NCBI GenBank assembly: GCA_044238145.1
Contig: JBIIDT010000001.1
Span: 15,172 to 79,171, forward strand
Direction of reading: 5' to 3'
From: Pirellulales bacterium
Lineage (GTDB): Bacteria; Planctomycetota; Planctomycetia; Pirellulales; UBA1268
Length of the DNA: 64,000 bases
Positions within the stretch are counted from its first letter, which is position 1. The number at the start of each line of letters is the position of its first letter. This document shows positions 1 to 64,000 of the stretch, in pieces. The position numbers were made by a program, and so were the translations under genes. The notes under the pieces were generated by a model. It made no database searches. It was not told where the DNA came from and saw only the letters and a list, made by a program, of their open reading frames with translations.

Positions 1-681
1 GGCGTTCAGGTCGCCGAGCAGGATCACGTCGTCCTCGTCGGGCCGGGCCGCCTGCATCGCCTGGAACACGCCCGTCAGCGCGTCGAGCTCCTGCGGCACC
101 TCGTCGGGATCGGTATGGATGTTCACGAGCCAGAACGTGAACGCCATCTCGGCCGGATTGATCCGCGTCCGGAACCGGGCGTGCATCGGCGGGCGGTGCA
201 TCCGCCCCTGCGGGTCGGGGACGACGCCCAACGACGAGGGGTCGACCTCGATGCGCGTGGAGTCGTAGACGAAGGCGTACTGCTCCTTGCTCGACGTGCG
301 GCCCTCGCGGGGGCCGATGACGTGCTGGTAGCGGCTGCCGTCGGCGTTCACCGCCCGCACGAAGGCCGGCAGGATATCGTCCGACTTGGCCCGCACCTCC
401 TGGATCGCGACGACGTCGAAGTTGCGGACGACGCGGGCGAGTACCTGCACGACCTGCGGCTTCGACATCTTCGACTCGCCGAACACCTGGATGTTGAAGC
501 TGGCGACGAGGATCGCATTCCAGGGCTTGGGCACCATGCCGCCCGCGGGCGGCTGCTGGGCCGCGGCGGGGGCCGCCAGCGCGACGAGGCACGCGGCCAC
601 GACCCCGCGGACCGTGGCCGCGCAGGGGGAACGCCGGGTCGGGATGGGAAGGGAGGCCGCCACCCCCTTCGTATCGACCAT
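1..681 (-). CDS. Secreted endonuclease/exonuclease/phosphatase (DNase I-like) family protein; C-terminus cut by window edge
   Basis: Not on the ORF track because there is no stop in the window. Manual reverse-complement translation from the ATG at 679-681 gives MVDTKGVAASLPIPT..VAACLVALAAPAAAQQ (signal-like), then ILVASFNIQVFGESKMSKP..FDVVAIQEV..YAFVYD..FWLVNIHTDP..VILLGDLNA. These are typical EEP/DNase I motifs. The frame stays open to position 1. Confidence 0.8.
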   Translation of the reverse strand, partial: MVDTKGVAASLPIPTRRSPCAATVRGVVAACLVALAAPAAAQQPPAGGMVPKPWNAILVASFNIQVFGESKMSKPQVVQVLARVVRNFDVVAIQEVRAKSDDILPAFVRAVNADGSRYQHVIGPREGRTSSKEQYAFVYDSTRIEVDPSSLGVVPDPQGRMHRPPMHARFRTRINPAEMAFTFWLVNIHTDPDEVPQELDALTGVFQAMQAARPDEDDVILLGDLNA

Positions 682-772
682 TTGAGCGGCGTGGGTCTGC
701 TGAAGTCGGTGCGGAGACGGCACGCGTTGCGTCGCTGGCGGAGGTCCGCCACGCTCCGCATCCTCGCGCCGA

Positions 773-1288
773 TCACCGCACCTCGGCCGCCACGATCGCC
801 GTCAGGGCCTCGCCGGCGAGGCGGGCGAGGCGGGGATGCGCCGATGCGGCGGCGCGGGCGAGGGCCTCGCGGGCCGGGGCGGCCGCGGGGCCGACCTTGC
901 CGAGCGCCCACGCGGCACGCTCGGCGACCGCCGGATCATCCGCCCCGAGGCACAAGGCCAGCGTGGGCACCGCCGCCGCCGCAGACTGCCCAGACCGACC
1001 GAGGAGCGTGACGGCCCAGTAGGCCACGAGCGGATCCTGGCCGGCGGCGAGGTCGGCGAGACACGGCGTCGCGCCGGCCGGCGGCGGCCCGAGTTCCTCC
1101 AGCGCCGCCACCGACCACTCGCGGACCTGGTCGTCCGCGTCGCCGCAGGCCCGCACAAGATCGACGGCCGCGGCCGCGGCCGCGGAGCCCAGCCGGCAGA
1201 GCCGCTCGGCCGCGTCGGCCCGCAGCGCCGCGTCGGCGTCGGTCAGTCGAGTGACGAGGGTGTCGAGATCGGGGGTCGTGTCGGCCAT
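773..1288 (-). CDS. HEAT-repeat (PBS-lyase-like) protein
   Basis: ORF 773..1327. Preferred start is MADTTPDL at 1288, preceded by GGGAG. Ala/Leu-rich repeats of the form AAxxLxxLGxxA..AVPxL match the HEAT/PBS-lyase pattern. Confidence 0.55.
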   Translation of the reverse strand: MADTTPDLDTLVTRLTDADAALRADAAERLCRLGSAAAAAAVDLVRACGDADDQVREWSVAALEELGPPPAGATPCLADLAAGQDPLVAYWAVTLLGRSGQSAAAAVPTLALCLGADDPAVAERAAWALGKVGPAAAPAREALARAAASAHPRLARLAGEALTAIVAAEVR

Positions 1289-1310
1289 GGGTGGCTCCCG
1301 CCGATCGCGT

Positions 1311-2312
1311 TCAGTGCAGCCGCTCACGGGCCGACGCGGCCCACGGGCTGTCCGGCGCCAGTTCGAGGAAGGTCCGCAGGTGGTGGCGGGATTCGGCCGA
1401 GCGGCCGACCTCCGCCAGCACGCCCGCCGTGTGCCAGTGCGCGTCGGCGTAGTCGGGCTCCTGCCGTAGGACGCCTTCGAGAGCGGCCAGGGCCAGTTCG
1501 TGTTCGCCGAGCTCCGCGAGCACGCAGCCCAGACTGGTCCGCGCCCGGAGGTGTTCCGGATCGATCTCGATCGTCGCGTAGTACCGCTCGCGGGCCGCCG
1601 TCAGGTCGCCGGACCGGTAGAGCAGTTCGGCGAGCGTGAACATCACCGTTGCCGTCGGCCCCTGGGCCTGGAGCACCGCGCGGACGGCCTCGGCCGCCTC
1701 GGCGAACTCGCCCGCCGCCTCGAGGTCGTCGGCGAGATCGAGGATCTCGGCGACCTCGCCGGCGGCCCGCGCCGGGGCCATGGCGTCCGCCGCGGCCGGC
1801 TCGTCGGGGGGCCAGCCCGGCACGATGGCCGGCAGCGCCTCCCGCCCCGGGGCGTCGCGGTCGAGCCGGTCGGTGTAGAAGGAAAACTGTAGCTGGCCCC
1901 CGGCGCCCAGCAGCCGCCCGTCGGCGCGGATGCTCAGGCGGCGGCCGTCGGCCACGATCCGCTCGGCGACCCGTGCCGCCGCGGGACCGCCGCCCGGGGC
2001 CAGGTCGGCGAGCTTGGCGTCGATCTCCCGCAGCGAGAGGCCGCCGGCGAGCAGCCGCGCCAGGTGGCGGCCGACGACGAGCTGCGGGAAGTCGAACCAC
2101 TCGAGCGATCCGGCCCGGCGCACGGGCTCGAGGAGGCCGCCGCGGGTCCAGTGCCGGACCGCCGCCGCCGGGACGCCGAGCACCGCGGCGATCAGCTCCG
2201 CGGAGTAGAGCCGATGAACGCCGGATCCTTCGGGGCCGGCATCCGGCGCCTCCGGCCCGTCGACCACGACGGGTGAAGCAGGTGAGCGGTCGTCCTTGAC
2301 CTTGCCGGCCAT
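1311..2312 (-). CDS. MerR-type HTH domain protein with C-terminal TPR repeats
   Basis: The N-terminus LYSAELIAAVLGVPAAAVRHWTRGGLL is MerR-like HTH. The C-terminal half (AEAVRAVLQ..LAELLYRSGDLTAARERYYATIEIDPEHLRARTSLGCVLAELGEHELALAALEGVLRQEPDYADAHWH) is TPR-like. Confidence 0.6.
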   Translation of the reverse strand: MAGKVKDDRSPASPVVVDGPEAPDAGPEGSGVHRLYSAELIAAVLGVPAAAVRHWTRGGLLEPVRRAGSLEWFDFPQLVVGRHLARLLAGGLSLREIDAKLADLAPGGGPAAARVAERIVADGRRLSIRADGRLLGAGGQLQFSFYTDRLDRDAPGREALPAIVPGWPPDEPAAADAMAPARAAGEVAEILDLADDLEAAGEFAEAAEAVRAVLQAQGPTATVMFTLAELLYRSGDLTAARERYYATIEIDPEHLRARTSLGCVLAELGEHELALAALEGVLRQEPDYADAHWHTAGVLAEVGRSAESRHHLRTFLELAPDSPWAASARERLH

Positions 2313-2387
2313 GCGTGGCGGTCCGAGAAGCGCGTCGAGACGGCGGGAATGTACCCGCCGCGCTCCCCGCTGCCAATCGACGGCGGG

Positions 2388-3275
2388 TCAGTCGGGGAAT
2401 TTCCGGCTGCGGACCGCCTCGCGCGGAAAGTCCTCGGGCACCGGCAGCGACACCGTGCCCGTCGCGGCCCATTCGGTGCCGCGCTGGAAGGTCGTCATGA
2501 AGCCGACGCACTCCATCGAGTAGTCGCCGTGCCCCATCGGCGTGTGGAACACGCGGCCCTTGCCGTAGTCGATCGTCATGATCATCGGCTCGTGGCGGCC
2601 GGTCTTCGCGGAGTGGGCCGTGGCCAGCACCCGCATGTTCACGGCGGGGCCGCGGAGGCTGTCGTAGAGCTCGTCCTTGGCGTGCATCCACCGGGACGGC
2701 ATGCCCTTGGTGATGGGGTGCTCGCCGTCACGGATCACGACCGGAAACTCGGTCTGCGGCCCGTGGCTGCCGCCGGGCCCCGGCGACTCGTCGCGGACGA
2801 GCTTCCCCGCGTCGTCGTAGAAGACGTAGGGGCCGCTCTTCTCGTTGCGGCCCCCCCAGCCGCCGAGGCCGATCATCTCGTTGAAGGCCGGCCAGTCGGG
2901 GAACGAGTTGTCGGCGGCATGCACGACCACGAGGCCGCCGCCGCCGCGGACGTAGTCCTCGAGCGCCGCCCTGGTCGCGGCGGGCCAGGGCGCCGCGGCG
3001 TGGCCGAAGTTGCTGACCACGACCGCGTAGTCGGCGAACCGCGGCTTGAAATCCGGGTCCTCGCCCTTGGGGGCGTGGGTCACGACGTCGACGCGGAACC
3101 GCCCCGTGTCCTCGAGAAACGTCCGCATCATGCGGCTGGTCTTCGGCCAGATGGCGTGATTGTTCTGGCCGTCGACGATCAACGCCGCGAGCGGTTCCGC
3201 GGCGCGGGCTGGGTTCATCGTGGCGCTCGCCAGCGGCAGGACGACGAGAAAGGCGAGCAGACGGATCGACAGCAT
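2388..3275 (-). CDS. ThuA domain-containing protein, secreted
   Basis: ORF 2388..3404. Start chosen at MLSIRLLAFLVVLPLASA (signal peptide, ATG at 3275). Body motifs ALIVDGQNNH..YAVVVSNF..GGGLVVVHAADNSF..TKGMP.W..DELY..HTPMGH are typical ThuA. Confidence 0.75.
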   Translation of the reverse strand: MLSIRLLAFLVVLPLASATMNPARAAEPLAALIVDGQNNHAIWPKTSRMMRTFLEDTGRFRVDVVTHAPKGEDPDFKPRFADYAVVVSNFGHAAAPWPAATRAALEDYVRGGGGLVVVHAADNSFPDWPAFNEMIGLGGWGGRNEKSGPYVFYDDAGKLVRDESPGPGGSHGPQTEFPVVIRDGEHPITKGMPSRWMHAKDELYDSLRGPAVNMRVLATAHSAKTGRHEPMIMTIDYGKGRVFHTPMGHGDYSMECVGFMTTFQRGTEWAATGTVSLPVPEDFPREAVRSRKFPD

Positions 3276-3375
3276 GGTGGCGGTCTCCGAGAACGCAAGG
3301 CGACGACAGGACGATCTTCGCACGGGTTTATGGTATCCTCCCCATCCCGTCACCGTCTCTCTGGAACTCCGGGGC

Positions 3376-3966
3376 ATGTCCGGTTCCGCCGCGGAACAGT
3401 TCAATCCCTACGCCGCACCCGGATCATCCGGGAGCCTGTCGGCCGGCGTTCCAGCCGCCGCCGGTGGCCCGCTGTGGCGCGACGGCCGGTTGCTCGTGAT
3501 GCACACGACCGGAACCCTGCCGGACGTGTGCGTGGTCTGCAACGCACCGGCCCACGGTGCGACACTGCGACGGAAGCTGTATTGGCATTCTCCGTGGTGG
3601 TACCTGATGCTGCTCGTCAACGTGCTGCTGTACATCGTCGTGGCCCTCATCGTCCGCAGGCAGGCCGACGTCCACGTCGGGCTGTGTGCCGCGCACGGCA
3701 GGCGACGCCGCCGGTGGATCGCCGCCGCCTGGTCGCTGTTTGCCGGGGCCGTGGCCCTCCCCGGGCTGCTCCTGGCGTTCGCCGAAGACTACACGCTCGT
3801 CGGCGTGGCGATCATGGTGCCGATGCTCTTGATCGCCGCGATCGTGGGCATCGTCGGCGGACGGGTCGTAACCGCCCGCCGGATCCAGCAGCCGTTCGTG
3901 TGGATCGCGGGCGTGACGCCGAAACTTCTCGCCCCGCTGCCCGCATGGCCGGGGCTGCCGTCCTGA
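3376..3966 (+). CDS. Hypothetical membrane protein (Cys-pair N-domain plus about 3 TM helices)
   Basis: In-frame ATG at 3376 inside ORF 3160..3966. Sequence MSGSAAEQFNPYAAP..DVCVVCNAPAH..LYWHSPWWYLMLLVNVLLYIVVALIV..GLCAAHG. Hydrophobic helices follow. GC3-rich codon usage matches neighbouring genes. Confidence 0.5.
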   Translation: MSGSAAEQFNPYAAPGSSGSLSAGVPAAAGGPLWRDGRLLVMHTTGTLPDVCVVCNAPAHGATLRRKLYWHSPWWYLMLLVNVLLYIVVALIVRRQADVHVGLCAAHGRRRRRWIAAAWSLFAGAVALPGLLLAFAEDYTLVGVAIMVPMLLIAAIVGIVGGRVVTARRIQQPFVWIAGVTPKLLAPLPAWPGLPS

Positions 3967-4005
3967 AGAGGACGTGGGGTGGCATCGATTCGCGGCGACC
4001 GGCCG

Positions 4006-5676
4006 TCAGGTCGTGTGCTCGGCGGCGGGCCGTCCGAGCCAGGGGCGGCCGGAGGTCTCGGCGGCGGGCAGGTCTCGCGTGTCGCTGGCCGGCGGCGGCG
4101 GGTAGACGCTCGGGCCGGTCGGGGCGACCGTCGGCTCCGGGGCGGGCGCGGCGGCAGCCGACGGCTCCTTGGCGGCCGGTGCGGGGATCGCCTCGACCTT
4201 CTGCAGGGACGGCGCGGCGGCCGACTCGACGGCCGGCTTCTCGGCGCGGTGGGCCCCGGCCTGTTCGGGATCGACGTGCTTGAGGTCCGAACCACCCCAG
4301 CCCGCGGCCGCCGGCGGCGCGTCGGCCGGCTTGTCGCTGCTGAACGTCTTGCGGGCGGCGGCCTCGGTGGGTGCCAGTGCGGGTGCGGCCGACGCGGCCG
4401 CGGGCCGGGCGGCGGCGGCGGGCGTCGCCGGGGCGGCCGGCAGCGGATTGCCGCACGGGTCGAGCGGCACCTTCGTGACGACGACCCGCGGCGAGCGGAC
4501 CGTGTAGGTGTGGGGCGTCTTCTTCTCGACGACCCGCGGCACCTGCATGCTCCGCTCCTCCGTGACGTACTTCATGACCTGCACCTGCACCGGCTCGACC
4601 TTTTCCTCGGTGACGTACCGGCAGACCTGGAAGGCCACCTGCCGGACCTGCTCCTCCGGAACCATCTTGCAGACGGTCACCGGCACCTTGTTGTCGACCC
4701 GCTCCACGACCTTGCGGACGGTCTGCACCGGCACCTGGCGGACGGCTGTCTCGGCGACCATCCGTGTGGTCTGCACCGGGACCTGCGTGACCACCTGCTC
4801 GTCGACGTAGCGCATGGTCTGCACCGGCACCTTCTGGGTGACGACCCGGTTGACCATCGTCGTCTCCGCCACCTGCACCGGCGTGTAGGTCGGCTGGTAG
4901 ACGCGGTTGACCTGGTTGACGACCGTGCCCGGCGTCATCGTCCAGACGTAGCCGCCTCGCTGCCAGACGGCGAGGCCCGTGTACGGGTCGACGGCCCAGC
5001 CGCCGGGCGCCCAGCCGAGGCCGGTGCTGCCGGGGGTGACCACGGGCGTGACGGTGTCGACGGCCTGGCTGCCGACCGAGTAGGCCGTCCGCATCTGCGT
5101 GACCGGCTCCTGGACGGTGTAGGCCTGCTCCCGCTCGCTCGTCTCGTAGACCGGCTTGCGGACGGTCTGCACCTGCTGCTGCATCACCGTCTCGGTGACG
5201 GGCCGCATCACGGTGTACTGCTCGTCGCGGGTCGCCGTCTCGACCACGTCGCGGGTCACGTCGTAGCTGCGGTCCTCGATCACCGTCTCGTAGACGGGCT
5301 TCATGACGGTGTACCGCTCGTCACGGGTCTGCGTCTCCCACACCGGCCGCTGCACGGTGTAGCGACGCTCCTGCGTCTGCGTCTCCCACACCGGCTTCTG
5401 CACCGTGTAGGTCTTGGTGTCGTAGACGGTCTCGTAGGTGACCCGCTCGACGGTCACCTGCCGGTCGTCGTAGACCGTCTGGTAGTCGAGGCGGTAGGTC
5501 TGCACGGGGACGGCCGCGGCCGCGGGCGCGGCGGCACAGCCGCACTCGGCGCGGGCGGAAGGCAGTGCGGTGGCCTGGAAGGGCAGCGACTGCGGGGCGA
5601 CGACGAGAAGGGCGGCGGCGAACGCCTGGAACCGCCGCAGAGTGCTCGAGCGCGAAAGAACGCCGAACCGGGTCAT
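4006..5676 (-). CDS. Secreted YTV-repeat protein with Ala/Pro-rich C-terminal tail
   Basis: 556 aa with an N-terminal signal-like segment. There are dozens of degenerate repeats such as YTVQKPVWETQTQERR / YTVQRPVWETQTRDER / YTVMKPVYETV / YTVMRPVTETV / PVQT.R.V. The tail is A/P-rich. Confidence 0.8.
   Translation of the reverse strand: MTRFGVLSRSSTLRRFQAFAAALLVVAPQSLPFQATALPSARAECGCAAAPAAAAVPVQTYRLDYQTVYDDRQVTVERVTYETVYDTKTYTVQKPVWETQTQERRYTVQRPVWETQTRDERYTVMKPVYETVIEDRSYDVTRDVVETATRDEQYTVMRPVTETVMQQQVQTVRKPVYETSEREQAYTVQEPVTQMRTAYSVGSQAVDTVTPVVTPGSTGLGWAPGGWAVDPYTGLAVWQRGGYVWTMTPGTVVNQVNRVYQPTYTPVQVAETTMVNRVVTQKVPVQTMRYVDEQVVTQVPVQTTRMVAETAVRQVPVQTVRKVVERVDNKVPVTVCKMVPEEQVRQVAFQVCRYVTEEKVEPVQVQVMKYVTEERSMQVPRVVEKKTPHTYTVRSPRVVVTKVPLDPCGNPLPAAPATPAAAARPAAASAAPALAPTEAAARKTFSSDKPADAPPAAAGWGGSDLKHVDPEQAGAHRAEKPAVESAAAPSLQKVEAIPAPAAKEPSAAAAPAPEPTVAPTGPSVYPPPPASDTRDLPAAETSGRPWLGRPAAEHTT
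4494..5499 (-). repeat. Degenerate in-frame tandem repeats (YTV / PV.ET / VPVQT units) inside the CDS
   Basis: Periodic recurrence of acggtgta / gtctcccacaccgg-type units. Two near-identical adjacent units lie at about 5320-5410. Boundaries are approximate. Confidence 0.6.
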
Positions 5677-5957
5677 GATTGCTCTCCTGGAAAAGACCCT
5701 TCGAGACTAATCCGGTCTACGCGGGCCACAAGCGGCTCGTTGAGGAAAAATCGAGGTTTTTACCCGGGATTTGGCCCGCCTCGGCGGCACGAGCGTTGCA
5801 ACCGGTCCATCTTACGGGCCCGGGAAAGCGTCATCCGTCGCCGGCCGGAAGGCTGCGCAAACGGCGGAGGCGGCGGGATGCCGCCGGACGCGACGTGCCG
5901 CGGATTCACGCGCGTCGCAGGCGCCCGTGCGCGGTGGACACTTCCCGCTGCGCGCGA

Positions 5958-6476
5958 TCAGAACATCTTCTCGAGGAGCCGGCGGCTCGTGCCGTCGAGC
6001 GCGTCGATGTCGGGGATCAGGTAGCGGATGCCGTGCGTGTCGGTGACGAAGGCCACGCCGTCGGCCTGCCGGACGACGTCGTCCACGTGGCCGACCTTGA
6101 AGCGGTGCAGGCCGCGGTCGGTGGCCACCGTCCACTCGGCCGGCTCGCCGTCGGACACCGCCGCGATCCGCTCGATCACCGGGAGGAACTCCCGCTCGGC
6201 GAGCTCCCGCTCCACGAGCGACCGCAGCGGATCGGCGACCTCGGCCAACGCCGCGATCCAGGCGAGTTCGCCGCCGTCGGCGTCGACGATCGCCACCGGG
6301 CCGCGGGGCGCCGACACGGGGAAGGCCCGCAGCACGTCGACGTCCTCGTGCCGCACGCCCACCGCCGAGACGAAGGCCAGTCGGCCATGGGCGTGCCGCT
6401 CGAGCACCCAGCCCTTGGGCGATCTCCCCTGCGTCGCTTGCTCGGCGCGATCGTGATCGTTCATCCGGTGCTCCAC
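5958..6476 (-). CDS. DUF1854-like protein (cyanophycin-metabolism-associated family)
   Basis: 172 aa; alternative start at 6464. Begins 5 nt after the stop of the upstream ABC gene on the same strand. Sequence LRAFPVSAP..PVAIVDADGGELAWI..LPVIERI..WTVATDRG..F..FVTDTHGIRYLIPD resembles DUF1854 from memory. The gene context (ABC transporter plus cphA) fits. Confidence 0.65.
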   Translation of the reverse strand: MEHRMNDHDRAEQATQGRSPKGWVLERHAHGRLAFVSAVGVRHEDVDVLRAFPVSAPRGPVAIVDADGGELAWIAALAEVADPLRSLVERELAEREFLPVIERIAAVSDGEPAEWTVATDRGLHRFKVGHVDDVVRQADGVAFVTDTHGIRYLIPDIDALDGTSRRLLEKMF

Positions 6477-6481
6477 GGGCG

Positions 6482-8788
6482 TTAGTCGGCGGCCGCCGCG
6501 GTCTCCTCCGCGGCCTTCAGCTGGGCGCGGTACAGCCGGGCATAGGCCCCGTCAGCGGCGAGCAGGTCGTCGTGCGTGCCGATCTCGACGATCCGGCCGG
6601 CCTCGAGCACGACGAGTCGGTCGGCCCGGCGGAGCGTCGAGAGGCGGTGGGCGATGGCGATCGTCGTGCGGCCCACGACCAGCCGGTCGATGGCCGCCTG
6701 GATGATCGCCTCGGTCTCCACGTCGACGGCCGACGTGGCCTCGTCGAGCACGAGGATCCGCGGGTCGACGAGGAGCGCCCGGGCGATCGACAGCCGCTGC
6801 CGCTCGCCGCCGGAGAGGGATCCGCCCCGCTCGCCCACCCGCGTGTCGTAGGCCAGAGGCTGGGCGAGGATGAAGTCGTGGGCCCCGGCGGCCCGGGCGG
6901 CCTCCACGATCCGCTCGCGGGCGGCGTCGGGACGGCCGTAGGCGATGTTCTCGGCGATCGTGCCGAAAAACAGGAACGGCTCCTGCAGCACGCAGCCGAG
7001 GTTGCGGTGGTAGTCGGCGATGGCGAGGTCGCGGAGATCGACGCCGTCGACCTTGATCGAGCCGCTGGAGGGGTCGTAGAAGCGGCACACCAGGTTGGCG
7101 AGCGTCGACTTGCCCGAGCCGCTGGTGCCCACGAGGCCGATCATCTCGCCGGGCTCGATCGTGAGGTTCACGCCATGCAGCACCTCGCGGGCGCCGTAGC
7201 GGAAGTGCACGTCGGCGATCTCGATCCGACCGCGCACGCGGCCCGGCCGCATCGGCTCGGCGGCTTCGGCCACCGTCGGCTTGCAGTCGAGGATCTCGAA
7301 GATCCGCTGGGCGCTGGCGGCCGCCCGCTGCGTGGCCGGCACCATGCGGATCATCGACTCCACGCGGCCGTAGAACCGGGCGATGTAGGCGAGGAAGGCC
7401 GTCAGGCCGCCGACGGTGACCGAGCCGCCGAATACGAGCCACGCCCCCGCCGCCCAGACGACGAGCAGCCCGACCTCGCTGAACAGCGCGAACAGCGGAC
7501 CGCAGAACGACCAGATCACGTTGACGCGGTCGTTGGCGTCGAGCACGCGGTCGTTGGCCGCGACGAAGCGGTCGATCTCCCGCGACTCCTGGGCGAAGGC
7601 CTTGACCACGCGGATGCCGGGGATCGTGTCGGCCAGCACGCTCGTCATGTCGCCCCAGGCGACGCTGGCCCGGGAGAAGCCCTGGCGAAGCCGCTCGCGG
7701 ACGGCGTACACGAGCCAGACGACGAATGGGAAGGGCACGAGCGTCAGGGCCGCGAGCGTGGGGTTGAGCCACAGGAGCACCGCCGCCGTGAGGGCCAGGA
7801 GCATGACGTTCGAGGCGAACTCGATGAGGTTCACCGACAGGAAGATGTTGAGCTTGTCGGTGTCGCTGCCCACCCGGGCGATCAGGTCGCCGGTCCGCTT
7901 CGTCTGGAAGAAGTCGAGCGACAGCGACTGGATGTGGGCGTAGGTCCTGGTCCGCAGGCCGGCCGCGATCCGTTCGCTGACCCAGGCGAGCGTCCAGGTC
8001 TGGGCCCAGGAGAGCAGCCAGGCCGCGACGGCCGCGAGCGTCAGGCCGCCGAGATACCACCACACGGTGGAGAACGGGATCGCGGCGCCGTTCTGGCGCG
8101 GGATGAGCACCTGGTCGACGAGCGGCATCGTCAGGTAGGGCGGCACGAGGGCCGCGGTGGTGCTCGCCAGCGAGAGCACGCCGCCGAGGATCGCCATCCC
8201 GGCGTGCGGCCGGGCGAACGACAGCACCCGGGCGAGCGCCCGCCACGATGCCGCCCCCGCCGGCTGCGGGAAGTCGTCGTCGCCCCGCGCGGAGGCGGCC
8301 GCGGGTCGCCGTTCCTCGGCGGGCTGCTCCGCGGCCGGCGGCTTGCGCCCCGCGCGGCCGCCGCGGCCGGCGGTCGCGGCCTGGGCCCGCAGTGCCGCCG
8401 ACTGGGAGTCGAAGGCGTCCTCGAGGGCGTGGGCGCCCTTCGCCCGGGCCGACGTGAACAGCCAGCGGGCCACCACGCGGCCGTGCCGCGCCAATTCGAT
8501 GCGGCCGACGGCCGCCCGCATCCGCACGTCCACATGGGTGTCGGCATCGAGCGGCCACGACCGCGGCCCGCCCTCCGCGCCGCCGTCGGCCGACGCCGGC
8601 TCGTCGGCGATCACCCGGCTGTCGGTGAGCACGATCCATCCATCGGTGAAGCGCAGGCGGCCGTCGAGATCGAACCGGCAGGCGGCGATGACCCGCTCCG
8701 TCGGGGCGAGTTCGACCCCCGACTTCCAGGGCAGGGACGGGGAGTCGCCCGAACGGGCGGCGGCGGTGCTGGCTGCGCTGGCGGTCAT
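6482..8788 (-). CDS. ABC transporter, fused permease/ATPase (exporter type) with a roughly 190-aa N-terminal extension
   Basis: ORF 6482..8869; start taken at MTASAAST (8788). Six-TM exporter domain. Walker A GTSGSGKST, signature LSGGERQR and Walker B ILVLDEATSAVD are present. The N-terminal region (RFDLDGRLRFTDGWIVLTDSRVIADE..GRIELARHGRVVARWLF) looks like a bacterial PH-like module. Confidence 0.85.
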   Translation of the reverse strand: MTASAASTAAARSGDSPSLPWKSGVELAPTERVIAACRFDLDGRLRFTDGWIVLTDSRVIADEPASADGGAEGGPRSWPLDADTHVDVRMRAAVGRIELARHGRVVARWLFTSARAKGAHALEDAFDSQSAALRAQAATAGRGGRAGRKPPAAEQPAEERRPAAASARGDDDFPQPAGAASWRALARVLSFARPHAGMAILGGVLSLASTTAALVPPYLTMPLVDQVLIPRQNGAAIPFSTVWWYLGGLTLAAVAAWLLSWAQTWTLAWVSERIAAGLRTRTYAHIQSLSLDFFQTKRTGDLIARVGSDTDKLNIFLSVNLIEFASNVMLLALTAAVLLWLNPTLAALTLVPFPFVVWLVYAVRERLRQGFSRASVAWGDMTSVLADTIPGIRVVKAFAQESREIDRFVAANDRVLDANDRVNVIWSFCGPLFALFSEVGLLVVWAAGAWLVFGGSVTVGGLTAFLAYIARFYGRVESMIRMVPATQRAAASAQRIFEILDCKPTVAEAAEPMRPGRVRGRIEIADVHFRYGAREVLHGVNLTIEPGEMIGLVGTSGSGKSTLANLVCRFYDPSSGSIKVDGVDLRDLAIADYHRNLGCVLQEPFLFFGTIAENIAYGRPDAARERIVEAARAAGAHDFILAQPLAYDTRVGERGGSLSGGERQRLSIARALLVDPRILVLDEATSAVDVETEAIIQAAIDRLVVGRTTIAIAHRLSTLRRADRLVVLEAGRIVEIGTHDDLLAADGAYARLYRAQLKAAEETAAAAD

Positions 8789-9696
8789 CGGCGGGGGGTC
8801 GCGGGGCTGGATTCCGGGTGGCGACCGGGGTTTTGGCCGGTTGGGCGGCCCAGCCCGGCTGTTTCGCAAGAAATTTGATTCGCCCTCCGAACATACCTAA
8901 GTTAGCCCCCTGTAGCCGACCCCGACCTTTTGCCGGCCGCGGTCGATCCCGCCTTGCAAATTTTGCAGCCCGAAAACCCTCCCGGCGACGTTCAGGCACG
9001 CCCCTTGTCCTCCCATCCATGACGACGCCCAGCGGCCGAGCCCCGCGGGCGGGTTTTTCGCCTCCGCGAACGGGCTTCCTTGTTTCGGCCTGCGACCGGC
9101 ACGCGACGTGCTTGTCTGTGAAGGTCATGGAAAAAGTTTCCGGGCCGCCCCGCGGCAACGTAGACTTGTTCCACCGGGTCGATCGGCCGGCCGCGAGTGA
9201 TCGTGGCCGGACGGCGGCGCGGGGCGTCGGCGACGCGACGAGCGACCGCCGGCGGCGTTGGAATCTTGGTGCCGCGAGGAACGGTCATCGCAAGCGAACG
9301 CGCGTCCGTGTGGCGTGCGGCGATGCCATCCGGCCTCGCGGTGTAGGAACCCATCCCTCCCATGGCCACCTCGGCCGGTCGGTTGTCGGTAACAGGCTTC
9401 TCCTCCCTCCAGTCGTCCCCAGGTCCGATCGCCGGCAAGAGCCTCGCGGTCGGCATCTCTCCCGCGGCCCCGGACTGCCAGCCGCCGCCCTGACGTCCTC
9501 CCCCCACGTCGGGTTCGTACGGATGCCTGCCCCGGCAGGCAGGACTGCGTCGGCGACGCGCCGCCGCAGCCCCGTTGTGAACCGTGCGACCTTCCTGCCA
9601 GCACCCACCGTCGGGTCGTCCCGCGGCTGCAGGAGGCGCACAAGACCAGACCACCGCACGCGTCTGCGAACGGTCTAGAGAACGCCAGATACCCCA

Positions 9697-12600
9697 ATGG
9701 AGATCACGTCCCTCAAGGTCCTCCGCGGTCCCAACCAGTGGGCCTCGTTTCCCTGCCTCGAAGCCTGGGTCGACCTCGGCCGGCTCGAGGACTTTCCCTC
9801 CCACACGATTCCCGGCTTCAACGAGCGGATCATGGCCTGGCTGCCGACCATGATCGAGCATCGCTGCTCGATCGGCGAGCGGGGCGGGTTCTTCGAGCGG
9901 CTGCGGACGGGCACCTGGATGGGCCACGTGCTCGAGCACGTGACGCTGGAACTGCAGACCCTCGGCGGCACGCCGGTCGGCTACGGCCGCGCCCGTGAGG
10001 CCAACACGCGGGGCGTCTACAAGGTGGTGATTGAATACAAGGAGGAGGCGTTCGCGATCGAGTGCCTCCATGCCGCCCACCGGCTGATCATGGCGGCGAT
10101 CGAGGACATGCCGTTCGACGTCGCCGCCGAGGTGAAGCGGCTGCGGAAGGTGCTCCTCGACGTGCAGCTCGGCCCGAGCACGCGGTCGATCGTCGAGGCG
10201 GCCGCCGCCCGCGGCATCCCCTCCCGCCGGCTGACCGCCGGCTCACTCGTCCGCCTCGGCCAGGGGGCGAAGCAGCGGCGGATCCTCGCGGCGGAGACCG
10301 ACCAGACCGGGGCCGTCGCGGAGACCATCGCCCAGGACAAGGACCTGACCCGCGCCCTCCTCGCGGAGGCCGGCGTACCGGTGCCCGAGGGGCGGCCGGT
10401 GACCGACGCGGCGGATGCGTGGCGGGTGGCTGAGGACATCGCGGCGCCCGTGGTGGTGAAGCCGCGCTACGGGAGCCAGGGCCGCGGCGTGTCCGTGGAC
10501 CTGTCCACGGCCGCCGAGGTGGAGCAGGCCTGGGAACTGGCCCATGCCGGCGAGCGGGAGGTGATGGTCGAGCGGTTCGTCGCCGGTGGCGACTACCGCG
10601 TGCTCGTGGTGGGCGGCAAGATGGTGGCGGCCGCCCGGCGGCATCCTCCGCAGGTGACCGGCGACGGTCGGTCGACGGTGCGGCAGCTCGTCGACCTCGT
10701 CAACGAGGATCCGCGGCGGTGCGCCGACCACGCCGGCTCGCTCAGCCCGGTCGTCATCGACGAGGTGGCGGAGTCCGTGCTGGCCGACCAGGGGCTGGCT
10801 GTCGACGCCGTACCCGCGGCCGGGCAGGTGGTGCTGCTGCGGCACAACGCCAACCTCAGCACCGGTGGCACGGCCGAGGACGTCACCGACGTCGTCCATC
10901 CAGAGGTCGCCGCCCGGGCCGTCGAGGCGGCCCGGATCATCGGCCTCGACGTCGCCGGCATCGACATCGTGACCTCCGACATCGCCCAGCCGCTCGAGGC
11001 CACCCGCGGCGTGGTGATCGAGGTCAACGCCGCCCCGGGCCTGCGGATGCACCTCGAGCCGGCGGTCGGCACCCCGCGGAACGTGGGCGCCGCGATCGTG
11101 GACACGCTGTTCGCCCCGGGAGACGACGGCCGGATCCCGACCGCGGCCGTCACCGGCACCAACGGCAAGACCACGGTCGTGCGGCTCATCGCCCACCTCT
11201 CCGGCATGGGAGGCGGCACCGTCGGCATGACCTGCACCGAAGGGGTGTGGATCGGCGGCCGGCTGATCGACGCGGGCGACTGCAGCGGCCCGAAGAGCGC
11301 CCAGCGGGTGCTGGCCAACCCGGCGGTGACGACGGCGGTGCTGGAGACCGCCCGCGGCGGGATCCTCCGCGAGGGCTGCGGGTTCGACAAGTGCGACGTG
11401 GCGGTCGTGACCAACATCGCCTCCGGGGACCATCTCGGCATCAGCGAGATCGACACGCCCGAGAAGCTCGCCTGGGTGAAGGGGGCGATCGTGGCGGCGG
11501 TCCGTCCGGGAGGTGCCGCAGTCCTCAACGCCGCCGATCCGCTGGTCGTCGACATGAAGAAGTGGTGCAAGGGGCAGGTCGTGTACTTCGGCGCCGACCC
11601 CGCCAACCCCGTGATCACGGAACACCTCGCGCAGGGCGGCCTCGCGGCCACGCTGCGGGACGGCTGGATCGTGCTCTGCGACGGCCCGCGCGAGACGCGG
11701 CTGGCGCACCTCGACCGCGTGCCGCTGGTGCACCGCGGACTGGTGACCTTCCAGGTGGAGAACGTGCTCGCCAGCGCCGCTGCGGCCTGGCGGCTGGGCG
11801 TGCCGCTGGAGCTGGTGCGGCTGGGCCTGGAGAGCTTCTCCAGCGGATCGGCCGGCTCGCCGGGCCGCTTCAACCTGCTCGAACTCGACGGTGCCGCGAT
11901 CGTGGTCGACTACGGCCACAATGTGCCGTCCCTCGAGCAGATCTGCATGGCGATGAAGAAGCTGCCGCACCCGCGGCGGATCGCGGTCTACTCCGCGGCG
12001 GGCGACCGGCGGGACGAGGACCTTCTCGCGCAGGGTCGTCTGCTCGGCCAGACCTTCGAGCGGGTGGTGATTTACGAGGACGCCTACATCCGGGGCCGGC
12101 AGCCGGGCGACATCACCCGCCTGTTGTCCGAGGGCATTCGCGCGGGCATGCCAGCCGACCGTCCGGTGCAGATCGACGCCGGAGGCACGTGGGCTGAGGC
12201 GGCGGCGCGGGTGTTGGACGCGGCCGCGGCCGGGGACCTCGTCCTCCTCCAGCCCGACACGATCGAGCAGACGATTCCCTGGCTCGCCGACCGGTACGGC
12301 AGCCGACTCCGCGACCTGACCTTCGACGAGATCGCGGGTCCGGCGGCCCACGGCCTCGGCGAGCGGGCTCCCCGGCCGGGCGAGCCGGTGGCCGTGAAGC
12401 CGGGCCGGCTCGGCCTGGGTGTCGCGGCCGTCCGCGCGATCGCCGCCGGGGAGACGATCATCCGCACCTGGGGCGAGCAGGCCGATCGGCGTTCACCACA
12501 CTCGATGCAGGTCGACGTCAACACGCACATCGTGCCGGACGGCGTGACGGTGCTCCTGAACCACTCCTGCGATCCGAACTGCGGCGTCATCATCCGCTCG

Positions 12601-12852
12601 GGCGTGAAGCAGATCGAGCTCCGCGCCCTGCGGCCGATCGCCGCCGGCGAGGAGATCACGGTCGACTACGACACGTTCGAGTACGAGGTGGCCCACCTCG
12701 GCGGGCCCTGCCGCTGCGGTGCCACCACGTGCCGGGGCCGCGTGGCCGGCTACCGGCATCTCGCGGCCGACGTGAAGGCCCGCTACGGCGACCTGATCGC
12801 GGAGTACCTCCGCCTGCTCGACTCCGAGATCACGCTGCCCGCCGGCGTGTGA
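9697..12852 (+). CDS. cphA: Cyanophycin synthetase (CphA1-type) fused to a C-terminal SET-domain methyltransferase
   Basis: 1051 aa. The CphA N-domain starts MEITSLKVLRGPNQW. ATP-grasp region: VVVKP..GRGV..ERFV.G.DYRVLVVGGK, NLSTGG. Mur-ligase-like domain: VTGTNGKTT, DYGHN. A SET domain follows at the C-terminus (listed as a separate feature). Confidence 0.9.
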   Translation: MEITSLKVLRGPNQWASFPCLEAWVDLGRLEDFPSHTIPGFNERIMAWLPTMIEHRCSIGERGGFFERLRTGTWMGHVLEHVTLELQTLGGTPVGYGRAREANTRGVYKVVIEYKEEAFAIECLHAAHRLIMAAIEDMPFDVAAEVKRLRKVLLDVQLGPSTRSIVEAAAARGIPSRRLTAGSLVRLGQGAKQRRILAAETDQTGAVAETIAQDKDLTRALLAEAGVPVPEGRPVTDAADAWRVAEDIAAPVVVKPRYGSQGRGVSVDLSTAAEVEQAWELAHAGEREVMVERFVAGGDYRVLVVGGKMVAAARRHPPQVTGDGRSTVRQLVDLVNEDPRRCADHAGSLSPVVIDEVAESVLADQGLAVDAVPAAGQVVLLRHNANLSTGGTAEDVTDVVHPEVAARAVEAARIIGLDVAGIDIVTSDIAQPLEATRGVVIEVNAAPGLRMHLEPAVGTPRNVGAAIVDTLFAPGDDGRIPTAAVTGTNGKTTVVRLIAHLSGMGGGTVGMTCTEGVWIGGRLIDAGDCSGPKSAQRVLANPAVTTAVLETARGGILREGCGFDKCDVAVVTNIASGDHLGISEIDTPEKLAWVKGAIVAAVRPGGAAVLNAADPLVVDMKKWCKGQVVYFGADPANPVITEHLAQGGLAATLRDGWIVLCDGPRETRLAHLDRVPLVHRGLVTFQVENVLASAAAAWRLGVPLELVRLGLESFSSGSAGSPGRFNLLELDGAAIVVDYGHNVPSLEQICMAMKKLPHPRRIAVYSAAGDRRDEDLLAQGRLLGQTFERVVIYEDAYIRGRQPGDITRLLSEGIRAGMPADRPVQIDAGGTWAEAAARVLDAAAAGDLVLLQPDTIEQTIPWLADRYGSRLRDLTFDEIAGPAAHGLGERAPRPGEPVAVKPGRLGLGVAAVRAIAAGETIIRTWGEQADRRSPHSMQVDVNTHIVPDGVTVLLNHSCDPNCGVIIRSGVKQIELRALRPIAAGEEITVDYDTFEYEVAHLGGPCRCGATTCRGRVAGYRHLAADVKARYGDLIAEYLRLLDSEITLPAGV
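12385..12849 (+). other. SET domain (AdoMet-dependent protein lysine methyltransferase fold) forming the C-terminal ~155 aa of the CphA ORF
   Basis: Motifs GLGVAAVRAIAAGETI, LLNHSCDPN (12559-12579 encodes NHSCDPN), GEEITVDYD, and a post-SET-like CRCGATTCRG. It is in frame with no intervening stop after the CphA M-domain. Confidence 0.8.
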
Positions 12853-12855
12853 TCG

Positions 12856-13923
12856 CTACTTCAGCCCCGGGCGGCGGTCGATGGCGCCGCGGACGCCGAG
12901 CTGCTCCGGGTGCCGGGCGATCTTGTCGGCGAACACGCGGACGTCGTTGACGATCGGCCGCAGTTCCTTCGTCAGGCCGTTGACGTTGGCGGCGGCCTGG
13001 GCGAGGTCGTCGTAGACCTTGGGGTCGCGGACGAGCTTGCCGAGCGTGCCCTGCGACTCGTTGAGGGCCTTGGTGAAGAACGCCGCCTGCTGGAGCACCT
13101 CGTCGAGCCGGCCGATGGTCTGGTTGACCTGGGCCACCATCCCCTCGCCCCGCTCGCCGAGCGGCTTGGTGAGGCCCTCGAGGTTCCGCAGGTTGCGGTC
13201 GGCCGAGTCGAGCGTCGTGCCCATGCCCTTGACGGTGGTCCGCAGGTCGGCGAGCACGTCCGGCAGGCCGTTGAGCGTCTCCTTGAGTTTTGCCCGCGCG
13301 TTGGGATCGCCCATCACGTCGTTGATGTTGGTCATCGCGAGGCCGAAGGCATCGAGGGCCGCCTCCGTCTTGCGGACCATCTTCTCGAAGGTGTCGTCCT
13401 CGCCGAGCAGCAGCTTGTCGAGGTTGTTGGAGAGCTTGGAGACGGCCGCGCTGGCCTCCGTGAGTGATTCGAGGGCCACGCCCATCTTCGGCTCGAGCGT
13501 GGCGAAGACCTCGAACGGGTCGCGGGACACCGCCCCGACGAGCGTCTCGTCGGGGCCGAGCTGCTGGCGGGGCGGACGGATCGTGCCGGGCACGAGCTGG
13601 ATCTCCGAGTCGCCGAGGAGCGTGCTGGCGATCCGCGGCTGCTCGTCGCGGTAGATCGGCACGTAGGAGTCGATGTCGGCCACGACGCTGACGCCACCGC
13701 GTTCGTCGAGCTGCACGCTGGCGACGCGGCCGACGAGGATGCCGTTCTTGCGGACGGGCGTGCCGGTCGCGATGCCGCGGGCGTCCGCGAAGCTCATCTT
13801 CAGCGGGTAGTTCGCCTGCACCAGCGACGGCAGGTCGCCAAAGAGCACGATGAGGATGCCGGCGATGATGGCGGTCGCCAGCACCACCACGCCCACCCGG
13901 AACTGCATCACGCGGTCGTTCAT
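12856..13923 (-). CDS. mlaD: MlaD/MCE-family substrate-binding protein
   Basis: N-terminal TM segment (VGVVVLATAIIAGILIVLF). MCE fold motifs F.DA.GI..GTPVR.NGI.VG.V. Long helical C-terminus. The start overlaps the mlaF stop (ATGA at 13920-13923). Confidence 0.8.
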   Translation of the reverse strand: MNDRVMQFRVGVVVLATAIIAGILIVLFGDLPSLVQANYPLKMSFADARGIATGTPVRKNGILVGRVASVQLDERGGVSVVADIDSYVPIYRDEQPRIASTLLGDSEIQLVPGTIRPPRQQLGPDETLVGAVSRDPFEVFATLEPKMGVALESLTEASAAVSKLSNNLDKLLLGEDDTFEKMVRKTEAALDAFGLAMTNINDVMGDPNARAKLKETLNGLPDVLADLRTTVKGMGTTLDSADRNLRNLEGLTKPLGERGEGMVAQVNQTIGRLDEVLQQAAFFTKALNESQGTLGKLVRDPKVYDDLAQAAANVNGLTKELRPIVNDVRVFADKIARHPEQLGVRGAIDRRPGLK

Positions 13924-14798
13924 GGCCCCTCCTCCCCTGCGTCGCCCGCACCGCTCAGGCCCTGTTCCTCCTGGAGCTCGGTGAGCCGCTCGCCCGCCCG
14001 GCCCTCGATGAACTGGCGGATCCGCGGATCACGGCAGGCGTCGAGCTCGGCGGGCGTGCCCTCGAAGACGATCTGCGGCGCTCCCGGCCCGAGCCGGGCG
14101 AGCGGGTAGAGCATCACGATCCGGTCGGCCACCTTGCGGGCGGTGTGCATGTCGTGCGTCACGACCACGCTCGAGACCCGCGGCCGGGCCCGGGCCTTGA
14201 GGATCAGCTCGTTGATGACGTCGCTCATGATCGGGTCGAGGCCGGTCGTCGGCTCGTCGTACAGCACCAGCTGCGGGTCGAGCGCCAGGGCCCGGGCCAG
14301 GCCGGCCCGCTTCCGCATGCCGCCGGAGAGCTGCACCGGCTTCCGGGACAGCACGCTCCGCGGCAGGCCCACCTCGTCGACCAGCGACGTGACGATCTCG
14401 CGGATCTCGGCGTCCGTGATCCGCGTGTGCTCCCGCAGCGGGAAGGCGATGTTCTCGGCGATCGTGTAGCTGTCGAACAGGGCGGCCCCCTGGAAGACGA
14501 ACCCGTAGCGGGTCCGCAGGTGGGCCAGCTCGCGGTCGCGCATCCCCGAGAGCGGCCGGCCCTCGAAGAACACCTCGCCGGTCGAGGGTCGCACGAGGCC
14601 GATCATCGTCTTGAGGAGCACGGTCTTGCCGCAGCCGCTCTCGCCGAGGATCACGAGCGTCTCGCCGGCTGCCAGGTCGAGCGACACGTCGCGGAGCACC
14701 TCGTGCCGGCCGAAGCGGACCCCGACCGAGTCGATCCGCAGCACGGGCCCGGCGGCGGTGTCGGTGGCGGCGGCGTGGGTGGTGGCGGTGGCGGGCAT
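13920..14798 (-). CDS. mlaF: ABC transporter ATP-binding protein (MlaF-like)
   Basis: In-frame start MPATATTH at 14798 within ORF 13920..14948. Walker A GESGCGKT, signature LSGGMRKR, Walker B LVLYDEPTTGLD. Confidence 0.85.
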   Translation of the reverse strand: MPATATTHAAATDTAAGPVLRIDSVGVRFGRHEVLRDVSLDLAAGETLVILGESGCGKTVLLKTMIGLVRPSTGEVFFEGRPLSGMRDRELAHLRTRYGFVFQGAALFDSYTIAENIAFPLREHTRITDAEIREIVTSLVDEVGLPRSVLSRKPVQLSGGMRKRAGLARALALDPQLVLYDEPTTGLDPIMSDVINELILKARARPRVSSVVVTHDMHTARKVADRIVMLYPLARLGPGAPQIVFEGTPAELDACRDPRIRQFIEGRAGERLTELQEEQGLSGAGDAGEEGP

Positions 14799-14805
14799 GG
14801 CGGTG

Positions 14806-15672
14806 TCAGAGCAGCCGGCGCGGCCCCTCCGGGCGGAAGAAGTCGTGGACGTTGTTGAGCCAGATGCCCAGGAACAGGTCGAGCACCAGGATGAGCACGA
14901 AGGAGTGGACGAACGCGTTGGTCGCGGCCCGGCCGACGCCCTCGGCACCGTGGTCGCAGTGGAAGCCGTGGTGGCAGCTGACCAGCGCGATCGCCGCGCC
15001 GAAGAACAGGCTCTTGAAGATCCCCATCAGGAAGTCGAAGGCGTCGACGTACTCCCGGGAGTTCTCCCAGTAGTGGTGGTAGTCGATGCCGAGCAGCACG
15101 TGGGAGTAGAGGTAGCCGCCGAGCACACCCATGAAGTCGGCCATCACCGTCAGCGACGGGATGAGCACGAGGCAGCCGAGGAAGCGGGGGACCACGAGGT
15201 AATAGATCGGGTTGGCCCCCATGCTCTCCAGGGCGTCGATCTGCTCGGTGACCCGCATCGTGCCCAGTTCGGCCGCCATCGCGCTGCCGACCCGGCCGGC
15301 GAGCATCGTGGCGGCGAGCACGGGCCCGAGCTCGCGGACAAGGGACAGGTTGATCACCGAGCCGAGCCGGGTCTCGAGGCCGAGCGCCTTGAACTGGGCG
15401 AAGCTCTGCACCGCCAGCACCATGCCGATGAACAGGCCGGTGAGGGCCACGACCGGCAGCGACATGACGCCGATCCGGTAGAAGTTCGGGATCAGCACGT
15501 CGCGGCGCTGCCGGCGGGCGAAGATCCAGCCCACGGTCCGCAGGGCGAACAGGCACACGTCCCCCACGCCGGCGATGCTCGCCATCGCGAAGCCGCCGAG
15601 GTTGGCGATCTGGTCGGTGAGCCAGCCGGCGGGACCGGGCGGGCGGGCGGGTGCGGAGGTGACGGTAGCCAT
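14806..15672 (-). CDS. mlaE: ABC transporter permease (MlaE-like)
   Basis: In-frame start MATVTS at 15672 within ORF 14806..16239. Typical MlaE motifs are present: RELGPVL.A....[27 protein letters not shown]. The upstream 189 codons of the ORF are R/P-rich and cover an intergenic repeat. Confidence 0.85.
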
Positions 15673-15841
15673 GGGAGATGATCCGGGACGGGGAGCCGCC
15701 GGGCGGGCGCACGGCGATCCCTGCCGGTGGTATCGGTCGTGCCGAACGGGCGGCGTGAGCAGAACGGGCCGACTCTGCAGCCGGCCCGTCGAGCGTGGAA
15801 ACTTGGGCAAGCGGGGCGACTGCCCCCGAGCCCTGCTGGTC

Positions 15842-15972
15842 GGGGCTGCCCATGCCGCCTCGCCTGGACGTTCACTGCGCCCATCCTGGGCTCCGTTCAC
15901 TCGATGCCGGCTGCGCTCCGGCATCGTGCCTGCGCTGGCCGCCAACGCCAGCTCGCCGGCACGGGCAGCCCC
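15842..15972 (+). repeat. Structured intergenic repeat, copy A (most divergent copy)
   Basis: Terminal inverted repeat GGGGCTGCCCATGCC ... GGCACGGGCAGCCCC. The interior aligns to copies at 34183 and 37339 (GGACGTTC.CTGCGCCCATCCTGGGC..GGCTGCGCT..GGCATC..GCTGGCC). Confidence 0.75.
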
Positions 15973-16022
15973 TCCCGGATCCGGTCGGCGGGCGGGCCCT
16001 CGAGAAGGTGGCCGGGTGCCGC

Positions 16023-17798
16023 CTACAGCGAGTCCTCGGTGCGAAGCGTGATCTCGACGAGCCGCTCGAGGGCCTGGGCCGGCGTCTCGTGCGGAAAGTT
16101 GCTGAGCACGACTTCTTTGGCGTACAGCTTGCCGATGTACCGGCGGTGCTTCGCCGGGGAGCCGCGGCTGGCGAGGAAGTCGCGATGGGCGGAGTTGATC
16201 ACGATCTCGTTCTTGCGCGTGTCGTAGCGGGACCGCCACGGCTGGCCGTGCTCGGCCTCGAGGCGGTAGGAGGGCAGGCCGCGCTGGGACGGACCCACGT
16301 CATCTCCGCCGCCAGCGACGAAGTGGACGTCGACCCGGCCGGTGGCTTGAAGGTCGCCGTGGGTCGCCGTCACCTCGACTGTCGCCACGCCGGCGGTATC
16401 GGCGGTGACACCGCAGGCCGACTCGTCGGCCTCGAGCGTCGCCGTGCCGGCCGCGAGTCGCCAGGCGAATGCGACGGACGCCGGCAGCGGCGTGCCTACC
16501 GCGTCGCAGGCCCGGGCGAGCAGCCGCACCGTCCCGCCGGGCGCCCGCCGCGGCCTCCGTGGCGCGATCAGCACCGCGTGCAGGGGGCCGGGCTCGGGCG
16601 GGAAGAGCGTGGGTTGCGCGGGGGCGCGACCGCCCGCCGCGTCGCCGTCGGCCGGTGGGTCGGCGGGGGCCTCGGTCCCGGGTTCGGCCGCCCGCTTCGG
16701 GATGTCGAAGTAGACGTATTCTTCCGACGGCAGCTCTGCCAGGGCCGTGACGAGGGCCTTGTGCACCTGCTTGAGGATCTGCCGGCTGGCCCGCTCGGTC
16801 TCGGCCGCCTCGCGGCGGTCGAGGGCCGCCACCAGGTCGGCCTCGATCGCCGGGGCCGTCGCCACGAGGGCCGCCAGCGCCGCATCGTCGACGACGCCGC
16901 CCCGGGTGCCGGGGGCGAGCATCAGGGGCTCGAAGTCGACCAGTCCTTCGAGCCGGCGGTCCGTCCAGGGGTGGTGCTGGAAGGGAAGCAGTTCCGCGAT
17001 CTCCTTGAGGACGCGGGTGCCGTCCTTGCAGAGGGCGATGCCCGGCTCCCCCGTGGCGGCCTCGGCCCGCACGTAGGCCTCCACCTGCACGTCGCCGAGC
17101 GGCGTGGCGTAGCGGCGGGGCAGGTCGAGCCGCTCGCCGGTGAACTCGCGGGGTGCCACCGCGATCTCCCGGCGGGCGACGCGGTCGCTGACGAGGATCT
17201 CCGCTCCCGTCGCCCGGATGCGGTCGCGCAGTTCGGCCGACAGGTAGCGGGCGATCTTCTCGCCGGTGACGAGCTTGCGGGTCGATTCGAGGAGCGGTCC
17301 GAGCACGACCCGGGTGCCGCCAGTGACGATCCGGCCGCGGACCGGGCGGATGGCGTACTCGCGGCGGCCCCGCACGAGGTGCAGTTCCTTCGCCCGCCCG
17401 GCGCCGGTCGTGGAGATCATCCGCAGCTCCTCGCCGACGGCCCAGAAGGAGAGCAGGCCGATGCCGAACTCGCCGTGCACTCCCTTGCGGCCGCCGGGAT
17501 CGAGATGCCGTTTCATCGAATCGCAGAGGTGGGTGGCGATCCGCTCGAGGTCGGGATCACCGGCCGCGTCGGGGGCCACGCCGCGGCCGTCGTCCTCGAC
17601 CTCGAGAAAGAACTCGCCGCGCTGTCGCCGGCGGACGATGCGAATCCGCCGGCCCCCGGCGTCGAGGGCGTTCTCCGTGAGCTCGCAGATCGCCTTGAGG
17701 GGGTGCGTCTGGGAGTGCGCCAGGATGGAGATGGCGTTCCACTGGTCGCCGATGCGGAGCGTGCCGGTGGAGACGAGGGGATCGGGTGGGTCGGCCAT
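16023..17798 (-). CDS. GHKL-superfamily ATPase (HATPase_c_3 / MORC-like N-domain) with Ig-like (Big_2-like) domain and conserved C-terminal module
   Basis: In-frame start MADPPDP at 17798 within ORF 16023..18305. N-box [13 protein letters not shown]1 box VEDDGRGV, G2 box [10 protein letters not shown]. An Ig-like segment occurs later ([39 protein letters not shown]). Confidence 0.75.
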
Positions 17799-17830
17799 GG
17801 TGAGCCCGGGGGACGGGGCGGAGGGGTGCG

Positions 17831-18190
17831 TCAGTCGCCCTTCCGCGGCGGAGTCTCGTCGTCCGGCCCGGGCGGCCCGCGCCGCCGGGGCCGCGGCTCG
17901 TCGTGGCGACGGAAGACGGCGACCACGTCCTCGATCGGCACCACGTAGAGCAGGTTGTCCTGCTCGAAGTCGACGGGAATCGAGTTCTTGGGGTGGAACA
18001 GGACCTTGTCGTACTTCTCGATGGGAAAGTCGGCGTCGCGCTCGACCTGGATGCTGACCTCGACCACGCGTCCGGTGATCGTGGGGATCTCGGCCTGGTC
18101 GGGGAGCACGATGCCGCCGCGGGTCTTGTGCCGGCTCTCGTCCTTGCGGATCAGCACCCGCATGCCCAGCGGCTCGACGTACTCGTTCAC
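17831..18190 (-). CDS. GroES/Cpn10-family co-chaperonin-like protein with basic/Pro-rich C-terminal tail
   Basis: GTG start at 18190 preceded by GGGAG. Sequence VNEYVEPLGMRVLIRKDESRHKTRGGIVLPDQAEIPTITGRVVEVS..YDKVLF..YVVPIEDVVAVF matches the Cpn10 pattern. The tail is RRHDEPRPRRRGPPGPDDETPPRKGD. The stop lies 32 nt upstream of the GHKL start. Confidence 0.7.
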   Translation of the reverse strand: MNEYVEPLGMRVLIRKDESRHKTRGGIVLPDQAEIPTITGRVVEVSIQVERDADFPIEKYDKVLFHPKNSIPVDFEQDNLLYVVPIEDVVAVFRRHDEPRPRRRGPPGPDDETPPRKGD

Positions 18191-18243
18191 ATCCCTGCTC
18201 CCGGCCGCCGCCCGCGTGGCGGCGTGATGGCAGGATACCCGCT

Positions 18244-18951
18244 TCAGCAGGCCTGTTCCACGGCCGGCCGTGCATCGCCCGGAAGCGGCACCGCCGCATC
18301 GGCACGGGCAGCCCGGCACGACGCCGGTCCGGCGTAATCGAAAAAGGCGAAGTCCTTGTGGTAGAGCCGCTCTACCAACGCCCTGGCCTCTGTGGAGTAG
18401 ACGGCGTCCTTGATCGCCTCGTAGCGCGGTCCGAGTTTGTGCTCGAAGCTGTGCGGACTGTATCTCGTGTACTTCAGGTCCAAGCCGAACCTGTCGTTCA
18501 CAGTCTGGATGTCGGCTTCCAGGGTCTCGAGTTTCAGCACGGCGTCGATCTCGTCGGTCATGTACTGGGCGGCGGCATGGAACTCGCCGGAGGGCGAGTT
18601 CAGCCTCCCGTCGCGCAGCAGCAGCAGGAACTCGAGGAACCGTCCCGGGGCATCCCGGAGGTCGGGCATGTCGCGCTTCGCGCAGCTGGTCATGTAGTGC
18701 AGGAACGAGCTCACCGCTCGGGTGTACGGGTCGCGGACGACCTGCAGGCGGACGTAGGTGTGGAAATCCTCGGGGATCCGGCTGGGGTGGACTTTCTTCT
18801 GGTACACCCGTTCCCGGGCGTTGTGAATCCAGTGGTACTTCGAGTAGTCGAAGTCGCAGTACGCGAAAAAGATGGCAAGCGCCGTGGAGCACCCCGCCTT
18901 GGGGCTCCAGAACATGCACAATTTTTTCGTCGGTGAGACGAGGACTCGCAT
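18244..18951 (-). CDS. Sulfotransferase (carbohydrate sulfotransferase-like, Sulfotransfer_2-type)
   Basis: In-frame start MRVLVSP at 18951 within ORF 18244..19545. 5'-PSB-like motif WSPKAGCST, 3'-PB-like motif VVRDPYTRAVSSF, C-terminal LYHKDFAFFDY. The sequence is visibly more AT-rich than its flanks. Confidence 0.7.
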   Translation of the reverse strand: MRVLVSPTKKLCMFWSPKAGCSTALAIFFAYCDFDYSKYHWIHNARERVYQKKVHPSRIPEDFHTYVRLQVVRDPYTRAVSSFLHYMTSCAKRDMPDLRDAPGRFLEFLLLLRDGRLNSPSGEFHAAAQYMTDEIDAVLKLETLEADIQTVNDRFGLDLKYTRYSPHSFEHKLGPRYEAIKDAVYSTEARALVERLYHKDFAFFDYAGPASCRAARADAAVPLPGDARPAVEQAC

Positions 18952-19189
18952 CGCCTGCGCTCGCGAACGGGATGACGCATGTCCGAGCCGGACCTTGAGG
19001 CGCGGACGGTAGCCAAAGGGGGGGCGGCGATCAACGCTGCTTTGCGCGGCTCCAGGCCGGCGAAAACTGAACTTTGTGCCCGTTCGGCCGTGTGGCAAAC
19101 TGGGCTGCCTATCCCGGGATGGATCCTGGGTTTGCCGGGCTCCGGACGCCGGGGTCGTGGCTGGTCGCGGACACGGGCAAGGAGGCGCC

Positions 19190-21769
19190 GTGAACTTCGG
19201 TCGCTGGATCGCCGATTCGCTCGCGCGGGTGCCCGCGGTGGGTAGCGCCGTGCGGAGCGTGCAGTTCGCCCTGCGGGCCCGCCGCTGCCGGTCGCGGAAC
19301 CGTAGAGGCGGCGCCGCCCCGGTGGAGATCCCGGCCGGCTGGCTGCCGGCCGACCCCGAACTGCTGCACGTCGTCGTCGTTGGCCACGAGGCATCCCGCA
19401 GCGGCGCGCCCCAGGCGCTCCTGCGGCTCGTCAGGCATGCCCGGACGCAGCCCGGGTGTGCCGCGCGGGTCGTGCTCCTGACGGGCGGGCCGCTCGAGGC
19501 CGACTTCCGCGACGCGGCGCCGACAATCACCGTGCCGGTGGCCATCAGTGCCTACGACACCCTCGCCGCGAGCCTCGCCCGCACCGGGTGCCGCTGCGTC
19601 GTGGTCTGCAACACGATCGCGACGGCCGACATGGCGCTTGCCTGCCGGGCCCGGGGCATTCCCGTGGTCTCGTGGATCCACGAGAAGCCGACCGTGATCG
19701 ACGAGTACTTCGGCGGCCGGTCGACGGTCCGCGCGATGACCGATGCCTCTTCGGCGGTGGTCGTGCCCACGGAGGCGCAGCGGCGCGAACTCGTCGACCG
19801 GTACGGGATCGAGGCCGCGAAGGCGCACGCAGTCGCCTACGGGGTCGATCCGCCCCGGCCGGCCGAACTCAGCCGCCTGTCGCGGGACGAGGTGCGGCGC
19901 GAACTCGACATTCCCCTCGAGGCGAAGATCGTGCTCGGCGTGGGCCGGGCCGAGCTCCGCAAGGGAGCCGACATTTTCGTGCAGGTCGCGGCCCGGATCC
20001 TCCGCGATCGGCAGCGGCGCGGCACCGCCGCGGCCGACCTGCCGCACTTCGTCTGGGTCGGCAGCGAGGACGAGGCCTGCAGCCGCTGGACGCACCATGA
20101 CGTGCGACAGTTTCACTTCCACTTCGCCGACCACGTCCGGTTCATCGGCGAGCAGTCCGCCGTCCACCGCTACCTGGAGGCGGCCGACGTGTTCCTCATG
20201 CCATCCCGGGAGGATCCATGCCCGCTGGTGGCCTTCGAGGCCGCCGCCAACGGCCTCCCGGTCGTGCACTTCTCGGGGCCGATCGGGTCCGGCGAGGTGC
20301 TGCTCGCGGCGGAGGCCGCCGTGGTGCCGTACCTCGACGTCGACGCCATGGTGGACCGCGTCGAGGAGCTGCTCGATCGCAAGTCGTCCGAGCGCAGCAC
20401 CGAGCCGATCGACCGCAGGCTGCCCTGGTCGGGCTGCACCGGCCGGATGATCGACCTCGTGCTCGCGGCGGACGGGGCGGGCCGCCGCCGGGCGGCGGCC
20501 ACGGTCCGTCCCGGCGCCAGGGTGCTCGTGGTCTCGTACGGGCCGCCGCCGGTGCCGGGGGTCGCGGCGGTGGAGGGGGGTGGACTGCGTTGCTGGGGCC
20601 TCGCCCGTGGGATGACGACGGCCGGCCCGGGCCTCTCCGTCACGCTCGCCATCCCCGACTGGCACCAGGTCACGCTGCCGCCCGCCCACGAGGGGGTGCG
20701 GATCGTGCGCTGGAGCCGCGAGTCGATCGCGGCGCTCGTGGCCGACTACGAAGTCGTGGTCGCCAGCTACTGCCTGGGCGACGACAGCGCGCGGATCGCC
20801 GACGCGATGCGGCCGCACCAGAAGCTCGTCCTCGACGCCTACGTGCCGATCCACGTCGAGATGTGTGCCCGCCGGTCGGCGCACCCGGAACGCGAGCTCG
20901 TCGATTTCGAGCGGGAGCGACGCACCTGGGAGCAGGTGCTCTGCCGCGGCGACCTGTTCCTCTGCGCCAGCGAACAGCAGCGGCTCTACTACCTCGGCGT
21001 CCTCGGCGCGATCGGCCGCATCAATCCACTGACCTACGACGACGACCCCGTGCGGATCGTTCCCTACGGCGTGCACCCCGAGGAGCCCCGGGCCGCCAGC
21101 CACCCGTGCAGCGACCTCGTCGACCGGCAGGATGCCTGGAAGCTGCTGTGGTTCGGCGGCGTGTATCCATGGTTCGACATCGCCGGGCTGCTCGAGGCGG
21201 TGCGGCTGCTCGATCGCATCCACCCGACCCGGCTCGTCGTCGTCGGATCCCGCAATCCCTTCGTCCGCAACGACGACTTCGATCGCTGCCATGACCGGTT
21301 TTTGGAGCTGGTGCGGCAGCCCGAGGTGTCTCCGCTGGTGCACCTCGTCGACTGGGTGCAGTTCCACGACCGCGGGAACTGGTACCTCGATGCCGACATG
21401 ACGATCCTGGCCAACCAGCCCGGGATCGAGAACGCCGTCGCATGGCGGACCCGCGTGGTCGATTACCTGTGGGCCAGGGTGCCCGTGGCGACCAACGGAG
21501 GCGACCCGATCGGTGAGGAGTTGATCGCCGCCGGGGCCGCCGTGCGGATCGACGCCGCCGACCCGCACCGCACGGCGGCGACGATCGCGGCCGTCCTTCG
21601 CGACCCGCAGGCCCGGGCCGCGATGCGTGAGCGGAGCGGCGTGCTGCGGGAGAAGTATCTCTGGCCCCGGGCCGTCGCGCCGCTGGTCGAGGCGATCACC
21701 GCCACCCGATCGCCGGTCGCCGGTACCGTGAATGCCGGCCCGACCGAGTCGCTCGCCGCCGCCGGGTGA
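19190..21769 (+). CDS. Tandem (two-module) GT-B glycosyltransferase, GT4-like x2
   Basis: GTG at 19190 with AAGGAGG 5 nt upstream, in frame with ORF 19076..21769. Module 1: HVVVVGHEASRSGAP..VGR....KG...F..PSREDPCPLVAFEAAANGLPVV. Module 2: VLVVSYGPPP..LLWFGG..W.D....ILANQPGIENAVAWRTRVVDYLWARVPVATN. Confidence 0.7.
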   Translation: MNFGRWIADSLARVPAVGSAVRSVQFALRARRCRSRNRRGGAAPVEIPAGWLPADPELLHVVVVGHEASRSGAPQALLRLVRHARTQPGCAARVVLLTGGPLEADFRDAAPTITVPVAISAYDTLAASLARTGCRCVVVCNTIATADMALACRARGIPVVSWIHEKPTVIDEYFGGRSTVRAMTDASSAVVVPTEAQRRELVDRYGIEAAKAHAVAYGVDPPRPAELSRLSRDEVRRELDIPLEAKIVLGVGRAELRKGADIFVQVAARILRDRQRRGTAAADLPHFVWVGSEDEACSRWTHHDVRQFHFHFADHVRFIGEQSAVHRYLEAADVFLMPSREDPCPLVAFEAAANGLPVVHFSGPIGSGEVLLAAEAAVVPYLDVDAMVDRVEELLDRKSSERSTEPIDRRLPWSGCTGRMIDLVLAADGAGRRRAAATVRPGARVLVVSYGPPPVPGVAAVEGGGLRCWGLARGMTTAGPGLSVTLAIPDWHQVTLPPAHEGVRIVRWSRESIAALVADYEVVVASYCLGDDSARIADAMRPHQKLVLDAYVPIHVEMCARRSAHPERELVDFERERRTWEQVLCRGDLFLCASEQQRLYYLGVLGAIGRINPLTYDDDPVRIVPYGVHPEEPRAASHPCSDLVDRQDAWKLLWFGGVYPWFDIAGLLEAVRLLDRIHPTRLVVVGSRNPFVRNDDFDRCHDRFLELVRQPEVSPLVHLVDWVQFHDRGNWYLDADMTILANQPGIENAVAWRTRVVDYLWARVPVATNGGDPIGEELIAAGAAVRIDAADPHRTAATIAAVLRDPQARAAMRERSGVLREKYLWPRAVAPLVEAITATRSPVAGTVNAGPTESLAAAG

Positions 21770-21778
21770 GGTGCAGCC

Positions 21779-23065
21779 ATGACAACGCATGCATCACCGT
21801 TTCCGGGGCGGCCCCTGCTCGTCTGCGGCATGCACCGTTCGGGGACGTCGCTGACGGCGTCGCTGCTCCACGCCGCGGGTGTCCGGCTGGGCGATCGGCT
21901 GCTGGGTGCCGACCGCGGCAACGACCGGGGGCACTTCGAGGATCTCGAGATCTACGAGTTCCATCAGGCCGTCCTCAGGTCCAACGGCCTGGGGACGGAG
22001 GGGTTCGTCGCGGCGGGGAGCGTGGCGGTGCCGGACCCGCTCGAGCCGGTGGGGCGGCGGCTGGCGGCCGACCGGGCCCGGGCTGGCGGGGTATGGGGCT
22101 GGAAGGAGCCGCGCACGGTGCTGTTCCTCGACTACTGGGATGCCATCCTGAACGACGCCCGGTACGTGTTCGTCTTTCGCCGGCCGTGGGAGGTCGTCGA
22201 CTCGCTCTTCCGCCGGGGCGACGAGACCTTCGCCGGCAACCCGGCCTTCGCCGCGGCCGTCTGGCTGCACTACAACCGCACGATTCTGGAGTTTGTGCGG
22301 AAGCACGAGAGCCGGTGCCTGGTCCGGGAGGTGGATCAGGTGGCCGCCGATCCGCATGGACTGTGCGCGGCGGTGCGGGCGCACCTGGGAATCGGCCTCG
22401 GCGACCCGTCGGCCCGCTACGAGGAGCAGCTCCTGATCCGGGACGCATCGCCGCCGCACGCGGCCGCGATCCGGGCCTGCCTGCCGGAGGCACACGACGT
22501 GTACCTCGAACTGTGCGCCCGGGCGGGAACGAGTCCCGACGAGGGGCGTGGCCAGGCGGCGAGCGAACCCGCCGCCCTCGGCCGCGGGCTCCTGGGCGAA
22601 TGGCGTCAGACGAGGCGGGCGGAAGCCCGCGTGGCGGAACTGATCCCACAGGTGCTGGCGTCCCGCGCGGCCACGGCGACCGCCGAGGCCACGGCGACGG
22701 CGCTCCGCGGGCGGATCACCGACTTGGAGGCGGAGGTGAGCCGTCTCGAGGCCGTCGGCGCGGAATGGGAGCAACGGATCGCGGCCCTGGAAGCCGAGCG
22801 GATGGGGCACGTGCCGGCCGCCGTCGCCGTGCGGGAGCTGGACCGGGAAATCGCCGCGCTCCGCGGCGAACTCCACGAGCGGGAGGCGGTGCTGGCATGG
22901 ACGGCGGCGCGACTCGGGTCGCGGGAGGGCTCGGTGCTGCGGCGCGTAGGACGCGAGGTCCGGCGGGTCGGCCGCCAATTCAAGGCGGCGCTCCGCAGGC
23001 TGTGGCCGCGGAAAGCCGCTCCCGTGGAGCCCGCACAGTCCGACGACCGCCGTGACGCCGCCTGA
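21779..23065 (+). CDS. Sulfotransferase-family protein with C-terminal coiled-coil
   Basis: PAPS-binding-like motif LLVCGMHRSGTSL, then WGWKEPR..FVFRRPWEVVDSL. The C-terminal ~150 aa are heptad-like (RITDLEAEVSRLEAVGAEWEQRIAALEAER..REIAALRGELHERE). Begins 9 nt after the glycosyltransferase stop. Confidence 0.65.
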   Translation: MTTHASPFPGRPLLVCGMHRSGTSLTASLLHAAGVRLGDRLLGADRGNDRGHFEDLEIYEFHQAVLRSNGLGTEGFVAAGSVAVPDPLEPVGRRLAADRARAGGVWGWKEPRTVLFLDYWDAILNDARYVFVFRRPWEVVDSLFRRGDETFAGNPAFAAAVWLHYNRTILEFVRKHESRCLVREVDQVAADPHGLCAAVRAHLGIGLGDPSARYEEQLLIRDASPPHAAAIRACLPEAHDVYLELCARAGTSPDEGRGQAASEPAALGRGLLGEWRQTRRAEARVAELIPQVLASRAATATAEATATALRGRITDLEAEVSRLEAVGAEWEQRIAALEAERMGHVPAAVAVRELDREIAALRGELHEREAVLAWTAARLGSREGSVLRRVGREVRRVGRQFKAALRRLWPRKAAPVEPAQSDDRRDAA

Positions 23066-23089
23066 CCGCGCCGGGCGCCGCGGCCGGCG

Positions 23090-23095
<6 letters not shown>
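23060..23095. terminator. GC-rich hairpin spanning the convergent stops of the sulfotransferase and clpC (possible bidirectional terminator, no U-tract)
   Basis: GCCTGAC-N22-GTCAGGC arms at 23060-23066 and 23089-23095. Confidence 0.25.
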
Positions 23096-25630
<2,535 letters not shown>

Positions 25631-25819
25631 CGTCGCCAGTCCCTCGTCGGAAAGGCCCCGAAACCCGGGGCGGCCATGGATGGTCGGCGTGCCATTTCGG
25701 CAGCCCGGAAACCACCCGCTCTTCGAATGTGCAAACCGTACGCCAAATCGACCGGGAGATTCTAGGAGCGGGTCGCCAGAATGTCTGTGGCAGCCGGCTG
25801 CGAACGGCGAAAAGCTGGT

Positions 25820-26434
25820 TCAGGCGGCGGCGCCACGGCGGCCGGAGCGGGCCGGGCCGGGGGATTCGTGGCCGAGGGGGAGCAGGGTGGGGCCGTCGTC
25901 GCCGGCAGCCTCGGCGGCACCGGCGTCGAGGAGGGCGAGTTCCCGGGCGATCGCCGCGTGCCAGCGGCGGCCCGAGTCGCTGCGGGACAGTTGGGCGAGG
26001 GCCTCCCGGGACTCCGCGTGGCGGCCCACGCGGCGCAGGAGCGTGGCCCAGAGCAGCTGTGCCTCGCCGTCGGTCGGCGCCATGGCCAGGAGTTCGTGCA
26101 GGTGCGTCTGGGCGGCCACCCAGTCGCGGGCCAGGTAGGCGTCGCGGGCCCGCGCGAACAGGGCGTCGGCGGCCTCGGTCCTGGCCCGCGGCACCGGCCG
26201 CGGCAGCGCGGAAGCGGCCGACGCGGTGGAGACGAGCCAGATGGCGGAGATCGCGGTCCAGAGCGCGATCGTGAACCCCAGGCCCACGAGTTCCGGCCAG
26301 ATGAACGTCGTCAGCAGGCCGACGTCGATGGCGAGCGCGAACGCCAGTGCCAGCACCAGCCCGCTGCGGCTGCCGCGCAGCCAGAGCCATGGCAGGCCCG
26401 GCCAGACGAGCGTGAGGTAGCGGAAGACGGCCAT
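25820..26434 (-). CDS. Membrane protein with C-terminal TPR-like region
   Basis: Start MAVFRYL at 26434 within ORF 25820..26485. Three hydrophobic helices are followed by DALFARARDAYLARDWVAAQTHLHELLAMAPTDGEAQLLWATLLRRVGRHAESREAL. Confidence 0.5.
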   Translation of the reverse strand: MAVFRYLTLVWPGLPWLWLRGSRSGLVLALAFALAIDVGLLTTFIWPELVGLGFTIALWTAISAIWLVSTASAASALPRPVPRARTEAADALFARARDAYLARDWVAAQTHLHELLAMAPTDGEAQLLWATLLRRVGRHAESREALAQLSRSDSGRRWHAAIARELALLDAGAAEAAGDDGPTLLPLGHESPGPARSGRRGAAA

Positions 26435-26547
26435 CGGACATCCGGAGGGCGACGGGGGCGGGGAGTGTAGGGGGCGGGCCGCCACCGGCCAAGGCTGACG
26501 CCGGGGCCGAGCGGCCGGGCACGGGGCATGCTAAAAATGGCGAAGAC

Positions 26548-27636
26548 ATGGAAGACAGCCAAACAGCGAGCGGGATCGGCCCGGCCGACCGGGCGGGCAT
26601 CTGGCGGGCGATCGACGCCTCGGCCAACCGGGCCGCCGAGGCGCTGCGGGTGATCGAGGACGCGGTCCGCTTCGTGCTTGACGACGTCGGCCTGACGCGG
26701 CTCGCCAAGGATCTGCGGCACGATCTGGCAGCGGCGCTCTCCGTCGCGCCGCTGGCCCAGCGGGTCGCGGCTCGCGACGTGGCCGGCGACGTGGGGGCGG
26801 GATTGGAGTCCGACGCGGCCCTGGGTCGGACGTCGGCGGCCGACCTCGTCGCCGCCAACGCGGCCCGCGCCGCCCAGGCGCTGCGCAGCCTCGCCGAGTG
26901 CGTGGCGGTGGTGGCTCCCGCGGAGGCCGCGGCCTTCGAGCGGCTCCGTTACCGGCTCTACGACCTCGAGCGGCTGGCAGGCACCGCCACGCGGGCCCGC
27001 GAGCGGCTCGTGGGAGTGAACCTGTGCGTGCTCGTCGACGGCCGCGAGGATGCCGCGGCGTTCGAGCGGCTCGTCGCGTCGCTCGTCGAGGCGGGCGTGC
27101 GGATGCTGCAGATCCGCGACAAGCGGCTGGGCACGCCGGCCGTCGTCGACAGGGCGCGGCGTGCCGTGGCGATCGCCCGGCGGCGGCCGGCCGAGGACCC
27201 CGTGTTCGTGATCGTCAATGACCGGGTCGACGTGGCGGCGGCGGTCGGCGCGGCCGGCGCCCACGTGGGAGCCGACGACCTGCCGGTAACGCTGGCCCGC
27301 CGTGTGCTCGGGCCGGCGGCGCTCGTGGGCGCGACGGCCCACGACGTCGCCGAGGCCCGGGCCGCGGCCGACGCCGGCGCCGACTGCCTCGGCATCGGCC
27401 CCTGCTTCCCGTCTGCCACGAAGTCGTTCGGCCGGTTCGCGCCGCCCGAGTTCCTGCGGACGGTGGCGGCCGAGATCGCCCTCCCCGCCTACGCGATCGG
27501 CGGCGTGACGCTCGAGCGACTCGACGACCTCTGCCGTCTCGGCATCCGGCGGGTCGCCGTGGCCTCGGCCGTGACCGCCGCGGCCGACCCGGCGGACGCG
27601 GCGCGGGCGTTCATCGAGCGGCTGGCTGCTCCTTGA
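26548..27636 (+). CDS. thiE: Thiamine-phosphate synthase (ThiE) with ~150-aa N-terminal extension
   Basis: The C-terminal ~200 aa match ThiE: VNLCVLVDG..LVEAGVRMLQIRDK...VIVNDRVDVAAAVGA.GAHVG.DDLP..G.T.H....A......GADCLGIGP.F.S.TK..AIGGV. Confidence 0.7.
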   Translation: MEDSQTASGIGPADRAGIWRAIDASANRAAEALRVIEDAVRFVLDDVGLTRLAKDLRHDLAAALSVAPLAQRVAARDVAGDVGAGLESDAALGRTSAADLVAANAARAAQALRSLAECVAVVAPAEAAAFERLRYRLYDLERLAGTATRARERLVGVNLCVLVDGREDAAAFERLVASLVEAGVRMLQIRDKRLGTPAVVDRARRAVAIARRRPAEDPVFVIVNDRVDVAAAVGAAGAHVGADDLPVTLARRVLGPAALVGATAHDVAEARAAADAGADCLGIGPCFPSATKSFGRFAPPEFLRTVAAEIALPAYAIGGVTLERLDDLCRLGIRRVAVASAVTAAADPADAARAFIERLAAP

Positions 27637-28207
27637 GCAGCGCCACGATCGCCGCGGCGATCTCGGCCTCGTCGTGGGGCCGGTAGCCGACCCACACCCG
27701 GCGGACGGTGGCGTCGGGGCCCACGAGCACCGTCGTCGGAAAGGCGTCGAGACCGATCGTGGAGAAGACCATCTCGCGGCCGAGGGGATCCGCGAACGCC
27801 CAGGCCCGGAGGGCGAGCCCCTGTGCCGAGAGGAACTGCCTCGTCTCGGCTGCCACCTCGTCGAAGTCGTCCGGGCCCGGATTGCAGGAGACGGCGACCA
27901 GTTGGAACCTCGGCTCGTCCGCGAGCCGCTCGGCGAGCCGGACGAGCCCCGGCAGTTCGCGGCGGCAGGGCGGGCACCAGGTGCCCCAGAAGTTGAGCAG
28001 CGTCACCTTGCCGGCGAGCGCAGGCGGGGTGGCGTCCGGGTCGGCGACCGCCGCGATCGGGAGCGGGCCGAGGCCCCGGCCGACCGCGGGATGTGCCGGC
28101 GGGCTGCCGCAGCCGACCTGCAGGAGGAGGGCGAGCACCGCGGAGAGTCGGGCCGGAGTCGGGCCGGGTTTCGATATCATGTCGGTCACGTGGGCGACGA
28201 GGATCAC
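27611..28207 (-). CDS. TlpA-family thiol:disulfide oxidoreductase (thioredoxin-fold), exported
   Basis: WCPPC active site within LLNFWGTWCPPCRRELP. N-terminal hydrophobic segment ends ..LLLQVGCGS. Alternative start at 28180. The 3' end overlaps the thiE 3' end by 26 nt (convergent). Confidence 0.75.
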   Translation of the reverse strand: MILVAHVTDMISKPGPTPARLSAVLALLLQVGCGSPPAHPAVGRGLGPLPIAAVADPDATPPALAGKVTLLNFWGTWCPPCRRELPGLVRLAERLADEPRFQLVAVSCNPGPDDFDEVAAETRQFLSAQGLALRAWAFADPLGREMVFSTIGLDAFPTTVLVGPDATVRRVWVGYRPHDEAEIAAAIVALLKEQPAAR

Positions 28208-28267
28208 CGTGCCACGGATTCACGAGTCCGCAGCGACGCGGCCCCAGGGGGCCGTCGGAGCCATCCA

Positions 28268-28831
28268 GTGTACGAAGTCGAGTTGAAGTTCCAGGTGTCC
28301 GACTCGGCGCACCTGGAGCGGGAACTGGTCGCCCTAGGGGCCCACTTCCGGGAGGTAGTCGAGCAGGTCGACCGCTACTTCGCCCATCCGTGCCGCGACT
28401 TCGCCGCGACCGACGAGGCCCTGCGGCTGCGGCGGACGGGGAGCGACGTGGCGATCACCTGGAAGGGACCGCGGATCGACGCGACGACGAAGACCCGCCG
28501 GGAGATCGAACTCGCGCTGGCCGCGGCCGCCCCCGACGGCGGGCCGGCCGCGATCGACGGGTGGACCGGCCTGCTCGAGGCGCTGGGGTTCCGGCAGGTC
28601 CGCGAGGTGGCCAAGCGGCGGCGGGTGGCGATCGTCGCCTGGGAGGGGGCGGAGGTGGAAGCGGCCCTCGACACGGTCGCGGGCCTCGGTGGCTACCTGG
28701 AACTCGAGCTCCAGGCCCCCGTGGACGGGGTGCCGCTGGCTCGCGCACGGCTGGAATCGCTCGCCCGGCGGCTCGGCTGCGGCCCGGCCGAGCGGCGGAG
28801 CTACCTGGAGCTGCTCTTGGCCCGGAAATGA
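28268..28831 (+). CDS. CYTH-domain protein (class IV adenylate cyclase CyaB / triphosphatase family)
   Basis: GTG at 28268 within ORF 27674..28831. VYEVELKF (the EXEXK signature), then DEALRLRR...ITWKGP..TKTR.E.E..., YLELE. Confidence 0.65.
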   Translation: MYEVELKFQVSDSAHLERELVALGAHFREVVEQVDRYFAHPCRDFAATDEALRLRRTGSDVAITWKGPRIDATTKTRREIELALAAAAPDGGPAAIDGWTGLLEALGFRQVREVAKRRRVAIVAWEGAEVEAALDTVAGLGGYLELELQAPVDGVPLARARLESLARRLGCGPAERRSYLELLLARK

Positions 28832-28918
28832 TGCCGTTTCGACAGGGAGGGAACCTTTCCCGTCCCGAGCGCATCCTAGATTGCATCGCTCGCTGCGCGT
28901 TGCCCCGGAGCTCCCGTC

Positions 28919-31051
28919 ATGTCGCCTGCCCACGTCCTCAACCTGGCCCTGTGCCTCGGCCTGTCACTGACCGCCTTCGCTAGTGCCACCGCCGCCGAGC
29001 CGCAGGCGGCGGCCGATGCGCTGCCGCTCAAGAAGGTTGTCCTCTTCACCTCGGGCGTCGGGTTCTTCCAGCACGCCGGCAAGGTCACCGATGACGCCAC
29101 GGTGGAGATGAAGTTCGCGGCCGACGACGTCAACGATCTGCTCAAGAGCATGGTCCTCGAGGACTTGGGTGGCGGCACGGTCTCGACCGTGAGCTACGCC
29201 TCCCGCGATCCGATCACCAAGACCCTCGGCACGTTCGCCGTGAACCTCACCGACAATCCCTCGATGGGCCAGATCCTCGCGCGGCTGCGGGGCGAGAAGA
29301 TCGAGGTCGACGCCGCCGCGCCGGCGGCCGGCACGATCGTGGGCGTGGAGAAGCGGATGGTGCCGGCCGGCGAGAACAAGACGGTGGAGAAGGAGTTCGT
29401 CACGCTGCTCACGGCCGAGGGACTGAAGACGATCGCCCTCGACACGATCACGCGGATCAAGCTCGTCGATCCCCGGCTGCAGGGCGAACTGGAAAAGGCC
29501 CTCGCGGTGCTCGCCCTGGGGCACGACAACGACAAGAAGGCGGTGACGCTGCAGTTTGCGGGGCAGGGCCCGCGGGACGTGCGGGTGGGCTACGTGCAGG
29601 AGTCGCCGCTCTGGAAGACGAGCTACCGGCTCGTCCTCGACGACGCGGTGGAGGCGGGCAAGGAGGCGAAGGCACAGGCGCTTTTGCAGGGCTGGGCGAT
29701 CGTGGAGAACACGACCGACCAGGACTGGAAGGACGTGACGATGACGCTCGTCAGCGGCCGGCCGATCTCGTTCCGCATGGACCTCTACCAGCCGCTCTAC
29801 GTGCCCCGGCCGCAGGTCATGCCGGAGCTCTACGCCTCGCTCATGCCGCAGCTCTACGGGCAGGATCTGGCGAATGACGCGGCGGAGTTTCGGCGGGCGG
29901 CACAGGACCGGTCCCGCGACGGCATGGTGGCGGATAAGAAAGGTGATGACAGGTTCGGCGGGCAGCAAGCCGCCAGGGCCGCCGCGGCTCCCGCCCCCGA
30001 GATGCAAAGGGAGAGAGAGTCGGCGCAGCAGGCCAAGGCCAAACGGATGCTCGAAGGCGCCGCCAGCATCCAGAGCATGGCGGCGGGCTCGAACCTGGGC
30101 GAACTGTTCCGCTACGAGATCGCCAAGCCGGTGACGATCGAGCGGCAGCGGTCGGCGATGCTGCCGATCGTGGGCGAGAGGGTGGAGGTGGAGAAAGTCG
30201 CGATCTACGACGACCGCGTGCTCGCCAAGCACCCGCTCTCCGGCCTGCGGCTTGTGAACACCACCAAGCTCGACCTCATGCAGGGGCCAGTCACCGTCTT
30301 CGAGGCGGGTGCCTACGCCGGTGACGCCCGGGTCGAGGACATGGCCCCCGGCAGCGAGCGGCTGGTGAGCTACGCCGTGGACCTCGACGTCGAGGTCAAT
30401 CCCCGCATCGAGCAGAAGCCCGAGGAGATCGTGAGCGTGAGGATCGCCAAGGGCACGCTCATCGCCACGCGGAAGTACGCCCGCACGAAGGTCTTCGAGA
30501 TCAAAAACTCGGGCTCCAAGCCCGTGAAGCTGCTCGTCGAGCATCCGCGGGAGGGGGGCTGGAACCTCGTGGCCCCGAAGGAGGCGGCCGAGACGAGCCG
30601 CGACCGCTACCGCTTCGCCGTCACGGCCGAGCCGGGGAAGCCCGCGAAGCTCGAGGTGGCGGAGGAGCAGCAGGGCGTGCAGCACGTCGCCCTGACGAAC
30701 ATCGACGACGGCACGATCCTGTTCTACATCCGCGCGAAGGCGACGAGCCCGGCGGTGAAGGAGGCGCTCGAGCAGGTGATCGCGAAGAAGCGGGCGATCG
30801 AGGAGATCGTGCGGAAGAAGCAGGAACGGGAGCGGGAGATCCAGGTGGTGGAGCAGGAGCAGAACCGGATCCGCCAGAACATGGCCCAGCTCGACCGCAC
30901 GAACGAACTGTATGCCAAGTACGTGAAGAAGTTCGCCGAGCAGGAGGACCGCGTGGAGGCCCTCCGCAAGGAGATCGCGGCACTCATCCAGCAGGAGCAG
31001 GAGGCGCGGAAGGCCCTCGACGAGCTGCTCGTGAAGATGGAGTTGAACTGA
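28919..31051 (+). CDS. Secreted DUF4139-like protein with C-terminal coiled-coil
   Basis: 710 aa with a signal peptide (LALCLGLSLTAFASATA). V.LFTSGVGFF.H.G and GYV.ESP.WK.SYRLVL..QGWA.VEN.TD.DW.DV...LVSGRPISF resemble DUF4139 family proteins from memory. The last ~90 aa are coiled-coil. Confidence 0.55.
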   Translation: MSPAHVLNLALCLGLSLTAFASATAAEPQAAADALPLKKVVLFTSGVGFFQHAGKVTDDATVEMKFAADDVNDLLKSMVLEDLGGGTVSTVSYASRDPITKTLGTFAVNLTDNPSMGQILARLRGEKIEVDAAAPAAGTIVGVEKRMVPAGENKTVEKEFVTLLTAEGLKTIALDTITRIKLVDPRLQGELEKALAVLALGHDNDKKAVTLQFAGQGPRDVRVGYVQESPLWKTSYRLVLDDAVEAGKEAKAQALLQGWAIVENTTDQDWKDVTMTLVSGRPISFRMDLYQPLYVPRPQVMPELYASLMPQLYGQDLANDAAEFRRAAQDRSRDGMVADKKGDDRFGGQQAARAAAAPAPEMQRERESAQQAKAKRMLEGAASIQSMAAGSNLGELFRYEIAKPVTIERQRSAMLPIVGERVEVEKVAIYDDRVLAKHPLSGLRLVNTTKLDLMQGPVTVFEAGAYAGDARVEDMAPGSERLVSYAVDLDVEVNPRIEQKPEEIVSVRIAKGTLIATRKYARTKVFEIKNSGSKPVKLLVEHPREGGWNLVAPKEAAETSRDRYRFAVTAEPGKPAKLEVAEEQQGVQHVALTNIDDGTILFYIRAKATSPAVKEALEQVIAKKRAIEEIVRKKQEREREIQVVEQEQNRIRQNMAQLDRTNELYAKYVKKFAEQEDRVEALRKEIAALIQQEQEARKALDELLVKMELN

Positions 31052-31057
31052 CGGCCG

Positions 31058-32236
31058 TCATCCGCCGCGGGGCTGGAAGCAGATGCAGACGCAGCCCGGC
31101 ACGGCGAGCGTCCGGTCGGTGAATGACAGCTGGCCGGTCTTGGCGTCGAGGGCCAAGACCGCCACGGTCCCGGAATCCTGGCCGGCCGTGAGCAGGAACC
31201 GGCCGCCCGGCGCGATCGCGAAGTGGCGGGGTGTCTTCACGCGGGCCGGCTCGACGCCGAGGAACGTGAGCCTGCCGGTGGCGGCGTCCACTGCGTAGGC
31301 GGCGATCGAATCGTGGCCGCGGTTGGACGCGTAGAGGAACTTGCCGGTCGGATGGACGGCGATCTCGGCGGTGGAGAAGCCGCGGCGTTCGGTCACGGCG
31401 GCGGGCAGCGTGGGGAGCGTCTGGAGTTCCGAGAGCGTGCCGGCCTCCGGGTCGAAGGCGAACGCGGTGACCGTGAGGTCGAGTTCGTTGACGCAGTAGC
31501 CGAACCGGCCGCCGGGATGCAGGGCGAAGTGCCGCGGGCCGGCCCCGGCCTTCGTGGCCGCGAAGCCGTGCGGCGCGAGCGTCGCCCGCTCCCGATCGAG
31601 GGCGTGGACGAACACCTTGTCGAGCCCGAGATCGCAGACGATCGCGAATCGGCCGTCAGGGGTGGGGTCGATCGAATGGCCATGAGGCTTGTCCTGGCGC
31701 CGGGCGTCGAAGCCCTCGTCCGGTTTCCGGTCGTACGCGTGCTGCAGGAAGCCGCCCGGCGCGCCCTCGACCACCGTCTCGAGGTCGCCGTCGGCCGCGA
31801 GGCCGAGGCAGATGGCGCTACCGCCACCGTAGTTGGCGGCGAGGGCCACGCGGCCATCCGCGTCGACCGAGACGTGGCACGGGCCGGCCCCGCCGGAGGG
31901 CCGGTGGTTCCGGGGGGTGAGCCGCCCCGTTGCCCGGTCGATGGCGAAGGCCTGCACGGACCCGACCCGCGAGCCGTCGTCGTTCACGACGTCGGCCACC
32001 GCATACAGGACCGGCAGCGAGGGATGGAGGGCGAGGAACGAGGGGCTCTGCGCCCGGGCGGCGAGTTCCGGCGCGGAGACGGCGCCGGTCGCGTCGTCGA
32101 ACCGCGCGACGTAGATCCCCTCGGAGCCGGTCTTCGGGCCCGTGTAGGTGCCGAACCAGACGAGGTGCTCGGCGGCGCAGGCGGTGGCAGCGAGGCAGGT
32201 GGCGGCGCAGCAGACCAGAATGCGGATGGACGCCAT
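31058..32236 (-). CDS. Lactonase, 7-bladed beta-propeller family (6-phosphogluconolactonase-like), secreted
   Basis: Signal peptide MASIRILVCCAATCLAATACAA. Repeated blades carry P..L..HP....LY..N, GPCH..VD..GR, GPRHFA.HP.G.F.Y..NE, G.S.AEI.VHP.GKFLY.SNRGHDSI..Y. Confidence 0.75.
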   Translation of the reverse strand: MASIRILVCCAATCLAATACAAEHLVWFGTYTGPKTGSEGIYVARFDDATGAVSAPELAARAQSPSFLALHPSLPVLYAVADVVNDDGSRVGSVQAFAIDRATGRLTPRNHRPSGGAGPCHVSVDADGRVALAANYGGGSAICLGLAADGDLETVVEGAPGGFLQHAYDRKPDEGFDARRQDKPHGHSIDPTPDGRFAIVCDLGLDKVFVHALDRERATLAPHGFAATKAGAGPRHFALHPGGRFGYCVNELDLTVTAFAFDPEAGTLSELQTLPTLPAAVTERRGFSTAEIAVHPTGKFLYASNRGHDSIAAYAVDAATGRLTFLGVEPARVKTPRHFAIAPGGRFLLTAGQDSGTVAVLALDAKTGQLSFTDRTLAVPGCVCICFQPRGG

Positions 32237-32250
32237 CGGGCAAAGTCCTC

Positions 32251-33609
32251 ATGCTGCCGGAAACGGGATTCGATCGCGCCGAGGCCGACATTCTGACGCT
32301 CATGGACGACGGTTGCAACGACGGCGCAGGCCCAGGGACGGCACCCAACCGCGAGCGGCGCAACACCGCCTGCCTCGAGCTGTACCAGGTGATCGTCCGC
32401 GTCGGCTGGATCTTCAAGACCGAGACGATCATCATGCCGGCCGTGCTCGACGCCGTCGTCGACTCGGGCCTGCTGCGGGGCCTGCTGCCGGTGCTCAACC
32501 GCGGCGGGCAGAGCCTGACGCCGCTCCTCTTCTCGGCGGCCCTCGCCCGGCGGCCGCTGAAGAAGTGGTCGCTCGTCGGCACCACGCTCGCGATGGCGGC
32601 CTGCTTCGCCGCGCTGGCTGCGGCCTGGGCGACGGTGCAGGGGAGCCGGCCGGACGTGCTCGCCGTCGTGTTCCTCGTGCTGTACGCGGTCTTCTCGGCG
32701 GCCAACGGCCTGACGCAGCTCGCGGCGGCGGCGCTCCAGGGGAAGCTCGTGGCGGCCGGGCACCGCGGTCGGGCGATGGTCGTGAGCGTGGTGATCGGCA
32801 GCCTGCTGGCGATCGTCGCAGCCTTCGCCCTGCTCGGACCGTGGCTGGCGGAGGCCGACGGGTTTCCGAAGATCTTCGGGATCACGGCGGTCTTCTTCGC
32901 GGCCGCTGCCGTCGTGCCCGCGCTGCTCGACGAGCCCGCCGACCCGGTCGCGGCCCGGTCGGCACCGGCGGCCTCGGGCCGGACGGGATGGGCGGTCGCG
33001 GCCTTACGGTCGGGCGTTGCCGGATGGCGGCGGACGCTCCGCCATGACCCGGCGCTCGTGCGGCTGTGCCTCGTGGCCGCCTGTTTCTCGGCTGTGCTCA
33101 TGCTCTTCCCCCACTACCAGGCCTTCGCCCGGGACCGTCTCGGCAGCGGTCGCGAGAGCCTGCTCACCTGGGTCGTCGTGCAGAACGCGGCGACGGGCGT
33201 GGTGAGCCTGTTCGCCGGACCGTTCGCCGACCGGCGTGGCACCCGGCTCGTGCTCGTCTGGCTCGTGGCACTCTCCGCGTTCACGCCGCTGGTCGTCACC
33301 GGGCTGTCGCTCCTGCCGCATGCGGTGGCCGTGGGCTGGTTCTGGATCGTCTACGCGACGCTGGGACTCAACCCGATCTCGCTCAAGATCTTCACCAACT
33401 ACGCGCTGGAGCTGGCGCCGGACGCGGCCGAGCACCCGCGGTACGTGAGCATCGTGGGGGCGGCCCTGGCCGCGCCATTCGTGCTTTCGCCGCTGATCGG
33501 ACTGGCCATCGACCTCGTCGGCTTCCGGCCGGTGTTCGTGCTCGGGGCGGCCGTGATCGCCGTCGGCGCGGCGGTTGGAATCGGGCTGCCGGAGCCCCGG
33601 CGGCCGTGA
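32251..33609 (+). CDS. MFS-type transporter
   Basis: ATG at 32251 within ORF 31930..33609. About 12 predicted hydrophobic helices. Contains FAGPFADRRGTR, resembling the MFS loop motif. The start assignment is uncertain. Confidence 0.6.
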   Translation: MLPETGFDRAEADILTLMDDGCNDGAGPGTAPNRERRNTACLELYQVIVRVGWIFKTETIIMPAVLDAVVDSGLLRGLLPVLNRGGQSLTPLLFSAALARRPLKKWSLVGTTLAMAACFAALAAAWATVQGSRPDVLAVVFLVLYAVFSAANGLTQLAAAALQGKLVAAGHRGRAMVVSVVIGSLLAIVAAFALLGPWLAEADGFPKIFGITAVFFAAAAVVPALLDEPADPVAARSAPAASGRTGWAVAALRSGVAGWRRTLRHDPALVRLCLVAACFSAVLMLFPHYQAFARDRLGSGRESLLTWVVVQNAATGVVSLFAGPFADRRGTRLVLVWLVALSAFTPLVVTGLSLLPHAVAVGWFWIVYATLGLNPISLKIFTNYALELAPDAAEHPRYVSIVGAALAAPFVLSPLIGLAIDLVGFRPVFVLGAAVIAVGAAVGIGLPEPRRP

Positions 33610-33713
33610 AAAAAGAGTTGCCCCGGCCCGCGGCGGCCCCTATGCTCACGCCCAGCGGGAAGGGTTTCCCCGGGTTTCCAGCGCCAGCATCCATCTGCCA
33701 GGAGAGGTTCGCC

Positions 33714-34157
33714 ATGAAGAGCCGCATCGCCACCGTCGTGTCGCTTCTGTCCATTGCCGTCGCCTGCTCGGCCATCGTCGTCTCGGCGGCGGTCAAGGAG
33801 CCGAAGGACGCCAAGTGCCCCGTGTCGGGCAAGGGCTGCAATCCCGACAAGAGCGCCGACTTCGCTGGTGGCAAGGTGTACTTCTGCTGCGGGAACTGCG
33901 CCGGCGCTTTCGAGAAGGACTCCGCCAAGTTCGCCGCCAAGGCGCACCAGCAGATGGTCTCGACCGGCCAGCTCGTGCAGAAGGGCTGCCCCTTCAGCGG
34001 TGGGCCGGTGAAGGACGGCACGAAGATCATGATCGGCGACGCTGAGGTCGGCTTCTGCTGCCCCAACTGCAAGGGCAAGGTCGAGAAGGCCGCGGCCGAC
34101 GAGCAGGTGACCATGGTGTTCGGGAAGATCGAGAAGGGCTTCGCCCCGGCGAAGTGA
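33714..34157 (+). CDS. Exported protein with two YHS/TRASH-like Cys motifs
   Basis: ATG at 33714 with GGAGAGG upstream. Signal/TM segment MKSRIATVVSLLSIAVACSAIVV. Two modules: CPVSGKG..GGKVYFCCGNCAGAFEKD and CPFSGGPV..AEVGFCCPNCKGKVEKA. Confidence 0.6.
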   Translation: MKSRIATVVSLLSIAVACSAIVVSAAVKEPKDAKCPVSGKGCNPDKSADFAGGKVYFCCGNCAGAFEKDSAKFAAKAHQQMVSTGQLVQKGCPFSGGPVKDGTKIMIGDAEVGFCCPNCKGKVEKAAADEQVTMVFGKIEKGFAPAK

Positions 34158-34182
34158 CCCGAGCGGCGGGGCTGCGAGGGTC

Positions 34183-34314
34183 GGGGCTGCCCATGCCCCG
34201 TCGCCGGACGTTCGCTGCGGCCCTCCAGGCCTTCGCTCTCTCGGAGCTGGCTGCGCTTCGGCATCCATGCCTTCGCTGGCCAGCTACGCCGGCTCTCAGG
34301 GCATGGGCAGCCCC
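34183..34314 (+). repeat. Structured intergenic repeat, copy B
   Basis: Perfect 15-nt terminal inverted repeat GGGGCTGCCCATGCC ... GGCATGGGCAGCCCC. The interior is about 90% identical by eye to copy C. Confidence 0.8.
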
Positions 34315-34433
34315 TCCCGGTGCGTCGTGCGGAGGGGAGAAAGGGTGCGAATCGCGTCGTGAAAATGGCCTAGGGCAGGGGGCGCGAACGTGAAATACTC
34401 CGCAGGGGGCCGACGGGCTCCGTGGAGTTTTTC

Positions 34434-35660
34434 ATGCGCGTCTTCCTCTCGGCCGGCGAGCCTTCGGGCGACCACCATGCGGCGCTGCTCGTGCAGGCGC
34501 TGCGGGCGGCGCGGCCCGACGTGGAGTGCGTGGGGCTCGGGGGGCCGCAGATGGCGGCCGCCGGCTGCACGCTCGTGGCCGACATGACGCGGCTGGCCGT
34601 GATGTGGTTCCTGCGGGTGATTCTCAACATCCACCGCTTCGTCGACCTGGCTCGGCGGGCCGAACGGAGCTTCCTCGACCAGCGGCCCGACGTCTGCGTG
34701 CTCGTCGATTTCCCGGGCTTCCACTGGTGGCTCGCCTGGCGGGCGAAGCGGCACGGCATCCCGGTCCTCTTCTACTGCCCGCCACAGATCTGGGCCTGGG
34801 CGCAGTGGCGGGTCGGGAAGATGCGACGGCTCGTCGATCACGTGCTCTCCGCACTCCCCTTCGAGCACGAGTGGTTCACGGCGCAGGGTTTGCCGAGCAC
34901 GCTCGTCGGCCACCCGTTCTTCGACGAGCTCGACGTGGCTGCGGCCCGTGCCGACGGCACGGCCGCGCAGCCACTCGTGCTGCTCCTGCCGGGATCGCGC
35001 AGCCAGGAGATCGAGAGCGTGCTTGGCTCTCTCGTCCGGGCGGCGGCGGCGATCCGCGGGCGGGTCGCCGGCTGCCGGCTGGCCGTCGGGGCGCTGCACG
35101 AGCGGCATGCTCGCCGGATCGAGGCCACGCTCGCCGCCGACCCGGTGGCCCGGGGTCTGGGCATCGAGGTTCACGCGGGGCGGACGCGGCACCTGATCGG
35201 GGAGGCCACCGCGGCGATCGCCTGCTCGGGCTCGGTGTCGCTCGAACTGCTCGCCGCGCGGGTGCCGACCGTGATCGTCTACCGGATCAGCGGCCTGGCC
35301 TATGTCGTGCAGAGCTGGTTCCGCCGCGCACGGTTCATCACGCTGGTGAACCTGCTGGCCTGCCGCGTGCCCGTCGGTCCCGTACAGCCCGTGGTCCTGC
35401 CGCCTGCGACGGTGCCGCCGGCCGATCCGGAGGCGGTGTATCCCGAGTACCTCACCGTGCAGGATCCGGCCGACCGGGCCGCGGAGCACCTCGTCGAGTG
35501 GCTCGTGGATCCGGACGCCCGGCGGCGGGCCGTCGCGCGGATCGACGCCGTGGCCATCCGCGTCGCCCATGGTGGTTCGGCCGCCCGTGCCGCCGCGGCG
35601 GTGCTCGCCATCGCCCGGCCGGCCGGCGGCGTGGCCGCCGCGCGGCGTCAGGCGGCGTAG
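34434..35660 (+). CDS. lpxB: Lipid-A-disaccharide synthase
   Basis: MRVFLSAGEPSGDHHAA..L matches the canonical LpxB N-terminus. Further matches: D.PGF......A...GIPV..Y..PQ.WAW...R, LLPGSR..E, SG..SLE. ATG at 34434 (GGAG upstream); alternative start at 34422. Confidence 0.9.
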   Translation: MRVFLSAGEPSGDHHAALLVQALRAARPDVECVGLGGPQMAAAGCTLVADMTRLAVMWFLRVILNIHRFVDLARRAERSFLDQRPDVCVLVDFPGFHWWLAWRAKRHGIPVLFYCPPQIWAWAQWRVGKMRRLVDHVLSALPFEHEWFTAQGLPSTLVGHPFFDELDVAAARADGTAAQPLVLLLPGSRSQEIESVLGSLVRAAAAIRGRVAGCRLAVGALHERHARRIEATLAADPVARGLGIEVHAGRTRHLIGEATAAIACSGSVSLELLAARVPTVIVYRISGLAYVVQSWFRRARFITLVNLLACRVPVGPVQPVVLPPATVPPADPEAVYPEYLTVQDPADRAAEHLVEWLVDPDARRRAVARIDAVAIRVAHGGSAARAAAAVLAIARPAGGVAAARRQAA

Positions 35661-35698
35661 CGGACGGCGGCCGCTTGCCGGGCGGCGGCCAGGGCCGG

Positions 35699-36523
35699 AT
35701 GATGGGTCCGGACGCGACGAACGAGGCCGGGATCCCACGCATGCTGCTCGCCGAACCGCAGGATTCCGGCGCCGATTGGCGGTTCGAACTGCTCGGCATC
35801 CCCGTCCGCGTCTCCGTCTGGTTCTGGCTGGCGGCGGCGCTGCTCGGCTGGAACGTGTGCCAGGCGTTCTCCGGCGGCGACCAGCGGACGCTTCTGCAGA
35901 TGCTGGCGATCTGGATCGGTGTCGTGTTCGTGTCGATCCTCGTCCACGAGTTCGGCCATGCGCTGGCCTACCGCTCTTTCGGGCAGCGCTCGCACGTCGT
36001 CCTCTACCACTTCGGCGGACTGGCGATCCCGGAGGCCTGGGGGCGGCGGACGCACCTCCGGCCGCTCCAGCGGTTTCTCGTCTCGGCGGCCGGGCCGGCG
36101 GCGCAGTTGCTGCTCGCGGCGGCCGTCGTGATGGGCCTCAAGGCGGCCGGGATGGTGGTGCCGTTTCCGCTCGAGAGCCTCGGCCGGCGGTTGGGACTCT
36201 ATGCCGGCCGGGAGTTCGCCTCGCCCCTCGTGTACGCCCTCTGCGATTTTCTGCTCTTCGTGAACGTCCTGTGGCCGCTCATGAACCTGCTGCCGGTGCC
36301 GCCGCTCGACGGCGGGCAGATGGTGCGGGAAGGGCTGCTCGCCCTCGACGTGCCGGACGCCCATCGGATCGCGGGCATGATCGGCGTGGTGGTCGGCGGC
36401 GCCGTGGCCTGGTGGGGCTACACGAGCAACGAGCCGTACCTCGGGATCATGTTCGCGATGCTCGCGGCCTCGTGCTTCCAGTCGCTCTCGGCGGGTTCGC
36501 CGCCGTGGCGGCGCTGGAACTGA
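35699..36523 (+). CDS. Site-2 protease family (M50) zinc metalloprotease
   Basis: HEFGHAL zinc motif. Multiple TM helices. NLLPVPPLDGG motif. In-frame starts at 35699 and 35741 within ORF 34526..36523. Confidence 0.8.
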   Translation: MMGPDATNEAGIPRMLLAEPQDSGADWRFELLGIPVRVSVWFWLAAALLGWNVCQAFSGGDQRTLLQMLAIWIGVVFVSILVHEFGHALAYRSFGQRSHVVLYHFGGLAIPEAWGRRTHLRPLQRFLVSAAGPAAQLLLAAAVVMGLKAAGMVVPFPLESLGRRLGLYAGREFASPLVYALCDFLLFVNVLWPLMNLLPVPPLDGGQMVREGLLALDVPDAHRIAGMIGVVVGGAVAWWGYTSNEPYLGIMFAMLAASCFQSLSAGSPPWRRWN

Positions 36524-36537
36524 CCCCCGGCGCGACC

Positions 36538-37299
36538 ATGGCCGAGCGGTTCGTCGTCCTCGGGGCGAGCAACGTGTCGCGGGGCCTCGCCCGCCTGACC
36601 GCGACGCTGCGAGCCCGCGCCGCGGGGCCGGGCGACCTGTTCGTGGCGGCGGGCCACGGCCGCGGCTACGGCGTCAACACGCGCGTCGCCTGGCGGCGGC
36701 TGCCGTCGATCCTCGCCAGCGGCCTGTGGCGAGCGCTCGAACGGGAGGGCGTGGCGGCCCCGGCGGCCCTCGTGACGGACGTGGGCAACGAGCTGCTCTA
36801 CGGCCTCGGTGTCTCGGCCGTGGCTACGGCGGTCCGCGACGCTGTGGAGCGGCTCCGTGACCGGGGCGGCCGCATCGTGATCACGGGCCTGCCGCTGGCG
36901 GGCATCGCCGGCGTGGGGCGTGTGCGGTATCGCCTCCTGCGCACGCTCTACGTGCCTGGCTGCCTGCTCTCGATCGGCGAGCTCAAGGAGGCTGCCAGGT
37001 GGCTCGACGACGAGCTGCGCGCGATCGCCACCGACACCGGTGCCACGTTCATCGAACAGCCAGCCGACTGGTACGGGTTCGACGCGCTGCACGTGCGCCG
37101 GCCGCTCCTCGACACGTTCTGGCGACGGGTCTGCGATGCCTGGGGGCTCCCGGTGGCGACCGCTCGACCGCAGCCGTCGCTCACGGAGTGGGCCGTGCTC
37201 GGTTCACGAGCCGCGGAGGTGCGATCGCTGGCCGGACGGACGCGGCTTACGCGGCAGCCGGTCGTCGAGCAGGATGCATTTCGCGTGTGGATGTACTGA
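36538..37299 (+). CDS. Hypothetical protein, SGNH/GDSL-hydrolase-like fold suspected
   Basis: ATG at 36538 within ORF 35569..37299. Starts MAERFVVLGASNVSRG. Later TDVGNELLYG and D.LH resemble SGNH blocks I, III and V. Weak call. Confidence 0.4.
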   Translation: MAERFVVLGASNVSRGLARLTATLRARAAGPGDLFVAAGHGRGYGVNTRVAWRRLPSILASGLWRALEREGVAAPAALVTDVGNELLYGLGVSAVATAVRDAVERLRDRGGRIVITGLPLAGIAGVGRVRYRLLRTLYVPGCLLSIGELKEAARWLDDELRAIATDTGATFIEQPADWYGFDALHVRRPLLDTFWRRVCDAWGLPVATARPQPSLTEWAVLGSRAAEVRSLAGRTRLTRQPVVEQDAFRVWMY

Positions 37300-37338
37300 C
37301 GTCCGTGGTGCTGCGGCCTACTCGCCCAAACCGGCTCC

Positions 37339-37467
37339 GGGCTCCGGTGCCCCGTCGCCGGACGTTCGCTGCGCCCATCCTGGGCTTCGCTCACTCGGAG
37401 CTGGCTGCGCTGCGGCATCCATGCCTTCGCTGGCCAGCTACGCCGGCTCTCAGGGCACGCGGAGCCC
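37339..37467 (+). repeat. Structured intergenic repeat, copy C
   Basis: Terminal arms GGGCTCCGGTGCC ... GGCACGCGGAGCCC are self-complementary with a 1-nt bulge but differ in sequence from the arms of copy B. The interior is near-identical to copy B. Confidence 0.8.
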
Positions 37468-37553
37468 GAAGCCTCCGTCAACGAGTTTGATTCGTTCGAG
37501 GAAGGCGCGGGGAGAGCTGGCGCTGCACGACAGGCGATCGTCGCCCCGAGCCT

Positions 37554-38642
37554 TTACAGCACGGGCAGCGAGGGCAGCGGGGGGCGGGCGGCGCTCGTCG
37601 CGGCGAGGTTGCCCACGAGCCGCTCGCAGATCGCCTGCAGGTAGGGGCGGGCGGCGGGATCGTCGTAGTTGGCGGCCGTGCGGCCGGCGTCGCCGTGCTC
37701 GCGGATCGGGATCTGAAGCGGCACCTCGCCGAGGAACGGGATCTCGAGTTCATGGGCCGTCCGCTTGGCGCCGCCGGAGCCGAAGATGTCCCAGCGCTTG
37801 CCGGTGTCGGGGCAGACGAAGAACGCCATGTTCTCCACCATGCCGAGGACGGGGATGTTGACCTTCCGGAACATCGCGATCGCCTTCGTGGCGTCGAGCA
37901 GGGCCACGTCCTGCGGTGTGCAGACCACGACGGCGCCGGTCAGCGGCAGGACCTGAGAGAGCGTCAGCGCGATGTCGCCCGTGCCCGGGGGCATGTCGAT
38001 GACGAGATAGTCGAGCGCACCCCAGAGCGTGTCGCGGAGCATCTGCGTGATGGCGCCGTGCAGCATGGGCCCGCGCCACACGACCGCCTCGCCGGCCGGC
38101 ACGAGGAAGCCCATCGACATCACCGGCATCGAGCCCGCGCCGACCTCGAGCCGCATGGGCACGATCTTGCCGTTATCGACTTGCGGCCGGCCGGAGAGGC
38201 CGAGCAGGTGGGGAACGCTCGGCCCGTAGACGTCGGCGTCGAGCAGGCCCACCTGGCTGCCGGCCCGGGCCAGGCCGATGGCGATGCTGGCGGCGATCGT
38301 GCTCTTGCCCACGCCCCCCTTGCCGGAGCCGACGGCGATCACGCTCTTCGCCTCGAGGCCGATCTGACCGAGCTTCACCGGCGGGCGGTCGTGGGGCCGG
38401 ATCGTGATCCGGACGTCGCGCACGGCCGGGAAGCGGGCCCGAAGGAGCTCCTCGATGCGGCCCCGAGTGGCGGGCCAGAGGATGGCCGAGTGGGTCGTGA
38501 GCCCGACGGCGACGGCGAGCGAGTCGGCCGCGGCGTCGACCTCGAGCACCTGGCCCATCTCGGTCAGCGGCCGGCCCGATTCCGGGTCGGCGATGTCCGC
38601 GAGCACGGCGGTCACGGAGGCGCGGTCGGGAGGCGTGCTCAT
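37554..38642 (-). CDS. apbC: Mrp/NBP35/ApbC-family Fe-S cluster carrier ATPase (DUF59 N-domain plus P-loop)
   Basis: In-frame start MSTPPD at 38642 within ORF 37554..39161. Deviant Walker A GSGKGGVGKST. Motifs DAD.YGPS, DMPPGTGD, and C..D.G (FFVCPDTGKRWDIFG). The start overlaps the nuoN stop (ATGA at 38639-38642). Confidence 0.85.
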   Translation of the reverse strand: MSTPPDRASVTAVLADIADPESGRPLTEMGQVLEVDAAADSLAVAVGLTTHSAILWPATRGRIEELLRARFPAVRDVRITIRPHDRPPVKLGQIGLEAKSVIAVGSGKGGVGKSTIAASIAIGLARAGSQVGLLDADVYGPSVPHLLGLSGRPQVDNGKIVPMRLEVGAGSMPVMSMGFLVPAGEAVVWRGPMLHGAITQMLRDTLWGALDYLVIDMPPGTGDIALTLSQVLPLTGAVVVCTPQDVALLDATKAIAMFRKVNIPVLGMVENMAFFVCPDTGKRWDIFGSGGAKRTAHELEIPFLGEVPLQIPIREHGDAGRTAANYDDPAARPYLQAICERLVGNLAATSAARPPLPSLPVL

Positions 38643-40372
38643 CGGGCGGCGGTCGCGGGGGGCGGGGCGATGTCCGCGGCCATCGCCGCCGGCAGCGTGC
38701 CGGTGAGGGCGTCGCCGGCTCGCGCGGCGGCGCGGAACAGGCCCTGGGGGCGGACGGTGAAGAACAGCAGGGCCGCCGTGCAGGCGAGCATGGCGATGCC
38801 GGCGGCGAGGCCGCCGTCGGCCTGCACGCCCCGCTTCGTGCTCCGGAAGTACATGGCCGAGATGATCCGCAGGTAATAGCCAGCCGCGATCGCGGCGTTG
38901 ACGGCCAGCGCGATGCCGAGCCCCACGAACCACGCCCGGCGGCTGCCGAGGACGACGGGGTCGTTCCAGTCGACCTGCAACGCGGAGACGGCCAGCCCCA
39001 GCTTGCCCCAGAACCCGGGCAGCGGCGGGATGCCGGCGAGGCTCAGCAAAAATAACGCGATCGCGAACGCGGCCACGGGGTTGGTGGAGGCGAGGCCGTC
39101 GAGGTCGGCGACCGTGGTGATCTCCTCGCGGGGCGGTCGCGGGCCGCTGCTGCTGGTCCACTCGGGCCAGCGATGCCCGAGGTAGGCGACCGCGCCGAAC
39201 AGGCCGATCGTGGCCACGGCGTAGGCGGCGAGGTAGAAGACCGAGGCCGTCATGCCACCGAGGGCGAACACCCAGCCGCTGTCGATCCCGGCGGCATCGC
39301 CAAGCGGCCGTCCGGCCTGGGTGGCCGCGGCCGCCGCCGCGACGGCCACGCCCACGAGCAGGTAGCCCGCGTGGGCGATCGACGAGCAGGCGAGGAGCCG
39401 GCGCAGGTTCGACTGCAACAGCGCCATCACGTTGCCGAGCGTCATCGTCACCGCGGCGAGCACGGCGGTGAGCTGCCAGAGGAGGTCGAGGTGGGCGCGG
39501 GCGGCCGGGCCGGTCACAGCCGCGGCGGCGTCGGGGGCGATCGCCAGTCCGATCACGCGGGCCAGGACCACGAGGCCGGCGAGCTTGGGAAGCGTGGAGA
39601 GCACGGCCGCGTTGCCCGGGCTCGTCCCCTCGTAGACGTCGGGCGCGTAGAAGTGCAGCGGCACGGCCGCGAGCCGGAATGACGCCCCCACGACCGCCAT
39701 GCCGACGGCGACCGGGAGCAGGGCCCGGGCCAATCCCGAGATGTCCGCGTCGGTCGAGCGGAGCCGGGCACCGATCGCCGCCAGGTCGGTCGAGCCGCCG
39801 AGGCCATACAGGCAGACGAGGGCATAGAGGAAGAAGGCCGAGGCGACGAGCGAGAGGAAGAAGTACTTGAGGCTCGCCTCCTGGCCGCGGGCGTCGGTCC
39901 GCTTGAGTGCCAGGAGGACGTAGGTCGGGATGGAGACGAGCTCGAGGCCGGCGAAGAGCAGCACGAGGTCACCCGCCACGCCCACCAGCGACAGGCCGGC
40001 GAGCAAGAGCAGGAACGTGCCGGCCTCCTCGCAGGTGCCGCCGCGGCGCAGGCCGGGGCCGCGGCTCACCGCCGCGGTGAACAGGTCGCCGGCCTGCACG
40101 AGGGCCAGAAGCGCCCCGAGGCCGAGCACGAGCCAGCGGACGAACGTCGAGAAGCCGTCGATCGCGACGCCACCGGAGGCGATCGCCGCCCCACCGGCGG
40201 GCTGGCCGCCGGCGACCGCCATGGCCGCCGCGATGCCGCCAAGCGCCACGAGCCACCCGGAACGCAGGCCGAGGAACGCGCCGCCGAGGAAGGCCACGAG
40301 CGCCGCCGCGACGAGCGTGATCTCGGGCGCCACGAGCCGGAACGTGTCGAGCGAGGTGGGCAGCATCGTCAT
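38639..40372 (-). CDS. nuoN: NADH-quinone oxidoreductase subunit N
   Basis: In-frame start MTMLPTS at 40372 within ORF 38639..41797. Antiporter-like subunit motifs LE..S.P.Y.L, FRL.AVP.H.Y.PDVYEG, S.IAH.GY. The start overlaps the nuoM stop. Confidence 0.85.
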   Translation of the reverse strand: MTMLPTSLDTFRLVAPEITLVAAALVAFLGGAFLGLRSGWLVALGGIAAAMAVAGGQPAGGAAIASGGVAIDGFSTFVRWLVLGLGALLALVQAGDLFTAAVSRGPGLRRGGTCEEAGTFLLLLAGLSLVGVAGDLVLLFAGLELVSIPTYVLLALKRTDARGQEASLKYFFLSLVASAFFLYALVCLYGLGGSTDLAAIGARLRSTDADISGLARALLPVAVGMAVVGASFRLAAVPLHFYAPDVYEGTSPGNAAVLSTLPKLAGLVVLARVIGLAIAPDAAAAVTGPAARAHLDLLWQLTAVLAAVTMTLGNVMALLQSNLRRLLACSSIAHAGYLLVGVAVAAAAAATQAGRPLGDAAGIDSGWVFALGGMTASVFYLAAYAVATIGLFGAVAYLGHRWPEWTSSSGPRPPREEITTVADLDGLASTNPVAAFAIALFLLSLAGIPPLPGFWGKLGLAVSALQVDWNDPVVLGSRRAWFVGLGIALAVNAAIAAGYYLRIISAMYFRSTKRGVQADGGLAAGIAMLACTAALLFFTVRPQGLFRAAARAGDALTGTLPAAMAADIAPPPATAAR

Positions 40373-42081
40373 GGGGCCTGGGCAACCTGGGGGGCGGGTG
40401 GGGCGGCGGCCTGCATGTCGGCGGCGAATGCGGCGGCGGAGGCCTGCGTGGCCCGGCGGACCGCGGCCGCGGCCGGCTGGAGGAACGTGGCGGGCACGAG
40501 GCCGATCCACAGCACGAACACGGCGAGCGGCGCGACGGCGGCCAGTTCGTGCCACGCGAGGTCGCAGCGGTCGGCCGGGGCCGCGTGGGCATGGCCGTGA
40601 CCGTGACCATGACCGTGGCCGTGCTCGTCCGCCGCGCCGTGGGCATGACCGGCCCGTGGCGGCTCGCGGGAGGGGCCGAAGAACGCCCGCTCCACGGCCT
40701 GCAGCATGTACCAGGCGCCGAGCACGACGCCCGCCACGGCCAGCAGCGACATCGCCAGGTAGGCCGACTGCCACGCCGGTGCCACGCCCGCCCAGGCCCG
40801 CTGGAAGGAGCCGGCGAGGATCATGAACTCGCCCACGAACCCGTTGAGGCCGGGCAGGCCGATGCTCGAGAACGTGAACAGCATGAAGAACACGGTCAGC
40901 CACGGGGCCCGGCTCGCGATCCCGCCGAGGCTGGCGATGTTCCGGGTGTGGAACCGCTCGTAGATCATGCCGACGAGCGCGAACAGGCCGGCCGACGAGA
41001 GGCCGTGGTTCACCAGTTGCAGGTTGGCCCCCTCGACGGCCAGGGGCGTGAGGGCGAACAGGCCCATCACGACGTAGCCCATGTGGCTCACCGACGAGTA
41101 GGCGACGAGCCGCTTGAGGTCGGTCTGCACCAGCGCCACGAGCGCCCCGTAGACGATCCCCGCCACGCCGAGGCCGAACAGCCAGGGGGCGGCGGCCGCC
41201 GTCGCTTCGGGCAGCATCGGCATCGAGAACCGCAGGAACCCGTAGATGCCGATCTTGAGCAGCACCCCGGCCAGGTCGACCGAGCCACCGGTCGGGGCCT
41301 CGACGTGGGCCAGCGGCAGCCAGGTGTGCAGCGGCACGATCGGCACCTTGACGGCGAACCCGGCGAGCAGGGCCAGGAACACGAGCAACTGCAGCCGGCC
41401 GCCGGCCGCGTCCATCGGCAGCGGGTGCCGCTCGAGACCGGCGGTGAGGGCGGCGATGTCGAATGTCACGGCGCCGGTGTGCGACGCGTTCCAGAGCACG
41501 ATCGCCAGCAGGCCGAGGAACGTGAGCACGCTGCCGGCGAGCGTGTAGATGAAGAACTTCACGGCCGCCCGCCGTCGCTCCTCGTGCCCCCAGATCCCGA
41601 TCAGGAAGAACAGCGGCACGAGCGTGAACTCGAAGAACACGTAGAACAGGATCAGGTCGCGGGCGGCGAACACGCCGAGCATCGCCGCCTCGAGCACCAG
41701 CAGCAGCACGTAGAAACCGACGGGCCGCTCGCGGACGGCGTCCCAGCTGACGAGCACGGCCGTGAGCGTGAGCAGGGCGGCCAGGCCGAACATCCACAGC
41801 GACAGCCCGTCGAGCCCCAGCGACAGCCGGACATCGAAGGCGCCGCCGGTGAGCCAGGGCAGGTCGATCGCGGCGTAGGGGAGGCCGGCCGCCGCCTCGG
41901 GGCTGGCCAGGTAGCGCAGCACGAGCCAGCCGGCGAGCAGGAGCGTGACGACGGCGGTCACGGCGGCGCTTTGTCGCACGGCGGCCAGGCCGCGCGAGCC
42001 GAGCAGCCAGGCCAGGGCCGCGCCAAGCAGCGGGCAGGCGAGGACGAGCAGCAGGTGCGACGAGGGTGTGAGGCCGTTCAT
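40369..42081 (-). CDS. nuoM: NADH-quinone oxidoreductase subunit M (with His/Gly-rich insertion near the C-terminus)
   Basis: 570 aa. Motifs FYVFFE..L.P.F..IG.WG, K.P..P.H.WLP.AH.EAP...S..LAG.LLK.G.YG..RF, AYSS.SHMG. Confidence 0.9.
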   Translation of the reverse strand: MNGLTPSSHLLLVLACPLLGAALAWLLGSRGLAAVRQSAAVTAVVTLLLAGWLVLRYLASPEAAAGLPYAAIDLPWLTGGAFDVRLSLGLDGLSLWMFGLAALLTLTAVLVSWDAVRERPVGFYVLLLVLEAAMLGVFAARDLILFYVFFEFTLVPLFFLIGIWGHEERRRAAVKFFIYTLAGSVLTFLGLLAIVLWNASHTGAVTFDIAALTAGLERHPLPMDAAGGRLQLLVFLALLAGFAVKVPIVPLHTWLPLAHVEAPTGGSVDLAGVLLKIGIYGFLRFSMPMLPEATAAAAPWLFGLGVAGIVYGALVALVQTDLKRLVAYSSVSHMGYVVMGLFALTPLAVEGANLQLVNHGLSSAGLFALVGMIYERFHTRNIASLGGIASRAPWLTVFFMLFTFSSIGLPGLNGFVGEFMILAGSFQRAWAGVAPAWQSAYLAMSLLAVAGVVLGAWYMLQAVERAFFGPSREPPRAGHAHGAADEHGHGHGHGHGHAHAAPADRCDLAWHELAAVAPLAVFVLWIGLVPATFLQPAAAAVRRATQASAAAFAADMQAAAPPAPQVAQAP

Positions 42082-42103
42082 GGTGGTGCGGGGTGGTGCG
42101 GGG

Positions 42104-44323
42104 TCAGCGGAGTCCCCAGGCCAGGGCGAGCACGATCACGAGCGTGCCCACGACGCCCGCGAGGGCGTACCGCTGGAGGAGGCCCGACTGCAGCCGTCGG
42201 GCCGCGGCGCCGGCCGCTCCGGGGATCCGGGCGACGCCGTCGACGAGCCCGTCGACCACGTGGCGGTCGAAGGCCGCCGCGATCGTGGCCACGAGCTCGA
42301 GCGGCCGGACGATGAGGGCGGAGTAGATTTGGTCGAGGAAGAAGCGGTTCGCGAACAGCGTCTCCAGCGGACCGAGGAACCGCTCCAGCTGTGGCCCGTC
42401 GCTCCGGCGGCCGAGGTGGCCGAGCGCGGCCACGGCGATGCCGGCGGCGGCCGCCAGCGTGCCCTGGATGGCCAGGTCCCAGTGGAAGGCGTGGGGGGCT
42501 GCCGTGTCGGCGATGGGCGGATAGGTGAGCGACGGGGTCGAGGCGAGGAAGTCAGCCAGCGCGTGGGTGCGGAACAGCCACCAGCCGGTCACGGCCGAGG
42601 CGACGGCGAGGATCACCAGCGGCAGCGTCATCACCGGCGGCGACTCGTGGGCATGGTGCCCCGCCTCCTCCGGCACCCGCGTCGGTCCGGTGAAGGTCAT
42701 GAACACCGCGCGGAAGGTGTAGAACGCCGTCAGGCCGGCCGTGACCAGCGACATCCAGAACAGCAGCCGCCAGGTGGCCGGGGCATCGAGGGCGTCGAGG
42801 CCCGCGACCCAGCCGGCGTCGCTCCGGGCGGCGGCGAGTTCGGCGGCATCGGGTGTCACGCTGGCAGGATGCATCGGCGGCGGGCCGCCGGCGTGGCTGC
42901 CGCCGCTCGAGGTGTCGTGGTGCTCGCCGTGCGCGGCCGGCCAGCCGCGGCCGTGCAGGGCGGCGAGGATCTCGTCCTTGCTGAAGAAGCCGGCGAAGGG
43001 GGCCACGCCCGCCAGGGCCAGCGACCCCACGAGGAACGTCGCCGCCGTGATCGGCATGATCCGGCGCAGGCCGCCGAACCGACGCATGTCGATCACGCCC
43101 CCCATCGAATGCATCACCGAGCCCGCCCCGAGGAACAGCAGGGCCTTGAAGCAGGCATGGGTCAGGAGGTGGAAGATCGCGGCCGTGAAGCCGAGCAGCG
43201 TGCCGGTGCCGAGGCTCGCGAACATGTAGCCGAGCTGGCTGATCGTGGAATAGGCGAGCACCCGCTTCAGGTCGTTCTGCACCGTGCCGATGAGGGCGGC
43301 GACGAGGGCCGTGGTGGCGCCGACGATCGACACCGCCGTCAGCGCGCCGGGGCAGGCGACGAACAGGGGCGCGGTGCGGGCGATGAGATAGATGCCTGCG
43401 GTCACCATCGTGGCGGCGTGGATCAGGGCGCTGGCCGGGGTCGGGCCTTCCATGGCGTCCGGGAGCCAGACGTGCAGCGGCAACTGCGCGCTCTTGCCGC
43501 AGGCGGCGAGGAGCAAAAGCAGGCAGATCGCCGTGCCCACCGCACCGCCGACGTAGCCGGCCGCATCGGCGAGCCGCGTCTGGCCGAGGATGCCCGGCAG
43601 GATCGTGCCGTCGACGAGCGTGTCGTGAAAGTCGAGCGTGCCGTAGGTCATCCACAACAGAAACGTGGCGACGGCGAGGCCGAAGTCGCCGACGCGGTTG
43701 ACGAGAAACGCCTTCTTGGCGGCCCGCGCGGCCTCGGGCTTCGTGAACCAAAAGCCGATCAGCAGGTAGGAGCAGGCGCCCACCGCCTCCCAGAAGACGT
43801 AGACGAGGAGAAAGTTGCTGGCCGCCACGAGCATCGACATCGAGAACACGAACATCGCGATCAGGGCGAAGAACCGGGGATAGCCCGGGTCGCCGTGCAT
43901 GTAGCCCACCGAGTACAGGGCCACGAGGAGGCCGACGCAGGTGATGATCACGAGCATCGTGGCGGTGAGCGGGTCGAGCCGCAGGGCGATCGGGATCGAG
44001 AGCCCGCCGGCCGCATCGGCTGCGCCGGCGGCCGCGGCGGCGGTGGTCGGCCCGCCACCGGCCACGTCGGCCCACTGCCAGAGCGTGCGGATCAGCTCGA
44101 CGGGCCGGCCCACCGGCGGATGGGCCTCGGCGCCGGCGCCGACCTCGCGGGCGAGGCCCACGAGGAGGGCCACGGCCACCGCCGCGGCGGCGGCAATGCC
44201 GGCGAGCGCCGGCAGATGGGCCCGGGACCCCAGCGCGCGGCCGAAGGCCACCGTGAGCACGGCGGCCGCGAGCGGCATGAGCGGCACGAGGACGAGCAGG
44301 GTTTCAGGTGACAGGTCGGGCAT
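42104..44323 (-). CDS. nuoL: NADH-quinone oxidoreductase subunit L
   Basis: 739 aa. Motifs YS.GYM, F.W.E.VG..SYLLIGFW, GK.SAQ.PLH.WLPDAMEGPTP.SALIHAATMV.AG.Y, and a long C-terminal amphipathic-helix region. Confidence 0.9.
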   Translation of the reverse strand: MPDLSPETLLVLVPLMPLAAAVLTVAFGRALGSRAHLPALAGIAAAAAVAVALLVGLAREVGAGAEAHPPVGRPVELIRTLWQWADVAGGGPTTAAAAAGAADAAGGLSIPIALRLDPLTATMLVIITCVGLLVALYSVGYMHGDPGYPRFFALIAMFVFSMSMLVAASNFLLVYVFWEAVGACSYLLIGFWFTKPEAARAAKKAFLVNRVGDFGLAVATFLLWMTYGTLDFHDTLVDGTILPGILGQTRLADAAGYVGGAVGTAICLLLLLAACGKSAQLPLHVWLPDAMEGPTPASALIHAATMVTAGIYLIARTAPLFVACPGALTAVSIVGATTALVAALIGTVQNDLKRVLAYSTISQLGYMFASLGTGTLLGFTAAIFHLLTHACFKALLFLGAGSVMHSMGGVIDMRRFGGLRRIMPITAATFLVGSLALAGVAPFAGFFSKDEILAALHGRGWPAAHGEHHDTSSGGSHAGGPPPMHPASVTPDAAELAAARSDAGWVAGLDALDAPATWRLLFWMSLVTAGLTAFYTFRAVFMTFTGPTRVPEEAGHHAHESPPVMTLPLVILAVASAVTGWWLFRTHALADFLASTPSLTYPPIADTAAPHAFHWDLAIQGTLAAAAGIAVAALGHLGRRSDGPQLERFLGPLETLFANRFFLDQIYSALIVRPLELVATIAAAFDRHVVDGLVDGVARIPGAAGAAARRLQSGLLQRYALAGVVGTLVIVLALAWGLR

Positions 44324-44347
44324 GGCGTGTGGGGCGGCAGGATCCGG

Positions 44348-44791
44348 TCAGACGTGCTCGCGTTGGAGGAGTTCGTCCTCGTCGGTGGGCGGCCGCACGC
44401 CGGCTGGGGTGAGGCGGGGGAAGGGGTGCGGGGCGGCCTCGCCGGCGGGCAGCTCGTGATCGACGGCCCGGGCGAGGTTGTCCTCGCGCAGGGTCTGCCA
44501 GGCGGCGGCGTCGAGCCGGCCGGTGCGGGCGAACGCCTGGAGAACGAGCACGAGCGCCACGGCCGCCTCGCAGGCGGCCACCGTGAGCACGAAGATCACG
44601 AGCACCTGTCCGCCCCAGTCGCCGTGGAACCGGCTCCAGGCCACGAGGCTCACCGACACACCCTGGAGCATCAGCTCGGCCGAGAGGAACATCACGATCA
44701 GGTTGCGGCGGGCCAGCATGCCCACGAGTCCGAGGGCGAAGAGGACGGCACCCACGACGAGGGCGTTCTGCAGGAGGGCGAGCTGGTTCAT
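44348..44791 (-). CDS. nuoK: NADH-quinone oxidoreductase subunit K (with ~45-aa C-terminal extension)
   Basis: In-frame start MNQLALLQNALVVGAVLFALGLVG at 44791. Motifs RRNLI..F.S.ELML..V and VLT.AA.EAAV.L. The start overlaps the nuoJ stop (ATGA). Confidence 0.85.
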   Translation of the reverse strand: MNQLALLQNALVVGAVLFALGLVGMLARRNLIVMFLSAELMLQGVSVSLVAWSRFHGDWGGQVLVIFVLTVAACEAAVALVLVLQAFARTGRLDAAAWQTLREDNLARAVDHELPAGEAAPHPFPRLTPAGVRPPTDEDELLQREHV

Positions 44792-45612
44792 CGGCGCGAC
44801 CCTCCCGTGGAGGCCAGTTCGCCCGAGGGATCGCCATGCCGCGAGACAATCGCGATCGAGCCGACGAGCGCCACCAGCAGCAGCACGCCGGCGACCTCCA
44901 CGGCCAACAGGTGCCGCCCGAAGAGCTCGCCGCCGAGGCGGGCGACGTGGTCGGCCGCCAGCGGGTCGGCCGCGGTGGCAGCGGCCGGCGGCGCGGATCC
45001 CGCGTCGTTCGTGCCGTCGCCCGGAGCGCGGGCCGCGATCGCCGCCGACCGCGATGGCAGCCGGCAGCAGGCCGAGGTCTCGGCCGAGAGCCGGCCGACG
45101 ACGAGGGACAGCAGGCCAAGCAGCACCGCCCCCGCCACGGCCGCCAGGAGCGGCTCGTTCGAAACGCGGTCGTACGGGGCCATGCCGCTGGGCTGCGCGA
45201 GCATGAGCACGAACAGGAACATCACGAGGATCGCCCCCGCGTAGACCACGATCGTGGCCACGCCGAGGAACTGGGCTCCGAGCACGAGCAGCACGCCGGC
45301 CACGCCGGCCAGCGCCAACGCGAACCAGATCGCGGCGTAGACGGGCGAACGCGACACGACCGTCGCGGCCCCCGAGATCACCGCGACGAGCGAGACCACG
45401 AGGAACACGGCCTCCTCGCCCAGCCCGCCCAGGCGGCGGCCGGTGAGCACGAGGCCCGCCAGCGCCGCGGCTCCGAGGGCCGCACCGCCCCAGCGGGCGA
45501 GCCGCCGCTCCGCGCCGCGCGGCAGGAGCAGCCACAGGCTCGCCGCCGCCGCGGCGACGGATGCAGCGAGGATCGTGCCGGGCGCCGGCAGGGCGAGGGA
45601 CGCGACGATCAC
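44788..45612 (-). CDS. nuoJ: NADH-quinone oxidoreductase subunit J
   Basis: GTG start at 45612 overlaps the nuoI stop (GTGA). Motifs SPVY.A.W....L...A......GA.FLG...I.VYAGAI.V.FLFV.ML and ...FE..G.LLL.A..G. Confidence 0.8.
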   Translation of the reverse strand: MIVASLALPAPGTILAASVAAAAASLWLLLPRGAERRLARWGGAALGAAALAGLVLTGRRLGGLGEEAVFLVVSLVAVISGAATVVSRSPVYAAIWFALALAGVAGVLLVLGAQFLGVATIVVYAGAILVMFLFVLMLAQPSGMAPYDRVSNEPLLAAVAGAVLLGLLSLVVGRLSAETSACCRLPSRSAAIAARAPGDGTNDAGSAPPAAATAADPLAADHVARLGGELFGRHLLAVEVAGVLLLVALVGSIAIVSRHGDPSGELASTGGSRR

Positions 45613-46142
45613 AGCGTGCCCCCCAGGTCCGCCGACTTCATCGGCTCGGCGTCCTTCGTCATGTCGTAGACGCTGAGCAGCTTCTCCTTGTCGAAGATCA
45701 TCTCCTCGCGGCTCTTCCCGGTGAGATCGAGAAGGCTCGTGAGTTCGATGGCGTCGACGGGGCAGGCCTCCTCGCACATCCCGCAGAAGATGCACCGCAG
45801 TTCGTCGATCTGGAAGCTCTCGGGATATTTCTCGCGGTCGGGCCACGGACTCTCGGCCGCGACGATGTCGATGCAATGGGCCGGACAGGCGGTGGCGCAG
45901 AGGAAGCAGGCCACGCACTTCACGCGACCGTCGCCGTCACGGTTGAGCCGGTGCACGCCGCGGTAGATGAGCGGGTTGCCCACCGCGGGGCGCTGCTCCG
46001 GGAAGCTGACGGTGACCTTCGGGCTCACGAGGTGCCGGGCGGTGGTGGTCAGGCCGCTGACGAACAGCGGCAGGTAGAGCCGCTCGGCCAGCCCCAGCGG
46101 CTTTTCCTCGAGCCAGGTGATCGACGGGTCGGTCGGCTTCAT
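45609..46142 (-). CDS. nuoI: NADH-quinone oxidoreductase subunit I (2x[4Fe-4S] ferredoxin)
   Basis: Two cluster motifs: CVACFLCATACP and CIFCGMCEEACP. Confidence 0.95.
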   Translation of the reverse strand: MKPTDPSITWLEEKPLGLAERLYLPLFVSGLTTTARHLVSPKVTVSFPEQRPAVGNPLIYRGVHRLNRDGDGRVKCVACFLCATACPAHCIDIVAAESPWPDREKYPESFQIDELRCIFCGMCEEACPVDAIELTSLLDLTGKSREEMIFDKEKLLSVYDMTKDAEPMKSADLGGTL

Positions 46143-46143
46143 G

Positions 46144-47397
46144 TCACACCTCCACCAGTTCGTGCTCGACGTCGAGCGGGCCGCGGGTGCGGATCGGCGC
46201 GTTGTCGGTCCCGGATGGCGTGAGCAGGCCGGCGGCCATCCAGCCGAGAAAGAACACGGCCCACGGTGCGGCGACCGCGACGGCCGTCGCGGCTCCGGAC
46301 CCGAGCGCGGCGGCGAGCTGCGGCCTGAACTCCTCGACGGTCGCCACCGTGACCAGGTTGGCCAGGCCCAGCGGCAGCATCACCTTCCAGGCGAGGTTCA
46401 TGAGCTGGTCGAAGCGGAACCGCGGCCAGCTCCAGCGGACGAGCATGAAGAACAGGATGACGGCGAGGATCTTGGCCGACAGCACGCCGAAGCGGATCAG
46501 GCACTGCACCCAGGTGATCTCCTGGCCCGCCCCGGTCAGGCCCCACAGGTGCCAGCCGCCGAGGAACATGATCACGATCAGGAACGCGGCCGTGACCATG
46601 TGGAGGAACTCGGCTACGAGAAACAGGAGCAGCTTGATGCCCGAATATTCGGTGTGGTAGCCGCCCACGAGCTCCTGCTCGGCCTCGGGCAGGTCGAAGG
46701 GGAGCCGGGCCGCCTCGGCGAAGCTCGCCACCAGGAAGACGACGAATCCCAGCGGCTGGGCGAAGGCGTACCAGATGCCCGTTTCCGCCTGGGCGTTCAT
46801 GATGGCGTCGAGCTTGAGCGAGCCGGCCGCGAGCACCACGCCGAGCAGGCCGAGGCCGAGCGGGATCTCGTAGGCCACGAGCTGGGCGCTACTCCGCAGG
46901 CCGCCGAGGAAGCCGTACTTGTTGTTGCTCGCCCAGCCGCCGAGCAGCACGCCGTAGACCGCGATGCTCGAAAGCGCGAACACCCACAGCACGCCGACGT
47001 CGAGGCCGGGCGCGACCAGGAACGGCACCGGGTCGGGCAGGCCCGGGATGCCCAGGGGCGGCAGCACGCTGCCGAAGGGGATGGCGGCGAAGATCGCCAG
47101 TGACGCGGCCAGGATCACCAGCGGCGCCGCCGCGTACAGCACCTTGTCGACGTGCCGCGGCGTGAAGTCCTCCTTGAGGATGATCTTCAGGCCGTCGGCC
47201 AGCGGCTGGCCGAGGCCGAACAGCCGCACCTTCGTGAGCGGGATGCCGACGCGGTTGGGGCCCTTGCGGTCCTGCACCCAGGCGGCCATCCACCGCTCCA
47301 CGAGCACGAGATACGCCGCCGCCGTCATCAGGCCGCCGACGAGCAGGCCGATCTTCACGAGCGCGGCGATCGTGGTGGGGGAGGGGAGAAAGTTCAT
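46144..47397 (-). CDS. nuoH: NADH-quinone oxidoreductase subunit H
   Basis: 417 aa. Motifs ER...A..Q.R.GPNRVG, GLGQP.AD..K, RLPFDLPEAE.ELV.GY.TEYSG. Confidence 0.95.
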   Translation of the reverse strand: MNFLPSPTTIAALVKIGLLVGGLMTAAAYLVLVERWMAAWVQDRKGPNRVGIPLTKVRLFGLGQPLADGLKIILKEDFTPRHVDKVLYAAAPLVILAASLAIFAAIPFGSVLPPLGIPGLPDPVPFLVAPGLDVGVLWVFALSSIAVYGVLLGGWASNNKYGFLGGLRSSAQLVAYEIPLGLGLLGVVLAAGSLKLDAIMNAQAETGIWYAFAQPLGFVVFLVASFAEAARLPFDLPEAEQELVGGYHTEYSGIKLLLFLVAEFLHMVTAAFLIVIMFLGGWHLWGLTGAGQEITWVQCLIRFGVLSAKILAVILFFMLVRWSWPRFRFDQLMNLAWKVMLPLGLANLVTVATVEEFRPQLAAALGSGAATAVAVAAPWAVFFLGWMAAGLLTPSGTDNAPIRTRGPLDVEHELVEV

Positions 47398-49028
47398 GTC
47401 GAGGCGAGCTGGTGGATGCGGAGGTCGACGCCGGTGGCCGGCACGTCACCGGTCAGGGCCGCGAACGCGGCCGACGACTCGGCGATCTGCCGTCGGACTG
47501 CGGTGGGGTCGTAGAGGCCGCGGCGGCCGAGCATGTTCCAGAACAGCCGGCCCTCGGGCCAGACGCCCGCCGGCGGCCGGATCGCCTGGCGGAAGCTCTG
47601 GGCGCGGTGGGCGACGTTGACCCACGTGCCAGCTCGCTCGGCGAAGCCGGCGGCGGGCAGCCGCCAGGTGGCCAACTGCATGAGTGGCGAGTCGAAGAGG
47701 TCCTGGACGACGAGTTGCCCGAGGCCGGCGAACGTCTGCGCCGCGGCCGTGTCGATCCACGGCCCGGGATGCCCGGCCGTGATCCAGGCCGCGTCGGCCT
47801 TGCCGGCGGCGACGTGGGCGACGAGGTCGTCCCAGGAATGGCCGGCCGCACCGAACAGGCCGAGCACCTCCGCGACGCCCCTGCGGTTCGGGCACTTCTC
47901 CGCGCGGATCGTGAAGCCGCCGGGGAAGGTCTCGTCCGCTCCGACGGTGGGCACGAAGCCCGTGGCGAGGAACGCCTCCGGGTCGATCGAGCGGGCCACC
48001 GCGCACAGCATCCACGCCTCCTCGAGCGTGAGCTGCGGCGAGACGGCGACCGCCAGCCGACCCGCGGCCTTGAGATCCTCGCGGAGCCGGAAGACGACGT
48101 CGGCCCATTCGACCGTCTCCGTCGCGGGCACTTGGCCGTGGCCGCGGCCTGTCGCCCGCCGGGTGGCTTCGAGGATCCGCGTCTGGTCGTGGAGATGGTG
48201 CCAGCCGTAGCGGCCATCGTCGCACATCCACCAGGTGTTGACGTGCGGGTTCTCGCGGGGCTTGAGCCGGTAGACCGTGTCCTGGTTGTGCTCGGTGTGG
48301 ATCGAGCAACCGGCCGCGCAGCCGCCGCAGACGTTGGCCTCTCGCTTCAGGAACCAGACCCGCTGCTGGTAGAGGAAGTCCTTGTCGCCGAGCGCGCCCA
48401 CGGGGCAGAGGTCGACGACGTTGCCGGAGAGCTTGTTGTCGAGCGGATGCCCCGGAAAGACGTCGATCTCCTCCTTCGCGCCCCGGGAGGTGACCATCAG
48501 CTCGGCGGTGCCGGCCACCTCACGGGTGAACCGCACGCACCGGGTGCACATGATGCAGCGGTCGACGAACAGGGTGACCGTCGGCCCCACGTCCCGCTTG
48601 CGGCTGGTGAACGGGTGGAGGTCGGCCCGGCGCTCCGGCTGGCCGTGCTGGAAGTGGTAGTCCTGGAGCAGGCACTCGCCGGCCTTGTCGCAGATCGGGC
48701 AGTCGATCGGGTGGTCGATGAGCAGCGCCTCCTCGACGCGGGCCCGACTGTCCTTCACGAGCTGGCTCTCGGTGACGATCACGGTGCCGTCCTTGACCGG
48801 CGTCTGGCAGCCCGGCACGAGCTTGGGCACCATCGTCACCTTGCCAGTGGCCGTGTCCCGCTGGCCCGTCTCGATCAAGCACATGCGGCAGCTGGCCACC
48901 ACCGACAGGCCCGGGTGCCAGCAGTAGTGCGGGATCTCCTTGCCCGCGCGGCGGGCGGCCTCGATGCAGTTGAGCCGCTCGTCGGCCCCGATCTCGATCT
49001 CTTGTCCGTCGACGATGACGACCGGCAT
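47394..49028 (-). CDS. nuoG: NADH-quinone oxidoreductase subunit G (short form, ~544 aa)
   Basis: In-frame start MPVVIVDGQEIE at 49028. 2Fe-2S motif (C..C.MC). HPIDCPICDKAGEC, then CI.CTRCVRF and CP.GAL. The start overlaps the nuoF stop by 1 nt (TGATG). Confidence 0.9.
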   Translation of the reverse strand: MPVVIVDGQEIEIGADERLNCIEAARRAGKEIPHYCWHPGLSVVASCRMCLIETGQRDTATGKVTMVPKLVPGCQTPVKDGTVIVTESQLVKDSRARVEEALLIDHPIDCPICDKAGECLLQDYHFQHGQPERRADLHPFTSRKRDVGPTVTLFVDRCIMCTRCVRFTREVAGTAELMVTSRGAKEEIDVFPGHPLDNKLSGNVVDLCPVGALGDKDFLYQQRVWFLKREANVCGGCAAGCSIHTEHNQDTVYRLKPRENPHVNTWWMCDDGRYGWHHLHDQTRILEATRRATGRGHGQVPATETVEWADVVFRLREDLKAAGRLAVAVSPQLTLEEAWMLCAVARSIDPEAFLATGFVPTVGADETFPGGFTIRAEKCPNRRGVAEVLGLFGAAGHSWDDLVAHVAAGKADAAWITAGHPGPWIDTAAAQTFAGLGQLVVQDLFDSPLMQLATWRLPAAGFAERAGTWVNVAHRAQSFRQAIRPPAGVWPEGRLFWNMLGRRGLYDPTAVRRQIAESSAAFAALTGDVPATGVDLRIHQLAST

Positions 49029-50389
49029 CAGTGGGCTCCGACGATCTGCAGGGCGGGGACGGGGTCGGTGACCATCCAGCCCGAGGGGTTGGTCCGCTTG
49101 ATGTAATCCTCGAACTCGCCGCGGAACTTCTTGATCGCGTTCTTCATCGGCCAGGCGGCACCGTCGGCCAGGCCGCAGATCGTGCTGCCGGGCATCATGC
49201 CCATGGTGTTGCCGAGTTCGAGGAGGATGTCGAGGTCCTTGAGCCTGCCCTGGCCCGCCTTGATCCGCTCGAGGATCCGCAGGCTCCAGCTCGTGCCTTC
49301 GCGGCAGGGCGTGCACTGGCCGCACGACTCGTGGGCGAAGAACCGGGCCGAGTTGTGCAGGAAGTCGACGATGCTCGTCTGGTCGTCGATGACGACGACG
49401 GCCGCCGTGCCGAGGCCCAGACAGCCCACCTTGCCGGGGCCGGCGAAGTCGAGCGGCGTGTCGAGTTCGCTCGCGGTCATCAGGCCCATGGAGATGCCGC
49501 CTGGGATCACCGCCTTCGCCTTGCGCCCCTTCCACACGCCGCCGCCGAAGCCGTCGATCAGTTCGCGGGCCGTGATCCCCAGGGGCGCCTCGTAGCAGCC
49601 CGGCTTCTCCACGTGCCCGGACAGGCAGTAGAGCTTGGGCCCGTAGGAGCCGGGATCGCGGGGGTTGTTTGGATCGGCTGGCACGCCGATCGACTTGAAC
49701 CAGTCGACGCCGCGGCGGGCGATCTGCGCCACGCAGGCCATCGTCTCGATGTTGTTGACGACCGTCGGCTTGCGGAACAGCCCCTCGATCGCCGGGAACG
49801 GCGGCTTGATCCGCGGCCAGGCCCGCTTGCCCTCGAGGCTCTCGATGAGGCCGGTCTCCTCACCGCAGATGTAGGCGGCCGCGCCCCGGTGCAGGTAGAC
49901 GTCGAGCGAGAAGCTCGTGCCGCGGATGTTCTTGCCGAGGTAGCCCGACGCGTAGGCCTCGTCGATCGCCGCCTGGAGCCGGTGCCAGCTCCGCGGATAC
50001 TCGTACCGCAGGTAGAGGTAGGCGGTGGAGGCCCGCGTTGCGAACGACGAGAGGATGATCCCCTCGATCACCTGGTGCGGGTCGTCCTCCATGAGGATCC
50101 GATTGTTGAACGTTCCCGGCTCGCTCTCGTCGGCGTTGATGCACAGGTAGATCGGCCCGGGATGGTCCTTGGGCAGGAACGTCCACTTGAGGCCAGTGGG
50201 AAAGCCCGCGCCGCCACGGCCGCGGAGCCCGGACGCCTTCACCATCTCGATCACGTCGGCGGGCTGCCTGCCCGCGAGCGTGGCTTCGAGCGGCGCGTAC
50301 CCGCCTCGACTCTTGTAGCTCGCGATCGTGTGGCCGTCGGGCACGCCGACGGCCTCGAGGAGGACGGGCTTGAATGGCTGCATGGTCAT
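49028..50389 (-). CDS. nuoF: NADH-quinone oxidoreductase subunit F
   Basis: In-frame start MTMQPF at 50389. Motifs GLRGRGGAGFPTG.KW, CNADESEPGTF, ESCGQCTPCREG. The start overlaps the nuoE stop (ATGA). Confidence 0.95.
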   Translation of the reverse strand: MTMQPFKPVLLEAVGVPDGHTIASYKSRGGYAPLEATLAGRQPADVIEMVKASGLRGRGGAGFPTGLKWTFLPKDHPGPIYLCINADESEPGTFNNRILMEDDPHQVIEGIILSSFATRASTAYLYLRYEYPRSWHRLQAAIDEAYASGYLGKNIRGTSFSLDVYLHRGAAAYICGEETGLIESLEGKRAWPRIKPPFPAIEGLFRKPTVVNNIETMACVAQIARRGVDWFKSIGVPADPNNPRDPGSYGPKLYCLSGHVEKPGCYEAPLGITARELIDGFGGGVWKGRKAKAVIPGGISMGLMTASELDTPLDFAGPGKVGCLGLGTAAVVVIDDQTSIVDFLHNSARFFAHESCGQCTPCREGTSWSLRILERIKAGQGRLKDLDILLELGNTMGMMPGSTICGLADGAAWPMKNAIKKFRGEFEDYIKRTNPSGWMVTDPVPALQIVGAH

Positions 50390-50883
50390 GTCGCCCTCGC
50401 CCGCGGCTTCTTGAGTTCCGCCGCCGCGGACTCGGGGGTCATGTTCTTGAGCAGGTCGTCGTTGGCGAGGATGCAGGGGGCGAAGTCGCACGCGCCCAGG
50501 CACTCGGCCGGCTCGATCGTCAGTTCGCCGTCGGGCGTCGTGCCGTACGGGGTGATGCCATTGGTGTGGCAGAGATGCTCGAGCAGATGGTCGCCGCCCC
50601 GCAGCGCGCACGACACCGATCGGCAGACGAAGGCCCGCACCTTGCCGTGCGGCTTGTCCTGATGGAAGAACTGGTAGAAGGTGAGCGTGTCCTGCACCTC
50701 GGCGGGCGCCAGGCCGAGCACGGCGGCGATCTCGACCACGGCCTCGAGCGGCACGTGCCGCAGCTCGGCGTTGACGATGTGCAAGGCCGGGAGCGTGAGG
50801 GCGCGGCGGTTCGGGTACCGGGGCACGAGAGCCTCGATCTGCGCCACCATCTCGTCGGTGAGGATTTTTCGCGGGGCGATCAT
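50386..50883 (-). CDS. nuoE: NADH-quinone oxidoreductase subunit E (2Fe-2S)
   Basis: 165 aa. Cys ligands lie in CRSVSCALRG...CLGACDFAPC. Thioredoxin-like ferredoxin pattern. Confidence 0.9.
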   Translation of the reverse strand: MIAPRKILTDEMVAQIEALVPRYPNRRALTLPALHIVNAELRHVPLEAVVEIAAVLGLAPAEVQDTLTFYQFFHQDKPHGKVRAFVCRSVSCALRGGDHLLEHLCHTNGITPYGTTPDGELTIEPAECLGACDFAPCILANDDLLKNMTPESAAAELKKPRARAT

Positions 50884-50929
50884 GAAAGAAACGGCGACCC
50901 CTTCTTGCGCCGCGTGAAGACGTCGTTCA

Positions 50930-52168
50930 TCATCGGTCGAGCTCCGCGGCGATGACGTTCAGGCTCCCGAGCACCGCCACCACGTCAGAGAGCGTGTGGC
51001 CGCGGATCAGCTGCGGGAAGAGGGCGAAGTGGAGCACCGACGGCGGCCGACAGCGGGCCCGATAGGCCGTTTCGTTGCCGTCGCCCACCACGTAGAAGCC
51101 GAGCTCGCCGTTGGGCGCCTCGATCGCCGCGTACGACTCCGCGCACGGCACCTCGAAGCCGCGGTTGGCCATCGAGAGTTCGAAATGCGAGATCGTGCCC
51201 TCGATCGTCGAGTACACCTGCTGCTTCGTCGGCCGGGCCACCCGCTGGTCGATGCCCACGTCCACCGGGCCAGCCGGCAGGTTCTCCAGCGCCTGGTGCA
51301 CGAGCTTCAGGCTCTCCCGCATCTCCTGCATCCGCACGAGGTAGCGGGCGTAGCAGTCGCCGGCGCTCGCGCAGCAGACCTTGAAGTCGAGATCGGCGTA
51401 GGCCAGGTAGGGCTCGTCCTTACGGAGGTCCCGCGTCACGCCGCTGGCCCGGGCCACGGGGCCGGTGGCGCCGCCGCCGATCGCCTCCTCCTTCGTGAGC
51501 ACGCCCACCCCCTTGGTGCGATCGACGAAGATCCGGTTCCGCGTCAGGAGCCGCTCCATGTCGTCGAGCGTCTTGGGGAACGTGCGGAGGAACGCCCGGA
51601 TCTTCTCGATCACCAGCGGGGTGAAGTCCTGCGACACGCCTCCTACGCGGGTGTAGGAGTTCGTGAACCGGGCGCCGCACAGCGTCTCGAAGATGTCGTA
51701 GATCACCTCGCGCTGGTAGAAGCCGTAGAGGAAGAACGTGAAGGCGCCGGTGTCGAGGCCCACGGCGCCGTTGCACAGCAGGTGGTCGCTGATCCGGGCG
51801 AGCTCGGCGATGATCGTGCGGATGTACGTGCACCGCGGCGTCAGTTCCAGCCCGAGCAGCGTCTCCACGGCGTGGTGCCAGGCCACGTTGTTGGCCATCG
51901 GCGAGATGTAGTTCATCCGGTCCGTCACCGTGACGTACTGGTTGAACGTCAGGTGCTCGCCGATCTTCTCGAAGCCGGAATGCAGGTAGCCCATCTCCGG
52001 CATGGCGTCGACCACCCGCTCGCCCTCCAGCTTCAGCACGAGCCGCAGCGTCGTGTGGGTGGCCGGGTGCTGGGGGCCGAAGTTCAGCGTCCACAGGTAA
52101 TCCTCGGACCGCGCGCCCGCTTCGGGCCCGCTGCGTGTCGGATCGATTTCGGGGGGTGCGATGGACAT
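50930..52168 (-). CDS. nuoD: NADH-quinone oxidoreductase subunit D
   Basis: 412 aa. Motifs NFGPQHPA.H..LRL...L.GE.V, GYLH.G.EK, RCRPPS. Ends DVVAVLGSLNVIAAELDR. Confidence 0.95.
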   Translation of the reverse strand: MSIAPPEIDPTRSGPEAGARSEDYLWTLNFGPQHPATHTTLRLVLKLEGERVVDAMPEMGYLHSGFEKIGEHLTFNQYVTVTDRMNYISPMANNVAWHHAVETLLGLELTPRCTYIRTIIAELARISDHLLCNGAVGLDTGAFTFFLYGFYQREVIYDIFETLCGARFTNSYTRVGGVSQDFTPLVIEKIRAFLRTFPKTLDDMERLLTRNRIFVDRTKGVGVLTKEEAIGGGATGPVARASGVTRDLRKDEPYLAYADLDFKVCCASAGDCYARYLVRMQEMRESLKLVHQALENLPAGPVDVGIDQRVARPTKQQVYSTIEGTISHFELSMANRGFEVPCAESYAAIEAPNGELGFYVVGDGNETAYRARCRPPSVLHFALFPQLIRGHTLSDVVAVLGSLNVIAAELDR

Positions 52169-52171
52169 CGA

Positions 52172-52681
52172 TTAACTGTGGTCCCGCGTGATGACGGGGA
52201 AGTTGTGGCGTTCGCCGCGGCCCTGCAGGGGGTAGTCCTTGCGCAGGGGATGGGCGGCGAACTCCTCGGGCATGACCAGGCGGCGCAGGTCGGGATGACC
52301 GGTGAATCGGATGCCGAACAGGTCCCAGACCTCGCGCTCCAGCCAATTCGCGCCGGCCCAGATCGACACCACGCTGCGGACGGTCGGCTGGGGATCGTCG
52401 ACGAACACGCGGACGGTGAGCCGCTGGTTGGTTGCCGTGCTCGCCAGCAGGTAGACCAGGCCGTACCGCTGCCGGGCGCCCGGGTACTCGAGATAGTCGA
52501 CGCAGGTCACGTCGACGAGCAGGTCGAAGCCCCTGTCGGCGAGGAACCGCAGCACGTCGTAAGACTCCTCGGCCGGCACGACGAGTCGCGTCTGGCCGCG
52601 GAACGTCGACGACTCCATGGCGCCGAACCGCTCGGTGAGGGCGGCGAGGACATCGTCGACGGGGGGCGGCGTGAAGGGCAT
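52172..52681 (-). CDS. nuoC: NADH-quinone oxidoreductase subunit C
   Basis: 169 aa. Motifs W..ANW.ERE.WD.FGI.F.GHPDLRR......F.GHPLRKDYP. Confidence 0.9.
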   Translation of the reverse strand: MPFTPPPVDDVLAALTERFGAMESSTFRGQTRLVVPAEESYDVLRFLADRGFDLLVDVTCVDYLEYPGARQRYGLVYLLASTATNQRLTVRVFVDDPQPTVRSVVSIWAGANWLEREVWDLFGIRFTGHPDLRRLVMPEEFAAHPLRKDYPLQGRGERHNFPVITRDHS

Positions 52682-52697
52682 GGGCGAGGCGGGACTG

Positions 52698-53318
52698 TCA
52701 GGGGCGGGGAACGGACGGCTCGGCCGCGGCGGCGAGTTCCCGCTGCAGCACGGGATTGCGGGCGGCGTCGATCGTCAGCGGCGCGGCGATGTCGACGAGG
52801 GCCCGCTTGCGGAGCTGGCGGCCCGCCGTGTCGAACTCGCGGCCGGTGATCGTGCCCTCGCGCTGGATCTTGTCCTGAAGATCGATGATCGCCTGGATCA
52901 ATTGCTCCGGCCGCGGCGGACAGCCAGGCACGTACATGTCGACCGGGATGAAGCGGTCGATGCCCTGCACGACGGCGTAGGTGTCGAACACGCCGCCGGT
53001 GCTGGCGCAGGCGCCCATCGAGATGCACCACTTGGGCTCGTGCATCTGCTGCCAGATCCGCTGCAGCACCGGCAGCATCTTCATGACCACGCGGCCGGCC
53101 ACGATCATCAGGTCGCACTGCCGGGGGCTGAAGCGGAAGACCTCGGCCCCGAAACGGGCCAGATCGTGCTTGCTCGCGCCCGTGGCCATCAGCTCGATGC
53201 CGCAGCAGGCCGTGGCGAACGGCATCGGCCAGAGGCTGTTCTTGCGGCACCAGTTGGCCAGGGAATCGAGGCGACTGACGAACACGTTCTCGGGCAGCTG
53301 CAGGTCGCTCACCGCCAT
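52698..53318 (-). CDS. nuoB: NADH-quinone oxidoreductase subunit B (with ~45-aa C-terminal extension)
   Basis: In-frame start MAVSDLQLP at 53318. Motifs [28 protein letters not shown]. Overlaps the nuoA 3' end by 10 nt. Confidence 0.9.
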
Positions 53319-53704
53319 CGGAACACCCCCTTTCGCCAATCGTACGCGAACCCCACGATCACGAGCGCGATGAACAGCATCGCCCCGGCGAACACCAGGC
53401 CCCGCGACGAGACGAGGCCGCCCGTGACCGCGGCATCGACGCCCGCCGCCGAGCGGCTCGCCACCGCCCATGGGTAGAGGAACAGCAGTTCCACGTCGAA
53501 CACGAGGAAGGTGATGGCCACGAGGTGGAAGCGGACGTCGAACCGCCGCCGGGTGTCGTGGACGGGGTCCATGCCGCTCTCGTACGGCATTTCCTTGACC
53601 GCCCCGCTGCGCCGCGGGCCGATGAGCTGGGCGGCCACCACGAGGCCCACCGAGACCGCGGCCGCGATCACCACGAACAGGAGGACGGGGAGGATGGCTT
53701 CCAT
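53309..53704 (-). CDS. nuoA: NADH-quinone oxidoreductase subunit A
   Basis: In-frame start [12 protein letters not shown] at 53704. Motifs YESG..P....R.RF.V.F.L.AI.FL.FD.E..FLYPWA. Confidence 0.9.
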
Positions 53705-53759
53705 GGCGCCTGCGGCGGGCTGAAACTGCGAAAAACGGCCGTGGGAACGGACTTCGTGA

Positions 53760-53785
53760 AATTCGTCACGAAGTCGGACCCAAAA
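53760..53785. promoter_or_regulatory. Perfect 10-bp inverted repeat GACTTCGTGA-N6-TCACGAAGTC, 56 nt upstream of the nuoA start (candidate operator or 5'-UTR hairpin)
   Basis: Read directly from the sequence. The core GTGA-N6-TCAC matches the TGTGA-N6-TCACA architecture used by Rex and CRP/FNR-type regulators. It lies in a locally AT-richer segment between a terminator and nuoA. Confidence 0.35.
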
Positions 53786-53791
53786 AAACCG

Positions 53792-53820
53792 GGGGCCTCG
53801 CGGCCTCCGGCCCATCGTCA
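53792..53820 (-). terminator. Rho-independent terminator downstream of rgpF-like gene
   Basis: The minus strand reads CCGGAGGCC-GCGA-GGCCCCCGG followed by TTTTTTT. That is a 9-bp stem with one A-C mismatch and a GNRA loop. It lies 80 nt after the stop at 53901. Confidence 0.65.
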
Positions 53821-53900
53821 CGACCCGCACAGTTATACAAGTCCCGCCCGGCGGCGGCGAGCCGGGCCGTTTTCGGGCCGCCCGGCGATGGTTCCGCCCC

Positions 53901-54776
53901 TCACCCGCAGCGGGCGAGGTGGGCGCGAATCAGCGGCACGATGTCGGGGTGCCGCCGGGCGAGTTCCGCCGTCACGCGGCCCAGATCGAGGCCGTAATGG
54001 TTCGTGCGGAACACGCTCGCCTTCACGAACGGGATTCCGGCCTCGAGCAGCCGCCGCCACAGCAGTTCGCTGGGGTTGTGCGGGTTTCGCCGCCCCTTGC
54101 GCACCAGCCGCCACGCACGCCGCGGGTCGGCGAGCCGCACGTGCGGCCACAGTTCGGCGAGCGACACGGGCGCGGCCTCGCGGGCGTCGTAGATCGCGGC
54201 GACGTTCAGGCCCGCCCGGCGGCAGGCCGCGGACAGGCCGAGCTCGTAGCGGTCGACGACCTCTTCCTTGGAGGGCAGGGGCACGACGCTGCTCCAGAAC
54301 CGATCGAACAGCGGCGCCTCCAGCAGGCGGCGGCGCATGCCGAAGAACCACGACTGCACGTGCGGGCAGCGGCCGGGGCGGAATCGGGTGCCCTGCTCGG
54401 AGAGCACCATGCCCCACAGGTCGGCGGCGGCGGTTCGCGGATGTTCGAGCGCGGGGCCGAGGTCGAAGAGCGGGCCGTAGACGCTGTCGTTGACGCACAG
54501 GATCTCGTCGTAGTCGCCCGGCCGCAGCGTCGCGAGCCCGTCCCGCCAGCTGCCGAAGTCGTAACCCACGTTGGGGCGGGCCACGAACGCATCGACGAGG
54601 CCGGCCACCGCGGCCGGCGGCCGCGGGACGCTCGCCGACACCAGCACCAGCCGGTCGGCGTGCGGCCGGTAGCTGCGCAGGGCCGCGACGACGAGCGGAT
54701 CGAACGCGCCGCTGGGATCGTAGTGGGCGAAGACGATCGCCCGGGCGGGCGACGGACGCGGCGAAGGTGCGATCAT
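53901..54776 (-). CDS. Rhamnan synthesis protein F (RgpF)-like glycosyltransferase
   Basis: In-frame start MIAPSPRP at 54776 within ORF 53901..55934. Motifs AIVFAHYDP.G.....V...L......RLVLVS, N.GYDFGSW..G, CVNDS.YGPLF, Q.SWFFGMRR resemble the RgpF family. Confidence 0.65.
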   Translation of the reverse strand: MIAPSPRPSPARAIVFAHYDPSGAFDPLVVAALRSYRPHADRLVLVSASVPRPPAAVAGLVDAFVARPNVGYDFGSWRDGLATLRPGDYDEILCVNDSVYGPLFDLGPALEHPRTAAADLWGMVLSEQGTRFRPGRCPHVQSWFFGMRRRLLEAPLFDRFWSSVVPLPSKEEVVDRYELGLSAACRRAGLNVAAIYDAREAAPVSLAELWPHVRLADPRRAWRLVRKGRRNPHNPSELLWRRLLEAGIPFVKASVFRTNHYGLDLGRVTAELARRHPDIVPLIRAHLARCG

Positions 54777-54802
54777 CGTGTGGCGCCCGCAAGTCCCTCG
54801 CG

Positions 54803-55825
54803 TCAGGCCGCGCGGCGGCCCGCCCGGACGATCCGCGACCGCAGGGTCGCCAGCCGCCGGAGCACGGTGCCGGCCGGGGCGGCGGTCCCGCTGAGCCGCA
54901 GCAGCGCGGGCACGTGTTCCAGGGCTCCGGCCGCCTGCTCCACGTCGCCACGGGCGAGCAGCCGCTCCGCGGCCCGGCAGGCCGAGGCGGCATGCCAGCG
55001 GGCGCTCGCCTGGGTCGTCCGGGTCCGCAGGCCCGCAGGCAGCGTCCGGGCTATGAGCTCGATCGCCCGCAGCACGTCGGGCCAGACCGCGCCGCTGGCT
55101 GCGAGCCGGGCGGACTCGTTGTGCGGATGACGGCGGTAGACGGCCAGCGGCTGCGGCTCGTACCACACCGGGTGGTTGGCCGCGACCCGCACCCACATCT
55201 CCCAATCGAGCGTCTGCAGCAGGTCGCCACGGTAGCCGCCGAGCGTCTCGTAGACCGTGCGACGGACGACGGCGGCGGGCGTCTGGATCCGCTGCCGCTC
55301 GGCGATCCGCGGCAGCCAGTTCGCCATCAGGCCGGGCATCCAGCGGAGGCGGGACGACGACTTGATCGGCCGGCCGTCGCCATCGACGATCCGGCTCCTG
55401 CAGAAGGCCATGCCCGCCTGCGGAGCGGCATGGAAGCCGCGGTCGATCGCGGCGTAGAAGCCGGGCAGCACGTAGTCGTCCTGGTGCAGCAGGTGCACGA
55501 GGTCGCCGCGGGCCAGGGTGATGGCCCGGTTCCAGTTGCCCGCCAGTCCGAGCCGGTCGGGAAACTCGAACAGTTCGACGCGGCCCTCCGGATCGACCGA
55601 GCGCACGAGTTCGCGGGCCACGCCGGGCCTGGAGCCGTCGTCGACGATGGCGATCTGCATGTCCTCCGGCGGCAGCGCTTGCGCCAGGACCGATCGCACC
55701 GCCTCGCGCAGTTTCGCGTCGGGATCGAACGTGGGCAGCACCACCGAAAACCGCGGCCGCTCGCCACCCGGACGCACCGGGATCCTGGCGGCATCGGCGG
55801 CGGTGGAGTCGTAGATTCGAAGCAT
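54803..55825 (-). CDS. Glycosyltransferase family 2
   Basis: FSVVLPTFDP......AV.SVL.Q......I.IVDDGS and HLLHQDDY (DXD-like) fit a GT-A fold. There is a helical C-terminal region. Confidence 0.75.
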   Translation of the reverse strand: MLRIYDSTAADAARIPVRPGGERPRFSVVLPTFDPDAKLREAVRSVLAQALPPEDMQIAIVDDGSRPGVARELVRSVDPEGRVELFEFPDRLGLAGNWNRAITLARGDLVHLLHQDDYVLPGFYAAIDRGFHAAPQAGMAFCRSRIVDGDGRPIKSSSRLRWMPGLMANWLPRIAERQRIQTPAAVVRRTVYETLGGYRGDLLQTLDWEMWVRVAANHPVWYEPQPLAVYRRHPHNESARLAASGAVWPDVLRAIELIARTLPAGLRTRTTQASARWHAASACRAAERLLARGDVEQAAGALEHVPALLRLSGTAAPAGTVLRRLATLRSRIVRAGRRAA

Positions 55826-55992
55826 GGCGGGGCGGAGACGCGCTGGTCCTGGCCGGGGAAATAGCAGGCGGGCCCAGCCCGCCGCCAGCCCGCCTCACCC
55901 GCCATGTTTGCCCCGTCTCTCCCCAGCCCCCCAACCCCGCACGAGGGCGGCCCGTTCCCGCGGGGGCCGTGGATGGCGCCCCGCAGTGCGGC

Positions 55993-56760
55993 TCAAAAGT
56001 TGCCCACGTTGAAGTTCACATAGGCCCCGAACGGCCCCACGCCCACGCTCATGCCCGAGCCCTTGGCGTCGGCGAACGGGGGCTGGCCGCCGCCCTGGCT
56101 GCTGCTGCGATAGGGCGACATCGACACGCCGCCCGACTGCATCCGCGCCGCGGCGGCGTTGGAGGCGGCGGCCGTCGCCTGCCGGGCCGCGGCCGCCTGG
56201 TCGACGAGCTGTCGGCGGCCCTGGTCGAAGGCCTGCTGTTGACGCTGCAGCGTGGCCCGCCGCTGCTCGATCCGTTGGATCTCCTGCTGCAGCTGGCCCG
56301 AGTTCATCGTGACTACGTCGGGAACGTCCTTGAGCACCTCGGCCCGCTTCTGGTCCGACATCACCGAGAGGTACTGGCCGACCCAGTTGCGGGCCTCCTT
56401 GGCCTCCGGCGTGTCGAGGATCTTGAACTTGGCGTCGAGGTCGTCGAGCAGGTAGTCGAGATCGTAGGACGACATCCCGGCGACGCGGCGGTTGAAGTTG
56501 GACTTGATCTGCCGCACCTCCTCGGGCGTGTAGATCTCCTGGGACGAGAGCCACTCGCCGAGCTCGAAGATCGCCCGCCGCCATCGCTCGCTGTTCATGA
56601 TCTCCGCCTTGCGGGCGATGTCGCCCGGGTCGGCGGCATCCGCCGCCGGCGCCGGCGCCGGGCGGGCCGGCGGCTCCGCGGCGGAAGCCCACGGGCAGAG
56701 CCAGGCCAGGGCGAGGCCCGCGGCCAGCGGCAGGCGGGCGGTGGAGAAGCGCGGGTTCAC
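55993..56760 (-). CDS. Secreted hypothetical protein, coiled-coil/Gln-rich, Gly/Ser-rich tail ending ..NFNVGNF
   Basis: GTG at 56760 with GGGAGG upstream; overlaps the upstream stop (GTGA). Signal peptide VNPRFSTARLPLAAGLALAWLCPWASA. Contains QQEIQRIEQRRATLQRQQQAFDQGRRQL. Confidence 0.55.
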   Translation of the reverse strand: MNPRFSTARLPLAAGLALAWLCPWASAAEPPARPAPAPAADAADPGDIARKAEIMNSERWRRAIFELGEWLSSQEIYTPEEVRQIKSNFNRRVAGMSSYDLDYLLDDLDAKFKILDTPEAKEARNWVGQYLSVMSDQKRAEVLKDVPDVVTMNSGQLQQEIQRIEQRRATLQRQQQAFDQGRRQLVDQAAAARQATAAASNAAAARMQSGGVSMSPYRSSSQGGGQPPFADAKGSGMSVGVGPFGAYVNFNVGNF

Positions 56761-57710
56761 GGTTTTCCTCCCTTGCGGATCATCTGCAGGTTGAGCGGCG
56801 GTGCGTGTTCGCCGCCGACGTGGGTGGGCAGCGACCGCCACGAGCAGCGGTCCCTGCCGTCGAAGGTGTAGACGTTGAGCGAGGCCGTCCGCGTGCCGTC
56901 GGGCAGCACGCCCGTCGTGCGGGCGACCCACGAATCGCCGTCGCGGCTCCAGACCGCCTCGCCGTGGCCGCCGTCGGAACTGAAGACCCAGGAGCGGATC
57001 TGGCGGGACAGCGGGTCCCAGCCGATCCGCTGCGTGACGTGCAGCGCGGCCGAGTCGTCGGCCGACCCCGGGGCGGCGATCTTCACGTCGCGGAGCAGGA
57101 ACGTGCGGTTGGCATTCCATTGGACCTTCATCTCGATGGTCGGCTTCTGCGGCTCGGCCGCTGCGGCGCCGGCCTTGCCCGCGCGGTCGTCGACGACGAC
57201 CCAGTCACCGACCATCCAGTCGAGGTCTTCGAGTCTCTCCGTGGCCGCCTCGGCGTCGAGGCGATCCTCCCGCAGCGCGGCGAGCTTCCAGCCGTCCGGC
57301 TCCCGCACCCAGGTCGCTGCGAACCGGCCCTGCAGCGGCCGCGTGAGGCCAGGCACCACGACCTCCACCGTCCCGTCCTCGAGGGCCACGTCGGCGGTCA
57401 GGAACCGGAGACTCGTGTCGTTGATGCGGAACGAGGGCTGGACGGCGTCGGCGGCCGGTTTGCTCGTGGCGGCCACCGTCTTGCGGCCCTCGAGCACGTT
57501 CCCCTGCTCGTCCACGATGTCGCCGTCGGCGGTCCAGAGCGCGGCGAGGGCCTGGCCGTCACCGCGGTCGAGCGCCTCGCGGTAGCGGCGCGAGGCGGCC
57601 CGCACTCCCGCCTCGTCCCGCGCCGGCTGTTCGGCGGTCGCGGCGGCGGCGAGGCACAGTCCGGCGACGAGGGCCGGAACGACGGCGATCGGGCGGGGCG
57701 AAGCGGGCAT
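56757..57710 (-). CDS. Secreted protein with two SnoaL/DUF4440-like (NTF2-fold) domains
   Basis: In-frame start MPASPRPIAVVPALVAGLCLAAAATA at 57710. AASRRYREALDRGDGQALAALWTADGD..G....GR and ..G.F...W.R..DGWK.AA.R are typical of SgcJ/EcaC or DUF4440 proteins. The second half is similar. Confidence 0.55.
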   Translation of the reverse strand: MPASPRPIAVVPALVAGLCLAAAATAEQPARDEAGVRAASRRYREALDRGDGQALAALWTADGDIVDEQGNVLEGRKTVAATSKPAADAVQPSFRINDTSLRFLTADVALEDGTVEVVVPGLTRPLQGRFAATWVREPDGWKLAALREDRLDAEAATERLEDLDWMVGDWVVVDDRAGKAGAAAAEPQKPTIEMKVQWNANRTFLLRDVKIAAPGSADDSAALHVTQRIGWDPLSRQIRSWVFSSDGGHGEAVWSRDGDSWVARTTGVLPDGTRTASLNVYTFDGRDRCSWRSLPTHVGGEHAPPLNLQMIRKGGKP

Positions 57711-57825
57711 CGGAACCTCGAACGGCGGAAGAGATCGCGGTACGTTGAGACGCTCCATCGTACCACGGCCCGGGCGTCGTTCAGCGCCCCGGGAAAGGCC
57801 CGCGGCCGTTTGGTAGGGTGTTCGC

Positions 57826-59034
57826 ATGTCCGACACCGCCGCCACGCTCGCCGACCTGGTCCGCCGCCCCAGTGTCAACCCGATGGGCCGCGACGTCTCG
57901 GGGCCGGAGTACCTCGAGGGCCGCATCACCGACTACCTCGTGCAGCGGTTCACGGCGGCCGACATCCCCTGGGCCCGCCAGGCGGTGGCGCCAGGCCGCG
58001 ACAACGTCGTGGCCCGGCTGGAAGGGACGGTTCCCGGCGCGCCGGTGCTGCTGTGGGATGCGCATCAGGACACCGTGCCGGCCGAAGGGATGACGGTCGA
58101 GCCGTTCACGCCGTTGGTCCGCGAAGGCCGGCTCTACGGCCGCGGGTCCTGCGACGTCAAAGGGGGCATGGCGGCGATGCTCGTGGCCCTTGACCGGTTG
58201 CGGGCCTCCGCCCTGCCGCGCCGCGCGACCGTCGTCTTCGCGGCGACCATCAACGAGGAGTTCGGGTTCACCGGCGCCCGGGCCTTGGCCCGGCTGTGGG
58301 GCACCGCGGCCGCCACGGCCGTCGACGGGCCGGCCCAGGCCCTGCTGGCGGCGCGGCCGGTCGCGGCGATCGTGGCCGAACCGACCGGCCTCGACCTGGT
58401 GATGCAGCACAAGGGGGCGGTCCGCTGGCGGATCCGCGTCCGCGGCCGGGCCTGCCACAGCGCGTTCCCGGAGCAGGGCGTGAATGCGATCTATCCGGCC
58501 GGCCGCGCGATCCTGGCGCTCGAGCAACTCGCCGCGGAACTGCTGCACCGGCACGCCGACCATCCCTGCGGCGCCCCCACGCTCAACCTGGGCACGATCC
58601 GCGGCGGTGCGGGCGTGAACCTGGTGCCCGATCTCACCGTGCTCGAGGTGGAGCGCCGCGTCGTGCCCGGTGAGTCGCCGGTAGCGGCCCGCGACGAGGT
58701 GATTGCCCGCGTCGCCGCCGCCTGCGGCGCGGCGGACGTGGAGCACGACCCGCCCTTCCTCGAGAGCGCCGGGCTCCCCGACGCGGCTGCCGACCCGACC
58801 GCCGCCCCGTGGATCGACGCCCTCGCCGCGGCGGCCCGCGCCGGGGGGGCGGCCGCCCGCCGCACCGCCGCCCGCTACGGCACCAATGCCAGCGTGTTCG
58901 CCGAGGCGGGCGTGCCGAGCGTGGTCTTCGGCCCCGGCTCGATCGCCCAGGCCCACACCGCCGACGAGTGGATCGAACTGGCCCAGGTCGACGCGGCCGC
59001 GGCCGCCCTGGCGGCGGCCGTCACGGCCGGCTGA
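57826..59034 (+). CDS. M20-family metallopeptidase (ArgE/DapE-type deacylase)
   Basis: 402 aa. Motifs L..HQDTVP, GRGSCD.KGG, EE.G..G, H...E. Confidence 0.75.
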
Positions 59035-59081
59035 CTGGTACAACATCGCCACCCGAGTTCACCCCCGCAGGAGCGTGCAGC

Positions 59082-60302
59082 ATGGCAGGCAGGATCAAGG
59101 TCAAGGGCCCGGTCGTCGACCTCGACGGCGACGAGATGACGCGGATCATCTGGCAGTTCATCAAGGACAAGCTGATCCTGCCCTACCTCGACCTCGAGAT
59201 CCGCTATTACGACCTCTCGATCCAGAACCGCGACGCCACGGCCGACCAGGTGACCGTCGACGCGGCCAACGCGATCAAGGCATGCGGCGTGGGCGTGAAG
59301 TGCGCCACGATCACCCCTGACGAGGCCCGCGTGCAGGAGTTCGGACTCAAGAGCATGTGGAAGAGCCCCAACGGCACGATTCGCAACATCTTGGGCGGCG
59401 TGATCTTCCGCGAGCCGATCATCATCAGGAACATCCCCCGGCTCGTGCCCGGCTGGACGAAGCCGATCGTCGTCGGCCGTCACGCCTTCGGCGACCAGTA
59501 CCGGGCCACCGACACGAAGATCCCGGGCCCGGGCACGCTCACACTGACCTTCACACCGGCCGACGGCTCGCAGCCGATGGAGTTCCAGGTCTTCGACTTC
59601 CCCGGCCCCGGCGTCGCGATGGCCATGTACAACCTCGACGACTCGATCCGCGACTTCGCCCGGGCCAGCTTCCGCTACGGGCTGGCGCGGAGTTACCCCG
59701 TGTATCTGTCCACGAAGAACACGATCCTCAAGAAGTACGACGGCCGCTTCAAGGACATCTTCCAGGAGATCTTCGACGCCGAGTTCAAGGCAGAGTTCAC
59801 CGCGAAGGGCCTGACCTACGAGCACCGGCTGATCGACGACATGGTGGCCAGTGCGCTCAAGTGGGAGGGGGGCTACGTCTGGGCCTGCAAGAACTACGAC
59901 GGCGACGTGCAGAGCGACATCGTGGCCCAGGGCTTCGGTTCCCTGGGGTTGATGACGAGCGTGCTGATGACGCCGGACGGCAAGACCGTCGAGGCCGAAG
60001 CGGCCCACGGCACGGTGACGCGGCACTACCGCCAGCACCAGCAGGGCAAGCCGACGAGCACCAATCCGATCGCCTCGATTTTCGCCTGGACCCGCGGGCT
60101 CGCCCACCGCGGCAAACTCGACGGCACGCCCGAGGTGACCCGGTTCGCCGACACGCTGGAGAAGGTGTGCATCGAGACGGTCGAGGCCGGGAAGATGACG
60201 AAGGATCTGGCGATCCTCATCGGCCCGAGCCAGCCGCACCTCACCACGCAGGACTTCCTGGCGGCGATCGACGCGAACCTCGTCAAGGCGATGCAGGCCT
60301 GA
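59082..60302 (+). CDS. icd: NADP-dependent isocitrate dehydrogenase (eukaryote-like homodimeric type)
   Basis: In-frame ATG at 59082. Sequence [21 protein letters not shown]......YDL....RD.T.D.VT..AA.A......[36 protein letters not shown], ..[18 protein letters not shown]. 406 aa. Confidence 0.95.
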
Positions 60303-60314
60303 CGCGGGTGGCGG

Positions 60315-62192
60315 TCACTGCAAGCCCCAGGCCTTCAGCACCTCGAGGACGAGGATGATCGCCACGCCCATCAGGCTCTCGCCGGCGATCAGGCCGCTCG
60401 ACACGGGAACCGTGTAGGTGTCGGCGAGTTTCGGGCGGGCCTTGGCGAACGCCCAGGCGGCGAGGGCCCCGGCGAACATCGCGAACGAATTGAAGGCGGG
60501 AATCACGCCGGCGATGCCCAGGCCCGTGGTCGAGGGGAGCCAGGGCCGCCACCGCTTCGGCCCGAACTCCTCGAGCAGCGTGAGCACGATGCCGAGCGCC
60601 GCACCGACCGCGATCGCCTCGACCGCCCCGTCCGGCAGGGCGTCGATGCCCTTGGCGAGCAACTCCGCCACGCCCGCCCAGACCTTCGCCGACGGCGCCG
60701 GCAGCTCCGCGGTGCCGAGCCGCTCCGGATCCCGCTGCACGACGAACAGATACGCCGGCACCGACACGAGCGTGCCGGCGATCACGCCGAAGAGTTGCGA
60801 GATCGTCTGCTTGCGGGGATTGCCGCCGAGGAGGTAGCCGCTCTTGAGGTCGGTGAGCAGGTCGGCGGCGTGCGAGGCGGCGCCGGAGGTGATCGAGGCG
60901 GTCATCAGGTTCGTGGTGATGTTCTGCGGGGCCACCACGCCGTACATGAGCTGCGTGATCTTGCCCATGGCGCCGATCGGCGTGATGTCGGTTTCCCCGG
61001 TGGCGCGGGCCGCCACGATGGAGAGGAAGAACGTGACGAGCACGGCGAGGATGCCCATCCACCAGGTGATGTCGAATAGCCAGTGGCCGAGGATCACGCA
61101 GGCGGTGCCCGCCGTGAGCGTGCCCGCCACGAACCAGCTCGACGGCACCTCGACGCGGGCGAGCGGATCGTCGTGGTTGGCGGCCGCGGCACCGCCGACG
61201 AGTCGGCCGAGGCCGCCGAAGGCCCGCAGCACCGTCCGCCACTTGAGCCCGAAGGCGAGCAGGCCCGAGGCAACCATCATCGCGGTCGAGGGCCAGAGCA
61301 CCCAGGACACGATGCCGCGGTAGCCCGGCTGGGCGATCCCCCGCTCCACGAGGATCGGCCCGATGACACCGTAAAAAATGATCGATCCCACGAGCATCGA
61401 GGCGGCGACGCGCAGCCCCATGATCGCGCCGGCGGCCACCATGATCAGCGAGCCCTCGATGCCGATCGTGAACTGGGCGAGCAGCTCGCGGGCGATGCCG
61501 CCGGGCCCGAACGGGATCTCGGCGGGGATCGCCCAGCCGGCGATCGCCTTGATGCCACCGACCAGATCCCGCCAGATGGCGACCACGGCCCCGAGCACGG
61601 CCGACCCAAAGAGCGCGCGGGCCTTGACGACTGCCTCGCCACCCGCGCCGTGCATGCTGGCAAGCGTCTCGGCGGTGGCGATGCCGGAGGGGAAGGGGAG
61701 CTGGTCGATGTTAATCAGCTGCCGCTTGAGCGGGATCGCCATGAAGACGCCGAGCATCGAGAGGGCGGCGAGCCAGAGGCCGATCTCCCACCACTCGAGC
61801 AGCCGGCCGGTGGTCATGAAGAGCGCGGGGATCGCCGACACGAGACCGGCGCTCGACATGTAGCCGGCGGCGCTGGCGGCGCTCGACATGGTGTAGTTCT
61901 CGAGCGTGGAGAAGGGCCGCGTGCGGTAGGCCGGCACGACCTGCTCGAGAAACTTGAAGACCGCGTACGCGATGATGCAGGCGGTGATCGTCACGCCCAG
62001 GCCCCACCCGGTCTTGAGGCCGACGTACAGGTTCGAGACCGACATCAGGCCGCCGATCAGCATCCCGGTGACGACGGCCCGCGGCGTGAGCTGCACGGCG
62101 TCGTCGCCGGCGTACACGTTGTCGAGCCACCACCGTGCGGCCGCGCGGTCGTCGGTGAACGGGGCGTGCGGCGTGGGCGGGGATCCGGCCAT
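60315..62192 (-). CDS. OPT-family oligopeptide transporter
   Basis: 625 aa and highly hydrophobic (about 16 TM helices). The N-terminus QLTPRAVVTGMLIGGLMSVSNLYVGLKTGW is typical of the OPT superfamily. Confidence 0.8.
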   Translation of the reverse strand: MAGSPPTPHAPFTDDRAAARWWLDNVYAGDDAVQLTPRAVVTGMLIGGLMSVSNLYVGLKTGWGLGVTITACIIAYAVFKFLEQVVPAYRTRPFSTLENYTMSSAASAAGYMSSAGLVSAIPALFMTTGRLLEWWEIGLWLAALSMLGVFMAIPLKRQLINIDQLPFPSGIATAETLASMHGAGGEAVVKARALFGSAVLGAVVAIWRDLVGGIKAIAGWAIPAEIPFGPGGIARELLAQFTIGIEGSLIMVAAGAIMGLRVAASMLVGSIIFYGVIGPILVERGIAQPGYRGIVSWVLWPSTAMMVASGLLAFGLKWRTVLRAFGGLGRLVGGAAAANHDDPLARVEVPSSWFVAGTLTAGTACVILGHWLFDITWWMGILAVLVTFFLSIVAARATGETDITPIGAMGKITQLMYGVVAPQNITTNLMTASITSGAASHAADLLTDLKSGYLLGGNPRKQTISQLFGVIAGTLVSVPAYLFVVQRDPERLGTAELPAPSAKVWAGVAELLAKGIDALPDGAVEAIAVGAALGIVLTLLEEFGPKRWRPWLPSTTGLGIAGVIPAFNSFAMFAGALAAWAFAKARPKLADTYTVPVSSGLIAGESLMGVAIILVLEVLKAWGLQ

Positions 62193-62352
62193 GCCGTCAG
62201 GATAGCCAACGCGGGTGAATCGCTCATGAAATCGTCAAAAAAATCTCACGCGATTCGCATCGCGCGCTCATCTTCGGTCCGTATGTTCCTCGCTCCAGTT
62301 CTCCGGACGCAGTGCCGGAACTCCCACCCAGAGATCTGCAGGAGTGCCCGCC

Positions 62353-64000
62353 ATGATCCGCCGCCAGTTGCCGGCCTTGGTCGCTGTCCTCGTGATGTCC
62401 GCGGTGCAGGTGCCGTCGGCCATGGGCCAGCTTTCGTTCTGGAACGGCGTGTCACTGCCGTATGGCGGTGAAATCATCTCGTTCTCCAATGGCAGGCTGC
62501 TGGCGACGAACTCCGGAACGGCCGTCGGATTCCATGGCATCCAGGCCTACTCGCTCACCAGTTCCGGGTCGCTGACCGTCAGCGGCTCGTTCGACCTTTC
62601 CTCCGTGTTCGGCGGCGCGGCGAACATCGCCTCCATCTCGAGCGTGGTCGTCGACAGCCGAGGTTTCGGGATCGCATCGGTCATTCCGGTGGCTACCGGC
62701 TCGTCCGACTTCGGCCGCGTGGCCTTCTTCGATTCAACCACGGGAGCGGTCCTCAAGACGCTCGACGTCGGCTACCACCCCGACTCGGTGTCGATCACGC
62801 CCGATGGGACCAAGCTGCTCGTCGCCAACGAGGGCGAGTATGGCTCCACGACGGCCACGCCGGAGGCCGTGAACCGTGCCGGGTCGATGAGCGTCGTCGA
62901 TCTCACGAGCGTGGCGGGCGCAGGCGACGTCGCAGCGCTCACGTCGGCGAACGTCGCCACGTTCGACTTCACCGCCGCCAATCTGGCGTCCGGCGTCACG
63001 CTCGCCGGCGTCCGCAACGCCCGGCTCGACACGGCCGCGACCAAGAACCCCAATGCCGTGGACATCGAGCCCGAGTACATCGCCGCCACGAACGACAAGG
63101 CCTACCTGACGCTCCAGGAGAACAATGCGATCGCCGTTTTCGACTTCACGACCGGCAAGTACGAGGCGATCCACCAGTTGGGTTCGATCACGAAGCTGAT
63201 CGATGCCTCCGATCGGGAAGTATCGAGCACGGTGGGTTTGGCCCAGGTCAACGACACCGTCCGGGGCCTGCCGATGCCCGACACGATGGTGAGGTTCTCG
63301 CGCGGTGGCACGACGTACCTCGTCACCGCCAATGAAGGGGATGCCCGTCCGGATGACGGCGACACCATGCGGATCAACCAGGAGGGCGTCAGCGGAAGGC
63401 CGACGATCGACGCCACCGTGAAGACGACGCTCGACGGTCTGTACGGCGGCAACTTCAAGGCCGACGCCGCCCTCGGTCGACTGAACATCCTCAAGGATCA
63501 GGGTGACACCGACGCCGACGGCGACATCGACCAGCCGACGGCGCTCGGCACGCGGAGTTTTTCGATCTGGAATGCGTCGTCGGGCACGCTCGCCTTCGAC
63601 AGCGGGAGCATGATCGAGCAGTGGGTGGTGGCCAACGATCAGACGGCGTTCAATATCAACAGCGGCCTCACGAGCGAGTTCGACAAGCGTTCCGACGACA
63701 AGGGGCCGGAGCCCGAGGCGCTCGCGTTCGGTTCGATCGCCGGCCGCGACTACGTGTTCGTCGGGACCGAGCGGCAGAATGGCATCTTTCAATTCGACGT
63801 CACCGATTTCGCCAACGTGTCGATCGTTGGCTACTTCAACCCGGTGACCAGCAGCCTCGACAGCGGCGGCGCCTTCATCTCGCCGGAGTCGCTGCAGTTC
63901 ATCGCCGCCGGTGCGGCCGGCAATTCCACCGGGTTGGACTTGCTGGTCGCGGGCTTCGAAGGCACGGGCAGCAACGGGTCGATCGCCGTGTTCGCCGTTC
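62353..64000 (+). CDS. Secreted beta-propeller protein (choice-of-anchor I-like); C-terminus beyond the window
   Basis: Not on the ORF track (no stop in window). Manual translation from the ATG at 62353 gives MIRRQLPALVAVLVMSAVQVPSAMG (signal), then ..YHPDSVSITPDGTKLLVANEGE..VDIEPEYIA..AYLTLQENNAIAVFD..YLVTANEGDARPDD..DDKGPEPEALAF. No in-frame stop through 64000. Confidence 0.6.
   Translation, partial: MIRRQLPALVAVLVMSAVQVPSAMGQLSFWNGVSLPYGGEIISFSNGRLLATNSGTAVGFHGIQAYSLTSSGSLTVSGSFDLSSVFGGAANIASISSVVVDSRGFGIASVIPVATGSSDFGRVAFFDSTTGAVLKTLDVGYHPDSVSITPDGTKLLVANEGEYGSTTATPEAVNRAGSMSVVDLTSVAGAGDVAALTSANVATFDFTAANLASGVTLAGVRNARLDTAATKNPNAVDIEPEYIAATNDKAYLTLQENNAIAVFDFTTGKYEAIHQLGSITKLIDASDREVSSTVGLAQVNDTVRGLPMPDTMVRFSRGGTTYLVTANEGDARPDDGDTMRINQEGVSGRPTIDATVKTTLDGLYGGNFKADAALGRLNILKDQGDTDADGDIDQPTALGTRSFSIWNASSGTLAFDSGSMIEQWVVANDQTAFNINSGLTSEFDKRSDDKGPEPEALAFGSIAGRDYVFVGTERQNGIFQFDVTDFANVSIVGYFNPVTSSLDSGGAFISPESLQFIAAGAAGNSTGLDLLVAGFEGTGSNGSIAVFAV

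Follow-up and report, generated by a model that had tools for sequence, protein, structure and literature searches.

A conserved SET domain fused to cyanophycin synthetase suggests that planctomycetes may make an undescribed methylated polymer

The HxxEH motif has been described in primer-independent cyanophycin synthetases (PMC9262961). The solubility of cyanophycin is set by its lysine content, and the methylated polymer has so far been obtained only via chemical treatment (PMC8560796). Cofitness of cphA/cphA' with ABC transporter and DUF1854 genes has been reported, and a role in exporting an amino-acid polymer was proposed (Price et al., 10.1101/072470). BurB, or MSMT (PDB 9L4T, 9L4V), is a SET-domain methionine S-methyltransferase of bacterial DMSP synthesis, with BurI, BurD and BurE as the pathway genes downstream of its step (PMC12542666). 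CphA1 and SET are each known, and the in-frame CphA1-SET fusion reported here is undescribed in the literature that was searched; the original prediction knew of no CphA with an attached methyltransferase, and our full-text search likewise gave no paper describing one. Database names for such proteins are either "cyanophycin synthetase" or "SET domain-containing protein-lysine N-methyltransferase", never both.

The gene lies in a 64-kb window, that is, the whole stretch of DNA that was analysed. It is a single ORF with an ATG start and no internal stops, organised as follows:

9255..9696, + strand: conserved non-coding leader directly 5' of cphA-SET, from comparison across loci
9697..12852 (stop codon included), + strand: CphA1-SET fusion protein, 1051 aa, from the ORF reading, Pfam and NCBIfam matches and the identical protein on >50 contigs
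9697..10176, + strand: CphA N domain, aa 1-160; its primer-generating site has the HxxEH motif (H77-V-L-E80-H81); PF18921 (2.4e-39), motif per PMC9262961, aligned to 7wac and 7lg5
10177..11136, + strand: CphA G domain (ATP-grasp), aa about 161-480, with the G-omega insert at about 316-395 (NANLSTGG); Pfam and alignment, boundaries per PMC9427784
11137..12297, + strand: CphA M domain (Mur-ligase-like), aa about 481-867, P-loop GTNGKTT at 487-493, with Mcore and a mobile Mlid; PF08245, PF02875
12298..12387, + strand: variable linker, aa 868-897; mean aa identity 0.52, dN/dS 0.48, pLDDT 52 at aa 881-890 in the full-length model
12388..12741, + strand: SET core and post-SET zinc cluster, aa 898-1015; PF00856, AF2 pLDDT 92.8 in the tail model, best Foldseek matches BurB and MLL1
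12742..12849, + strand: C-terminal two-helix extension, aa 1016-1051 (G1018, Y1030-G, A1035-x-Y-L-R); dN/dS 0.21

The original prediction had read this ORF as running in frame from CphA1 into SET, and both profiles were significant in the single reading frame. The protein scored 1066.1 bits against TIGR02068, the NCBIfam cyanophycin synthetase equivalog (cut-off 850, aa 3-861), and 1193.9 bits against NF010623 (cut-off 877). In the CphA part, Pfam detected the Cyanophycin_syn N domain (2.4e-39), RimK/ATP-grasp, Mur_ligase_M and Mur_ligase_C, and by Pfam and full-length alignment with 7wac and 7lg5 the three-domain layout of CphA1, N, G (with G-omega) and M, was complete. The end of the M domain was placed at aa 867, where the 7wac alignment stops, with M boundaries per PMC9427784. 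On these matches, residues 1-867 make up a full cyanophycin synthetase of the CphA1 type with three active sites (N, G and M), for which polymerisation activity is predicted. The SET profile PF00856 (gathering score 22.4) gave 50.3 bits with the whole protein and 55.7 bits (E 7.4e-15) with the tail alone, E ranging from 4e-13 to 7e-15, and the fold matched BurB, MLL1, SETD2, NSD1 and vSET with a Foldseek probability of 1.00. The region first singled out, 12385..12852, corresponds to aa 897-1051 plus the stop codon, and all the motifs quoted for the protein were found: GTNGKTT as above, the linker GLGERAPRPGEP at 886-897, GLGVAAVRAIAAGETI at 906-921, NHSCDPN at 955-961, EEITVDY at 985-991 and CRCGATTC at 1005-1012. 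According to per-column counts, the linker starts with the conserved CphA end (RYGSRLR..FDE.AG) and the remainder is a Pro/Gly/Ala-rich tether. A flexible stretch, about 30 aa long, connects the mobile Mlid module with a compact SET and post-SET domain. The helices of the C-terminal extension were located at 1024-1033 and 1036-1043 in both structure models; this extension is common to BurB-like bacterial SET proteins, and the BurB alignment reaches that far.

Considering that the fusion could be an assembly, frameshift or gene-calling artefact joining two genes, we surveyed its occurrence. Many database entries are contig-end fragments, and in the L083 lineage cphA and the SET gene are two genuinely separate genes, side by side, the only place where SET is free-standing. 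Against an artefact, the exact 1051-aa sequence was recovered in 51 independently assembled contigs and 60 index blocks (JGI, ENA, NCBI), and planctomycete MAGs and metagenomes yielded about 75 clusters of full-length fusions of about 1050 aa (65-100% identity). In independent genomes the fusions were colinear, with 1050-1052 aa, one of them 76% identical with 0 gaps; in L002 the alignment across the CphA/SET junction was ungapped. The GC content by codon position (0.74/0.49/0.94 over the whole ORF) is typical of real genes in this genome, and the coding-type GC3 is unbroken along the ORF. The artefact explanation is refuted by these data, with practically nothing left in its favour. The survey also showed that the fusion, whose occurrence in relatives had been put forward as a check, is widespread, extending to more distant members only about 46-48% identical (L007, L008 and L164).

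The conservation of the SET domain was followed in 78 fused sequences spanning down to about 41% identity. There were 21 invariant columns, including H956, C958, C962, D990, Y991, C1005, C1007 and C1012. The SET and post-SET residues G906, H935-S-M-Q938, H944, N955-H-S-C958-D-P-N-C962, E985-E-I-T-V-D-Y991, F994-E995 and C1005-x-C1007-x4-C1012 were found in 78/78, apart from position 935, which is H in 59 and Y in 13, and position 955, which is N in 59. The expectation that the NHSC motif and the catalytic Tyr would be kept in orthologues was borne out, with H956, C958, E985, D990 and Y991 invariant and N955 present in 59/78. The cysteines of the post-SET zinc site, C958, C1005, C1007 and C1012, were all invariant and metal binding is predicted. 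The fusion retains the catalytic Tyr, the zinc cluster and the residues required to bind AdoMet, and the domain is predicted to be an active methyltransferase. As judged from sequence comparison, the fusion is ancient in Planctomycetota and under purifying selection.

The domain is nevertheless an accessory of the enzyme: the fusion is conserved, but closely related syntenic loci have a CphA without SET. SET has been lost about 3-5 times with synteny retained in the sister loci, whose enzymes are 81-83% identical in the CphA part. Taking into account this absence, methylation would modify the product and not be needed for polymerisation; the repeated loss indicates that the domain is dispensable, which is also compatible with a regulatory role. 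It could also be asked whether SET is catalytically silent, being a binding or oligomerisation module that, for instance, holds the cationic polymer or stabilises the tetramer, or a decaying relic. Its repeated loss from an otherwise unchanged locus and its faster evolution (dN/dS 0.31 in the SET core vs 0.13-0.18 in the CphA domains) would agree with this, and since both BurB and CphA1 are tetramers the C-terminal helices could mediate assembly. However, a dN/dS well below 1 and, N955 apart, the invariance of the catalytic-Tyr, zinc-ligand and AdoMet-site positions are not expected in a structural domain or a relic, and we regard a silent domain as improbable.

A key aspect is the substrate. 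The original prediction took SET domains to be protein lysine methyltransferases; the assignment to the SET methyltransferases stood, while the restriction to protein lysine proved too narrow, BurB being an S-methyltransferase of free methionine. Since this closest solved relative acts on free methionine, a small molecule or a polymer-pendant amino acid is at least as likely a substrate as a protein lysine. BurB was the best PDB match by sequence (E 1.5e-14, vs 2e-11 for the best histone KMT) and joint best by fold, Foldseek scoring BurB and the histone KMTs almost equally. It acts on free Met in a sealed pocket, with main-chain contacts from a strand that matches the conserved H935-S-M-Q938 and H944. 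The identity between the two SET domains is only about 28-33%, too distant for a transfer of specificity, and the AdoMet-binding R133 and H138 of BurB are not conserved, the aligned residues being L1001 and R1006. Considering this low identity and the near-tie in Foldseek, a BurB-like pocket chemistry is putative.

One alternative follows BurB closely: SET would methylate a free amino acid (for instance Met to S-methylmethionine, or Lys, Orn or Arg by N-methylation), and M would then use the product as an unusual cationic monomer, methylation preceding ligation. Besides the kinship with BurB, the promiscuity of CphA M domains for cationic amino acids (Lys, Orn, citrulline, canavanine) speaks for it, and enzymes that supply a monomer are commonly fused to the enzyme that consumes it. 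Nevertheless, by its score the CphA part is an ordinary CphA1 equivalog, about 50% identical to the Arg-using cyanobacterial enzymes, the close similarity of the SET-less sisters suggests that M was not re-specialised for an exotic monomer, and tethering brings little for a diffusible product. Together with the distance from BurB, these observations make the supply of a free monomer unlikely in our opinion.

The domain could also be a conventional protein lysine methyltransferase with a regulatory role, automethylating CphA (for instance at an active-site Lys of M or G, or at one in the tetramer interface) or methylating a partner such as the ABC/DUF1854 proteins. In Pfam and NCBI, domains of this kind are labelled protein-lysine N-methyltransferases, MLL/SET1/ASH1L have the same fold and post-SET zinc site, 13/78 orthologues carry at position 935 a Tyr, as in histone KMTs, and the repeated loss fits a dispensable regulatory add-on. 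Still, the closest relative is a small-molecule enzyme, the peptide-binding i-SET or a flanking reader module is absent, and a non-systematic look identified no conserved target lysine unique to the SET-bearing CphAs. Moreover, it is an intact M domain in particular to which SET is linked, also where the G domain has decayed: SET was always found after an intact M domain, and in the paralogues of L007, L008 and L164 the G-omega module and the ATP-grasp P-loop are gone while the M-domain motifs and SET are kept, which ties SET to the M domain. A regulatory lysine methyltransferase thus seems to us an unlikely explanation as well.

The explanation we tentatively favour, without granting it an even chance, is that SET is an active AdoMet-dependent methyltransferase on the basic residue that the M domain attaches, giving a modified polymer; the assignment of this substrate rests on domain adjacency and distant homology. 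In this mechanism, M would ligate Lys or Arg to the beta-carboxyl of the newest Asp, and the pendant residue would be the substrate of SET. With its alpha-carboxylate free, such a residue would be closer to a free amino acid than to a protein lysine, which fits the closest kinship with BurB and its closed free-amino-acid pocket. Methylation of the side chain would leave fewer hydrogen bonds and a fixed or altered charge, and the product would be a cyanophycin-like polymer, more soluble and resistant to cyanophycinase. Canonical cyanophycin is Arg-rich and, to our knowledge, arginine methylation by SET enzymes is not known, so that the model requires a Lys-containing polymer or a new specificity.

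The neighbourhood of the gene was also considered. Two genes on the opposite strand bear names related to cyanophycin:

5958..6476, - strand: "cyanophycin metabolism-associated DUF1854 family protein", downstream of the ABC gene; NF052234, 151.7 bits vs 150 (borderline)
6482..8869, - strand: "cyanophycin metabolism-associated ABC transporter", a fused permease and ATPase divergent from cphA-SET; NF052233 equivalog, 1019 bits vs 880

The arrangement of ABC and DUF1854 genes was kept in all related loci examined, with the ABC transporter gene at the same position in L002-L008, L083, L164 and L165-L168 and a PF08909 (DUF1854) gene at the same position in L083, L164 and L165-L168. The identifiable flanking genes were DUF1854, ABC exporter, MlaD, ABC ATPase and MlaE, and no BurI-, BurD- or BurE-type gene was among the identified neighbours of cphA-SET. 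There is one cphA copy in the window and the tandem cphA + cphA' pair is absent; tandem pairs with complementary defects were seen in more distant planctomycete loci (L007, L164 and the P0094 contig). The non-coding leader tracks cphA whether SET is present or absent, and an Rfam search of it gave no match. The modified polymer might be passed to the adjoining ABC/DUF1854 system for export, a role which is itself a proposal. The complete picture, in which SET methylates the polymer-bound Lys epsilon-amine or Arg guanidinium as M adds them and a naturally N-methylated cyanophycin is exported to the envelope via ABC/DUF1854, is more doubtful than the methylation of the M-domain product taken by itself.

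If true, a fourth, AdoMet-dependent activity would be added to CphA1, which already combines three active sites per chain, and the product in these abundant freshwater planctomycetes would not be plain cyanophycin. Methylation of the polymer would be a first on two counts, as a SET-domain reaction on an amino-acid polymer of non-ribosomal origin and as an enzymatic modification of cyanophycin, and would extend SET chemistry past protein lysines and free methionine. Since side-chain composition governs solubility and the methylated form is only chemical so far, a synthetase that methylates by nature would be directly useful in making a soluble or protease-resistant polymer. Together with the ABC and DUF1854 genes, the fusion is relevant to whether cphA clusters outside the cyanobacteria produce an envelope polymer for export or a nitrogen store, and the SET-less orthologues represent a natural comparison set.

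By comparison with known systems, residues 1-867 are colinear with CphA1 of Synechocystis (SuCphA1, 7LG5) and Thermosynechococcus (TeCphA1, 7WAC), at 698-705 bits, and have in common with them the HxxEH N domain, the Gcore, Glid and G-omega parts, and the M domain with GTNGKT P-loop and Mlid. The solved CphA1 enzymes stop 10-40 residues past Mlid, whereas the protein of the window continues for 184 residues (linker, SET, post-SET and two helices) that occur in no described CphA1. With BurB the tail shares a minimal SET, post-SET and C-terminal extension of about 150-170 aa, the H-[ST]-x-Q...H strand that lines the amino-acid pocket in BurB, and the HSC, DY and CxCGxxxC motifs; BurB, however, is a free-standing tetramer of about 170 aa per chain encoded in a DMSP/malleicyprol cluster, while here SET is fused to CphA. 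MLL1, SET1, ASH1L, NSD and viral vSET have the same fold, the NHSC and ELxFDY pseudoknot motifs and the post-SET zinc site. The pre-SET/AWS, i-SET and partner-binding modules of histone and protein lysine methyltransferases are absent from the SET of the window, which, unlike them, is found in a bacterial host and fused to a polymer synthetase; the lysine-channel Tyr of their "YxF" strand is replaced by H935, while Y991 is present. Finally, the accessory genes of the beta-proteobacterial cphA/cphA' + ABC + DUF1854 clusters (NF052233, NF052234) also adjoin cphA-SET, but those clusters have paired cphA/cphA' and no reported SET, in contrast with the one fully intact cphA of the window.

The cphA-SET gene is one uninterrupted reading frame, in which a cyanophycin synthetase runs in frame into a SET domain. 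Every motif quoted in the original prediction was located in it, and the interval assigned there to the methyltransferase (12385..12852) corresponds to aa 897-1051 plus the stop codon.

9697..12852, + strand: cphA-SET ORF, ATG start, 1051 codons, zero internal stops
aa 487-493: GTNGKTT motif
aa 886-897: linker GLGERAPRPGEP
aa 906-921: SET stretch GLGVAAVRAIAAGETI
aa 955-961: NHSCDPN motif
aa 985-991: EEITVDY motif
aa 1005-1012: CRCGATTC motif

Profile searches were significant for both halves. The NCBIfam equivalog model for cyanophycin synthetase, TIGR02068, matched aa 3-861 with 1066 bits against a cut-off of 850, and Pfam added an N-domain match for cyanophycin synthase (2.4e-39) together with ATP-grasp models, Mur_ligase_M and Mur_ligase_C. 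For PF00856 (SET), whose gathering score is 22.4, the whole protein gave 50.3 bits over aa 906-991 and the tail by itself 55.7 bits (E 7.4e-15). All the sequence criteria tested place the CphA part in CphA1; the tail belongs to the SET superfamily. Elsewhere in the 64-kb window neither another cphA nor another SET gene was found.

The possibility that the fusion is an artefact, raised with the original prediction, is negligible. The identical 1051-aa sequence was present on 51 contigs and in 60 index blocks (JGI, ENA and NCBI assemblies) and had the same neighbours every time; diverged full-length fusions were found in other genomes. A Planctomycetia MAG (L002, GCA_026400965.1) carries a 1051-aa orthologue with 76% identity and no gaps, and the scan of GTDB species genomes gave four further full-length fusions (L003-L006), three in planctomycete-labelled MAGs and one in a small contig from a Chitinophagaceae-labelled MAG. 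The full-length protein search returned about 75 clusters of proteins of about 1050 aa with CphA domains and PF00856, at 65-100% identity, some holding tens to hundreds of member sequences; shorter database matches were contig-end fragments. A metagenome contig scan with the SET alignment recovered generic SET patterns and no new cphA-linked locus among the matches listed. The Chitinophagaceae-labelled case (L006, CAZPEM010000163.1, 6.4 kb, uncultured) has a full-length CphA-SET with a CphA part 77% identical to that of the window; for a fusion in a Bacteroidota bin, a binning error is more likely than lateral transfer.

Conservation, dN/dS and fold agree in pointing to a functional methyltransferase and not a relic. 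In 78 of the 78 fused sequences 21 columns were invariant: G906, A911, G926, R932, Q938, H944, H956, C958, P960, C962, E985, D990, Y991, F994, E995, C1005, C1007, C1012, R1013, G1018 and A1035. Among them are the NHSC His and Cys, the Asp-Tyr pair of ELxFDY with the catalytic Tyr and, by motif, the four post-SET zinc ligands. Degeneration of the catalytic Tyr or of NHSC in orthologues, which the original prediction named as grounds for refutation, was not observed, although N955 is present in 59 of the 78. The dN/dS values, calculated by the Nei-Gojobori method on six close orthologues, were 0.16, 0.18 and 0.13 for the N, G and M domains, 0.48 for the linker, 0.31 for the SET core and 0.21 for the C-terminal helices. 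The model of the tail had a mean pLDDT of 92.8, and its best Foldseek matches were BurB, a solved SET enzyme, and MLL1 (E 6.5e-9, probability 1.00). That the SET domain is a silent structural element is quite improbable, as the invariant residues and the dN/dS stand against it. In the full-length AF2 model (pLDDT 87.4, pTM 0.77), aa 881-890, between the M and SET domains, formed, at pLDDT 52, the 10-residue block of lowest confidence except for the C-terminal end, which is consistent with a flexible tether.

The SET domain is dispensable. About 43 CphA clusters (886-925 aa) whose identity to the CphA part of the window is 76-83% have no SET domain (for example P0337 at L165:6001-8733 and P0357 at L167:6001-8739, with about 40 more clusters). 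Four such loci, L165-L168, share the gene order of the window on either side; tblastn detected no SET remnant in them, and a short Pro/Ala-rich tail stands in its place. When a neighbour-joining tree was built from the CphA part, Fitch parsimony put the SET-linked state at the root and counted about 5 losses, one of them probably a truncated entry. As the tree carries no support values, the count is approximate. The SET-less syntenic CphA proteins are evidence of repeated SET loss and offer natural controls for functional tests.

Two genes divergent from cphA-SET, for an ABC transporter and a DUF1854 protein, occupy the same place in all related loci examined.

6482..8869, - strand: "cyanophycin metabolism-associated ABC transporter" (NF052233, 1019 bits vs 880)
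5958..6476, - strand: "cyanophycin metabolism-associated DUF1854 family protein" (NF052234, 151.7 bits vs 150)
4006-5676, - strand: 556-aa protein, just downstream of the DUF1854 gene

In two beta-proteobacteria the ABC and DUF1854 genes are cofit with cphA/cphA', and export of an amino-acid polymer, not storage, was proposed as their role (10.1101/072470). In the 556-aa protein a signal-like hydrophobic segment at the N terminus is combined with many tandem repeats of the YTV..PV.ET type and an Ala/Pro-rich tail; the protein had no match in Pfam, NCBIfam or PDB, and may be part of the ABC/DUF1854 operon. In L165 and L167 an unannotated ORF of comparable size (549-565 aa) stands at this position. 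On the 3' side of cphA-SET, the MlaD, ABC ATPase and MlaE genes of the opposite strand are regarded as unrelated neighbours.

The region directly 5' of cphA is a candidate structured RNA, riboswitch-like or regulatory.

9255-9696, + strand: non-coding leader of about 440 nt ending at the cphA start
Equivalent leaders: L002:2745-3192; L003:1935-2402; L004:1960-2399; L005:1945-2399; L165/L167:5540-6000

The leaders are 70-80% identical at the DNA level, with long invariant blocks, across loci between which synonymous sites are largely saturated. Substitutions were even over the three codon positions (156/148/152, vs 51/36/188 in cphA). RNAalifold on 7 leader sequences predicted 119 pairs, with double-sided changes in 31, and compensatory changes were seen in several hairpins, such as GCCTGCC/GGCAGGC to GTCCGCC/GGCGGAC. 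The leader is also found upstream of SET-less cphA, and the 830-bp region 5' of cphA gave no Rfam match. A 286-aa ORF proposed here by gene callers (8818..9678) is judged non-coding, with flat codon-position GC and no excess of third-position substitutions.

A survey of relatives, suggested with the original prediction, returned the same fusion in diverged planctomycete loci and adjacent split genes in one metagenomic lineage. In the latter (L083), an 896-aa cphA is followed 177 nt on by a separate 153-aa SET gene, and the pair is the split counterpart of the fusion. The distant fusions have the same architecture, with the CphA part about 46-48% and the SET domain 41-43% identical.

L007: 978 aa, fused gene 2583-5519, second cphA 5652-8192
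L008: 954 aa, fused gene 2613-5477
L164 (P0097): 980 aa, fused gene 8001-10943, second cphA 11282-13828

In these three paralogues the G-omega module of the G domain (window aa ~316-395, including NANLSTGG) is gone and the ATP-grasp P-loop is degenerate (KPRYGSQGRG to RPKYVVAQEA); HxxEH, the motifs of the M domain and the SET domain are retained. The SET domain is thus found in every case with an intact M domain, by which CphA attaches the Arg/Lys side chain. L007, L164 and the P0094 contig each have, directly 3' of the fused gene, a second cphA that is unfused and whose G domain is intact. In the second genes of the tandem pairs the HxxEH site is lost through an N-domain deletion. Defects that complement each other in this way suggest that the pair works as an obligate hetero-oligomer, in the manner of the beta-proteobacterial cphA/cphA' pairs.

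In the encoded protein a complete CphA1 is joined through the mobile Mlid module of the M domain to a conserved SET domain with intact catalytic residues, in an exporter-associated cluster. We propose, tentatively and at somewhat less than even probability, that after the M domain attaches a basic residue the SET domain would methylate this pendant residue. In cyanophycin the pendant residue is linked through its alpha-amine and its alpha-carboxylate is free, so that it is nearer to the free amino acid held in a BurB-type pocket than to a protein lysine. The main weakness of the proposal is that canonical cyanophycin carries Arg, and Arg is not a known substrate of SET enzymes. If N-methylated, the polymer should form weaker hydrogen bonds, dissolve more readily and be a poorer substrate for cyanophycinase, and such a polymer would suit export. 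The solubility of cyanophycin is governed by its lysine content, and chemical treatment is the only known source of its methylated form (PMC8560796). The model yields a testable prediction. Full-text searches on cyanophycin synthetase/SET, CphA1/methyltransferase and cyanophycin/planctomycetes found no description of the fusion, in line with the original prediction, which knew of no described CphA with an attached methyltransferase; a bioinformatic survey of cyanophycin genes mentions neither fusions nor Planctomycetes (PMC10206079), and databases show the Pfam architecture of both halves but name the proteins for one half only. The CphA-SET fusion is real, widespread and uncharacterised.

The closest free-standing SET relatives, at 36-45% identity (Solirubrobacterales, Actinomycetes, Streptomyces, Erythrobacter, Nannocystis), have mixed neighbours (M14 peptidase, MFS, P450, ABC with cNMP domain, YchF) and lack a cphA within 5 kb; these contexts give no hint of substrate. 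No cphA was found near P0029, a free-standing relative with 49% identity. Three giant proteins of unusual architecture, P0091 (1449 aa), P0092 (1479 aa) and P0093 (1415 aa), contain 5-9 tandem SET-like stretches related to the cphA-SET family (E down to 1e-68).

The nearest solved protein by sequence is BurB (9L4T; E 1.5e-14, 57 bits), with SET1, MLL and ASH1L behind it (2e-11 to 1e-9). BurB, a SET enzyme of 172 aa, is an S-methyltransferase for free L-methionine, which is buried in a pocket sealed upon AdoMet binding and gripped chiefly through main-chain contacts of R70, T73, V130 and M132 (PMC12542666). The label of protein lysine methyltransferase in the original prediction is therefore not safe for this domain. 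Of the aromatic lysine channel of histone-type KMTs the domain has Y991, with H935 at the position of the second Tyr (His in 59 and Tyr in 13 of the 78 fused sequences), and we do not assign it to that group; regulation through protein-lysine methylation of CphA or of a partner is unlikely. It is likewise doubtful that the domain, as BurB does, methylates a free amino acid whose product the M domain then incorporates: BurB is only about 28-33% identical and its AdoMet contacts R133 and H138 are not conserved in the window, so its specificity is not transferable. Nor is the domain assigned as a BurB/MSMT orthologue, since it is not free-standing, its genomic context differs and the identity is too low. 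Methylation of the pendant residue is the reading that we prefer. The BurB strand H72-T-x-Q75...H81 aligns with H935-S-M-Q938...H944 of the window, whereas histone KMTs have Y-x-F where the fused family has the strand with invariant Q938 and H944.

Follow-up and report, generated by a model that had tools for sequence, protein, structure and literature searches.

A probably replication-linked, REP/ERIC-like family of branched palindromic repeats in uncultured Planctomycetes

Introduction

In the 64-kb stretch of a Pirellulales genome analyzed here (the window), three similar segments occur between genes. This raises the question of what kind of element they represent and how it is maintained. 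The original prediction described them as a three-copy repeat of about 130 nt with terminal inverted repeats, either REP/MITE-like or a structured RNA family. In our reading the three segments belong to a non-coding, non-autonomous and replication-linked palindromic repeat family of REP/ERIC-like type, with a putative mobilizer and a population that is quiescent in this genome. We assign a probability of roughly 60% to this reading. The evidence for it and for its alternatives is given below.

Results and discussion

Three copies of the repeat in the window

The three intergenic segments are present where they had been predicted, and the covariance model R1 matches all of them. A scan of the whole window with R1 gave 151 bits for 34175-34325 (copy B), 129 bits for 37330-37479 (copy C) and 126 bits for 15834-15983 (copy A), and nothing significant beyond these copies. 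Their pairwise identity is 80-91%. All three are located on the + strand and outside of gene calls, in agreement with the earlier description.

Copy B, taken as the full structured unit GGGTC-GGGG...CCCC-TCCC, covers positions 34179-34318 of the + strand (R1 E-value 6e-29). It is located 25 nt past the stop (34157) of a gene described as YHS-like, a label that agrees with Pfam (TRASH/YHS-like). On the other side lpxB is found, 104 nt further on, at 34422. The gene just upstream of copy B (33714-34157) encodes a small protein with weak TRASH, YHS and zinc-finger matches, the best of which is PF24273 with 28.6 bits. In the lpxB leader (34375-34424) the motif GGCCTAGGGC...GAAATACTCCGC-loop-GCGGAGTTTTTCATG is kept in most of the relatives examined, and the remaining spacer is unalignable. 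The stem of this motif reaches to the start codon, and the stretch may therefore be a regulatory leader hairpin.

Copy C (37334-37472, + strand) is a variant with changed terminal arms (GGGCTCCGGTGCCCC / GGGCACGCGGAGCCC), whose 5' extension CTCGCCCAAACCGGCTCC pairs with GAAGCC at the 3' side. It occupies a convergent gap, in which one gene ends at 37299 and a Mrp/NUBPL ATPase gene ends at 37554. The gene before copy C had been called SGNH-like; it has no Pfam match and this label is not confirmed. Copy A (15838-15976, + strand) lies between the stop of a GHKL ATPase gene (16023) and the start of mlaE (15672), both on the - strand and both as predicted and borne out by Pfam. It is antisense to the GHKL ATPase-mlaE transcription unit. 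No coding match was found for the element, and the spurious open reading frames noticed earlier in the window are accounted for by it.

Copy number and distribution in the family

The host genome comprises 3.36 Mb in 164 contigs (97.7% complete, 71.8% GC). A ClpB-like protein encoded in the window shares 82-83% identity with proteins of Planctomycetaceae MAGs and of Aeoliella, which places the host among planctomycetes close to Pirellulales. At the level of the whole genome the number of three copies does not hold, since an iterated nhmmer search gave 92 copies, 78 of them full length, with 49 on the + strand and 43 on the - strand (about 27 per Mb). Many copies are located at contig ends, which explains assembly breaks in these MAGs.

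By BLAST, the element was found in 24 of 24 genomes of the same genus and in none of 16 genomes of other families. With the covariance model, 85 of the 101 genomes examined from the same taxonomic family gave matches, distributed over 11 of 12 genera. It is present in all genomes of g1, g18 and g86 (13/13 each), g85 (6/6) and g90 (5/5, with few copies), in 12/13 of g87, in 4/14 of g19 and in 0/1 of g82. An order-wide covariance-model search with stricter filters gave no matches in 29 other families. Copies in other genera reach bit scores at least as high as those in this genome. This family of uncultured Planctomycetes has a lineage-wide and long-lived repeat population, with diversified copies and a stable consensus.

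Conserved core, fold and covariation

The predicted element is real, and its conserved unit is slightly longer than the 130 nt first estimated. Conservation spans about 143 nt, from GGnTC-GGGGYTGCCCRTGCC to GGCAYGGGCARCCCC-TCCC (GGnTC-GGGG...CCCC-TCCC), and the flanks outside of it are at background level. Against shuffled sequences the z-scores of the copy B fold are -5.5 (+ strand) and -6.5 (- strand), which excludes a chance fold. For the consensus structure each copy was folded and its base pairs were projected onto the alignment. RNAalifold on a plain MAFFT alignment had given only fragments of the fold and was replaced by this structure from per-copy folds. The consensus fold has four parts. 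A long stem closes the structure and a short one, CCGG/CCGG, lies inside it; a side hairpin carries a TCC loop, and a third arm terminates in a second TCC-loop hairpin.

These parts can be assigned on the + strand of copy B. The closing stem is formed by the 5' arm GGGGCTGCCCATGCCCCGTCGCCGG (34183-34207) and the 3' arm CCGGCTCTCAGGGCATGGGCAGCCCC (34289-34314), the latter seen in the sequence, the fold and the R1 match. The terminal inverted repeat GGGGCTGCCCATGCC / GGCATGGGCAGCCCC is perfect over 15 nt, as had been described. The nearly invariant junction motif CCGGACGTTCGC occupies 34204-34215, and its columns are invariant or at least 90% conserved among 70 copies. The side hairpin GGCC-CTCCA-GGCC with the conserved TCC loop (34214-34236) is marked by covariation and by invariant loop letters. 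The third arm (34245-34285), based on fold and covariation, contains both nested palindromes reported for this copy, AGCTGGC..GCCAGCT around the GGCAT-CC-ATGCC hairpin with the second TCC loop.

The terminal inverted repeats of the element measure 15-25 nt, the paired arms reaching about 25 nt. Both arms contain GGGGC-N7-GCCCC, which is foldable alone, and both also pair together; the centre of about 80 nt is itself conserved and structured. A subclass including copy C has a stem which is 5 bp longer (GGCTC...GAGCC) and a 5' extension CGCCCAAC(C)CGGC.

The structural covariation that had been proposed as a check was found. In 70 copies 85.4% of the cells are paired, compared to 76.3 +/- 0.3% in 500 shuffles. 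Double changes, in counts that include inheritance within subfamilies, occur in 31 of 48 pairs (16.7 expected) and in 288 cells (106 expected). In controls with slid partners the pairing is only 36-46%. In helix 1, 17 of 20 pairs change on both sides across copies. Pairs 48-59 and 49-58 of the side hairpin are swapped between GC and CG in 14-15 copies, with the T and C of the loop being invariant. The third-arm pair 92-101 is CG in 35 copies, GC in 28 and AU in 3, and another typical pair is UA in 29, CG in 26 and GC in 9 copies. While the stems covary in this way, the junction CCGGACGTTCGC and the TCC loops are invariant or almost so. Hence, what was found is neither a coding sequence nor an element of only three copies without covariation, but a non-coding family with many copies and a covarying structure.

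Several partial or modified forms were observed in this genome (G000). On contig C94 (9439-9688), upstream of one complete copy, there is a tandem array of three to four 'restarts' of the 5' arm (CTCGGGGCTGCCCACGCCCTCTCGYCGGACGTTCGYTGCG), each of 40 nt. At several other sites the 5' arm is found alone, with a length of 32-49 nt. Two copies share a hairpin insert of about 30 nt, CGACCAATCCGCCTGCGGCG(R)(M)TCGGTGCC (C150:25199-25230 and C32:38922-38951), which has opposite orientation in the two copies, one per TCC loop. Full-length matches to this insert were found nowhere else in this genome. Its half-site GGCACCGAWTC resembles palindromes flanking the Y1 transposase gene in the related genome G194.

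Position relative to genes

The position of the copies was analyzed on a gene map made with our own codon log-odds caller (2631 genes, 90% coding). The copies occupy 35 convergent, 49 tandem and 3 divergent gaps, and in one case the copy overlaps a gene start that is itself doubtful. From the number of gaps, about 15 convergent, 58 tandem and 14 divergent would be expected (p 4e-9), and from gap length about 13, 48 and 26 (p 5e-14). In convergent gaps the 5' end of the element is located 9-59 nt from the co-directional stop in 33 of 34 cases, and the 3' side is more than 64 nt away in 17 of 34 (p 1e-5). The five head-to-head doublets of this genome follow the same rule, with the 5' end near the stop.

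The strong bias to gene 3' ends and the short distance to the co-directional stop are points in favor of an RNA module used by the host. Such a module could be a 3'-UTR stabilizer, a terminator-like insulator or a multicopy reverse-strand RNA with two GGA loops (CAGGAUGG / CUGGAGG) as binding sites for a protein, for example CsrA. However, copies in tandem gaps are randomly oriented relative to transcription (21:22), so that no one strand is consistently within the mRNA. A function as intrinsic terminator was rejected, as the defining U-run right after the GC-rich hairpin is absent on either strand of the listed copies; the hairpin is flanked by TCCCGG on the one and by GACCC on the opposite strand. 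The Rfam 15 covariance models gave no match at E <= 1 on either strand of 15700-38000.

Strand asymmetry and orientation along the chromosome

The two strands of the element are not equivalent. In the model orientation the non-canonical cells comprise 121 C.A or A.C versus 29 G.T or T.G, a four-fold excess of mismatches becoming G.U on the reverse strand. The model strand contains 42% C and 30% G, and in 68 of 71 copies the reverse strand gives the more stable fold, with a mean gain of 10.8 kcal/mol. One-sided mismatches together with a better reverse fold are a classic sign of selection on one folded strand, either RNA or single-stranded DNA. For the RNA module, this excess and the invariant TCC/GGA loops are further favorable points, as is a putative csrA gene in the genome: on contig C161 (23311-23574), outside of the window, an open reading frame of 88 aa starting with MLVLSRQRDESIMIGDNIVV encodes a CsrA-like protein.

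The orientation of the copies is related to GC skew. For 58 of 83 copies (Mann-Whitney p 3e-4) the strand agrees with the sign of the local skew, the + strand going with positive and the - strand with negative skew, and no relation of orientation to the local gene-strand bias was found. When skew was taken at third codon positions and averaged between + and - genes, the agreement was 55 of 78 copies (p 4e-4; by contig p 9e-4). The contig of the window is skew-positive throughout and carries 5 of its 6 copies on the + strand, which explains the common orientation of all three window copies. In two other species (G074 and G019, analyzed with raw skew in 20-kb pieces) 29 of 43 and 24 of 37 copies point in the same direction; a per-locus vote in these two genomes was not significant (p 0.11). 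For the three genomes pooled, 111 of 163 copies agree with the GC skew (about 2:1, p 4e-6).

Under the usual polarity of GC skew relative to replication, which is assumed for the host organism, the weaker-folding C-rich strand would be located on the lagging-strand template. The bias would fit a fork-directed insertion, as for IS200/IS605 elements and REPs (PMC6006769). It would also fit a preferential loss of copies whose strong hairpin forms on the lagging-strand template. With random orientation in tandem gaps, an orientation that tracks GC skew instead and no Rfam match, the second option of the original prediction, a structured RNA family, is not favored. We consider an RNA module used by the host to be unlikely.

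Turnover and age of the copies

The nearest relatives and several metagenome contigs also carry a copy at site B, the gap separating the TRASH gene from lpxB, but most of the genus has none there. In a comparison of this genome with G007 the copies at this site are 91% identical, whereas the four-fold sites of lpxB show 62% and the flanking spacer 50% identity. The conservation of the core at 91% versus 62% for neutral sites between species also counts for the RNA module, and could equally be due to purifying selection at the host level on each copy. In another comparison, of the close strains L181 and L184, lpxB is 96% identical, with 89% at four-fold sites, yet the copies at site B are only 70% identical. 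Here the left flank is identical up to ...GGCTTC and the differing block extends about 30 nt past the 3' end of the core.

For six copies of G007 the syntenic sites in this genome are empty, and the occupied gaps of G007 are about 190 nt longer than the empty ones, not 143 nt. At site C, the relative L188 has the orthologous copy and a second, inverted copy, the latter being absent here. Where copies are replaced or absent between close relatives the flanking genes are unchanged, which argues against the RNA module. Exact empty sites were searched at 20 orthologous lpxB loci, 18 G007 loci and 80 metagenome loci, with no pair close enough for reading the insertion ends. The spacers differ by more than the element, and therefore exact ends and duplications could not be read from those loci.

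Within this genome the median identity is 79% for all pairs and 90% for the nearest paralog, with a maximum of 95.3%. Young copies were found in relatives, with 96-98.5% identity in G022 and 100% in G071. At loci L237-L251 of G022, a composite of about 350 nt joins the core to a 5' extension of 52 nt and to another, unrelated hairpin of about 130-165 nt. This second hairpin has a fold of -75 kcal/mol, and the whole is a BIME-like mosaic unit. In G071 the 100% identical pair (L253/L254) is located on different contigs and has extra inverted arms of about 45 and 50 nt beyond the core. These outer arms are TACTACCGAGAGCA... and ...TGCTCCCAGTAGTA, and the unit ends with TA-CTACCGAGAGCA...TGCTCCCAGTAG-TA. 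The outermost TA...TA could be a target duplication. The flanks of the young G022 and G071 units are absent from this genome.

Insertion ends

A check for target-site duplications, which had been suggested along with the REP/MITE-like label, gave none, as the flanking dinucleotides do not covary as direct repeats. Most copies are flanked by TC...TC, and GA/TC, GC/TC, CC/GA and AC/GT occur as well; several of these pairs are complementary and extend the stem. In copies whose left dinucleotide differs from TC, the right side mostly keeps TC or is complementary to the left. TC...TC as a target duplication was ruled out, because the non-TC pairs do not match as direct repeats. In the tandem restarts on C94 the 5' TC is copied along with the element.

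These data bear on the possibility that the family is a classical MITE. Such an element would be derived from a DDE-transposon by internal deletion, and would have terminal inverted repeats next to a short target duplication such as TC or TA. The terminal inverted repeats of 15-25 nt, the TC...TC flanks of most copies and the identical G071 pair, whose TA ends are compatible with a TA duplication, are in line with such an origin. Against it stand the dinucleotides that do not behave as direct repeats and partly extend the stem, and the 5' TC that travels with the element. Moreover, no longer element with the same ends was recognized in this genome, in an end scan that is noisy from GC-rich chance matches, and the three inverted copy pairs inspected enclose housekeeping genes (transketolase, radical-SAM and others). 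Finally, stems that covary freely around fixed loops are the opposite of inverted repeats bound by a transposase. A classical MITE is thus very unlikely.

Search for a mobilizing enzyme

A search for a RAYT/IS200-like gene elsewhere had been suggested with the original prediction. No match to Y1_Tnp (PF01797) was detected in this genome, and none in G022, G042 and G013. Y1_Tnp genes are present in 45 of 101 genomes of the same family. At the genome level 43 genomes have both the gene and the element, 2 only Y1, 42 only the element and 14 neither, which gives an odds ratio of 7.2 (p 0.006) in a statistic that takes no account of kinship and owes its strength to one genus, g19. In genus g86, strong matches to the element are more numerous in genomes with a Y1 gene (p 0.015, among the matches listed).

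Both associations speak for a REPIN-type population served by a Y1 transposase (RAYT/TnpA-REP), with the gene lost in this genome and the copies being a decaying remnant. REPINs decay after loss of the RAYT (bioRxiv 10.1101/2021.07.10.451892), and a genome with neither a Y1 gene nor near-identical copies corresponds to this published pattern. The Y1 reading also agrees with arms that fold alone as GGGGC-N7-GCCCC, like an inverted REP doublet, and with the lack of a target duplication and the skew-linked orientation, as single-strand transposition predicts (PMC6006769).

However, at 16 Y1 loci in 14 genomes no element was found nearby, the sole match having 14 bits and an E-value of 0.4. In G047, which belongs to the same genus, the Y1 gene is flanked in a REPtron-like manner by GGGGACWGTCCCC palindromes (e.g., L150:2264-2381 and 3115-3145), and in G194 it is flanked by GATTCGGTGCC/GGCACCGAATC pairs. 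Thus, the resident RAYT-like genes have their own repeats. For class 3 Y1 proteins in Planctomycetes atypical flanking hairpins have been described (PMC6006769). In addition, the young subfamily of G022 occurs without a Y1 match, G019, G074 and G117 are copy-rich without a Y1 gene, and the co-occurrence depends on g19 as stated. Loss of a formerly serving RAYT is, in our judgement, an unlikely explanation.

The GGGGACWGTCCCC palindromes represent a classical REP family with 131 copies in G047, which are often clustered. They were not found in G000, G019, G022, G071 and G194.

Comparison with known repeat systems

The label REP/MITE-like was right in kind, as the element is a high-copy intergenic palindromic repeat with real covariation. 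Membership in these classes does not follow, since no target duplication was seen, neither an autonomous partner with the same ends nor a Y1/RAYT gene was recognized in this genome, and the RAYT-like genes of relatives are flanked by other palindromes. REPs have a size of 20-40 bp with GTAG or CGTC tags, and some were found in Planctomycetes (PMC3733652). With REP, REPIN and BIME elements the family shares the intergenic, high-copy palindromes that form long hairpins, the lack of target duplication, and populations that persist and diversify in a lineage with a fixed consensus. Head-to-head doublets (five here) and mosaics with other repeats, like the G022 composite of about 350 nt, are common to both. 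A further probable common point is the replication-linked orientation, which single-strand transposition would predict (PMC3733652, PMC6006769, bioRxiv 10.1101/2021.07.10.451892). Each arm is a small palindrome, and for this reason the unit resembles an inverted REP doublet. In contrast to REPs and REPINs, the unit has 143 nt and three arms instead of a stem-loop of 20-40 nt or a simple doublet, and its foot is GGnTC|GGGG ... CCCC|TCCC without a GTAG or CGTC tag. Unlike in REPIN-RAYT systems, this genome is without Y1, and the Y1 genes of relatives are never flanked by the element (16 loci). In the full-text literature on REP and MITE elements of Planctomycetes only general REP surveys were found, and the 143-nt family was not found described there.

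ERIC (IRU) elements are imperfect palindromes of about 127 bp which occur in tens to hundreds of intergenic copies, often in transcribed 3' regions. They are found in either orientation with a consensus conserved across genera, and are reported to duplicate a TA target. No dedicated transposase is known for them. The present element shares the size class, the copy number, the intergenic 3' placement in either orientation and the cross-genus consensus with ERIC, to which it is likened by architecture only. It differs from ERIC in occurring in another phylum and in showing no duplication here, and the ERIC sequence appears unrelated. A branched fold with invariant TCC loops and a skew-linked orientation are not known as features of ERIC.

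Bacterial MITEs such as Correia/NEMIS, RUP and Nezha are characterized by target duplications and by ends common to a resident insertion sequence. A length of 100-200 nt, terminal inverted repeats, the non-coding nature and strain-variable copies are general features of these MITEs that are also found here. In contrast to them, neither a target duplication nor an insertion sequence with the same ends was found here, and the stems covary while the loops are fixed. Sites of attC type, retrons, CRISPR repeats and TnpB/IscB guide RNAs were rejected as candidates: the copies are dispersed, there is no adjoining protein gene and the defining motifs are absent.

Possible mechanism of spread and maintenance

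The element functions like a REPIN or ERIC population, yet it lacks what defines REP-RAYT systems and duplication-bearing MITEs. For the preferred reading of a non-autonomous, replication-linked repeat, the following mechanism can be proposed. The unit would spread or be retained as DNA, with the fork exposing it as a single-stranded hairpin during replication. A putative trans-acting enzyme would act on this hairpin by recognizing the invariant loops and the junction, and such recognition would hold the family consensus steady even as neutral sites become saturated. The population of this genome would be quiescent, with no copy pair more than 95.3% identical and no Y1 transposase. Copies would persist where they are least harmful, at the 3' ends of genes, and more often in the orientation that places the C-rich, weaker-folding strand of the element on the G-rich strand of the chromosome. 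Points against this reading are the gap difference of about 190 nt instead of 143 nt, the 91% identity of the site-B copies of this genome and G007, the one-sided mismatches with the better reverse fold, and a skew association of only about 2:1.

A further reading is distinctly unlikely. It takes the element as a vertically inherited, RAYT-independent replicator or domesticated module, active as a fork-tied reverse-strand hairpin that is recognized via two invariant GGA loops and the GCGAACGTCCGG junction and that carries neighboring sequence. Alternatively, the reverse-strand RNA would be a genome-wide sponge of CsrA type. As carried neighboring sequence, the 350-nt G022 composite and the variable 3' tail of about 30 nt exchanged between L181 and L184 can be cited, and the tie to the replication fork would account for the skew-linked orientation. 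If this RAYT-independent reading were true, it would mean a new mobilization or maintenance system for bacterial repeats.

Significance for the Planctomycetes family

For the maintenance of long-lived repeats in compact bacterial genomes, an explanation exists in just a few proteobacterial systems (REPIN-RAYT). The family described here offers a large, branched and family-wide repeat in uncultured freshwater-type Planctomycetes without a linked transposase. In practical terms it can be used as a taxon-specific marker. Its consensus has outlasted the saturation of synonymous sites, and its orientation probably follows replication and not transcription. The repeat family is a candidate for a different mobilizer or for a function maintained by the host.
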